Below, in pieces: positions 1 through 64,000 of a stretch of DNA of 64,000 bases. The position numbers were made by a program, and so were the translations under genes. Position 1 is the stretch's first letter. Every line of letters starts with the position of its first letter. Source of the DNA: Eledone cirrhosa (lineage: Eukaryota); NCBI GenBank assembly GCA_964016885.1, contig OZ024741.1, positions 148,924,001-148,988,000 of the forward strand. Direction: 5' to 3'. The notes beneath the pieces were generated by a model, which was not told where the DNA came from, made no database searches, and worked only from the letters and a program-made list of their open reading frames with translations.

Positions 1-38
1 ATTATATATATATATATATATATATTAAAATAACATTA

Positions 39-88
39 ATTTAAGCAAAGATTTGCTGCTTTCCCTCTTAACGGGATCTTCTGAAACT
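39..88 (-). ncRNA. Type I hammerhead-like motif, CAGAAGA-core family (degenerate copy)
   Basis: Reverse complement reads agttt-CAGAAGA-tcccgttaagagg-GAAA-gcagcaaatctttgc-TT-aaatt; same family as 1431, 6785 and 38928. Confidence 0.55.
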
Positions 89-187
89 AAAAAAATCAAT
101 CTGTGAACGCAGAAGTAAATATTTCCAAAAACGTTACACACACACACTATATATATATAGTGTGTGTAACGTTTTTCGAAATATTTA

Positions 188-239
<52 letters not shown>

Positions 240-475
240 GCTACGTCATAATGTCGTAATGCAGACATACAGACATATTATAAGGGCGCAACGTTATATC
301 TATGTATCTATCTAAAAAGAGAATCGTCTAATACGGTCCGTAGGCATTGAAAATTTGCTCAAAACACTCACAGGACCATAAGTATTACATGTGTAAAGTT
401 TGGAAACAGTCGGTTGGGTGGTTCTCGAGTTTTAGTGATCTGACAGACGGACATTTTCTGTTTTAGATATATAGA
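240..475 (-). mobile_element. Non-autonomous Helitron 5' fragment
   Basis: Clearly homologous to about 2850-3139; minus strand begins TCTATAT. Confidence 0.6.
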
Positions 476-689
476 CTAGCAGAAAACCACCCGGTGGGTG
501 GTTTTCTGCTAGTCGATATATATTTAACACAAACACAGACACACACACACATACATATATATATATACACCCATGTTCATATTTTGAGATGCATTATTCT
601 CAAATCAGATTATTATCTCTGACAGGAAGAACCAGTTTATAATTTTTAAGAAAAATTAAGCATACAGACATATTTTAGGAAACTTATGA

Positions 690-1050
690 ATTCCTGTACA
701 CACACACACAAACACTTACACAGATACACACGCACAGACAGACACACACGCATACAGACACATACGCTAACACACACATACCATACACACACTCATACAT
801 ACGCACATATGCACACACGCTAACACACACATACACACGCACATACACACTTAAACCTATATATATGTATATATATAGAGAGACACACATAATATACATA
901 TATAATATATATATATATTATATATACACACACACACACACACATATAACACACACACACATATATAACACACACACGCACACACATATAATACACACAC
1001 ACACACACGCATACACACACATATAACACACACACACATATATATATATA
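690..1050. repeat. Compound (CA)n/(TA)n microsatellite
   Basis: Direct reading. Confidence 0.95.
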
Positions 1051-1368
1051 TGCTCAGCCCCAGTGAGATGGTTAAAACACCAAAAGTCAGTCTTAAAGTT
1101 GTCTGTAAATTCAAAGAATTCGGCTGTGTCTGGCTAGATCTCCATGGTAACTACTCCAAGGTCGCGCGTGCCATGGCTGGGAACGCAGGTGTCACGTGCT
1201 GGCCTAGAACGCTGGTTGTTGGAATCAGTGGTCGACGACATAACATATATATTATATGTGTGTGGAATAGTATAAATATTTCTTCGTATTTACTAACATA
1301 TATATATATATATTATATATTATATATACATACATTATATATATATTATTAATATATTACATACGTAC

Positions 1369-1414
<46 letters not shown>

Positions 1415-1430
1415 TAAAATAAAATATTAA

Positions 1431-1481
1431 AGTTTAAGCAAAGAATCGCTGCTTTCACCCTTAATGGGATCTTCTGAAACT
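1431..1481 (-). ncRNA. Type I hammerhead-like motif, CAGAAGA-core family
   Basis: Reverse complement agttt-CAGAAGA-tCCCattaaGGGt-GAAA-GCAgcgattcttTGC-TT-aaact: stems I, II and III all pair. Confidence 0.7.
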
Positions 1482-1486
1482 AACCA

Positions 1487-1522
<36 letters not shown>

Positions 1523-1714
1523 CTGGTGATTTCTCAAGAATAAAACAGTTCTAGTCTATATATATATTACACACACAGAAATGTATATATATTTCTTAGA
1601 ACAAAATTATTATTGATGTTTTGCTGTTCATAACAATTGGAATTGAAAAATTACTTTTGAAATTATTAGTTATTTTACTAATGCTTAGATATGTAAAAAT
1701 GAAGCAATGTTTCT

Positions 1715-1908
1715 AATAATTGTTTCTACTTTTGGCACAAGGCCAGCAATTACCCAGTACATTACTGGTACTTTATTTTATCGATCCCGTGAGGATGAAA
1801 GGCAAAGTTAACCTCGGCGGTATTTGAACTCAGACCGTAAAGGGACGTAACTCCATGCTATGAAGCATGGTGTCCGACTCTCTACAGATTCTGCCAATCC
1901 ACCGCCCT
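1715..1908 (-). mobile_element. tRNA-derived SINE with GCCTTTCATCC..GTCGATAAAATAAAGTACCAG central domain (MetaSINE-like)
   Basis: B-box GAGTTCAAAT on the minus strand; homologous to the + copies at 4211-4573. Confidence 0.75.
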
Positions 1909-2203
1909 AATGTCTGTACTTAATGAGGGAGTGAGAGGGGAGAGAAAGAAAGGCAGAGGTGAAGTGACGAAGTGACTCTCACCTCCTCCTCCATCTCCCC
2001 ATTCGTCACAGCGATAGAGGGGAGAAATGTTAGTGTGTTACAAAGAGAAAGAGTGAGAGAAACAGACAGACTAAAAGAGAGGGATAGCTGGAGAGAGAGA
2101 TAGCAACCACGCGCGCACGTGTTTCCACTGTCGGACAGACAGACAGAGAAATTGCTGGTTATATATTATAAGGAGATAAATTAACGATTTTATTTATTAT
2201 ATA

Positions 2204-3139
2204 CTAGCAGTGGTACCCGACGTTGCACGGGATAAGGTATTTTGGAACGCGGGCCGCCAACAGACCTAATCGTGGAAAAACTGCATGCCTGGACAATATG
2301 TAAAGAAAATAAACCGAATACTCTGATGGCTGAATAATCTTTAAGATTTTCCTCGATGAAGCAGGAAAAATGCAGGTTTTCACCTAATGTGGGCCCTAGG
2401 GGGTCAAGAAAATGAATTTTTTTAATGTCAATAATATGCCTTGAAATTTCGGGAAAATCAGCTAGACGTAACGCTCATAAAAGCCCTAAAAAGCTGGAAA
2501 AAAAAGAAGTTTTTCACCTAGGCCAAAAAAAGAAGTTTTTCACTAGGCCAAAAAAAAGTTGGATTTTCTTTGCTCACGGTATGAAGAAGAGACTGACTAA
2601 TACATAGTTACAATTTCAAAGAAATCAGTCTAACGTAACGCCTCAAAAAAGCCCTAAAAACCTGAAATAACGCAGTTTTCACCTAATGCTTGTAGGCGAT
2701 CAAAAAGTTGAATTTTTAATGTGCATAACACTCACTGAAGCATAAGTAACACGCAAGTAAAGTTTGAAAAAAGTTGGTTGGGTACTTCTCGAGTTTTAGG
2801 GACTCAAACTCACACACACACACATAGAGACAGACATCCTGGGGGAAGTGATGTAATGCAGACAGTCAGACATACAGACAGATATTATAAGGGCGCGACG
2901 TTATATGTATGTATCTATCTAAAAAGAGAAGGACTAAGAATTATAGAGAGCGGTCGGTAAATCGCTTAATGCGGACCCTAGGGCATTGAAAATTTGAAAT
3001 TTATTTTTGCTCAGAACACTCCCTGAAGCATAAGTACTACATGTGTAAAGTTTGAAAACTGACGGTTGGGTGCTTCTCGAGTTTTAGGGATTCAAACTCA
3101 CACACACACGGACAGACATGCTCAGTTTATATATATAGA
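2204..3139 (-). mobile_element. Non-autonomous Helitron, apparently complete
   Basis: Minus strand starts A|TCTATATATATAAA and ends with a CCCG..CGGG hairpin then CTAG|T. Internal duplicated blocks; partial second copy at 240-475. Confidence 0.75.
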
Positions 3140-3694
3140 TTATTTACAATTTGCTTGTAGGTAGGTCTCTCTGGAAATAGGGGTGGGGGCGCTGAGGGTA
3201 TTACGTGGCCGTGAAGGGGGCAGTGTCCCAAAAGTTTGAGAACTTCTTATTTAATCGAATGCGGAGACAAAAGAAAGTCGAACTCAGAATGTAAAGAACT
3301 GGGAGAAGTAGCACAATGTATTTTGTCCTACACTCTAGTGACTCTACCACTCTTTTCAGCAACACGACGTTAATCATAACACTAAAAACAACCACATTGT
3401 CAACTTATTGACAACTGTATTAAGATCAACGATAGCAACATTATCAACAACAACAACAATAACCAGACTATTATCCAGACTTCATCTTCCCGAAGGACAT
3501 ATTTTCACTCGCCCATCCTTACATAGCTTTTTTAAAGGCGCAGGCCGACGCTGCACAGGAAATAAGTGAAATACTTTGATCAATGGGAGTGGAAGAAAGA
3601 CAATTATTATTATTTTATTTGTTTATTTATTATTACTGACACAGGCTTATTCTTACAAGTGGGAGAAAATAGTCATAACTGCTTAGTATAGTAG

Positions 3695-3837
3695 TTTATA
3701 TATAGTTGACAACTGCTTGAGATCATTCGGACACAAATTTCATAGAAAGTTTTTCTGTTTATTTCATTCTGTATGACACGCGTGGGTGACTTGATGTCGC
3801 GATCGATACGAAAGAAAATCAGCTGAAAAAGGTAAGT
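3695..3837 (+). promoter_or_regulatory. Candidate Pol II core promoter plus short non-coding first exon
   Basis: TTTATATATAG at 3695-3705, Inr-like TCATTC at 3723-3728, consensus donor AAG|GTAAGT at 3829-3837, in a locally CpG-enriched, apparently non-repeat patch. Confidence 0.3.
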
Positions 3838-4210
3838 TAAATAATCTGTAGCTATTGTTTAGAGCGGCTGTGGGGAAATTAGCGGCCTTCTGAAAGAACT
3901 ACAACATTCGATGTCAAACATATATATTCAAGTATTTTTAATGTCTGTTTAATGTCTATCTTTTCAAATAATATTGACTCGTAGGAGAAAAAAAACAAAA
4001 CACGCGAGTACAAATGTGTTAACTTCTCACCTTAAACTTGTTAATAACAACCTCTAAATTGTGAAGACATAAGGAAGAAGAAAAACTGAATAGATAAGTG
4101 TACATATATTGTATGTATATATATCAGTGGCAGTTAGTGGGTCGAACTAACTGAGCTGTAGTCATGAGCATCACAGTATTTAAAGGGCTCCAAATTATTA
4201 TTATTTATAT

Positions 4211-4573
4211 AGGGCGATGGATAGGGAAGTATCGGTAGAGCATCGGACACCATGCTTCGCAGCATAGAGTTACATCCCTTTATGTTCTGAGTTAAAATCA
4301 CGTCGAAGTTAGCTTTGCCTTTCATCCATACGGGTCGATATAATAAAGCACCAGTAACGATTTAATCGACTTTCCCCTCCCCCCAAATTGTTGGATTTGT
4401 GGTAGAGGGTCGGACGCCATGCTTTGACGCATAGAGTTACGGCCCTTGCCATTCTGAGTTCAAATCCCGCCGAAGTTAACTTTGCCTTTCATCCTTACAG
4501 GGTCGATAAAATAAAGTACCAGTAATGCGCTGAGATAATTGCTGGCCTTGTGCCAAAAAGTAGAAACAATTAT
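4211..4573 (+). mobile_element. Two adjacent copies of the MetaSINE-like tRNA SINE
   Basis: Repeated ggtagag..cggac.ccatgct..gagttcaaatccc..gcctttcatcc..gggtcgata block; tail ggccttgtgcc..tagaaacaattat. Confidence 0.75.
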
Positions 4574-4994
4574 TTATATAATTTATCTTTGAGGAGGGGT
4601 GCGATTTCACCATATATTAAATATATATTGGTGACAAATTTACTTATGTATGATATACATATATTATATATATCATCACCACCGTTTAACGTCCATTTTT
4701 CTACGCTAGCATGGGTTGGACGAGTTGTCTGCTGTGAAACAAGCTAGATCAGATGATCATGTATTGCTCTTACAAAACTGTTTCAGGCATCGTTTCTATG
4801 GATGGATGCCCTTCCTAATGCCAACCACAACCAGTGGACCAATCATGCTCAAACTTGGCTGTGAGTTCCTAAGATTCAGGAATAGGTTTTTCTCACTGAA
4901 ATTAATGCATGCAAGATTTCACAGCTCTAGCATCACTTCTTCATAGTCAGCCTATGAACTTTTCAGACTATCTCCACATATATATATATATGTG

Positions 4995-5468
4995 TGAATG
5001 TATGTATAGTATATTTAGCAATATACTGTATGTTTAATTTAAAACATTTAGAAGACCATACGCTATCAGTTTTAAAGTATTGACTATGTCACTTACTTCG
5101 TTTCGGCGAAAGAAGGGAGAGAAGCTGACAATCTGTTTCATGTTGGTTGCCGTTCATCAGAGCTACGTACTCCCCTGCTTTCGCTGAAAATTATAGAAGC
5201 TGGATTCTTATAGAATTCCAGTAATAATCAGGAGCTGATTATACAGAGCTATTGCCGGTCCAGCAAAAATTAGGTATTAAGATTGGTGCTCTGAAATAGC
5301 GATGTATACATGAATGTATGTATGGTATATTTGGCAATATACCGTATGTTTAATTAAAAACATTTAGAAGACCATACGGTATCAGTTTTAAAGTAGTGAC
5401 TATGTCACTTACTTCTTTTCGCCAAAAGAAGGGAGAGAAGCTGACAGTCTGTTTCACGCTGGTTGGTG

Positions 5469-5472
<4 letters not shown>
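4995..5472 (-). mobile_element. Retrozyme-like tandem repeat (316-bp unit, 1.5 copies) with hammerhead
   Basis: Unit restarts at 4995 and 5311; HHR at 5123-5164; flanked by (TA)n. Confidence 0.65.
5123..5164 (-). ncRNA. Type I hammerhead ribozyme
   Basis: Reverse complement agct-CTGATGA-acggcaaccaacat-GAAA-cagattGTC-agct; stem II is weak. Confidence 0.65.
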
Positions 5473-5506
<34 letters not shown>

Positions 5507-5507
<1 letters not shown>

Positions 5508-5545
5508 TAGCTGAGGTACCTAGCTTCGCCAAGGTTAACAAATGA
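5507..5545 (-). mobile_element. Helitron-like 3' terminus
   Basis: a|CTAG followed by a cct.g..c.agg hairpin, same layout as 2204. Confidence 0.45.
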
Positions 5546-5599
5546 TAAGAGAAGACCGGCAGAAAAGAAAACGTCTGTATTGAATGCATTGTCTTGTTT

Positions 5600-5698
5600 A
5601 TAGTGTGTGTGTATCGTGTGTGTGTGAGTGTGTGTGTGTGTGTGTATGTATGTTTGTGTGTGTTTGTGTATATATATATATGTGAGTGTTCGTGTGTC

Positions 5699-5755
<57 letters not shown>

Positions 5756-5780
5756 ATGTGTGTGTGTGTGTGTGTGTGTA

Positions 5781-5811
<31 letters not shown>

Positions 5812-5888
5812 GTGTGTGTCTGTGCCTGTGTGTGTGTGTATATATGTGTGTGTGTCTGTGCCTGTGCCTGTGCATGTGTGTGTGTGTA
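5600..5888. repeat. (TG)n/(TA)n microsatellite
   Basis: Direct reading. Confidence 0.95.
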
Positions 5889-6700
5889 ATCCACCGTTGG
5901 AATCGGAGACATAGGCCGCGAAACACGATCATACCTGATAACAAACTCGCAGAGCGAATCCCTTATAGTTGATTCCCAACCTACTAGAAATAGCAGTCAG
6001 GTTGGTTAGCATACGTGGTATGTCTTTCTTCTTCTTTGGTGTTATAAAATTAGTATCAATAAACTTTCCTGGATATACTCTTATCCCAATCCTGTACATA
6101 CTTTCCGATTGTCACTTTTCGTTTTTTTCGTGTGATACGCGAAGGAACCAACCAACAAACATCTCTCTTTTATATCTCTTTTATTTGTTCATTCAAAATA
6201 TTTTCCAGCTAATTCTGTCGTACAATATACACCAGCAATCGTTATCTAATGTTTAAAACATATGAATAGCTGCGATATATGCACCATATCAATCAAAAAC
6301 GATATGAGAACTGAATACCATATTAAAGCGCCAGTAAGCTTGCTAAGAACCTGCAGATAGAAATGTTAATAAATACATTTGCCTTGGGTAAACTTTAAGA
6401 TGTTCTTTCATTGTAGGTTTCTTTTCTCCTTCTCTCCTTCCTCTCCTCTTCCTTAGCTCACCCTAGAGCATCCTACATACAATTGACTATGGTTTTCTCA
6501 GATGAAGGCCAACCACTTTTAAGGTTTGACCCTGTTGCTCTAGTAACATTTTTCCTTCTGGAAAATCTGATCTTGCGGCCAGGCTAGGACTTTTTGGGTG
6601 GCATATCGGCAGTAACAATGACAATAAGCCGCCTGTGCTTTCGTGAAATAAATAAGTTTATTTATATTTTGTTTTTGTGTATGCAAAAATATCTGTACAC

Positions 6701-6776
<76 letters not shown>

Positions 6777-6784
6777 CAGATTAA

Positions 6785-6835
6785 AGTTTAAGCAAAGAAT
6801 CGCTGCTTTCACCCTTAACACGATCTTCTGAAACT
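6785..6835 (-). ncRNA. Type I hammerhead-like motif, CAGAAGA-core family
   Basis: Homologous to 1431-1481; element 3' end runs into (TA)n at about 6768. Confidence 0.6.
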
Positions 6836-7269
6836 AAAAAATCAATCTGTGAACGCAGAAGTAAATATTTCGAAAAACGTTGCAAACGAAAGAAAACAGG
6901 AAGATGATACTTTGGTTCGTGAAGATGTTAAGAATGTCGTATAACCGGAAGTGTTGACATTTGAGAATTTTAAAGAAGTGAATATTTAAATAATGTCTTT
7001 AATCTTTTAACAAAATGCAGTAGACGAAAATACCCTCACTTTCTTACTTCGAAAATGTTACATCTATGGTGCAAATTTGATGCTGTTTGGTCCAGCCGCA
7101 TGGCAGAAAGTTTGTTACTTACATACGGCCATCAGCTTTATAGCATAGAGATATATATATATATATGTGTGTGTATATATATATATATATATAACAAAGA
7201 ATGTGTGGTAAGATACCAGGTGGACCATATATGTATGTATATATATATATATGTGTGTGTGTATATAGG

Positions 7270-7850
7270 AATTAGCAGCAGAGGTGGGTGTTCTGAATGT
7301 ACAGTAACCAGGGTAAGAACGGGATGGAAGAAGTTCAGGGAGCTACTACCACTGCTAGCTGCAAAAGGCTTTTCCCTCAAAATGAAAGGCAGACTGTATG
7401 ATGCGTGTATCCGAACATCAATGTTACATGGTAATGAGACCTGGTAGATTAGAAAGAAACAAAGCTTGCATGCTCCGATGGATGTATAATAGTAATATAC
7501 GTGAACGGTAAAGCATAAATGAATTGAGAGCGAGACTGAGCATAAGAGGAATCAAATGCTGCGTGCTGGAGAGGAGGTTGCATTGGTATGGATATGTGAT
7601 GCGTATGAAGGATGGCAGCTGCATAAAAAGGTGCAGAGCACTAAAAGTCGATGGAAGCCTTAGATTGGGGAAACCCAAGAAGACCTGGGATGAGGTGATA
7701 AAAGCCGACCTTACCCAATTGCACCTCTGAAAGGCGAATACACAGGACCGAGAACTCTGGTGTTACGCGGTAATACAGAAGACCCGACTTCCCACTGGTA
7801 CAAGCCGAAGCTGAAGCATATGACAAGATGCCCCCATCCCACTGCAAAAT
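7270..7850 (+). mobile_element. RTE-clade LINE 3' fragment (RT C-terminus, decayed)
   Basis: [17 protein letters not shown]-type, MLHG.ETW, RRLHWYG.V.RM and KTWDEVIK motifs with stops and frameshifts. Confidence 0.9.
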
Positions 7851-7942
7851 ATGTATATATATATATATATTATATGTATATATATATATATATTATATGT
7901 ATATATATATATTATATGTATATATAGATATTATACGTATGT

Positions 7943-8280
7943 AGGCACATGGCTTAGTGGTTAGAGCATTGGCTTTGCAATCGAAAGGTTGTGAATTCAA
8001 TTCTCAGACCGGGTGATGTGTTGTTTCCTTGAGCAAGACACTTTATTTCACATTGCTCCAGTTTACTCAGCTGTAGAAATGAGATGATAGAGACTGGGGT
8101 CCATATCATTCCACTGCAAAGTGGTCGTGGAGGTGCCACGGCAAAAAAAACACCCAGCACTCACTGTAAATGACGTTGGTGCTAGGAAGGGCATCCAGCT
8201 GTAGAAATCAAGCCAGAATCAGTTCCCGTCCCACCCTTGCAAGCAGGGAAAAGCGGACGTAAAATTGATGATGATGATGA
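7943..8280 (+). mobile_element. tRNA-derived SINE with RTE-derived tail
   Basis: A box TGGCTTAGTGG, B box GTGAATTCAATTC, CCTTGAGCAAGACACTT core, (GAT)n tail; other copies at 10905, 25878 and 38494. Confidence 0.9.
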
Positions 8281-8454
8281 TATATATATATATTGTATCA
8301 TCATCTTCGTTTAATGTCCATCTTCCATGCTAGCATGGGTTAGACATCATGTATATATATATATATATTTATTATATATGCATATATATATATATATGCA
8401 TATATATATGTATATATATATATATATATATTTATTATATATATATATATATCT

Positions 8455-8770
8455 ATCAAGTAAGAATATTTTCGAAACAGCGAGTGGGTTTGAAATTATT
8501 AGAAATGTAAGCTATCGCCGTATTTTGACTAAAGAAATTAAAGAAATTATTTAGCCTGATAGTGGGGTTAAGAACCCTCGGAGAAATGGGAAAATTTGAG
8601 TATTGACGTACATGTACGTCAATACTCATTTTTCCCATTTCTCCGAGGGTTCTTAACCCCACTATCAAGCTAAATAATTTCTTTAATTTCTTTAGTCAAA
8701 ATACGGCGATAGCTTACATTTCTAATAATTTCAAACCCACTCGCTGTTTCGAAAATATTCTTACTTGATA
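8455..8770. repeat. Near-perfect 316-bp palindrome (fold-back) between (TA)n tracts
   Basis: Arms are reverse complements around GACGTACA|TGTACGTC at 8612/8613, with very few mismatches. Confidence 0.95.
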
Positions 8771-8826
8771 TATATATATATATATATATATAATAAATAT
8801 ATATATATATATATACATATATATAT

Positions 8827-10250
8827 AGTGGCTTATTTTTCTCTAAGAACCTCTCTTGCAATTGTCTCACCAAGAAGAGGGCATCTGTTGTACTCTTCCC
8901 AGGCACAAAACCAAACTGCATCTCATCTAGTTTGACCCTTTCTCTAATTAGTTGTGCTAATATCCTTTCTGCCACTTTCATAACCTGATTCATCAGTTTT
9001 ATACCCCTATAATTGCTCCTCTCCAGAGCATCCCCTTTACCTTTGTAGCAATTTATGAGAATACTGCTGCACCAGTCTTTGGGTATGACACCACCATATA
9101 TAGCCTGATTGATGATGCGTGCAACCAGTTTAGTGCCTACGTCCCCTGATGCCTTCAGCATCTCAGCAACTATTCCCGATGGTCCAGCAACCTTACCATT
9201 TTTCATTTCCCTAATCGCCTCTTGGACCCTATATTCGTCAATCTCAATAGCTGGTCCCTCTGTCGGATCTACTAAGGGTAATTTCTCTCTCTCCCATTCG
9301 TTCTCCACATTCATCAGTCTCTCATAATGACATTTCTAGGCCTCCTTTTTCTGATCATTTGTGACACTAAATACACCGGCATCATCCCGGACACATTTAT
9401 CTCCAACAACATCCTGATTTGCATTGACACACTGCCTTGCAATGTGGAACACCGCACGCCTCTGATCTTCCCGTCGCAGAACATTGGCAAACCTCCTACT
9501 CTCCGCCTGCCTGCGTGCTAAGTACACCTGACGTCTAGCTTCTCTCTTAGTGGCTGTATATTCTTCCCTTCTCCCACCCTTTTTCCAAGCCTTCCATGCT
9601 AGTCTTTTGTCTCTAATGGCCTTATCTACTGTGCTGTTCCACCACCAGGTCACTCTCTGTCTGGTTGGAGCTCTGCTCCAGCCACAAGTTTCATCAGTAG
9701 CCTGCAGCAAGTTGTCACGTAAGAAATTTCAGTTATTATCTATGTCATACGTCTCTAAATCGACTTCTTTTTCGTCATATACATCTTGAAGGGCTTTCCT
9801 AAATTTGTATTTTAGTGAAAGGTCTTTTAGTTTCCAGACCTTTCTTCTCCACACCTTCCTGTATGTCTCATTCCATCTCTTGCTTACTGAGATATCACTA
9901 ACGACTAACCTATGCTGTGGGGTACATTCTTCCCCAGGGTATGCCTTGGTATTAGACACTATCTTCCTGTCCTGCTGCCTAACTAGTAAGAAGTCAATCT
10001 GGCTTATGTGCTCACCAGATTTGTAGGTTATTAGGTGATTGGCAGGTTTCTGGAAGTTTGTGTTGCAAATAGTCAATGTACCTGCATCACAAAATTCAAG
10101 AAGTCTCACTCCTTCTTCATTTCTTGAGCCGTAACCATACCCACCATGTACCCCAGTGTAATCATCCTGGAGCTGTCCAACATGACCATTGAAGTCTCCT
10201 GCTAGCATAACGATGTCTCCGTCCTCTGTCATTGCGGTTGTTTGTAAAAG
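8827..10250 (-). mobile_element. RTE-clade LINE fragment (APE endonuclease C-half, linker, RT N-half)
   Basis: ORFs 9729-10232 (GDFNGHVG, SQIDFLL, QHRLVV), 9336-9710 and 8670-9314 (YKGKGDALE..NYRGIKL, QFGFVPGKSTTDA). Confidence 0.95.
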
Positions 10251-10280
10251 TCCTCTGTCATTGCGGTTGTTTGTAAAAGT

Positions 10281-10678
10281 ATGTATAGTATATTTGGTAA
10301 TATACCGTATGTTTAATTAAAAACATTTTGAAGACCTTGCGCTATTATTTTAAAGTAGTGACTATGTCACTTCTTCAGCAATCGCTCTGTATAATCAGTT
10401 CCTGATTATTACTGGCATTTTATAAGAATCCAGCCTCTATAATTTTCGGCAGAGGTCGGTGAGTACATTGCTCTGAGGAACACCAACAGTATGAAACAGA
10501 ATCTGTCAGCTTCTCTCCCTTCCTTTGCTGAAAACAGAAGTAAATGACATAGTCACTACTTTAAAATGATAGCGTAAGGTCTTCAAAATATTTTTAATCA
10601 AACATACGGTATATTACCAAATATACTATACATACGTTCATGTATACATTGCTATTTCAGAGCACCAACCCTAATTTT
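10281..10678 (+). mobile_element. Second, circularly permuted copy of the 316-nt retrozyme-like unit with an inverted 90-bp segment at its 5' side
   Basis: 10373-10678 is homologous to the reverse complement of 4995-5472; 10281-10372 is an inverted copy of about 10545-10635. Confidence 0.7.
10470..10510 (+). ncRNA. Type I hammerhead ribozyme
   Basis: gct-CTGAGGA-acaccaacagtat-GAAA-CAGAaTCTG-TC-agc. Confidence 0.65.
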
Positions 10679-10700
10679 TAATATATATATATATTTATTA

Positions 10701-10751
<51 letters not shown>

Positions 10752-10761
10752 TTACTATATA

Positions 10762-10835
<74 letters not shown>

Positions 10836-10904
10836 TATATATATATATATATGTGTGTGTGCATATATATATATATTTATTTATTTACTATATATATATA
10901 TTAT

Positions 10905-11352
10905 ATCATCATCATCATCATCATCATCACCATTTTATGTCCATTCTTCCACGCTAGCATGGGTTAGACGGGTTGTCCTGTTGTCGGCAGTGTCCGATCG
11001 GCTGACCTTGTCTTGCTCATATGGAAACTGATTCTGGCTTGATTGCTACAGCTGGATGCCCTTCCTATCACCAACCTCATTTACAGTGAGTGCTGGGTGC
11101 TTTTTTCCGTGGCGCCTACACCTCCACTTTACAGTGTGGGCTGGGTGCTTTTTTGCCGTGGCACCTCGACGACCACTTTGCAGTAGAATGATAGGGACTC
11201 CAGTCCTATCATCTCATTTCTACAGCTGAGTAAACTGGAGCAATGTGAAATAAAGTATCTTGCTCAAGGAAACAACACATCACCCGGTTCGAGAATTGAA
11301 CTCACAACCTTTCGATTGCAAGCCCAACGCTCTATCCACTAAGCCATGCGCC

Positions 11353-11355
<3 letters not shown>
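10905..11355 (-). mobile_element. tRNA-derived SINE with long RTE-derived tail
   Basis: Same head as 7943; tail matches the RTE 3' UTR at about 43495-43761. Confidence 0.9.
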
Positions 11356-11387
<32 letters not shown>

Positions 11388-11392
<5 letters not shown>

Positions 11393-11842
11393 AAAACTTC
11401 AGAGTTGGTACCATGAATGTAGGTACCTTAAAGGGTCGCTCTAACGAGGTTGTAGAGATGCTTGAACGTAAGGAGGTTGATGTTTGCTGTATTCAAGAGA
11501 CCAGGTGGAGGGGTGGGTCTGCTAGATTCATTGTGGGTAAAAAACGATGCTATAAGTTTTTCTGGGTGGGAAATGACAATGGGCTGGGTGGAGTAGGAAT
11601 CATGCTAGTAGAAAAATGGGTAGATAAGATAATAGACGTAAATAGAGTGAACGACAGAATAATTAAAATAAGACTTGTCCTCAATAGAACTACTGTGACA
11701 ATAATATCTGCGTATGCACCCCAACCCGGACTGCCTGGCATTATAAAAGACAGATTCTATTAGTCGTTAATGCTCATTACCTCCCAAATAAACGACAGTG
11801 ACTATATAATTATTGCTGGCAACCTAAATGGTCACGTTGGAC
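11388..11842 (+). mobile_element. RTE LINE APE endonuclease N-terminal fragment
   Basis: RVGTMNVGTL, DVCCIQETRW, GVGIML and ISAYAPQ motifs. Confidence 0.92.
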
Positions 11843-12035
11843 AATATTTGTGTGATTATTAATGGATATATATAGACTGTAAGCAAATATATTTTTTGTT
11901 TTCAAATTGTATTCATAGTGATGGAAGTCAGGTTTGCAGACAATTACTATGTAAGATGAGTCCAGCTATAAAAAGTAACCCAATTTGATGAGAGCTTATG
12001 TTTACTTTGACCAAAGTAATCACAATTATATATAA

Positions 12036-12117
<82 letters not shown>

Positions 12118-12301
12118 TCTGAATTTGTTTAGCAAGATTTTTTATCTGAATACGTGTGTTGAAACCGATATTGTTATACTTTGGGAGGGTCATGTTGCCA
12201 ATAAGAAACACACGCACCAGTTGCTTCCACTTCAATTTATTATGATAAATTTATAAATTTCCGGTTGGTTGGTTCCACAACCAGACGATTGTTTATATAT
12301 T

Positions 12302-12344
12302 GTCAAAGTTCTTTCGTCACACATTCTGTGACCTCTTCAGTGAC
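12302..12344 (-). ncRNA. Minimal type I hammerhead (PLE-B pLTR)
   Basis: Reverse complement gtca-CTGAAGA-gGTCACAgaatgTGTGAC-GAAA-gaacTT-tgac. Confidence 0.85.
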
Positions 12345-12513
12345 TGGAATTCTTTTCTTTGTTTTTGTGCCTCTCCTTTGTTCTGTCCTACGCCATCTTC
12401 ACACACATATAAACAAACACATGCTCAAACTAAGCATACAACACACACACAAAAACAAGATGGCGTAGGACAGAACAAAGGAGAGGCACAAAAAACAAAG
12501 AAAAGAATCCCTA

Positions 12514-12556
12514 GTCACTGAAGAGGTCACAGAATGTGTGACGAAAGAACTTTGAC
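12514..12556 (+). ncRNA. Minimal type I hammerhead (PLE-B pLTR)
   Basis: gtca-CTGAAGA-ggtcacagaatgtgtgac-GAAA-gaactt-tgac. Confidence 0.85.
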
Positions 12557-12762
12557 AATATATAAACAACCATCTGGTTGTGGAACCAACCAACCAATCG
12601 GAAATTTATAAATTCCTAAATTTATAAATTTATTGTAATAAATTGAAGTGAAAGCAACTGGTGCATGTGTTTCTTATTGGCAACATGACCCTCCCAAAGT
12701 ATAACAATATCGGTTTCAACACACGTTTTCAGATAAAGAATCTTTCTAAACAAATTCAGAAA

Positions 12763-12806
<44 letters not shown>

Positions 12807-13295
12807 TTATATATAATTGTGATTACTTTGGTCAAAGTAAACATAAGCTCTCATCAAATTGGGTTACTTTTTATAGCTGGACTCATCTTACATAGTAATT
12901 GTCTGCAAACCTGACTTCCATCACTATGAATACAATTTGAAAACAAAAAATATATTTGCTTACAGTCTATATATATCCATTAATAATCACACAAATATTT
13001 TTACTAGTAGTTTAATCAAGTACAGAGTAAGTAACCTCTCCACTTACCCTGGCGTTGCACATTTTTTCTGTCTCTCTTTTTCTCCCATTCTTTATCTCTT
13101 GCTCTCTTCACATATGAAGATACTCCCACAATATATAAATATGTGTATGTGTGTGTACATATATTTTTATGCTGTTGGCATGATAAAATGCACCCAGTGC
13201 ACTCTGTAAGTGGTAGTGCTAAGGCCATAACATACTCTCAGTACACTCTGTAAATAGTAATGTAAATGGAAAGCAGATGTTAAATGATGATGATG

Positions 13296-13327
<32 letters not shown>

Positions 13328-13410
13328 ATGTAGTTGACAGCTGATAGAAAAGAGTACTCAATACCAAAGTAGAGTTTAAATATTCATTTTATTAAGGCTA
13401 AATAGTGAGT

Positions 13411-13458
13411 CTTGTTACTCTGGAGTTTCGCCTGCTTCTCACAGAGTCATCAGACAAG
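13411..13458 (-). ncRNA. Type I hammerhead ribozyme
   Basis: Reverse complement cttgt-CTGATGA-ctctgtgagaagcaggc-GAAA-CTCcaGAG-TA-acaag; decayed inverted copy at 13461-13507. Confidence 0.85.
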
Positions 13459-14436
13459 AATTTGTCTCATGACCCTGTGTGAAGCAGGCAAAAATCCAGA
13501 GTACAAGGCACACTTATTTTTCCCCAAAATGTCCAAGAAAATTGTCCTGCATTTTATAAGGTAGAACTGTTTTGCAATTCGGTGAAGAGATTTACTGTGA
13601 GGGATATACTGGTTGGAAACATCCATTGAAAAGCATCGAACCAGTAAATCTCTTCACTGATTTGCGAAATAGTTCTACCCGAAAGCTGTCTAGATGTTTT
13701 ATAGTTATCATAGTAGGTTTGTATATCTTGATTTATCCTTTAACCCTTTAGCATTCACATTACTCTATATATACTATTGTATTGTCACAGTAAAGGCTTT
13801 ACCTCACATAATATCTTACATAACATTCACATTACTCTATATATACTATTGTGTTTTTGTAGTAGACACTTTATCTTACATAATTATCTCACATAATATT
13901 GAATCTATGAGATTTTGATATTATTTATTTTGAGAACAATACCTTAACATCAGTATAAGTGGCCAGTTTCAACTGGTTTGAACAGAAAGAGGTGAGACAT
14001 TTCTGGGCGGATACAGCCGGTTTGAATGCAAAAGGGTTAAATTGAGTTCTGTGAACCATACTATTTTTAGTCAGTCTTTTCTTCACCCTGGCGGTTTCTG
14101 CCCCTTGTGATTTGAATGCATATATTTATATATCTGTGTTCGTCGCTCTTTACTGTGTTATAAGGCTCGGAAATTTTTTTTCCTTGAGCTAATTTGTTTA
14201 TAAGGGATTATTGTGAGTTTTTAACTCAATATATATTTTTGAGATATATATATATGCATGTGTGTGTGTGGTTGGCATTAGGAAGGGCATCTAGCTGTAA
14301 AAAAACCTGCCAGAGACACTTCTGTATGAGCAAGACACAGTCTCCCGACCATTCCCGCATCAAATAGAGCAAAACCGTCTAACCCATGCTAGCGTGGAAT
14401 ATGGATGTTATACGATGATGATGATGATGATATATA

Positions 14437-15729
14437 CGAGGTGGCATCAAAAAGTTCCCGGACTAGTTATGTTTAAAAAAATATATATATTTACCTAAGT
14501 TTTAGCATCATCTGCTTTGAAATAGTCACCTTGCACAGCAATACATCGGTCTCAGTGTTCCTGCTACTTTTGGAATCTGACCTGGAAGTATTTTCCGTAA
14601 GTGAGTCGAGGACCTTCTGTAATTCATTCTGGATCTCGGTAACAGTGTTAAAACGGCGACCTTTGAGCTGCATTTTCAGCTTGGAGAAGAGATGTAAGTC
14701 TGCAGGTGCTAAATCTGGCGAATAGGGCGGGTATGGAATCGATACAATATTGTTTTTGGTAAGAAGAGCTCAATGACAGGGTGCATTGTCATCATGAACG
14801 ATTCAATTCTTCGTGCTCTACAGATCAGTCGCTTTTGCCAAACATCCTTCCTTGAATGCCTCAAAACATTGCAGTAGAACTCTCAATTGACGGTCTGGCC
14901 ATGGGGGATGAATTCTTGATGCTCAATAACACGGATGTAAAAAAAAATGGTGAGCATGCTCTTGATTGAGCTGCAGCTCTGTCGTTCCTTCTTCAGTCGT
15001 GGCGATGAAGGGCTTCACCACTGACTCGACTGCTGCTTCATCTGAGGGTCATATCCATAGATCCAACTCTCATCACCAGAGATGATCCTTGGCATGAAAG
15101 ATGGGTCATCTGTGGCACACTGATGGAGATCTTGACAGACTTTGACATGATGTTCTTTCTACTCAATGGTCAGCAGGAGAAGGTCAAACTTGGCAGCGAC
15201 ATGTCACATGTTCAATTCAGACATTAGGATTGCCTGCATGGACCCATACAACAGACAAACAACATTAGCAATATTGTTGATTGTCCTATGACAATCCTCA
15301 TGCATAAGCTGATTAATTTTCTCCACATTTTGGGGGGTGACACTTGTGGCAGGTATTCTAGATTGCTCGTAATCTTCCGGGGACGGTCTTCCATTTTTTA
15401 AGCACTCATGCCACTCGAAACATTGCATATGACCCATTGTCCCATCGTTGAAAGCTTGCCGAATCATGCTCAATGTCTCTGTAGCAGATTTTCCAAGTTG
15501 AACACAAAATTTCACATTAGCTCTTTGGTCCAACTTCCTGTTCATGACAAAACAGCATACACGTAATGAGAAAAACACAAATTTCACAACTTGCAAAGGG
15601 AACACAGCAATGTCACTCAGCACACTTGTGCATGAAGCTCATTGTTAGCTCTCACTGTATGCACAACCGTTTGTTGCCATCTGTTGGTGCGCTACAAAAC
15701 TAGTCCGGAAGCTTTTTGATACCACCTAG
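14437..15729 (-). mobile_element. Full-length decayed mariner DNA transposon
   Basis: About 35-bp TIRs (cgaggtggcatcaaaaagttcccggactagt / actagtccggaagctttttgataccacctag), TA at the left end, about 1.3 kb long. Transposase remnants QRANVKFCVQLGKSATET (HTH) and PPYSPDLAPAD. Confidence 0.93.
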
Positions 15730-16327
15730 TCTCTCTCTATATAAATATATACCTACATACAAAGTGGTTGGCAATAGGAAAGTCATCCAGCTGCAGAAAC
15801 CATGCTATACAAAGAGTTGTCAGGCCTCTTCAGTTATGTCAAGGACATGATAATCTTCCTAGTGTCGATGTCATGATAAAATACACCCATTCTGTAATAT
15901 AGAAATATGGTAATGAAAGGATTAAATAATGACAATGATGATGATACAGGTGTGAACATTCCTTAGATAAGCTCTTAATCCTTAGGCTTCTTGTAGTGTA
16001 ACACAGAATAGACAAGTGAATCTATTTCAGGTATGTTCACTGAAGCAGAAGAACATTGCTACTGTTACTACTACACCTCACCCTAATATGGTCTACTGAT
16101 CGAATCAAAACTTCAGCCATTCCCACTTTTACAGCTAATGAACAATAACTAATACATCTCCTTTTTGATCCCCACCCACCATTATGTTACATTTGAATGT
16201 TAAGACTCACCAATAACCTAAATAACAGGCTTTCAAGTTGGTCACCTATAATCAAAATCATATGCATGCTACTGTACGTCTGTATACATATATGTATGTA
16301 CGTATACATACATACTTACATTTATAT

Positions 16328-16372
<45 letters not shown>

Positions 16373-16408
16373 TATAAGAACAAAAGATGGTTAAAGGAGT
16401 TCCATGTA

Positions 16409-16475
16409 TTTTATTATGCGCATTTCAAAAACAAATATCATCTTGCAATAATATTTGTGTTTTCATCAGATAAAA
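16409..16475 (-). ncRNA. Type I hammerhead with palindromic stem III (Naiad A)
   Basis: Reverse complement ttttat-CTGATGA-long AT-rich stem II-GAAA-TGCGCA-TA-ataaaa. Confidence 0.9.
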
Positions 16476-17142
16476 CAGGAGGACATGATATGAAGGCTAA
16501 AAAACACTTGTGGGTAGTTCAGTTTTAAATCAACATATGAGAAGTAGTTTTAGATTGTGTGATATTGGGAAAAATATTTTATTTAGAGGGGGGGGGAGTG
16601 GAAAGGATGAAAAAAAGGGGAGGAGATGAGAGTGAAGGTGGAGAGGGAGGAGTATAGTGAGGAAGGATGAGATAGGAGGAGAGATGGGTGATAGAGAGAG
16701 AGAGATAGTTTTTATAACTGAGAAAGATATATTGTTTTACATTAGAGAGGTTGAAAACCGTTGGAAGATAATGTATAAATTAAAAGAATTTGAAAATTAA
16801 CGAAGAGAAAAAGAGAAAAATATGTGCGAAGAAAGAGAAGGAGTTAATATGTATTGAGAATAATGAGTTAGATGATAGGGAGAAAAGAATAATGAATTGC
16901 GGATGAATATTCTAACGTTAAAAAAAAAAAAGAAAAAAATTGTATATGTTTACGAAGGATTTTTATAAGGTGATATAGAGTAAGAATGTGTTCTATTACG
17001 TAATAATTGATTCTATGTTAGGCAAGAGTGAGAAAAGGTACAGATTAGGGGTTAGATATTAGAAGAGAAGAAAAGGAAGTGATAAATATGGGTGATGTAG
17101 AAAGAGTAAAACAGGTATTATAGAAATTTGAAAATTAACGAA

Positions 17143-17272
17143 GAGAAAAATAATGTAAAGTTAAGGTTTGTATATTGAAGGATTTGAGAAAAATAATGTA
17201 AAGTTAAGGTTTGTATATTGAAGGATTTGAGAAAAATAATGTAAAGTTAAGGTTTGTATATTGAAGGATTTG
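17143..17272. repeat. 43-bp tandem repeat x3 in the PLE 3' UTR
   Basis: taatgtaaag recurs at 17151, 17194 and 17237. Confidence 0.95.
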
Positions 17273-17561
17273 ATAATATGTGTGAAGAAAAAGAAAATGT
17301 TAATATGTATTGAGAATAATGAGTTAGATGATAGGGAGAAAAGAATAATGAATTGAGGATGAATAATCTAGCGTAAAAAAAAAATGTATATGTTTACGAA
17401 GGATTTTACAAGGTGATATAGAGTAAGAGTAATGAGTAAACAAGTATTATAGAATGTATAATAACCTTTGAAATAAGGTGGAAAGATGGGTATATTTTTA
17501 AAAGAAGTGTATATATATGTGCCTTTGAGAAAAAGATTCTAAATTGATAAAGAATTGAATA

Positions 17562-19580
17562 TTAGCTGTATACTTTGTGAAATGTTTTATGGAATTTATG
17601 CAAGCAGATAGAAAACAAGTCAGTGCGTCTATTTATTATAGAATCTAGATTAGAGATAATGGTAAATTTTTCATTTAGACAGAGATTGCAGATTTTAGAT
17701 AGAGAACTGTTCAAGTATGGAGACGCAGAAGAAAACTTCCTCCAAAAGATGCTATATTTAATGTTTTTGTCTTTCAAGGACCATATGAGTTCTGAGAGAG
17801 CCGTGTTGGTTCTTTTAAGTTTGTATTTAAAAGATGAATGATGGTTATAAAGACGAGCTTTAAAAGAGGTGGAAGTGGAGCCAAAATAGGTGAAGGAATT
17901 GGTGTCAGTTATAACTTTACATTCGTAAATTAAGTTTTTATCAAGACAATGATTGTTGAGAGGACATTTATTTTTAATAGGGCAATTGCAATTGCAATTA
18001 GAGAGATTATTAATGACTGACCTAGTGTTATCTATAGAAGGAATTAGATTGGAGAAGTTATTTGCGATAGGAATAATAGTTTCTTGATTTAGAGTGGGAT
18101 TATGAACATTTAGCGAAGTTGTGTTTGACGTTGTATTTGGGTTTGTAGAAATTAGCCTAGGGTTTACAATGACGTCGGGAGTACTATTACTATTATTATG
18201 AAATTCAGTGTTGGAAGGAAGAGATTTAGTATTTAGTATTTTATTGTTGTGTTTAGAGATAATGTTGGAAATGTTGGAGGATGTAGAATAAGAAAATTTT
18301 ATGGTGTGTTTGTTAAATATTTTACTATAGATATGTGAGGGAGGGAAGCATTTATTTAAGGCACTAAAGAATAATTTAGGAATATTGTTATTAATAGAGA
18401 TGGAGAAAGGAGCATTATACCAGATTATGTTTTTGTATCTAGGTCTTTTGTTAAAGTTATTGGAATGATCATGATTAATTATTCTACTGTAAGTTCTTCT
18501 AGAATTTGTTTCTTTACTATATTTGATTTTATCAGGATAGCCGGCTTTAGAAAGCGCGTTATTATAGTAATTGGCGTTAGCATCAAAGATGTTTTTATTA
18601 GAAGATAGGTTAGATATTCTTTTTCCAATATTACTAACTATAGCATTCTTGATATTAGTAGGATGGTTAGATTTAAAGTTAACGTAATTTAGGTTCTCAT
18701 TGTTTTTATGGTAAGGGTAATATAGGCCAGTGTTAAGGTTAAGAGATACATCCAAGAAATTAGCTAGTTTGATACTGTTATCAAATTCAATTTTTAGGTT
18801 ATGTTGGTTAAAGAGATTACGTATATTGTTCTTAATAATATTAAGGTTAACTATATTGCAATTTAAGATAGTAAAGAGTCCATCGTCACGATAAATTCCA
18901 CCACGAAGTTGAGGAATTTTCCGACTCAAAGAGTTCAAAATAAAGATACCAATTAAATCAGTCAATTGGGATGAATCGGATGCTCCCATTGTGATGTCGA
19001 AGTTGTTAGAGGTATCGGCTCTGGTCCAATATTCGTTGTTGAACTCTAGGATGGTTTTACGTGCGGTGAGAATGATGTGAAGTTCATCTGTGGTGATGTC
19101 AGAATATTTAAGTGCGAAAGATAGAGCATTATTGAGAAGTGAAGGCGAAATGGAGGAATAGTAGCTGGCAATATCAAATTGAACAAATTTTAGTTTGTTT
19201 TTATTATTCAATTTGTTGAACCAGCTAATCACTTCAGAAGTACCAAACCATAAATTTAGGTTCAAAGAAGAGCAATTAGAACGAACCTGTGGGATAATTC
19301 TATCCAAGATGGCTTTACTAACAACCCCCAGATCAGATATAGAGGGGGCGATTAATCTAACAGGTAGTTCAGTGCGAAAATTGTTTTTGTGATCCTTGAG
19401 ATTTATCCTCGGAGTTCTTGGGAGGAATGGTTCTGTCTTTTTATCAATGCCAAGTTTTGACATAATCTCAGAGGCTTCAAGGTTTATGTATTCTAAATTT
19501 TCATGGTTGGTTTTACGATATTTTTTCCTAAGTTCCTTTAGGATAAGGTTGTTATAATTATCCTTGGAAATACCATATAA
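17562..19580 (-). CDS. PLE reverse transcriptase + GIY-YIG endonuclease (N-terminally truncated, otherwise uninterrupted)
   Basis: [48 protein letters not shown] knuckle, [20 protein letters not shown]. The first about 25 aa of the 697-aa ORF come from the inverted tail. Confidence 0.92.
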
Positions 19581-19690
19581 CCATCTTTTGTTCTTATATA
19601 TTATGTATACTCCAGTCCCACAAACTGTAGAGTGCTTCTTATCCGATATCTGCATTGCTTTATTGTACTACAATAAAACTCACCTCCTAC

Positions 19691-19865
19691 ATATATATAC
19701 ATATATATATATATATGTGTATATATATATATATACACATATATATATATATATGTGTATATATATATATATATATATGTATGTATATATATATATCTGT
19801 ATATATATATATATATGTATGTATATATATATATATGTGTATATATATATATATATATATGTATG

Positions 19866-19914
<49 letters not shown>

Positions 19915-19931
19915 GTATATATATATGTATG

Positions 19932-19998
<67 letters not shown>

Positions 19999-20003
19999 GT
20001 ATG

Positions 20004-20075
<72 letters not shown>

Positions 20076-20081
20076 TGTATG

Positions 20082-20146
<65 letters not shown>

Positions 20147-20151
20147 GTATG

Positions 20152-20182
<31 letters not shown>

Positions 20183-20199
20183 ATGTATATATATATATG

Positions 20200-20283
<84 letters not shown>
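19691..20283. repeat. (TA)n tract with TATG interruptions
   Basis: Direct reading; bracketed by inverted Naiad A tails. Confidence 0.95.
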
Positions 20284-20284
<1 letters not shown>

Positions 20285-20498
20285 GTAGGAGGTGAGTTTT
20301 ATTGTAGTACAATAAAGCAATGCAGATATCGGATAAGAAGCACTCTACAGTTTGTGGGACTGGAGTATGCATAATATAAGATCAAAAGATGGTTAAAGGA
20401 GTTCAATATATTTTATTATGCGCATTTCAAAAACAAACATCATCAAACAATAATATTTGTGTTTTCATCAGATAAAACAGGAGAACATGATATGAAGG

Positions 20499-20532
<34 letters not shown>

Positions 20533-20565
20533 ACTTGTTGATAGTGCAGTTTTAAATCAACATAT
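20284..20565 (-). mobile_element. Solo Naiad A pLTR/3' end with hammerhead (20411-20477)
   Basis: Matches 16375-16535 and the reverse complement of 19578-19690. Confidence 0.9.
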
Positions 20566-20601
20566 CATATATGTATATATCATGTATATATCAACATATT
20601 A

Positions 20602-20648
<47 letters not shown>

Positions 20649-20653
20649 GTATG

Positions 20654-21282
20654 TCATCATCATCATCATCATTTAACGTCCATGTTCCACGCTTGCATAG
20701 GTTTGGACGGGAGTTTTCCCACTTGAGGCAAGAGTGGTTGTCTTGCTCGCATAGGACTGTCTGGCGGGTTTTCTACAGTCGGATGCCCTTCCTAACACCA
20801 ACCACATTTACAGTGTGGGGCTGGGAGGTTTTTACTGTGTTGCCTGCACGGCCACATTACAGCGTGGACTGTCTGGCGGGTTTTCTACAGCTGGATGCCC
20901 TTCCTAACACCAACCACATTTACAGTGTGGGACTGGGAGGTTTTTACCGTGTTACCTACACGGCCACATTACAGCGTGGACTGTTTTTTTTTTTTGTCGT
21001 GACACCTACACGATCTCATGTTTCGGCCTGGATATTGTGGCACCAACATAACTTTATATTGAAAGGGGCGGTGTGGATGGGGTTGGGGTGGGGGGACGAG
21101 GGTGTATATTGTTAGAGATGCCTGCTGACTGTAGTAGGTTTTACTTTGTATTTAGGTAAGGCGGGTCTTCTCTATTACTGAGTACCGCCAAAGGTCTCGG
21201 TCCAGTGACATTGTCTTGGAGAGGTGTAAGTGTGTGAGGTCGGAATTTATCAGCTCATCCCAGGTTTTTCTCGGTCTGCCTA
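20654..21282 (-). mobile_element. RTE LINE 3' end with internally duplicated 3' UTR block
   Basis: (CAT)n tail; [16 protein letters not shown] on the minus strand; near-identical to 23682-24320. Confidence 0.9.
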
Positions 21283-21514
21283 CTGCCTATATATATATAT
21301 ATATGTATGTATGTATATATATATGTATGTATGTATATATATATATGTATGTATGTATATATATGTATGTATGTATATATATATATGTATGTATGTATAT
21401 ATATATATGTATGTATGTATATATATATATGTATGTATGTATATATATGTATGTAAGTATATATATATATATGTATGTATGTATATATATATATATATGT
21501 ATGTATATATATAT

Positions 21515-22968
21515 ATTTCGTTTCTGAATTTGTTTAGCAAGATTCTTTATCTGAAATCGTGTGTTGAAACCGATATTGTTATACTTTGGGAGGGTCATGT
21601 TGCCAATAAGAAACACACGCACCAGTTGCTTTCACTTCAATTTATTATAATAAATTTATAATAAATTTATAAATTTCTGGTTGGTTGGCATCTGATCCAC
21701 CGAAACTCGGCCGTTTCGGACCATACCAAAATCAACATACTGACTGCGGATTTGGTACGGGTGATGAGAAACGTGTCCCGCATGTGCAACCCTGAAGAAC
21801 TAGAGAGACACATACAACACTTCATCCACCGTATGCAGTTCTCTGGCTACAATCAGAGAGATAAAATCAGAGTGTATAGAGGAGCCAGAACCAAATGGGA
21901 AAAAATGGTAAATAATGACATAAATGGGACCTGCCCCTTGTATAGGAGCAAATTTAGGAATAGAATAGAAAGAACTAGGAACAAGGCTAATAGAATAAAC
22001 TCATGGTATGATAGCAATAAATACCAGAGTGTAATGTTCATGGATACAACCCCTCGAGGTGAATTAGCTTACAAATTTAGAAGGGCCCTAAATAAACATA
22101 AACTCAATATTAAGATAGTAGAAAGACCAGGTACCTCCATAAAAACACTTATTAGCAAGACATACCCTTTTGCAAAGACCCTCATGTATAGATAAGAAAT
22201 GTATAACCTGTAAAATAAGCCCCCATATTAACTGTAAAACTAGAAATGTAATGTATAGCATAAGATGTACTGAAGGACAATGTAGAGACAAAAATATAGT
22301 GTACATAGGTGAGACAGCTCGTAGTGTAGGGGAACGGATAAACGAACACTGGCGAGACCTTCAAGATAGTAAAGAATCATCTGTACTCTAGCAACATGCT
22401 AAAATAGAACACAAGGGTAAATTAGAGAACATAGAAATAAAAATAGAATCTACACACAGAAAAGACGCAATGTTTAGACAAATTACAGAGGCAATAAACA
22501 TAAAAGAATTACAACCAAAATTAAATAGAAAATATGAGTGGAACAGCAACATCACAACTTACAATTAAGGACAAAATGAAAACACACACACACATAGAAC
22601 AAACAACCAACCAGTAACATGTAAATAAACAAATAAATAAATGAACATAAACACACACAGACACCCAGATGTGGCGCATGCGCAGACTGAGCACACAACA
22701 CACACACAGAAACAAAATGGCGTAGGACAGAACAAAGGAGAGGCACAGAAACAAAGAAAGGAATCCACAGTCACTGAAGAGGTCACAGAGTGTGTGACGA
22801 AAGAACTATGACAATATATAAACAACTATCTGGTTGCGGAACCAACCAACCAACCAGAAATTTATAAATTTATTATAAATTTATTATAAATTTATTATAA
22901 TAAATTGAAGTGAAAGTAACTGGTGCGTGTGTTTCTTATTGGCAACATGACCCTCCCAAAGTATAACA
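21515..22968 (+). mobile_element. Penelope-like element B (non-Naiad; Neptune/Nematis-like) 3' fragment with inverted pLTR
   Basis: RT thumb (LVRVMRNVS, MQFSGY), CxxC linker, VMYSIRC..YIGETARSVGERINEH GIY-YIG with a frameshift and a stop. pLTR with HHR at 22770-22812; inverted tail at 21515-21688. Confidence 0.88.
22770..22812 (+). ncRNA. Minimal type I hammerhead (PLE-B pLTR)
   Basis: gtca-CTGAAGA-ggtcacagagtgtgtgac-GAAA-gaacTA-tgac. Confidence 0.87.
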
Positions 22969-23680
<712 letters not shown>

Positions 23681-23681
23681 A

Positions 23682-25145
23682 TCATCATCATCATCATCAT
23701 CATCAGGTTTAGCGTCCGTGTTCCACGCTTGCATGGGTTTGGACGGGAGTTTTCCCACTTGAGGCAAGAGTGGTTGTCTTGCTCGCATAGGACTGTCTGG
23801 CGGGTTTTCTACAGTTGGATGCCCTTCCTAACACCAACCACATTTACAGTGTGGGGCTGGGAGGTTTTTACCGTGTTGCCTACACGGCCACATTACAGCG
23901 TGGACTGTCTGGCGGGTTTTCTACAGCTGGATGCCCTTCCTAACACCAACCACATTTACAGTGTGGGGCTGGGAGGTTTTTACCGTGTTGCCTACACGGC
24001 CACATTTACAGCGTGGACTGTGTGTTTTTTGTCGTGACACCTACACGATCTCATTTGTTTCGGCCTGGATGTTGTGGGGCCAACATAACTTTACATTGAA
24101 AGGGGCGGTGTGGGTGGGGTGGAGGTGGTGGGACGGGGGTGTGTTTTGATAGAGATGCCTACTGACTGTAGTAGGTTTTTACTTTGTATTTAGGTAAGGC
24201 GGGTCTTCTCTATTACTGAGTACCGCCAAAGGTCTCGGTCCAGTGACATTGTCTTGGAGAGGTGTAAGCGTGTGAGGTCGGAATTTATCAGCTCGTCCCA
24301 TGTTTTTCTGGGTCTGCCTACTCCGTGGCTACCGTCTATCTTTATTGCCCTGCACTTTGTTATACAGCTGTCGTCTTTCATGCGCATCACGTGACCGTAC
24401 CAACGTAGCCTTCTCTCGAGTAAACAACATCTGATCCCTCTTATTTCTAATTTTTTCCTTAGATCGTTTATGCTTTGCCGTTCACGTATATTACTATTGC
24501 ACATCCAGCGGAGCATGCAAGCTTCGTTCCTCTCTAGTCTGCGTATATCCTCTGCACACAATGCCCAGGTCTCACTGCCATGCAGCATTGCTGTTCATAT
24601 GCAGGCATCGTATAACCTGCCTTTCATTTTTAGGGAGAACCCTCTAGCGGCTAATAGTGGTATAAGCTCTCTGAACTTTTTCCATCCAGTTCTGACTCTA
24701 GCTACTGTACTTTCAGAGCACCCTCCCCCACTGCTGATTTTGTCACCCAGATAACGGAAGCTGTCCACTATTTCTATAGAACCCTCTGTGCAGTTGAAGG
24801 AGCTAGTATTTTGTGGGCGCTTGCTGCTACTTATTGCACCAGAGCACCGGCCACATGTAAAATCTATGTTCTTAGTTAGCTTACCTGTGATCCCACTACA
24901 TCTTTTATGCACCCATACTTTGCATTTGGGACATAAAATGGAGTTTCTACCTACGCCTTTCCTACACACTGAGCATGGCCATTTCCCCGATGGGACCGCC
25001 GCCTTATTTTCTTTCCTACAAACTAGAACTTTAGTCTTAGCCAGGTTAATTTTAAGGCCTTTTGATTCTAGGCCGTGCTTCCACGTTTGGAATTTCTTCT
25101 CTAGTTCGGTCATTGATTCAGCTATGAGCGTTAGATCATCTGCGT
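23682..25145 (-). mobile_element. RTE LINE, 5'-truncated at YADD, with PHD finger insert
   Basis: [57 protein letters not shown]; (GAT)n tail. Confidence 0.95.
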
Positions 25146-25434
25146 ATATATATATATATATGTATGTATATATATATATATATATGTATGTATATAAATA
25201 TATGTATGTATATATATATGTATGTATATATATATATATATGTATGTATATATATATATATGTATGTATATATATATGTATGTATGTATATATATATATG
25301 TATGTATGTATATATATATATATATGTATGTATATATATATATATGTATGTATATATATATATATATATGTATGTATATATATATATATATATGTATGTA
25401 TATATATATGTATGTATATATATATATATATATG

Positions 25435-25503
<69 letters not shown>

Positions 25504-25548
25504 ATATATATGTATGTATATATATATGTATGTATATATATATGTATG

Positions 25549-25579
<31 letters not shown>

Positions 25580-25624
25580 ATATATATATATGTATGTATA
25601 TATATATGTATATATATATATATG

Positions 25625-25662
<38 letters not shown>

Positions 25663-25790
25663 TTTTATTTTTTTTATAGTTATATATATATATATATATA
25701 TATATTTTTTATAGTTATATATAGTTGATTATGCTAATTGGGAGAGGAAATGGTATATATTTTATCTGGTGATTCTATAGACATGTTTTA

Positions 25791-25858
<68 letters not shown>

Positions 25859-25877
25859 GTATCATATTTCATTATTT

Positions 25878-26220
25878 CATTTTACGTCCGCTTTTCCCTG
25901 CTTGCAAGGATGGGACGGGAACTGATTCTGGCTTGATTTCTACAGCTGGATGCCTTTCCTAACACCAACCTCATTTACAGTGAGTGCTGGGTGCTTTTTT
26001 TCCGTGGCGCCTACACGTGCACTGTACAGTGTGGGCTGGGTGCTTTTTTACCGTGGCACCTCCACGACCACTTTGCAGTGGAATGATAGGGACCCCAGTC
26101 CCCATCATCTCATTTCTACAGCTGAGTAAACTGGAGCAATGTGAAATAAAGTTTCTTGCTCATGGAAACAACACATCATCCGGTCCAAGAATTGAACTCA
26201 CAACCTTTCGATTGCAAGGC
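25878..26220 (-). mobile_element. tRNA-derived SINE (5'-clipped)
   Basis: Homologous to 7943-8280. Confidence 0.85.
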
Positions 26221-26921
26221 CAGTTGACCATCAACTACCGAAGGAAGTTGACCATCAAATACCTCAAAGTTCTACGAAACTCGCCTAGGCAGACCCCCCC
26301 CCCCCCCCTCAACCAAACAATCACCCCATCCAGGTATGTAATATGACACGGTTATAGTTTACTGCTAGCCACCCTGCCAGTTGCAGTTGGCCGAAAGCTA
26401 GTGGGGGTGGGAGAGTATGAGTTTCAATAGATCTCAATACTGCCCCTAAATTAAGCATGGACAGTAGAATTGACCATCACCTGCTAAGAGAATATATACT
26501 TATTTCTAGGTATTATGGTTTCACTGTGGAAATTATGAAGAGAATTAGAAATTAAAACTAAAAATTAAAAATCAAAAATTAAAAATCAAAAATTAAAAAA
26601 ATTACAAGTTAAAATCTTGATTGAAGTAAGCAAAAAAATATATGTACATATAATAACTAATAAATAGGGAGATGTTTAAATTATAGTAAGAAGTTTTGAA
26701 AGGGGGATCAATATTACAGATATATTATCCATATATTGAACGATAGTACCGTACAGTAGAACGGAGGGTAAATTACAGTATGAAACGTAGTAGTTAGGCA
26801 AATACATAGTTAATATCTCTATCACATGAATCAAAACAAAAAATACAAAATATAAAATACACAAAAAATACAAAAAATACGTAGATACAAAATGAGAAAG
26901 GAGATATATATGTAAAATGAG

Positions 26922-27310
26922 ATCATCATCATCATCATCATCGTTTAACGTCTATCTTCCATGCTAGCATGGGTTAGACGGGAGTTGTCCCATTTGAGGC
27001 AAGATTGGTCGGGTGACCGTGTCTCGCTCATATAGGACTATTTGGCAGGTTTTCTACGGCTGGATGCCCTTCCTAACACCAACCACAATTACAGTGTACA
27101 ACTGGGAACTTTTTACCGTGTTACCTACACGACCACATTACAGCGTGGACTGTATTTTTTTGTCGTGACACCTACACAACCTCATTAGTTTGGACTGCAT
27201 GTCGTGGTACCAACATAACTTTACAGAGAAAGGGGGGGTGTTAGCAGGAGTGGGAGGATGGATTGGGGTAGTGGGTTGGGTGTATGTTTGGTTTGGAGGG
27301 GCCTACTGAT
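26922..27310 (-). mobile_element. RTE LINE 3' UTR fragment
   Basis: (CAT)n then ggatgcccttcctaacaccaaccac; related to 20654 and 36961. Confidence 0.85.
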
Positions 27311-27513
27311 ATATATATATATAAGTATTGAAGTTTCCGTTGAAAATTGAAAAAGTCAGGTGAATGAAGAGTGCTCTATGTAAGTTACAGAGCTAAATAT
27401 TTAATGTATAGTAAACAATACAATACAACCACCTCACCACCAAAGGCCTCCCGAACAAGACGAACACAAGAAACGTCCGCATTCGTTCGTCAGACAAGGC
27501 AATTTACAAGGAA

Positions 27514-27587
27514 TTGCCTTGTCTGACGAACAGATGCGGACGCCTCACGTATTCGTCCCACTCAAGAAACCCTTGGCAATGAGGCAA
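27514..27587 (+). ncRNA. Type I hammerhead-like motif with extended stem II (cleavage triplet mutated)
   Basis: ttgccttgt-CTGACGA-..ggacg..cgtcc..-GAAA-CCcttGG-CA-atgaggcaa; partial inverted copy at 27474-27504. Confidence 0.65.
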
Positions 27588-27612
27588 CTACATTGCATTG
27601 TTCACCATACAT

Positions 27613-27685
<73 letters not shown>

Positions 27686-27817
27686 ACACACATATACACA
27701 CATATATATACACACACACACACATATATATACACACACATATATATACACACACATACATATTCACACACACACACGTATACATATAAACACACACATA
27801 TACATAGACACACACAT

Positions 27818-27881
<64 letters not shown>

Positions 27882-28634
27882 TCACATACACATATATATT
27901 TGATCTCAGCTCAGTTCACATAATATATTTTTTGAAGGTTGATATCATATGTATTTATTTGATCTCAGCTTAGTCTGCATAATATATTCTTTGAAGATTG
28001 AGATCATGTGTATTTGATCTTAGTCCACATAATTTATTAATATAATTCTCTGGTGATCCAGTCACATGAGATTTGAAATAACAGTTTATCAATGAGAGAT
28101 ATTTTCAATGATTGGTATTTTTCAAGGCCTTTTAAATATCTTTGCTGTTGTGCAATATTAACGCTTTGCTTAATGTTTTGGCGCAATTCTTTCAAAAGAT
28201 TCTCCAAGTAAGTCATTTGATTCTGAGGATTTTTGAGGATTTTCATATATATGAGAAACATATACAAGGAAGGTAAACTGTATGGAAATGAGGGTATAAG
28301 TGGTTAAGATGATTGTCAATTTTGTCCATTTAAAGTGCATATAAAAATTTGTTATCTGATGAAGTGAGGGGGCTTCTGTTCAAGGCCTCTGTGCAAATGC
28401 AATTTGCTGCAGGAAAATAGGGGTTTATCGTTCTTTATAGTTCCGCGTATTTATCCTGTCGAAAGTTAGTTTATAATTTTATGTCCGTCCAGTATCAGGG
28501 ATTTCCAGTGTGTGTAATCAATCCCCATGGTAGAGGGAATTTCCGGGTGTAGCTGATGGCTGGTTCCTCTCTTCTCCACTATATCGGTTACACCATAGAG
28601 CGCTCAACGAACAGAAGCCCCCTCACTTCATCTG

Positions 28635-29820
28635 ACACACTGCCTTGCAATCTTGAACACCTCCTGTTTCTGATCCTCATGTTGCAAAACATGCTTGAAT
28701 TTTCTATCCTCTACTTCCCTCCTAGCTAAGTATACTTGTCGCCTAGCTTCCCTCCTGGTCTCTATGTAATGTACCCTGCTTCCTATGCAATGTACCATGC
28801 CTATCTCTTGGCCTTAATTGCCTCATCTACCTTATTGTTCTACCACCATGTCACTCTCCTCCTGCCTGTGGTCTTACTCGAGCCACAGATCTCATCCGTC
28901 GCCTTTAGTAAGATATTTTTTAGGAACTTCCAGTGCTCTTCTACATTGAATGTCTCTATCTGTTCTTCTTTACTGTCATAGGCGTTGAGTAAAATATCTT
29001 TAAATCTGTTATTGGCTGAGGGGTCTTTCAGCTTCCAGATCTTTCTTCTCCGGGTTGGCTTCTGTTTCCAGGTTCGTCTAGTTATGACCATGAGGTCGCT
29101 GACAACTAAGTTATGTTGGGATGTACATTCCTCACTAGGGGAAGCTTTTGTGTTTACGACCGTCCATCTGTCACGTCCTCTGATGAGGATAACATCTATC
29201 TGACTAGAATGCTCCCCTGATCTATAGGTGATCAGATGGTTGTCGGGTTGTTTGAAGTTTGTGTTACATATCGACATGTCATTGGCGTCGCAGAATTCTA
29301 GAAGCCTGAAGCCTTCTTCATTTCTTGTGCCAACCCCATGGCCTCCATGGACTCTATAGAAGCCGTCACGGTGTTTACCTACATGTGCGTTAAAATCTCC
29401 TGCAATGATTAGGAAGTCATTGTCGCTTGTTAGGGCAGTAGTGTGCATTAGGGACTCGTAAAATCTATCCTTAAGTTCGTCTGGCAACCCCGATTGGGGT
29501 GCGTAAGCTGATATTATTGTGGTAATTGTTTTATTCAGGACTAGTCTGAGTTTAATGATTCTTGCATTCACCCTGTTCACTGAGATTACTTTATCTACTC
29601 ACTTGTCAGATAGTAGTATACCTACACCACCCATCCCATCGTCATTTCCCACCCAGAAAAATTTGTAGCACTGACTTTTGCCTACAAGGAATCTAGCAGA
29701 CTCTCCTCTCCATCTAGTCTCTTGCACACAGCATACGTCAATTTCCTTTCGTTCGAGCATCACTATGATTCCTCCTACTCTTCTTTTCATTGTGCTTACA
29801 TTGATGGTTCCAACTCAGAG
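28635..29820 (-). mobile_element. RTE LINE APE endonuclease region (decayed)
   Basis: DVCCVQETRW, ISAYAPQ, GDFNAHVG, SQIDVIL and SQHNLVV in ORFs 29599-29790 and 28840-29580. Confidence 0.95.
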
Positions 29821-29967
29821 TTTTGGGCATTTGTCAACATTCGTGGGAAAGAGTAAATTTTTGCAGGGGAGTGTGTATGCTTCCTGTTTCTGAATTGAAG
29901 CTTCGCATGGGTGCTTGGTAGCTCGCGGATTCATATTCATTTTCATTTATTAATTCGGGGTTGCTCC

Positions 29968-33204
<3,237 letters not shown>

Positions 33205-33524
33205 GTGAATATCATTTCACACCCTTTTTTTGTTAAGATTTTTGATGTTCTATTAAGAGAACCGATTTTACAGAAAAAATCGAATAATGTACACCATTTT
33301 ACCAGGGGGAAAAAAATACTGGTCCCCCCCCCCCCCACACACACATATATAAACACACACATACACACGCGTACATCAACATACAAAGAGACTTATATAT
33401 ACACACGCACTTCTCCGTATAAGACAAAAGCTGAAAAATATCTTTTGACATGCTAAAATACTTTCAGACACATTGCTTTCAGACACATTCTTACTGACCA
33501 TCCCTGCCACCACAAATTACTCTG

Positions 33525-33527
<3 letters not shown>

Positions 33528-33560
<33 letters not shown>

Positions 33561-33632
33561 ATCTTAATAGCCATTTGACACACATTGCTGCTAACCATTA
33601 TCACAACATCGAACACCTTACTACTACTACTA

Positions 33633-33666
<34 letters not shown>

Positions 33667-33738
33667 ATCTTAATAGCCATTTGACACACATCGCTGCTAA
33701 CCATTATCACAACATCGAACACCTTACTACTACTACTA

Positions 33739-33775
<37 letters not shown>
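33528..33775. repeat. 106-bp tandem duplication bounded by (CA)n
   Basis: ttatcttaatagcc recurs at 33559 and 33665. Confidence 0.9.
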
Positions 33776-33778
<3 letters not shown>

Positions 33779-34172
33779 TTGTTGTGAAAGAGTCATTTCT
33801 CAATCTTGGCGCAAAACCAATTTTTTATTCACATGACCTCTACCGACCAATCAAAATTGTTTTGACCACAAGAATTTTTGCAAATTGGAGCCACTTTTTT
33901 AACATAAAAACAGGTAGAATTCCCAAAACTAATCAGATCAGAGCAAACAACACGGACACTCTATCTCAAAATTATTTTTGAAAAGCATTTAGAAATGCGC
34001 AACCGGTAAAAACTTAAAAACTTAAAACCACAACTGAATACTAACCCATACAATCACTAATACTCTTTTATTCCTAATTAAACCATTTTTCAACTGTGAA
34101 CAATTTGTCAGCATTTTCTATTCCGTTTACCAATATATAATAACTTGTGTGTTACACCTCTATTCTTTTAAC

Positions 34173-34263
<91 letters not shown>

Positions 34264-34270
34264 GTATGTA

Positions 34271-35280
<1,010 letters not shown>

Positions 35281-35291
35281 TACTCATCAAC

Positions 35292-36960
<1,669 letters not shown>

Positions 36961-38185
36961 TCATCATCATCATCATCATCAACGTTTAACGTCCGTGTTC
37001 CACGCTTGCATGGGTTTGGACGGGGGTAGTCCCACTTGAGGCAAGAGTGATTGTCTTGCTCGCATAGGACTGTCTGGCAGGTTTTCTACAGTTGGATGCC
37101 CTTCCTAACACCAACCACATTTACAGTGTGGGTCTGGGAGGTTTTTACCGTGTTGCCTACACGGCCACATTACAGCGTGGACTGTGTGTTTTTTTGTCGT
37201 GACACCTACACGATCTCATTTGTTTCGGCCTGGATGGCGCGGCACCAACATAACTTTACATAGAACGGGGTGGTGTGGATGGGGTGGGGGTGGTGGCGGG
37301 ACGGGGTGTAGTTTGTTAGAGATGCCTACTGGCAAGGCGGGTCTTCTCTGTTACTGAGTACCGCCAAAGGTCACGGTCCAGTGACATTGTCTTGGAGAGG
37401 TGTAAGTGTGTGAGGTCGGAGTTTATCAGCTCATCCCATGTTTTTCTAGGTCTGCCTATTCCGTGGCTACCGTCTATCTTTATTGCCCTGCACTTTGTAA
37501 TACAGCTATCGACTTTCATGCGCATCACGTGTCCATACCAACGCAGCCTTCTCTCGAGTAAACAACATCTGATCCCTCTTATCTCTAATTTTTTCCTTAG
37601 TTCGTTTATGCTTTGCCGTTCACGTATATTACTGTTACACATCCAGCGGAGCATGCAAGCTTCGTTCCTCTCTAGTCTGCGTATATCCTCTGCACACAAT
37701 GCCCAGGTCTCACTACCATGCAACATTGCTGTTCGTATGCAGGCATCGTACAACCTGCCTTTCATTTTTAGGGAGAACCCTTTAGCAGCTAATAGTGGTA
37801 TAAGCTCTCTGAACTTTTTCCAACCAGTTCTGACTCTAGCTACAGTACTTTCAGAGCACCCTCCCCCACTGCTGATTTTATCGCCCAGGTAACGGAAGCT
37901 GTCCACTATTTCTATAGAACCCTCTGCGCAATTGAAAGAGCTAGTATTTTGTGGGCACTTGCTGCTACTTATTGCACCAGAACACCGGCCACATGTAAAG
38001 TCTATGTTCTTAGTTAGCTTACCTGTGATCCCACTACATCTTTTATGCACCCATACTTTGCATTTAGGACATAAGATGGAGTTTCTACCTACGCCTTTCC
38101 TACATACCGAGCACGACCATTTCCCAGAGGGACCGCCGCCTTGTTTTCTTTCCTACAAACTAGAACTTTGGTCTTAGCCAGGTTA

Positions 38186-38186
<1 letters not shown>
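36961..38186 (-). mobile_element. RTE LINE 3' part with PHD finger
   Basis: ORF 37316-38050; (CAT)n tail; same family as 23682. Confidence 0.95.
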
Positions 38187-38226
<40 letters not shown>

Positions 38227-38229
38227 CAT

Positions 38230-38840
<611 letters not shown>

Positions 38841-38884
38841 TATATATATATATATATAAATACATATATATATATATATATACA

Positions 38885-38916
<32 letters not shown>

Positions 38917-38927
38917 CATATATATAT

Positions 38928-38978
38928 AGTTTCAGAAGATCCCGTTAAGGGTGAAAGCAGCGATTCTTTCCTTAAACT
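38928..38978 (+). ncRNA. Type I hammerhead-like motif, CAGAAGA-core family, as a 70-bp insert in (TA)n
   Basis: agttt-CAGAAGA-tcccgttaagggt-GAAA-gcagcgattctttcc-TT-aaact. Confidence 0.65.
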
Positions 38979-38998
38979 TTAATCTGTTATTTTAATAA

Positions 38999-39034
<36 letters not shown>

Positions 39035-39521
39035 GTATATATATATGTATGTATATGTATATATGTATATATATATATATATATGTATGTATATATATAT
39101 ATATGTATATATATATGTATATATATATATATGTATATATATATATGTATGTATATATATATATATGTATATATATATGTATATATATATATGTATATAT
39201 ATATATGTATATATATGTATATATATATATGTATATATATATATGTATATATATATATGTATATATATATATGTATATATATATATGTATATATATGTAT
39301 ATATATATGTATGTATATATATGTATATATATATGTATATATATATATATATCTATATATATGTATATGTATATATATGTATATATATATGTATATATAT
39401 ATATATATCTATATATATGTATATATATATATATGTATATATATGTATATATATATATATGTATATATATGTATATATATATATATGTATATATATGTAT
39501 ATATATATATCTATATATATG

Positions 39522-39625
<104 letters not shown>

Positions 39626-39642
39626 AATATATGTATATATAT

Positions 39643-41595
39643 AAAAGTTCAGAGAGCTTATACCACTATTAGCTGCTAAAGGGTTCTCCCTAAAAATGAA
39701 AGGCAGGTTGTACGATGCCTGCATACGAACAGCAATGCTGCATGGCAGTGAGACCTGGGCATTGTGTGCAGAGGATATACGCAGACTAGAGAGGAATGAA
39801 GAGGAATGAAGCTCTGGCCGTGTAGGCAACACAGTAAAAACCTCCCAGACCCACACTGTAAATGTGGTTGGTGTTAGGAAGGGCATCCAACTGTAGAAAA
39901 CCTGCCAGTCAGTCCTATGCGAGCAAGACAACCACTCTTGCCTCAAGTGGGACTACCCCCGTCCAAACCCATGCAAGCGTGGAACACGGACGTTAAACGT
40001 TGATGATGATGATGATGATATGTATATATATATGTATATATATATATATATATATATAGATTTTACATGTGGCCGGTGTTCTGGTGCAATAAGTAGCAGC
40101 AAGTGCCCACAAAATACTAGCTCTTTCAACTGCGCAGAGGGTTCTATAGAAATAGTGGACAGCTTCCGTTACCTGGGTGACACAATCAGCAGTGGGGGAA
40201 GGTGCTCTGAAAGTACTGTAGCTAGAGTCAGAACTGGGTGGAAAAAGTTCAGAGAGCTCATACCACTATTAGCTGCTAAAGGGTTCTCCCTTAAAATGAA
40301 AAGCAGGTTGTACGATGCCTGCATACGAACAGCAATGTTGCACGGCAGTGAGACCTGGGCATTGTGTGCAGAGGATATACGCAGACTGGAGAGGAACGAA
40401 GCTTGCATGCTCCGCTGGATGTGTAACAGTAATATACGTGAACGGCAAAGCATAAACGAACTAAGGAAAAAATTAGAGATAAGAGGGATCAGATGTTGTT
40501 TACTCGAGAGAAGGCTACGTTGGTATGGACACGTGATGCGCATGAAAGTCGATAGCTGTATAACAAAGTGCAGGGCAATAAAGATAGACGGTAGTCACGG
40601 AATAGGCAGACCTAGAAAAACCTGGGACGAGCTGATAAACTCCGACATCACACACTTACACCTCTCCAAGACAATGTCACTGGACCGAGACCTTTGGCGG
40701 TACTCAGTAACAGAGAAGACCCGCCTTACCTAAATATATAGTAAAACCTACTCCAGCCAGTAGGCATCTCTAACAAAATACACCCCGTCCCACCACCACC
40801 ATCCCCACCCCATCCACACCACCCCGTTCTATGTAAAGTTATGTTGGTGCCGCGCCATCGAGGCCGAAACAAATGAGATCGTGTAGGTGTCACGACAAAA
40901 AAACACACAGTCCACGCTGTAATCTGGCCGTGTAGGCAACACAGTAAAAACCTCCCAGACCCACACTGTAAATGTGGTTGGTGTTAGGAAGGGCATCCAA
41001 CTGTAGAAAACCTGCCAGTCAGTCCTATGCGAGCAAGACAACCACTCTTGCCTCAAGTGGGACTACCCCCGTCCAAACCCATGCAAGCGTGGAACACGGA
41101 CGTTAAACGTTGATGATGATGATGATGATATGTATATATATATGTATATATATATATATATATATAGAGATTTTACATGTGGCCGGTGTTCTGGGGCAAT
41201 AAGTAGCAGCAAGTGCCCACAAAATACTAGCTCTTTCAACTGCGCAGAGGGTTCTATAGAAATAGTGGACAGCTTCCGTTACCTGGGTGACACAATCAGC
41301 AGTGGGGGAGGGTGCTCTGAAAGTACTGTAGCTAGAGTCAGAACTGGGTGGAAAAAGTTCAGAGAGCTCATACCACTATTAGCCGCTAAAGGGTTCTCCC
41401 TTAAAATGAAAAGCAGGTTGTACGATGCCTGCATACGAACAGCAATGTTGCACGGCAGTGAGACCTGGGCATTGTGTGCAGAGGATATACGCAGACTGGA
41501 GAGGTACGAAGCTTGCATGCTCCGCTGGATGTGTAATAGTAATATACGTGAACGGTAAAGCATAAACGAACTAAGGAAAAAATTAGAAATAAGAG
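39643..41595 (+). mobile_element. Tandem RTE 3' fragments (1110-bp period)
   Basis: ORFs at 40020 and 41130 start identically after the same short TA spacer. Confidence 0.92.
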
Positions 41596-41605
41596 TATAT
41601 ATAAG

Positions 41606-42283
41606 AGTCTGCGTATATCCTCTGCACACAATGCCCAGGTCTCACTGCCATGCAACATTGCTGTTCGTATGCAGGCATCGTACAACCTGCCTTTCATTTT
41701 TAGGGAGAACCCTTTAGCGGCTAATAGTGGTATAAGCTCTGTGAACTTTTTCCATCCAGTTCTGACTCTAGCTACTGTACTTTCAGAGCACCCTCCCCCA
41801 CTGCTGATTTTGTCACCCTGGTAACGGAAGCTGTCCACTATTTCTATAGAACCCTCTGCGCAGTTGAAAGAGCTAGTATCTTGTGGGCACTTGCTGCTAC
41901 TTATTGCACCAGAGCACCGGCCACATTTAAAATCTATGTTCTTAGTTAGCTTACCTGTGATCCCACTACATCTTTTATGCACCCATACTTTGCATTTGGG
42001 ACATAAAATGGAGTTTCTCCCTACGCCTTTCCTACACACAGAGCATGGCCACTTCCCGGAAGGGACCGCCGCCTTATTTTCTTTCTTACAAACTAGAACT
42101 TTAGTCTTAGCCAGGTTAATTTTAAGGCCTTTTGATTCTAGGCCGTGCTTCCATGTTTGGAATTTCTTCTCTAGCTCGGCTAGGTCGTCTAGGTCGTCTG
42201 CGTATAGGAGTTCCCATAGGCAACCGGTCTTGAACTCCTCTGTTATAGCCTGAAGGGCAATAATAAATAGTATGGGGCTGAGC
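41606..42283 (-). mobile_element. Inverted RTE RT fragment (LSPILF..YADD..PHD)
   Basis: ORF 41401-42297. Confidence 0.92.
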
Positions 42284-42309
42284 AGCCTAATTTGCATATT
42301 GAGTGAGTT

Positions 42310-42600
42310 AACTCACTCAATATGCAAATTAGGCTGCTCAGCCGTTAATTTTCATAAGGAAAGTATATACTTTCGAACGTTCAACTATCTGGCAGATGGC
42401 TAAACGGTGCTGATGATAGCTAACAAGCTTGAAACTAGTACATCGTTCCTGTGTCAGTGTTGAACAAAAAGGTGACGTGGTTGCCTTAACACCGTATGGC
42501 ATAAATTCGGGCTGTTCAGTTTGTTGACAAACGAACAAAGCGGCGTTATAATAAGCGTCCGCTAAACTGATGCGTGCATATATGTATGTGTACCTGTATG

Positions 42601-42682
<82 letters not shown>

Positions 42683-43156
42683 TGCTACTGTACGTCTGTA
42701 TACATATATGTATGTACGTATACATACATACTTATATTTAAGTAAGTGCCATACTAAGAGTGAGAAATGAAATTTCGTTTTCATTTTTTTCAACTTATCG
42801 TTTTCGGTATGCCTGACCGATTTAACTCACTCAATATGCAAATTAGGCTGCTCAGCCGTTAATTTTCATAAGGAAAGTATATACTTTCGAACGTTCAACT
42901 ATCTGGCAGATGGGTAAACGGTGCTGATGATAGCTTGTTAGCTATCATCAGCACCGTATACCCATCTGCCAGATAGTTGAACGTTCGAAAGTATATACTT
43001 TCCTTATGAAAATTAACGGCTGAGCAGCCCAATTTGCATATTGAGTGAGTTAAATCGGTCAGGCATACCGAAAACGATAGGTTGAAATAAAATGAAAACG
43101 AAATTTCATTTCTCACTCTTAGTATGGCACTTACTTAAATGTAAGTATGTATGTAT
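42310..43156 (+). mobile_element. Retrozyme-like tandem unit (about 514 bp) ending in a fold-back
   Basis: HHR at 42404 and a second, broken HHR at 42918; 42720-42936 is mirrored by 42940-43156. Confidence 0.65.
42404..42446 (+). ncRNA. Minimal type I hammerhead, palindromic stem III
   Basis: acggtg-CTGATGA-tAGCTaacaAGCTt-GAAA-CTAG-TA-catcgt. Confidence 0.92.
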
Positions 43157-43761
43157 ACGTGAACGACAAAGCATAAATGAATTGAGAGAGAGACTGAGCA
43201 TAAGAGGAATCAAATGCTGTGTGTAGGAGAGGTGGTTGCGCTGGTATGGACATGTGATGCGTATGAAGGATGACAGCTGCATAAAAAGGTGCAGAGCACT
43301 AGAAGTCGATGGAAACCGCGGAGCGGGGAGATCCAAGAAGACCTGGGATGAGGTGATAAAAACTGACCTTACCCAATTACACCTCTCAAAGGCGATTACA
43401 CACGACCATGACCTCTGGCGTCACGCAGTAATACAGAGTACCCGACCCCCCATGGGTACAAGCTGAAGCATATAGACAATATGCCCCACACCCTCCCACT
43501 GCAAAGTGATCGTGGAGATGCCACAGCAAAAAAGCACCCAGCCCACACTGTAAAGTGGACGTGTAGGCGCCATGGAAAAAAGCACCCAGCACTCACTGTA
43601 AATGAGGTTGGTGTTAGGAAGGGCATCCAGCTGTAGAAATCAAGCCAAAATCAGTTCCTGTATGAGCAAGGCATGGTCAGCCGACCAGACACTGCCCACA
43701 ACAGGACAACCCGTCTAACCCATGCTAGCATGGAAGAATGGACGTAAAACGGTGATGATGA
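43155..43761 (+). mobile_element. RTE LINE 3' end (subfamily that donates the SINE tail)
   Basis: [17 protein letters not shown]; 3' UTR shared with SINE 10905; (GAT)n tail. Confidence 0.9.
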
Positions 43762-43790
43762 TATATATATATATATATACACACACATAC

Positions 43791-43853
<63 letters not shown>

Positions 43854-43965
43854 AAAGGCAATCAGAAATAACAAAGCAAACAACACAGTACAATGAAGAA
43901 ATGTATTATTAGTTTTACGCTTCATATAATAGGAAAACAGTCTTACATATGTACATGTATGTGTG

Positions 43966-44009
<44 letters not shown>

Positions 44010-44013
<4 letters not shown>

Positions 44014-44551
44014 CGTTTCTGAATTTGTTTAGCAAGATTCTTTATCTGAAATCGTGTGTTGAAACCGATATTGTTATACTTTGGGAGGGTCATGTTGCCA
44101 ATAAGAAACACACGCACCAGTTGCTTTCACTTCAATTTATTATATATTTATAAATTTATAAATTTACAAATCTACAAACTTATAAATTTCTGGTTGGTTG
44201 GTTGGTTCCACAACCAGATAGTTGTTTATATATAGTCATAGTCCTTTCGTCACACACTCTGTGACCTCTTCAGTGACTGGGGATTCAAGATAATAAAGAA
44301 TCATCTGTACTCTACCAACATGCTAAGATAGAACACAAGGATAAATTAGAAGAGGTCACAGAGTGTGTGACGAAAGGACTATGACTATATATAAACAACT
44401 ATCTGGTTGTGGAACCAACCAACCAACCAGAAATTTATAAGTTTGTAGATTTGTAAATTTATAAATTTATAAATATATAATAAATTGAAGTGAAAGCAAC
44501 TGGTGCGTGTGTTTCTTATTGGCAACATGACCCTCCCAAAGTATAACAATA
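44010..44551. mobile_element. PLE-B fold-back: two inverted pLTRs joined by 70 bp of GIY-YIG coding sequence
   Basis: HHR on the minus strand at 44234-44278 and a clipped HHR on + at about 44349-44387; spacer 44284-44350 matches 22360-22428. Confidence 0.88.
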
Positions 44552-44585
44552 TATATATATATATGTATATGTAGATATTTATATA

Positions 44586-45708
44586 TCATCATCATCATAT
44601 GTTCATTCTTCCACACTAACATGGGTTAGATGGGTTGTCCTGTTGTGGGCAGTGTCTGGTTGGCTGACCTTGTCTTGCTCATACAGAAACTGATTTTTGC
44701 TTGATTTTTAGAGCTGGATGTCCTTCCTAACACCAACCTCATTTACAGTGAGTGCTGGGTGCTTTTTGTCATGACACCTCCGCGACCACTTTGCAGTGGG
44801 AGGGGATGGGGCATATTGTCTATATGCTTCAGCTTTGGCTTGTACCCGTGGGAAGTTGGGTCTTGAGAGGTGCAATTGGGCAAGGTCAGCTTTTATCATC
44901 TCATCCCAGGTCTTCTTGGGTTTCCCCACTCCAAGGCTCCCATCGACTTTTCGTGCGCTGCACCTTTTTATGCAGCTGTCATCCTTTATACGCATCACAT
45001 GTCTATACCAACACAACCGCCTCTCCTGCATACATAATTTGATTCCTTTTATGCTCAGTCTCTCTCTCAATTTGTTTATGCTTTGCCGTTTGTGTATATT
45101 ACTTTTACACATCCATCGGAGCATGCAAGCTTTGTTTCTTTCTAATCTATGCAAGTCTTCTACATAAAGCGCCCAGATCTCACTACCATGTAACATTGCT
45201 GTTCGTATGCACGCATCATACAGTCTGCCTTTCATTTTGAGGGAAAAGCCTTTTGCAGCTAGCAGAGGTAGTAGTTCCCTGAACTTCTTCCATCCCGTTC
45301 TTACTCTTGTTACTGTACTTTCAGAACACCCACCTCCGCTGCTAATTTGGTCACCTAGGAAGCAGAAGCTGCCTACTGTTTCTACTGAGCCCTCCCAGCG
45401 TTTGGTAGTGCTTATTCCTGTGGTTGTTTGCTGCTTACTGTCCCAGTGCAGCTGCTACATGTAAAGCCTACATTCCTAACTAAGCTTCCTGAGATACCAC
45501 TACATCTCTTGTGTAGTTTGCATTTGGGGCAGAGGATGGAATTCCTACCTACATCATTCCCAATTACTGAGCATGGCCATTTCCCTGAGGGGATCTGGGT
45601 TCTGTTTTCTGTCTACTTACGAGGACCTTAGTTTTTGTCAGGTTGACTTTGAGACCCCTTCTTTCTCGTCCCTGCTTCCATGTTTGGAATTTTTTCTTTA
45701 GTTCCACC

Positions 45709-45709
<1 letters not shown>
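44586..45709 (-). mobile_element. RTE LINE 3' part (decayed)
   Basis: ORF 44708-45235 plus PHD remnants; (CAT)n tail. Confidence 0.9.
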
Positions 45710-45741
<32 letters not shown>

Positions 45742-45744
45742 ATT

Positions 45745-45952
45745 AAGGGCCCCCATTGGTTACTAAAGACTGATTTTGCACCTAGACAGTTTCCATCTGA
45801 GGCACAAGCTTGAGAAAGTTTTACCGAAAACCAGTAGTTGCCCATGCATACCAGTCTTCCCTCTCCACACCACTGATGTTGTCCAAAGGAAAGGAAATGG
45901 CCGATACAGCTTGATACAAGTGACGTCACAACTCATTTCTATAGCTGAGTAA
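45745..45952 (-). mobile_element. Probable SINE body/tail fragment
   Basis: Ends in ctcatttctatagctgagtaa, the core shared with the SINEs at 7943 and 10905, but has a different tail. Confidence 0.55.
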
Positions 45953-46251
45953 TTACAGATAATCACTTAATTATTGAAAAATGCTATAAGCATAAAAATA
46001 AATCATCTTTTTTTATAATTTTATTCAATAAAGCCACCTTTAGCTTCAATAACTGCTTCTATGCAATATCAAAATCGTCTACATGCTCAAAAATGGTCTT
46101 GGTTCATATTGGACATTACTTTGACAATGGTGGCTCATGCAGAAGGCAAGAAGCATGCCCCTGCATCAACAGTGTAACATACCCGCAGTAGTCTATGAGG
46201 CTCATGTTACATCTACTCGACCAAACCAAAAGCAGGAGATCAAAACTTATG

Positions 46252-48385
46252 TGGCAATAAAGATAGACGGTAGTCACGTAATAGGCAGACCTAGAAAAAC
46301 ATGGGATGAGCTGATAAACTCCGACCTCACACACTTACACCTCTCCAAGACAATGTCACTGGACCGAGACCTTTGGCGGTACTCAGTAACAGAGAAGACC
46401 CGCCTTACCTAAATATATAGTAAAACCTACTCCAGCCAGTAGGCATCTCTAACAAAATACACCCCGTCCCACCACCACCATCCCCACCCCATCCACACCA
46501 CCCCGTTCTATGTAAAGTTATGTTGGTGCCGCGCCATCGAGGCCGAAACAAATGAGATCGTGTAGGTGTCACGACAAAAAAACACACAGTCCACGCTGTA
46601 ATCTGGCCGTGTAGGCAACACAGTAAAAACCTCCCAGACCCACACTGTAAATGTGGTTGGTGTTAGGAAGGGCATCCAACTGTAGAAAACCTGCCAGTCA
46701 GTCCTATGCGAGCAAGACAACCACTCTTGCCTCAAGTGGGACTACCCCCGTCCAAACCCATGCAAGCGTGGAACACGGACGTTAAACGTTGATGATGATG
46801 ATGATGATATGTATATATATATGTATATATATATATATATATATATAGATTTTACATGTGGCCGGTGTTCTGGGGCAATAAGTAGCAGCAAGTGCCCACA
46901 AAATACTAGCTCTTTCAACTGCGCAGAGGGTTCTATAGAAATAGTGGACAGCTTCCGTTACCTGGGTGACACAATCAGCAGTGGGGGAGGGTGCTCTGAA
47001 AGTACTGTAGCTAGAGTCAGAACTGGGTGGAAAAAGTTCAGAGAGCTCATACCACTATTAGCCGCTAAAGGGTTCTCCCTTAAAATGAAAAGCAGGTTGT
47101 ACGATGCCTGCATACGAACAGCAATGTTGCACGGCAGTGAGACCTGGGCATTGTGTGCAGAGGATATACGCAGACTGGAGAGGAACGAAGCTTGCATGCT
47201 CCGCTGGATGTGTAACAGTAATATACGTGAACGGCAAAGCATAAACGAACTAAGGAAAAAATTAGAGATAAGAGGGATCAGATGTTGTTTACTCGAGAGA
47301 AGGCTACGTTGGTATGGACACGTGATGCGCATGAAAGTCGATAGCTGTATAACAAAGTGCAGGGCAATAAAGATAGACGGTAGTCACGGAATAGGCAGAC
47401 CTAGAAAAACCTGGGACGAGCTGATAAACTCCGACATCACACACTTACACCTCTCCAAGACAATGTCACTGGACCGAGACCTTTGGCGGTACTCAGTAAC
47501 AGAGAAGACCCGCCTTACCTAAATATATAGTAAAACCTACTCCAGCCAGTAGGCATCTCTAACAAAATACACCCCGTCCCACCACCACCATCCCCACCCC
47601 ATCCACACCACCCCGTTCTATGTAAAGTTATGTTGGTGCCGCGCCATCGAGGCCGAAACAAATGAGATCGTGTAGGTGTCACGACAAAAAAACACACAGT
47701 CCACGCTGTAATCTGGCCGTGTAGGCAACACAGTAAAAACCTCCCAGACCCACACTGTAAATGTGGTTGGTGTTAGGAAGGGCATCCAACTGTAGAAAAC
47801 CTGCCAGTCAGTCCTATGCGAGCAAGACAACCACTCTTGCCTCAAGTGGGACTACCCCCGTCCAAACCCATGCAAGCGTGGAACACGGACGTTAAACGTT
47901 GATGATGATGATGATGATATGTATATATATATGTATATATATATATATATATATATAGATTTTACATGTGGCCGGTGTTCTGGGGCAATAAGTAGCAGCA
48001 AGTGCCCACAAAATACTAGCTCTTTCAACTGCGCAGAGGGTTCTATAGAAATAGTGGACAGCTTCCGTTACCTGGGTGACACAATCAGCAGTGGGGGAGG
48101 GTGCTCTGAAAGTACTGTAGCTAGAGTCAGAACTGGGTGGAAAAAGTTCAGAGAGCTCATACCACTATTAGCCGCTAAAGGGTTCTCCCTTAAAATGAAA
48201 AGCAGGTTGTACGATGCCTGCATACGAACAGCAATGTTGCACGGCAGTGAGACCTGGGCATTGTGTGCAGAGGATATACGCAGACTGGAGAGGTACGAAG
48301 CTTGCATGCTCCGCTGGATGTGTAATAGTAATATACGTGAACGGTAAAGCATAAACGAACTAAGGAAAAAATTAGAAATAAGAGT
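46252..48385 (+). mobile_element. Tandem RTE 3' fragments (1110-bp period), duplicate of the 39.8-41.6 kb array
   Basis: ORFs at 46809 and 47919 are offset by exactly 6789 from 40020 and 41130. Confidence 0.92.
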
Positions 48386-48394
48386 ATATATAAG

Positions 48395-49072
48395 AGTCTG
48401 CGTATATCCTCTGCACACAATGCCCAGGTCTCACTGCCATGCAACATTGCTGTTCGTATGCAGGCATCGTACAACCTGCCTTTCATTTTTAGGGAGAACC
48501 CTTTAGCGGCTAATAGTGGTATAAGCTCTGTGAACTTTTTCCATCCAGTTCTGACTCTAGCTACTGTACTTTCAGAGCACCCTCCCCCACTGCTGATTTT
48601 GTCACCCTGGTAACGGAAGCTGTCCACTATTTCTATAGAACCCTCTGCGCAGTTGAAAGAGCTAGTATCTTGTGAGCACTTGCTGCTACTTATTGCACCA
48701 GAGCACCGGCCACATTTAAAATCTATGTTCTTAGTTAGCTTACCTGTGATCCCACTACATCTTTTATGCACCCATACTTTGCATTTGGGACATAAAATGG
48801 AGTTTCTCCCTACGCCTTTCCTACACACAGAGCATGGCCACTTCCCGGAAGGGACCGCCGCCTTATTTTCTTTCTTACAAACTAGAACTTTAGTCTTAGC
48901 CAGGTTAATTTTAAGGCCTTTTGATTCTAGGCCGTGCTTCCATGTTTGGAATTTCTTCTCTAGCTCGGCTAGGTCGTCTAGGTCGTCTGCGTATAGGAGT
49001 TCCCATAGGCAACCGGTCTTGAACTCCTCTGTTATAGCCTGAAGGGCAATAATAAATAGTATGGGGCTGAGC
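48395..49072 (-). mobile_element. Inverted RTE RT fragment (duplicate of 41606-42283)
   Basis: ORF 48190-49086, one amino-acid difference seen. Confidence 0.92.
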
Positions 49073-49192
49073 AGCCTAATTTGCATATTGAGTGAGTTAA
49101 CTCACTCAATATGCAAATTAGGCTGCTCAGCCGTTAATTTTCATAAGGAAAGTATATACTTTCGAACGTTCAACTATCTGGCAGATGGCTAA

Positions 49193-49235
49193 ACGGTGCT
49201 GATGATAGCTAACAAGCTTGAAACTAGTACATCGT
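49193..49235 (+). ncRNA. Minimal type I hammerhead
   Basis: Identical to 42404-42446. Confidence 0.92.
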
Positions 49236-49389
49236 TCCTGTGTCAGTGTTGAACAAAAAGGTGACGTGGTTGCCTTAACACCGTATGGCATAAATTCGGG
49301 CTGTTCAGTTTGTTGACAAACGAACAAAGCGGCGTTATAATAAGCGTCCGCTAAACTGATGCGTGCATATATGTATGTGTACCTGTATG

Positions 49390-49455
<66 letters not shown>

Positions 49456-49690
49456 TGCTACTGTACGTCTGTATACATATATGTATGTACGTATACATAC
49501 ATACTTATATTTAAGTAAGTGCCATACTAAGAGTGAGAAATGAAATTTCGTTTTCATTTTTTTCAACTTATCGTTTTCGGTATGCCTGACCGATTTAACT
49601 CACTCAATATGCAAATTAGGCTGCTCAGCCGTTAATTTTCATAAGGAAAGTATATACTTTCGAACGTTCAACTATCTGGCAGATGGGTAA

Positions 49691-49733
49691 ACGGTGCTGA
49701 TGATAGCTAACAAGCTTGAAACTAGTACATCGT
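49691..49733 (+). ncRNA. Minimal type I hammerhead
   Basis: Identical to 42404-42446. Confidence 0.92.
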
Positions 49734-49887
49734 TCCTGTGTCAGTGTTGAACAAAAAGGTGATGTGGTTGCCTTAACACCGTATGGCATAAATTCGGGCT
49801 GTTCAGTTTGTTGACAAACGAACAAAGCGGCGTTATAATAAGCGTCCGCTAAACTGATGCGTGCATATATGTATGTGTACCTGTATG

Positions 49888-49967
<80 letters not shown>

Positions 49968-50057
49968 TGCTACTGTACGTCTGTATACATATATGTATGT
50001 ACGTATACATACATACTTACATTTATATATATATATATATTTAGATATATATATATA

Positions 50058-50551
50058 AGTAAAACCTACTAGAGTCAGTAGGCATCTCTAACAAAATACA
50101 CCCCGTCCCACCACCCCCACCCCATCCACACCGCCCCTTTCAATGTAAAGTTATGTTGGTGCCACAAAATCCAGGCCGAAACAAATGAGATCGTGTAGGT
50201 GTCATAACAAAAAAAAACACACAGTCCACGCTGTAATGTGACCGTGTAGGCAACACGGTAAAAACCTCCCAGTCCCACACTGTAAATGTGGTTGGTGTTA
50301 GGAAGGGCATCCAGCTGTAGAAAACCTGCCAGACAGTCCACGCTGTAATGTGGCCGTGTAGGCAACACGGTAAAAACCTCCCAGCCCCACACTGTAAATG
50401 TGGTTGGTGTTAGGAAGGGCATCCAACTGTAGAAAACCCGCCAGACAGTCCTATGCGAGCAAGACAACCACTCTTGCCTCAAGTGGGAAAACTCCCGTCC
50501 AAACCCATGCAAGCATGGAACACGGACGTTAAACGATGATGATGATGATGA
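50058..50551 (+). mobile_element. RTE LINE 3' UTR
   Basis: Reverse complement of the 20654/23682-type tail; (GAT)n. Confidence 0.9.
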
Positions 50552-50633
50552 TAGATATAGATATATATATATAGATATTTATATATATAGATATATATAT
50601 ATAGATATTTATATATATAGATATATATATATT

Positions 50634-50683
<50 letters not shown>

Positions 50684-50703
50684 TATATATATTTATATAT
50701 ATT

Positions 50704-50734
<31 letters not shown>

Positions 50735-50751
50735 ATATTTATATATATTAA

Positions 50752-50970
50752 GGAACGATCGACTTTCGTCAAATCGGACCGAGGGAACAATGTTTCCGTT
50801 GGTCTTTCCAATTGCTAATACTATCTATCGGTCGCAACTCCAGGTAGAAGGAGCAACGTGAAATAAAGTGTCTTGCTCAAGGACATAACGCATCGCCTGG
50901 TCCAGGAATCAAACTCACAACATTACGATTGCGAATCTAAATCTCTAACCACTCATCCACATGCCTTCAC
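50752..50970 (-). mobile_element. tRNA-derived SINE (non-RTE tail)
   Basis: Inverted copy of 51126-51337. Confidence 0.85.
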
Positions 50971-50974
50971 TATT

Positions 50975-51026
<52 letters not shown>

Positions 51027-51036
51027 AAAATATATT

Positions 51037-51067
<31 letters not shown>

Positions 51068-51068
51068 T

Positions 51069-51117
<49 letters not shown>

Positions 51118-51125
51118 ATATAAAT

Positions 51126-51337
51126 ATGTGGCTGAGTGGTTAGAGAATTGGATTCACAATCGTAAGGTTGTGAGTTCGATTCCTGGACCAGGCGATGCGT
51201 TATGTCCTTGAGCAAGACACTTTATTTCACGTTGCTCCTTCTACCTGGAGTTGCGACCGATAGATAGTATTAGCAATTGGAAAGACCAACGGAAACATTG
51301 TTCGCTCGGTCCGATTTGACGAAAGTCGATCGTTCTC
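51126..51337 (+). mobile_element. tRNA-derived SINE (non-RTE tail)
   Basis: A box TGGCTGAGTGG, B box GAGTTCGATTCC, GTCCTTGAGCAAGACACTT core. Confidence 0.85.
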
Positions 51338-51349
51338 CATATATATATA

Positions 51350-51408
<59 letters not shown>

Positions 51409-51421
51409 ATATACTTATATT

Positions 51422-51452
<31 letters not shown>

Positions 51453-51460
51453 ATATAAAT

Positions 51461-51766
51461 AAGGAGCAGGTATTGCAATAGCCTGGGATTCAAGGGCCCT
51501 CAACTCTTCAACAAGCTGCCGAGGGATCTGAGAGATTTGCATGACGTGGAGGTGGATGTCTTCAAGAAACATCTCAATACCTTGCTATCCAGGATCCCGG
51601 ATAAGCCCACAGCAAGGTGCGAGGTAAACCTAAGGGCAGCTGCAACAAACTCTCTCTTACACCAGTGGCCAACCTATACAGGCTGGAGATAAAATGTGTA
51701 GCAACAAGGGCGGTGCCCCAGCATGGCCTCAGTCAGATGGCTGAAACAGGTAAAAGAGTGAAAGAG
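51461..51766 (+). mobile_element. CR1-group LINE 3' end
   Basis: Translates [49 protein letters not shown], then a short hairpin tail into (TA)n. Confidence 0.75.
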
Positions 51767-51802
51767 TATATATTTATATTCATATATATTTATATATATA
51801 TA

Positions 51803-53255
<1,453 letters not shown>

Positions 53256-53746
53256 AAGAGGGTGTTAAAGTTTGTTTGAAGCATTGTGAAATGTGTAAAA
53301 TACGTAGTTAAGAAAGCCACAACAATGCAGAGGGAAATCTCGAGGTAGGAAGTGAATGATAGATAGGAGAAACAGGAGAAAGTGAAAATTGAGAGAGAAA
53401 AAGATGAAAACAAAAACAAAACAAAGGTAGAAGGGTTACCGTAGTGGAGATTTAATCCCAATATTTCGGGCTCACGCCCATCAACGGGGGAAAGATCCAA
53501 AAGGTGGGGAACAGGCCAAGCGGAGAAAGTTGTGATGTCGTTAAGACAGGAATGCCGTTATATTTATATATATTTATTTATATTTATATTTATTTATATT
53601 TATATATATTTATATTTATATATATTTATTCATATTTATATTTATTTATATTTATATATATTTATATTTATTTATATTTATATATATTTATATTTATTTA
53701 TATTTATATTTATTTATATTTATATATATTTATATTTATATATTCA

Positions 53747-53805
<59 letters not shown>

Positions 53806-53896
53806 CGAAGGAAATGTGGTAAGGAACCAGGTGGACCATAACGCACCAAAATACTCAATACTTAGGGTAGTAGAGTGGGTAATAGGAACGTGTAGG

Positions 53897-53992
53897 ACCC
53901 CGACGGCTGAGCTCAAGCCGTTTTGACGGCTAATTCTGGACTAAATGAAAATTTTTATCCTGGTATATGAATAGCCGAGCTTCTCAGGGGGT
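53897..53992 (-). ncRNA. Degenerate type I hammerhead with long stem II (inverted pLTR upstream of Naiad C)
   Basis: Reverse complement acccc-CTGAGAA-gctCGGCTA...TAGCCGtc-AAAA-CGGCTtgagctcAGCCG-TC-ggggt; two core G-to-A changes. Confidence 0.6.
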
Positions 53993-54159
53993 AATTCCAT
54001 ATATGGTAAAAATGATTGTCACAAGGATTGGTCGAAAGTTTTTTGTTGAGACACATAATTCCATCATGGCAATTTGTGGAAGGAAGGGGTAGCTGAACCT
54101 GCCAGTAGAAGAAAGAGGGAGAGGGGGTGGAGGAAACCCAGTCGTGCGTTGATAGTGCC

Positions 54160-55700
54160 AACTAAAGTTAAGCAACACGCCAGACTTAGCCTATGGGTCA
54201 ACACCCAGGAAGTAATCTCATGGTTCGGCAATATGGAGGACAAACGAGACACAAAATTCATCCAGTTTGACATAGAGAGTTACTATGCTTCAATTACCTT
54301 ACCGCTACTTACGGCTGCCTTGGACTTTGCCGAAACACTTGCGCCCATCACCGACCAGGAAAGAAACTTCATCCTCCACGCCAGGAAGACAGTCCTACTC
54401 TTCGACAACTCCAAATGGATAAAGAGAGCTCCCGACTCACCCTTCGACGTCAGCATGGGCGCGACGGATTCGGCTGAGGTCACAGATCTTATAGGATTAT
54501 TCCTACTAGTTAAACTCACCGATATGTTTCCTGCATTCGGCGGTGGATTGTACCGTGATGATGAGCTCCTTACCCTTAAAGGGTACAACCCCAGTAGTAC
54601 AGACCGGGTCCGTAAACAATTAATCAGCTTCTCCCGCGACTGGGGATTTAAAATAACCCTACAAACGTCCCTGACCCGAGTAAACTTCCTGGACGTTACC
54701 CTTGACCTCGATAATGATCTGTACTACCCATACAGGAAACCCAACGACAACCTGCACTACATCCACCGCCGGTCAAACCATCCTAGGAACATCACCAATA
54801 ACCTGGTTAAAAACATCTCCCTCCGCATATCTCGTTTGTCCGCTAATGAGCAGATATTCGAGGAACATACGCCTTATTACAACGAGGCCTTCAAGCGGAG
54901 TGGTTTCCGGGAGGAAATATCCTACTGTCCAGCTTCCATTAGCGGAACCAGCAGGCGACACCGCCGCTCACGCAATGTAACATGGTTCAATCCTCCCCAC
55001 AACGCCGAGGTGACAACTCCTATCGGGAAAATCTTCTTTAGGCTCATCGAAAAACACTTCCCACTATAACACCGCTACCACAACATAATTAACAAAAATA
55101 CCATCAAACTCTCCTACAGCACCACACCAAACTTTGCACAAAACATCGTCTCCTCTAACAACAAAAAACTCAACCGCTATGGAAGAAATAACCTATTGCA
55201 GTGGAGAGCCGACCAGGAGGTGCAACTGTCCTGATGGATCCATTTGCCCCCTTGACAACAGATGCAGAGATCGTAATGTGATCTACCAGTGCAACGTGAG
55301 GACGGACACCTCCAACAAAGCTTTTATGGGATTAACCGCATGTGACTTCAAGACCCGGCTATACCAACACAGACATACCTTCCGAAACCCGGCCCGGCGT
55401 CATGCCACCACACTTTCGGGCCACATCTAGGACCTCAAGGATAATAATATTACCTATGATCTCACTTGGAGCTTACTGTCCAGAGCCAACTCTTACACGG
55501 GAGGACGCCGTCCGTGCAATTTATGCTCGGAGGAAACTTTACAAATGCTGTTTTCGACGGACCAACTCCTAAACAAGAAAGACGAACTGGTAACTGCATG
55601 CAAACACAGATTGCGTAGGACTTACCTCGCCCTCAAACCCCATAATGACCCGGGAGGGGGGGTAGAAAGGGCTGTAACACCCCACTTGCCGACTTTGTAA
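54160..55700 (+). pseudogene. Naiad-type PLE C RT + GIY-YIG (GC-rich, disrupted)
   Basis: FDIESYYASI, FDVSMGATDSAE, GLYRDDE, NFLDV, SNHP, WFNPP, CNC..CPL..C, VIY..FMG..FKTRLYQH, CNLC..EE, ACKH. Stops at 55067 and 55428 plus a frameshift. Confidence 0.92.
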
Positions 55701-56744
55701 TGGGTAACCCCTGCTTGCAAAGGTAGACGTAAGATCTTCTTTTATATCTTTTTATCGCTTCCTCTATATTTCCTTATTCCCCCCATCCATTCCTAGTCCT
55801 TCCACCCCAGTCCTCTGTCTTTGTCGTCGTCCTTTTAACTTTCTCGCCGACCCGAGGCAGCCCCTCGGTCCTTTGTAGCCTCAGTACCCCCACCCCCTTC
55901 CCCTATTCTATGATAGAATTGGCCGACTCCGCTTTTTATAGCAGATGTGATAGACCCCGGATACTTGCTTTCTTATCCGATGGCTGCCCCTTTTCCGTGC
56001 TTTCTACATTTCTTAGTGGTATCTTTGCTTTAATTTCTCGTATATCAGTATTTATTTTTGGGGGGGGGGGGGGATTCTGAATTAATTTTCCGTATCAAAT
56101 TTTTCATATACTTCGTACGAGCATTTATGTAGTTTGCACTAGAATTTTTGTATCGTAGCGGCACCCTTAGAGATAGTATTAGTATTCTTTTTCGGGATTC
56201 TGAATTATTATTGCGTATTAGTTTATTTTTTGCACTGGCTGGTTGCTGGCCTTGTGCCTAGGGTAGAAACAATTATATCGTATTAGTCTCGGGACTCTGA
56301 ATTATTATTTCGTGGTAGTGTCTTTAGTATTTTGGCCCCCACTTGTTGACCCGTCACCGTAAGATATACTCGGTTGATTACTACTACCTCTTAAAAGGGT
56401 CTCATTATAATTCCGTCGCACCTAGTAAACTTTTCTATAGTCTAGCAGTACCAGTGAGAGACTTGATGGCTGTCGTTAGGGAATAGTAACCAGAAATTGT
56501 TTTTTTTTATATTTAATTGTTTTTTTTAACAATCTCGGTATTCTTCTATATATTTACCCCATATTGTTTTACTTATTGTTTCTACTTCCTACCCCTCCCC
56601 CTCTCTAGTATACTTGCTTGACCTCCTGCCCTGCGGATACAACAAACAAATATTTTTATAACTGATATAAAGCACTCAACAAATTATTGGAGTAAAAATA
56701 CGATATATTAACAAATGGAAACTATATTTATAAAACCATATTTA

Positions 56745-56805
56745 TTTCATTATACATATTTCAAGGACACCAAGTTAAATTATGGTGTGCTTTCATCAGA
56801 TAAAA
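56745..56805 (-). ncRNA. Type I hammerhead (Naiad D family)
   Basis: Reverse complement ttttat-CTGATGA-aagcACACCAtaatttaactTGGTGTcctt-GAAA-tatgta-TA-atgaaa. Confidence 0.88.
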
Positions 56806-58347
56806 TATAATATAGACCAGTTTTATAAATAAATATTGACATACCCTTAAAGAATGCGACCATTTCTGTTGGAAGCTCCCGGATAGTGGGGTTATAAATT
56901 TATTAATACTATTATGTCAATTAATTTCGGATATTTTAAAATCATAGTAGATTTAAATAAGTCGTTTGGTTATGGAGAAAGAGAGAAAGAGAAAAAAAAG
57001 AGATATAAAAAAGAGAAAAAAGAGCAAACTCTAAGAGGAAAATAAGAAAAGGAGAGAGAGAAAAGACGAGGAGAGAGAGAAAAGAGAGAAACGAAAAAAA
57101 GAAAAGAGAAAGCGAAAGCTCTAAGTGATAGGTTGTTGTATTATCTTAATTTTTGAGATGAAGTGAAAGAATAAATAAATATTTAATGGATGAATAGAGA
57201 AGTGTAAATAAGCGTGAATGGAAAATACATACACAATAGGAGAATTTTAACCATTGTTTAAATATGATTAAATGTTTAGTTTATCTTTTAAATTATTGAG
57301 ATCTATACATTAAAAATTGAGATCTATATATTATTAAGACTATATATTATTAAAAAATCCATATATTATTAAAAGAATATATTCATATATATACATACGC
57401 ACACACAGATATATATACATATATACATATAAATATATATACACATACCTATATATAGATACATATACATACAAACAAACAATAAAGGATTTTTTAATTA
57501 AAGATATAGGAATTTTCATAAACTTATAGATTTTCAGAGAAAAACTTAGAAAAAACAGAAAAAATCATTTCTATGTAATATCGAAACAGCGTGAAGGAAA
57601 TTACGTTATTTACTTATATTAAATGTTACAAATGTTAAGATAGTAAAGGAAATATTAGGTTATACAAACCTTATGTTATTATACAAATTTGTTTAATATA
57701 AGTTTTATATCCAATAAATCCACCTGTTATGTAGTTGTGACTGTTATTATATAAGTTTGTTTATCCTTATAAACGAGTGCACCCGAATTGTATGCATATA
57801 TATATATATACACAGAATCCTCACATAGATACACATAGATGTACTTACACATACAGGTATATATGCATCACACATATATATATACATTCATATACACACA
57901 TATATATATACATACATATACACACATATATATATATATATATATACATACATACATATATACACACGCATATATATATATATAGAGAGAGATATATATA
58001 TATATAAATACAGTACATAATATAATTGAAGTATATAATATATATAATATAAAATAAAATAAAAATGAAATAAAAATGAATTATATTACGATTTGGAAAT
58101 ATAATTATAAGCAATATAACTTTAAATCAATATAACCTTAACAAATATAATTTTAAAAAATTATAGAATATTTCAAGTTATAATTTTAAAATTAGAATAT
58201 GTTTAATATATTCAGTATAAAAATTTAAATGTTCTATATAATATCTAGTTCTCAGTATGTTTAACTTAATTTTATAGCCATAAGAAAAAGAAAGAAAAAC
58301 TTTCAAAAGAGAAATTTTCAAAAATAGGAGAAACTTTCAAATAAAAT

Positions 58348-59950
58348 AAATTGCACCATCTAAATCGGACCTTGGCAGACTTAGCAAGAATATTTTAGAC
58401 AGGATAATACCACAAATTAACGAATTATCTTATTTAAAATTATGGAAAGGAACTAGTGAAGTTATTGATTGGTTTAAGGAAATTAAATATAACTATAATA
58501 ATAAGTTTATTCAATTGGATATTGCTAATTATTACTCATCCATCACTCCTAATCTACTTAATAAAGCACTAACTTACGCATTTAAACATACAGACTTAAC
58601 TAGTAATGAAATGCACATTATATTATCGGCACGGAAAACATTAATAGAATTTAATAACCAACTAGAGCAGATAGAAATAATAACTTTGATATAACTATGG
58701 GATCATCCGATTCCGCTCAGGTAACGGATCTTGTGGGCTTCTTTATAAATAATTCTCTACATAGGAAAATACCTGAGATGACTGGAGGTTTATATCGTGA
58801 CGACATGCTTTTACTTATCGAAAATAATAACTGTGAATTAAATCGGAAAAGAAAAGAAATTATACAATTCTTTAATTACCTTAATCTAAAAGTAGAAATA
58901 GAGAATAACCATAAAATAGTTAACTTTCTAGATGTAACATTAAACCTTAACACATGTCTTCATTATCCATTTCACAAACTAAACGAGAACTTAAACTACG
59001 TTAATTTTAACTCTAATCACCCCAGATCCGTTAAAAATACTATAGTGAATTCTGTACAGCAACGCATTTCTAGAATTTCAGCTAATAAGAATATATTTGA
59101 TGGTAAAGCGCATTATTACAACGAAGCGTTAGCTAGAGCTGGATATAGAAATAAAATTAAATACATTGATAATAATAATATAATAACTAACCATAATCTT
59201 AACAATTTTAAAAATTTTAACAACTATAATAGAAAAACTTACAATAATTCGGAAAACAAAAAAAGAAATAGAACTAGGAATATATTATGGTTCGCTCCTC
59301 CTTTCTCATTAAATATTAAAACCCCTATTGCTAAACTATTCTTTAAAGCTCTTGACAAATGCTTCCCTAGAACACATAGATATTACTCAATTTTTAATAG
59401 ACATACTATAAAATTAACTTATTCATCCACCAAAAATTTAGCGCAAAATATTAATAGAATTAATAATAGAAATTTAAAACATGACCAAAATACCACTAAT
59501 AACCCAAGCAATATCCAATTTGATAAATGTAACTGTAGAAATAAATCTAACTGTCCGTTAAATAACAATTGCTTAGCTAAAAATATAGTATATAATTGTA
59601 ATGTAAAAACTAATTTATATTCATTTAATTATGTAGGATCTACTTCCACAGATTTTAAATCCCGTTTCAATAATCATAAAAATTCTTTTACACATCTAAA
59701 CAAAAAATTTTCAACTTCTCTATCTAGCTTATTATGGGACCTCAAATTAAAGAACGTTAAATATTCGTTGCTTTGGAATATTATTTGAAAAGCTACTCCG
59801 TTTAACTCCTCTTCAGAAAATTGTGATCTTTGTATAGAGGAAATATTCTTTATATTAAAGACCCAAAATTCCCTGAACCTAAGGAACAATTTATTCAGTT
59901 GCTGCAGACATAGATTGAACTCAACGTTTAAATATAAATTTAAAATGTAA
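58348..59950 (+). pseudogene. Naiad D RT + GIY-YIG (5'-truncated, frameshift near 58660, in-frame TGA at 59786)
   Basis: APSKSDLG, LDIANYYSSI, MGSSDSAQ, GLYRDDM, WFAPP, CNC..CPL..C, IVY..YVG..FKSRFNNH; after the TGA the frame continues CDLCIEE..SCCRH. Confidence 0.92.
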
Positions 59951-60448
59951 TATAAAATTAATTAATTCTATTGATATATTGAACCTATCGTTAAATAATT
60001 AGATTCCTTCATTTGACTGCTTAAACTCTCAAGTTAAAAAAAAATTTTTCTAAATATAAATAAAAAATATAAATAAAATAAAAAATAAAAAATTCTTCTT
60101 GCGAAACATACTGAAAGCTCTTAAAAGGGGAAAATATTTTATTTGAAAGTTTCTCCTATTTTTGAAAATTTCTCTTTTGATAGTTTCTCTTTCTTTTTCT
60201 TATGGCTATAAAATTAAGTTAAACATACTGAGAACTAGATATTATATAGAAAATTTAAATTTTTATACTGAATATATTAAACATATTCTAATTTTAAAAT
60301 TATAACTTGAAATATTCTATAATTTTTTAAAATTATATTTATTAAGGTTATATTGATTTAAAGTTATATTGCTTATAATTATATTTCCAAATCGTATAAT
60401 GAAAGAAATATGGTTTTATAAATATAGTTTCCATTTGTTAATATATCG

Positions 60449-60480
<32 letters not shown>

Positions 60481-60483
60481 AAT

Positions 60484-60694
<211 letters not shown>

Positions 60695-60962
60695 AGATCA
60701 AAAGATGGTTAAAGGAGTTCCATGTATTTTATTATGCGCATTTCAAAAACAAACATCATCATGCAATAATATTTGTGTTTTCATCAATAATATTTGTGTT
60801 TTCATCATTTAAAACTGCACTATCCACAAGTGTTTTTTAGCCTTCATATCATGTTCTCCTGTTTTATCTGATGAAAACACAAATATTATTGCATGATGAT
60901 GTTTGTTTTTGAAATGCGCATAATAAAATACATGGAACTCCTTTAACCATCTTTTGATCTTA
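60695..60962. mobile_element. Naiad A pLTR fold-back; intact hammerhead on + at 60862-60928
   Basis: ttttat-CTGATGA-aaacacaaatattatt..gatgtttgtttttGAAA-TGCGCA-TA-ataaaa; clipped inverted copy at 60727-60786. Confidence 0.9.
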
Positions 60963-62507
<1,545 letters not shown>

Positions 62508-62900
62508 GCAAAAGTTTTATTTAAAATTGTTGGGTTACAACAAGTAAATATTTTATAACTGATATAAAGCACTCGACAAGTTTTTGGAGTAGATATACGA
62601 TATTAAACAAATGGAAACTATATTTATAAAACCATATTTATTTCATTATACATATTTCAGGGATACCATATTAAAAATATGGCATGCCTTCGTCAGATAA
62701 AATACAATATATAAACAGTTTTATAAATAATTTTGACGTAACTTATTATAAGCGACCATTATATTTGGAAGCTGTCTGGATAGTGATTTGTTTATAATTA
62801 TTTAGTTATAGTGTTAAGCACAGTTAGAAAAAAGACGGAGAGAAAGAAATATATATATAAATAGATAGGAGGAAGTGAAAAAGAAGTGAAAAAGAAGTGA
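62508..62900 (-). mobile_element. Solo pLTR related to Naiad D with hammerhead at 62641-62702
   Basis: Homologous to 56640-56890; reverse complement ttttat-CTGACGA-aggcatgccata..tatggtatccct-GAAA-tatgta-TA-atgaaa. Confidence 0.87.
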
Positions 62901-62960
62901 AAAATTTATATATATATATATATATTTATTCAGTCATAGGATTTTAAACCAATACCGAAT

Positions 62961-64000
62961 ATGGATAAATACCCTTTGGACTACTCTGTAAAGAATATCC
63001 CAACACCTTCTAACACTCTCTACACGAAAATACTGATAGACAAAGTAGAGAAGGTTGTTAAAAGAATGAGATGGAAAGCTTTGATTCTCGATGGTCAATT
63101 TAACACGGATTCTACGGAATACTTTGACATCAAAACTCACAAATACCCGCAAAGAGTAAAAGATATGACCGCCTTTGAATTAGATCTAGTTAACCTTATC
63201 AACAACATCAATTTTCGTAAGTACTCTAACCCCTTTCAATCCAAATTATCTAATGATATTTCTACTTTCAAATCTTCTAATAATAAGTTCATCTTCTCAG
63301 ATAAAACTAAAAACCTATATGAAGTTAATAATAATTTACACGACCAACTATTAATAGATAATATCACCTCTAAATACCAAATAGCTAATATAAATACGTA
63401 CTATAATATAAATAAGGAAGCTAAAGAATTAGCTTTTTCTTTAAAAATAGATAATAGGACAGAAAAACTTGCTAAACGTTCTGCGTATATCACCCTTAAA
63501 GATCATAAACCCGACTTTATTAATCGCCCTAGTTGTAGATTAATCAACCCTGCTAAGACTGATATTGGTCTTGCCAGTAAAAAAATTTTAAATAAATTAA
63601 ATACACACATTAGAAGTAAGTCTAAATTACTCCAATGGATAAATAGCTCTTCCGTAGTACATTGGTTTAATAATATTAAAAACAAAATCAGTTCTAGATT
63701 CACCCAATTCGATATCGTAGATTTCTACCCATCTATTACTCAGACCCTTTTAGTGAAAGCTTTAAATTTCGCTAGAGGGTTCACTAATATCTCCGATATT
63801 GAAGAGGATGTAATCTTGCATGCTAGGAACACTCTACTTTTTAATGATAATGACACTTGGGTAAAAATATCTAACCCAGAGAACCCATTCGATGTCTCAA
63901 TGGGCTCTTATGACAGTGCCGAGGTTTGTGATCTGGTCGGCCTATTCCTCTTACATACACTTAAAGAAAAATTTCCTAACCATATTTTTGGGCTTTATCG
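62961..64000 (+). CDS. Naiad-type PLE E polyprotein, intact N-terminus and RT start, runs off the window (absent from the ORF track)
   Basis: Manual translation, no stop in 346 codons: MDKYPLDYSVKNIPTP..KRMRWKA..FELDL..FQSKL..SDKTKNLY..ITLKDHKPDF..CRLINPAK..FDIVDFYPSI..FDVSMGSYDSAEVCDLVG..GLYR. Confidence 0.93.
   Translation, partial: MDKYPLDYSVKNIPTPSNTLYTKILIDKVEKVVKRMRWKALILDGQFNTDSTEYFDIKTHKYPQRVKDMTAFELDLVNLINNINFRKYSNPFQSKLSNDISTFKSSNNKFIFSDKTKNLYEVNNNLHDQLLIDNITSKYQIANINTYYNINKEAKELAFSLKIDNRTEKLAKRSAYITLKDHKPDFINRPSCRLINPAKTDIGLASKKILNKLNTHIRSKSKLLQWINSSSVVHWFNNIKNKISSRFTQFDIVDFYPSITQTLLVKALNFARGFTNISDIEEDVILHARNTLLFNDNDTWVKISNPENPFDVSMGSYDSAEVCDLVGLFLLHTLKEKFPNHIFGLY

Follow-up and report, generated by a model that had tools for sequence, protein, structure and literature searches.

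The window considered here, a stretch of 64,000 nt from the genome of Eledone cirrhosa, contains a tandem repeat unit that runs from one hammerhead ribozyme (HHR) to the next, accompanied by truncated relatives of the unit and by a Penelope-like element (PLE). The relevant features are, in window coordinates:

16264..16324, plus strand: 5'-truncated family copy of 61 nt that ends at the S site; one TA tract is common to this copy and a Penelope end
16377..19690, minus strand: PLE1, a 5'-truncated Hydra-type PLE, with an open frame at 17562-19667 and its own HHR at 16469
42276..42935, plus strand: locally duplicated copy with one whole HHR (core 42410) and a second HHR cut at helix II
42932..43160, minus strand: inverted piece of a different copy of the family (about 97.5% alike), with the junction at the helix II palindrome
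49065..49098, minus strand: inverted 5' arm of 34 nt, which meets an RTE-like LINE reverse-transcriptase fragment at a microhomology of 7 nt
49192..49236, plus strand: HHR 1, canonical metazoan type I, with core 49199-49205 and GAAA at 49220-49223
49192-49198/49230-49236 and 49206-49219, plus strand: helix I and helix II of HHR 1, whose helix III is palindromic
49230..49727, plus strand: predicted monomer of 498 nt from cleavage site to cleavage site, by HHR core spacing and hammerhead numbering
49360..49493, plus strand: predicted long hairpin, from folds computed for the monomers of the window, L076 and the sister family and by counts of G.U versus A.C
49507..49513, plus strand: short (S) end site, a putative reverse-transcription start, by arm ends and junctions
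49514..49571, plus strand: tail of about 58 nt reaching the long (L) end site at 49571, with a T7 run at 49557-49563, by arm ends
49608..49656, plus strand: sequences resembling upstream elements of U6, namely a 12-mer at 49608 and a TATA at 49650, with counterparts at 49110 and 49152; a possible internal promoter
49690..49734, plus strand: HHR 2, identical to HHR 1
49728..50025, plus strand: incomplete second monomer, again with an internal TA tract, which stops at the S site, by sequence
50026..50058, no strand assigned: flanking TA target tract, by sequence

The LINE fragment next to the inverted 5' arm is presumably RTE-like, judged by its translation. The surrounding region (39813-49708) consists of nested local duplications and inversions of such fragments, many of which start or end at TA tracts. 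Yet another dispersed family, the core of which is hammerhead-like, is present at 12330-12720, 22700-22970 and 44070-44550, as inverted pairs adjoining TA tracts.

The two type I HHRs have their cores at 49199 and 49697, i.e., 498 bp apart; the core is intact in the sequence as read, and hammerhead numbering predicts cleavage after GUA at 49229 and 49727. Because helix I is 7 bp long and continues into a bulged extension, helix II has 4 bp resting on a U.U pair, and helix III is limited to 1-2 bp with the palindromic loop ACTAGT (ACUAGU in RNA), the ribozyme falls outside the minimal class of PLEs, which is described as being without helix III, with a helix II of 7-8 bp and a helix I of 4-5 bp; its letters correspond instead to the canonical metazoan form, which works as a dimer (PMC4209133). 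The first-pass annotation of this DNA had reported identical minimal HHRs 498 bp apart, with a palindromic stem III suited to dimeric cleavage. Identity, distance and palindrome hold, and the ribozyme is of the dimer-acting type, but it is canonical rather than minimal. With the Rfam model HH9 the match is weak (17.9 bits at E 0.043, compared to a gathering score of 52), and the 150 matches listed by an Rfam scan of the whole window are miRNA models below their cut-offs, mostly on TA tracts.

As had also been annotated, the unit contains an internal (TA)n, with a pure run at 49404-49451, and is devoid of an ORF: read as a circle, its longest ATG frame on the sense strand has 51 codons, mostly from the TA tract, through which the antisense frame of 123 codons runs as well. 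The second unit ends at 50025, short of a third HHR. The copy at 42.4 kb is a local duplicate, since 39813-42935 corresponds to 46602-49708 at 99.3%, the units differing just by 16 nt of TA, and hence it provides no independent support. The HHR-to-HHR unit of 514 bp previously assigned to it contains a single whole HHR; the other (at 42924) is cut short at helix II (42935) and passes there into the inverted copy.

A dispersed family with two fixed ends

Exact matches of the 40-nt HHR number 10,122 in the 3.0-Gb genome, compared to none for its reversed control, so that its occurrence is not due to chance. A sister family accounts for 5,150 exact HHR copies with a unit of about 420-430 nt, compared to 465-500 nt in the main family. 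In helix I, a G.U pair of one family is swapped to U.G in the other, i.e., the change is compensatory. Individual copies were compared in a sample of 50 loci in position order, formed by the first 100 HHR matches on one contig (C1). The sample covers 70 Mb of that contig, requires an exact HHR and was chosen to avoid look-alikes of the window copy. Conservation of the HHR across these loci was discarded as evidence, because selection by exact HHR match makes it circular.

The TA segment is reached by 141 HHR-side halves, and 136 of these run on into the second half of the unit. One of the remaining five (L077) runs 22 nt further and then fuses to a Penelope frame, one (L106) resumes beyond a nested insertion, and at most three (L072, L079, L083) end inside the TA tract. 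Dispersed copies thus keep both halves around the internal TA. This bears on the idea that a short Penelope end was duplicated in tandem together with its flank, for which the HHR part should elsewhere end at the TA tract beside unrelated flanks. Local duplication does account for the 42.4-kb copy, but with 10,122 HHR copies, 136/141 intact halves, and copies on many contigs that carry both halves together between unrelated flanks, local duplication has practically no chance of explaining the family and is refuted. Both 5' truncation and inversion are seen among the copies.

Arms range from part of one unit to more than 10 units. At least two HHR units lie on one arm in 22 of the 50 loci, up to 16 occur in the fetched part of L110, and long satellite-like arrays are present at L040-L048. 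Units differ by 0.6% within an arm, by 1.2% between the arms of a locus, and by 5.0% between loci. Among the 24 two-arm loci compared, which include loci holding separate insertions, the arms show no difference in nine and less than 0.4% in three more; within-arm differences reach at least 1.5% in 8 of the 22 multi-unit loci. There are many different haplotypes, each of which forms near-identical arrays, on both inverted arms. Such uniformity per haplotype points to a bottleneck of one unit, a requirement that would best be met by a circle.

Some sister-family arrays have a different period: exact HHRs are spaced by 842 bp, double the length of the unit, at 19.315 Mb and 49.585 Mb of C1 (L174-L176), so that, by spacing, two variants appear to alternate, owing either to a dimeric template or to a higher-order repeat. 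In run X4, one of four contig runs of unrecorded kind that bear on neither expression nor circles, sister-family letters dominate at window positions 49701 and 49711 (5317 of 5527 at 49711), while run X1 has about half. Run X5 contains one contig of a differently labelled organism that covers 49521-49804 (285 nt, four other letters) at a depth of 5.6, which is low for a repeat.

The ends of the arms are strongly restricted. Of 89 arms in the 50 loci, 36 end at S (49507-49513) and 44 at L (about 49571), i.e., 80 ends fall on two sites about 58 nt apart, both downstream of the internal TA; five arms are the cases at the TA segment described above, and four end elsewhere or at the edge of the fetched sequence. 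Nearly all S and L ends pass directly into a TA tract, with a TA-like overlap of about 1-4 nt, and such tracts would mask any target-site duplication. Head-to-head arrangement was found for 33 pairs of arms, of which 25 could be classed at both ends (8/33 unclassed), and all 25 combine one S with one L end (p 6e-8 if compared to a coin toss). In 10/25 pairs it is the S arm that is longer; neither arm is thus a fold-back copy of the other, and such an origin was rejected for the second arm. The sister family has the same ends, also in TA.

The pairing of a short with a long end is the "tail" signature of Penelope elements, whose insertions are described as carrying such a tail at only one end (PMC8557442). 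A Penelope protein has been shown in vitro to cut both strands and to extend them; it starts at two sites within the RNA that delimit the tail, without homology to the cut DNA (PMC11167929). Because that protein starts at two tail-bounding RNA sites, S and L may be taken as two start sites of reverse transcription.

Candidate helper and internal TA tract

A putative source of the enzyme, the young element PLE1, lies in the same window. All 144 scored genome matches of the PLE1 protein are 97-100% alike, with many copies at 98-100%, some within open frames of 821 codons. Compared by eye with PMC8557442, the 821-codon frame contains RWT, DKT, CNCRIKNKC, CNLC and CLH. The Hydra clade is characterized by an RWK-like motif, DKT, a CxCx5C linker, a C-terminal GIY-YIG domain flanked by CxxC and CxH, and an HHR (PMC8557442), and by its motifs PLE1 appears to share these features. 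Pfam returned no match for three Penelope frames. Insertions of PLE1 have two ends like those of the HHR unit, lying in TA. Moreover, two of the 50 loci hold TA-free fusions between the two elements, both obeying the short-plus-long rule: the long end of PLE1 is joined to the short end of the unit in L074, and its short end to the long end of the unit in L077. Such fusions could also stem from later deletion. The earlier proposal of a TA-targeting Penelope-like helper is thus borne out by the ends, the Hydra motifs and the PLE1 fusions, and the mover of the unit is likely an enzyme of Hydra type. The helper may not be PLE1 alone, because in L068 and L089 the long end of the unit is joined to the short end of a further family. 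A fusion with a PLE2-like end in L107 looks like long plus long, and L069 is ambiguous. Placed side by side, the tails of the unit and PLE1 have only a short ACT..GAGT motif in common, and no clear sequence match to the PLE1 terminal repeat is apparent in this comparison. An autonomous element with the HHR or the tail of the unit was not encountered among the sequences compared.

PLE2, another HHR-bearing Penelope-like end, occurs in the window at 56400-56950 and 62500-62800 (minus strand) as well as in L067, L070, L074, L089 and L101. It forms inverted pairs whose ends fall on two fixed sites separated by about 63 nt, and since PLE2 pairs also have two fixed ends, the short-plus-long rule looks general in this genome. 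A TA-rich tract of 600 nt (19691-20284) has been entered by the PLE1 long end from either side, i.e., one tract was used twice.

The internal (TA)n of the unit is predicted to be folded. In the 134-nt hairpin, a basal stem of 23 bp and a 12-nt bulge would carry the TA repeat as a self-paired upper stem. The linear 498-nt monomer folds with a z of -11 that comes in part from the TA tract itself; the mean predicted unpaired probability of the tract is 0.09 in the window copy and 0.20 in a short-tract copy. A fold of the same kind is predicted for the sister monomer. Basal-stem mismatches found in at least two loci are G.U rather than A.C in 5 vs 1 cases in the main family and 9 vs 3 in the sister, and those seen in a single locus of the main family are split 7 vs 7; these counts weakly suggest that the sense RNA is the strand that folds. 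Pure TA runs have a median of 23 nt (range 9-105, 134 segments) in the main family and of 12 nt in the sister (64 units from partly overlapping fetches), and a TA-rich segment is retained in both. Interruptions of the internal tract comprise 53 G vs 3 C, largely inherited and hence not independent, and flanking tracts are split 17 vs 13. Scars of A-to-G editing were considered and dismissed, as the unique part shows no bias (7 A>G vs 7 T>C among 34 locus-wide changes).

The first-pass annotation had assigned a more active role to the tract: its (UA)n could pair with (TA)n targets and seed new landing pads, a feed-forward explanation of the TA-rich landscape; in such a model, pairing would aim or prime insertion. 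The two start sites do follow the tract at distances of about 55 and 120 nt, its TA-rich segment persists in both families, nearly all ends are in TA, and insertions are nested inside it. However, the ends sit at fixed sites downstream, with no more than 3/141 halves ending in the tract, and aiming by pairing is unlikely because the tract is predicted to be paired and the sister, with its median run of 12 nt, ends in TA likewise. PLE1 has no such tract between HHR and tail, yet ends in TA, and insertion into (TA)n is a trait of the Hydra clade that its describers tie to the protein linker (PMC8557442). Furthermore, the family holds just 177 of the 11,309 TA-run bases of the window (1.6%), and 10,122 units with 23-44 nt each extrapolate to less than 0.02% of the genome, too little for a feed-forward explanation of the TA-rich landscape. 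As a whole, this model is therefore highly improbable. The seeding of landing pads survives in kind and is small in size: nested insertions were found in 4 of 135 internal TA segments (L061, L091, L097, L106), and one (L081) in the unique part, which is much longer and was screened less fully. The internal (TA)n is likely a folded passenger and an occasional landing pad, with targeting done by the protein.

Routes of insertion

Taken together, the unit is most plausibly a high-copy HHR repeat that is transcribed, cut, probably circularised, and copied into (TA)n by a Hydra-type Penelope enzyme from two sites, a reading to which we assign a probability of roughly 0.7. Transcription would start from a U6-like internal promoter or occur by read-through. 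The tandem ribozymes would cut as a dimer to release monomers of 465-500 nt, which a host ligase would close, as expected from known HHRs. The Penelope endonuclease would cut both strands of a TA tract, whereupon one DNA end would prime at S and the other at L through an overlap of only about 1-4 nt; the end pattern is directly visible in the loci, and the enzyme is the putative part. The two arms lie head to head, are mostly of one haplotype and vary in length as described above, and multi-unit arms would result from going round a circle. As the copies show, each unit brings along a TA run, which varies in length between copies, presumably by slippage, and receives later insertions.

For the promoter, there is a lead only. 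All three U6 loci compared carry the 12-mer of 49608, with 0-1 mismatch, at positions -77 to -79. This 12-mer is present in 10 of 5000 shuffles of the unit, and it is followed by the TATA after 42 nt instead of the 46-48 nt in U6, i.e., the spacing is 4-6 nt shorter. A U6-like promoter would place the start near 49680, immediately before the HHR. Local alignments between the unit and DNA upstream of U6 were mostly no better than shuffles, and U2 upstream DNA gave no match to the unit. A T run is expected to stop polymerase III, which the T7 of the window copy would do; the T run of the tail is interrupted in 35 of 46 scored loci and uninterrupted in this copy. The U2 and U6 genes themselves (L186-L188, L198-L200) have unlike upstream elements, those of U6 including an octamer-like 12-mer at about -78.

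The main competing explanation retains the helper and the start sites but replaces the circle by a linear, non-autonomous Penelope template: an uncut read-through concatemer would be copied, the HHR would be inherited and dispensable, and arrays would grow by recombination. Cleavage by the HHR is indeed not required for insertion in vitro, where HHR mutants were without effect (PMC11167929), and the two-ends rule does not by itself imply a circle, because PLE1, the RNA of which is presumably linear, has the same ends. A role for recombination is in keeping with the satellite-like arrays of L040-L048, with the sister-family matches spaced at twice the unit length, and with the 8/22 heterogeneous arrays, which would fit a single circle only if they are old; in addition, a preprint (10.64898/2026.07.22.740005) favors local tandem amplification from Penelope ends. 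However, the many haplotypes that each form near-identical arrays on both arms call for a one-unit bottleneck, copying of linear arrays can only shorten them, and the compensatory swap in helix I between the sister families speaks against this route as well. A linear template is therefore unlikely, and the circular route is preferred. A bolder version of the latter is less likely than not: an RNA circle that promotes itself would be copied by a dimeric Hydra-type Penelope from either end of a TA tract that has been cut, with one subunit at each site, each turn leaving an expanding TA run as a new target for the same and for other elements.

Relation to known elements and significance

By its sequence, the unit matches the features of metazoan non-LTR retrozymes, in that whole type I HHR units are in tandem, non-coding and dispersed. 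Those retrozymes are described as non-coding tandem units with one type I HHR each, arranged as dimers to long arrays, in thousands of copies and with a highly self-paired fold (PMC7229834; preprint 10.64898/2026.07.22.740005), and both sources propose Penelope as the helper. Two axolotl HHRs among them share the weak palindromic helix III and the U.U at the base of helix II. In contrast, published units measure 150-450 bp and their RNAs about 170-400 nt, whereas the Eledone unit is longer (465-500 nt); the word microsatellite is absent from the available text of PMC7229834, whereas the Eledone unit has an internal (TA)n hairpin; and two opposed arms in (TA)n, fixed short and long ends, and direct Penelope fusions set it further apart. 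RNA circles have been demonstrated for metazoan retrozymes, while the Eledone unit is known here from the genome. Titles and abstract openings of the papers listed in literature searches yielded no retrozyme with an internal microsatellite, although the supplements of PMC7229834, PMC8557442 and the preprint may bear on this point. Judged from these sources, unit size, internal microsatellite hairpin, and two-armed (TA)n insertion appear to be new relative to known retrozymes.

The ends have parallels in tailed Penelope elements: in Poseidon PAc of Anolis (PMC11167929) and in the Hydra clade (PMC8557442), two fixed ends bound an optional tail, the partner is inverted and 5'-truncated, priming proceeds without long homology, a type I HHR is present, and, for Hydra, (TA)n is the target. 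Their tail is 30-40 nt instead of about 58 nt, and the Eledone unit differs in having no ORF, arms of up to many units, and a short-plus-long pairing that is strict in the sample. Chlamys elements, e.g., MRC1 (PMC8557442), are likewise non-autonomous Penelope derivatives, multicopy and head to tail, of a clade that favors microsatellites. They are green-algal, however, mostly without canonical HHRs, favor (CA)n or (C)n, and have a 3' end like that of their helper, in all of which the Eledone unit is different.

For animal retrozymes, entry into the genome by a Penelope helper and a circular template has been proposed, but not shown in the published work consulted. The Eledone family would offer a young and very abundant substrate, two mapped putative start sites, and a candidate helper with open 821-codon frames and fusions, and with these the published in vitro system becomes a means of testing the insertion step. 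For Penelope enzymes, the strict pairing of short and long ends constrains how the two strands are handled. Moreover, the internal TA illustrates how a retroelement can seed microsatellites of which others then make use, albeit on a scale far too small for the TA content of the genome. If the reading of a self-promoting circle were true, the family would represent a retroelement that itself generates the kind of site into which it inserts.
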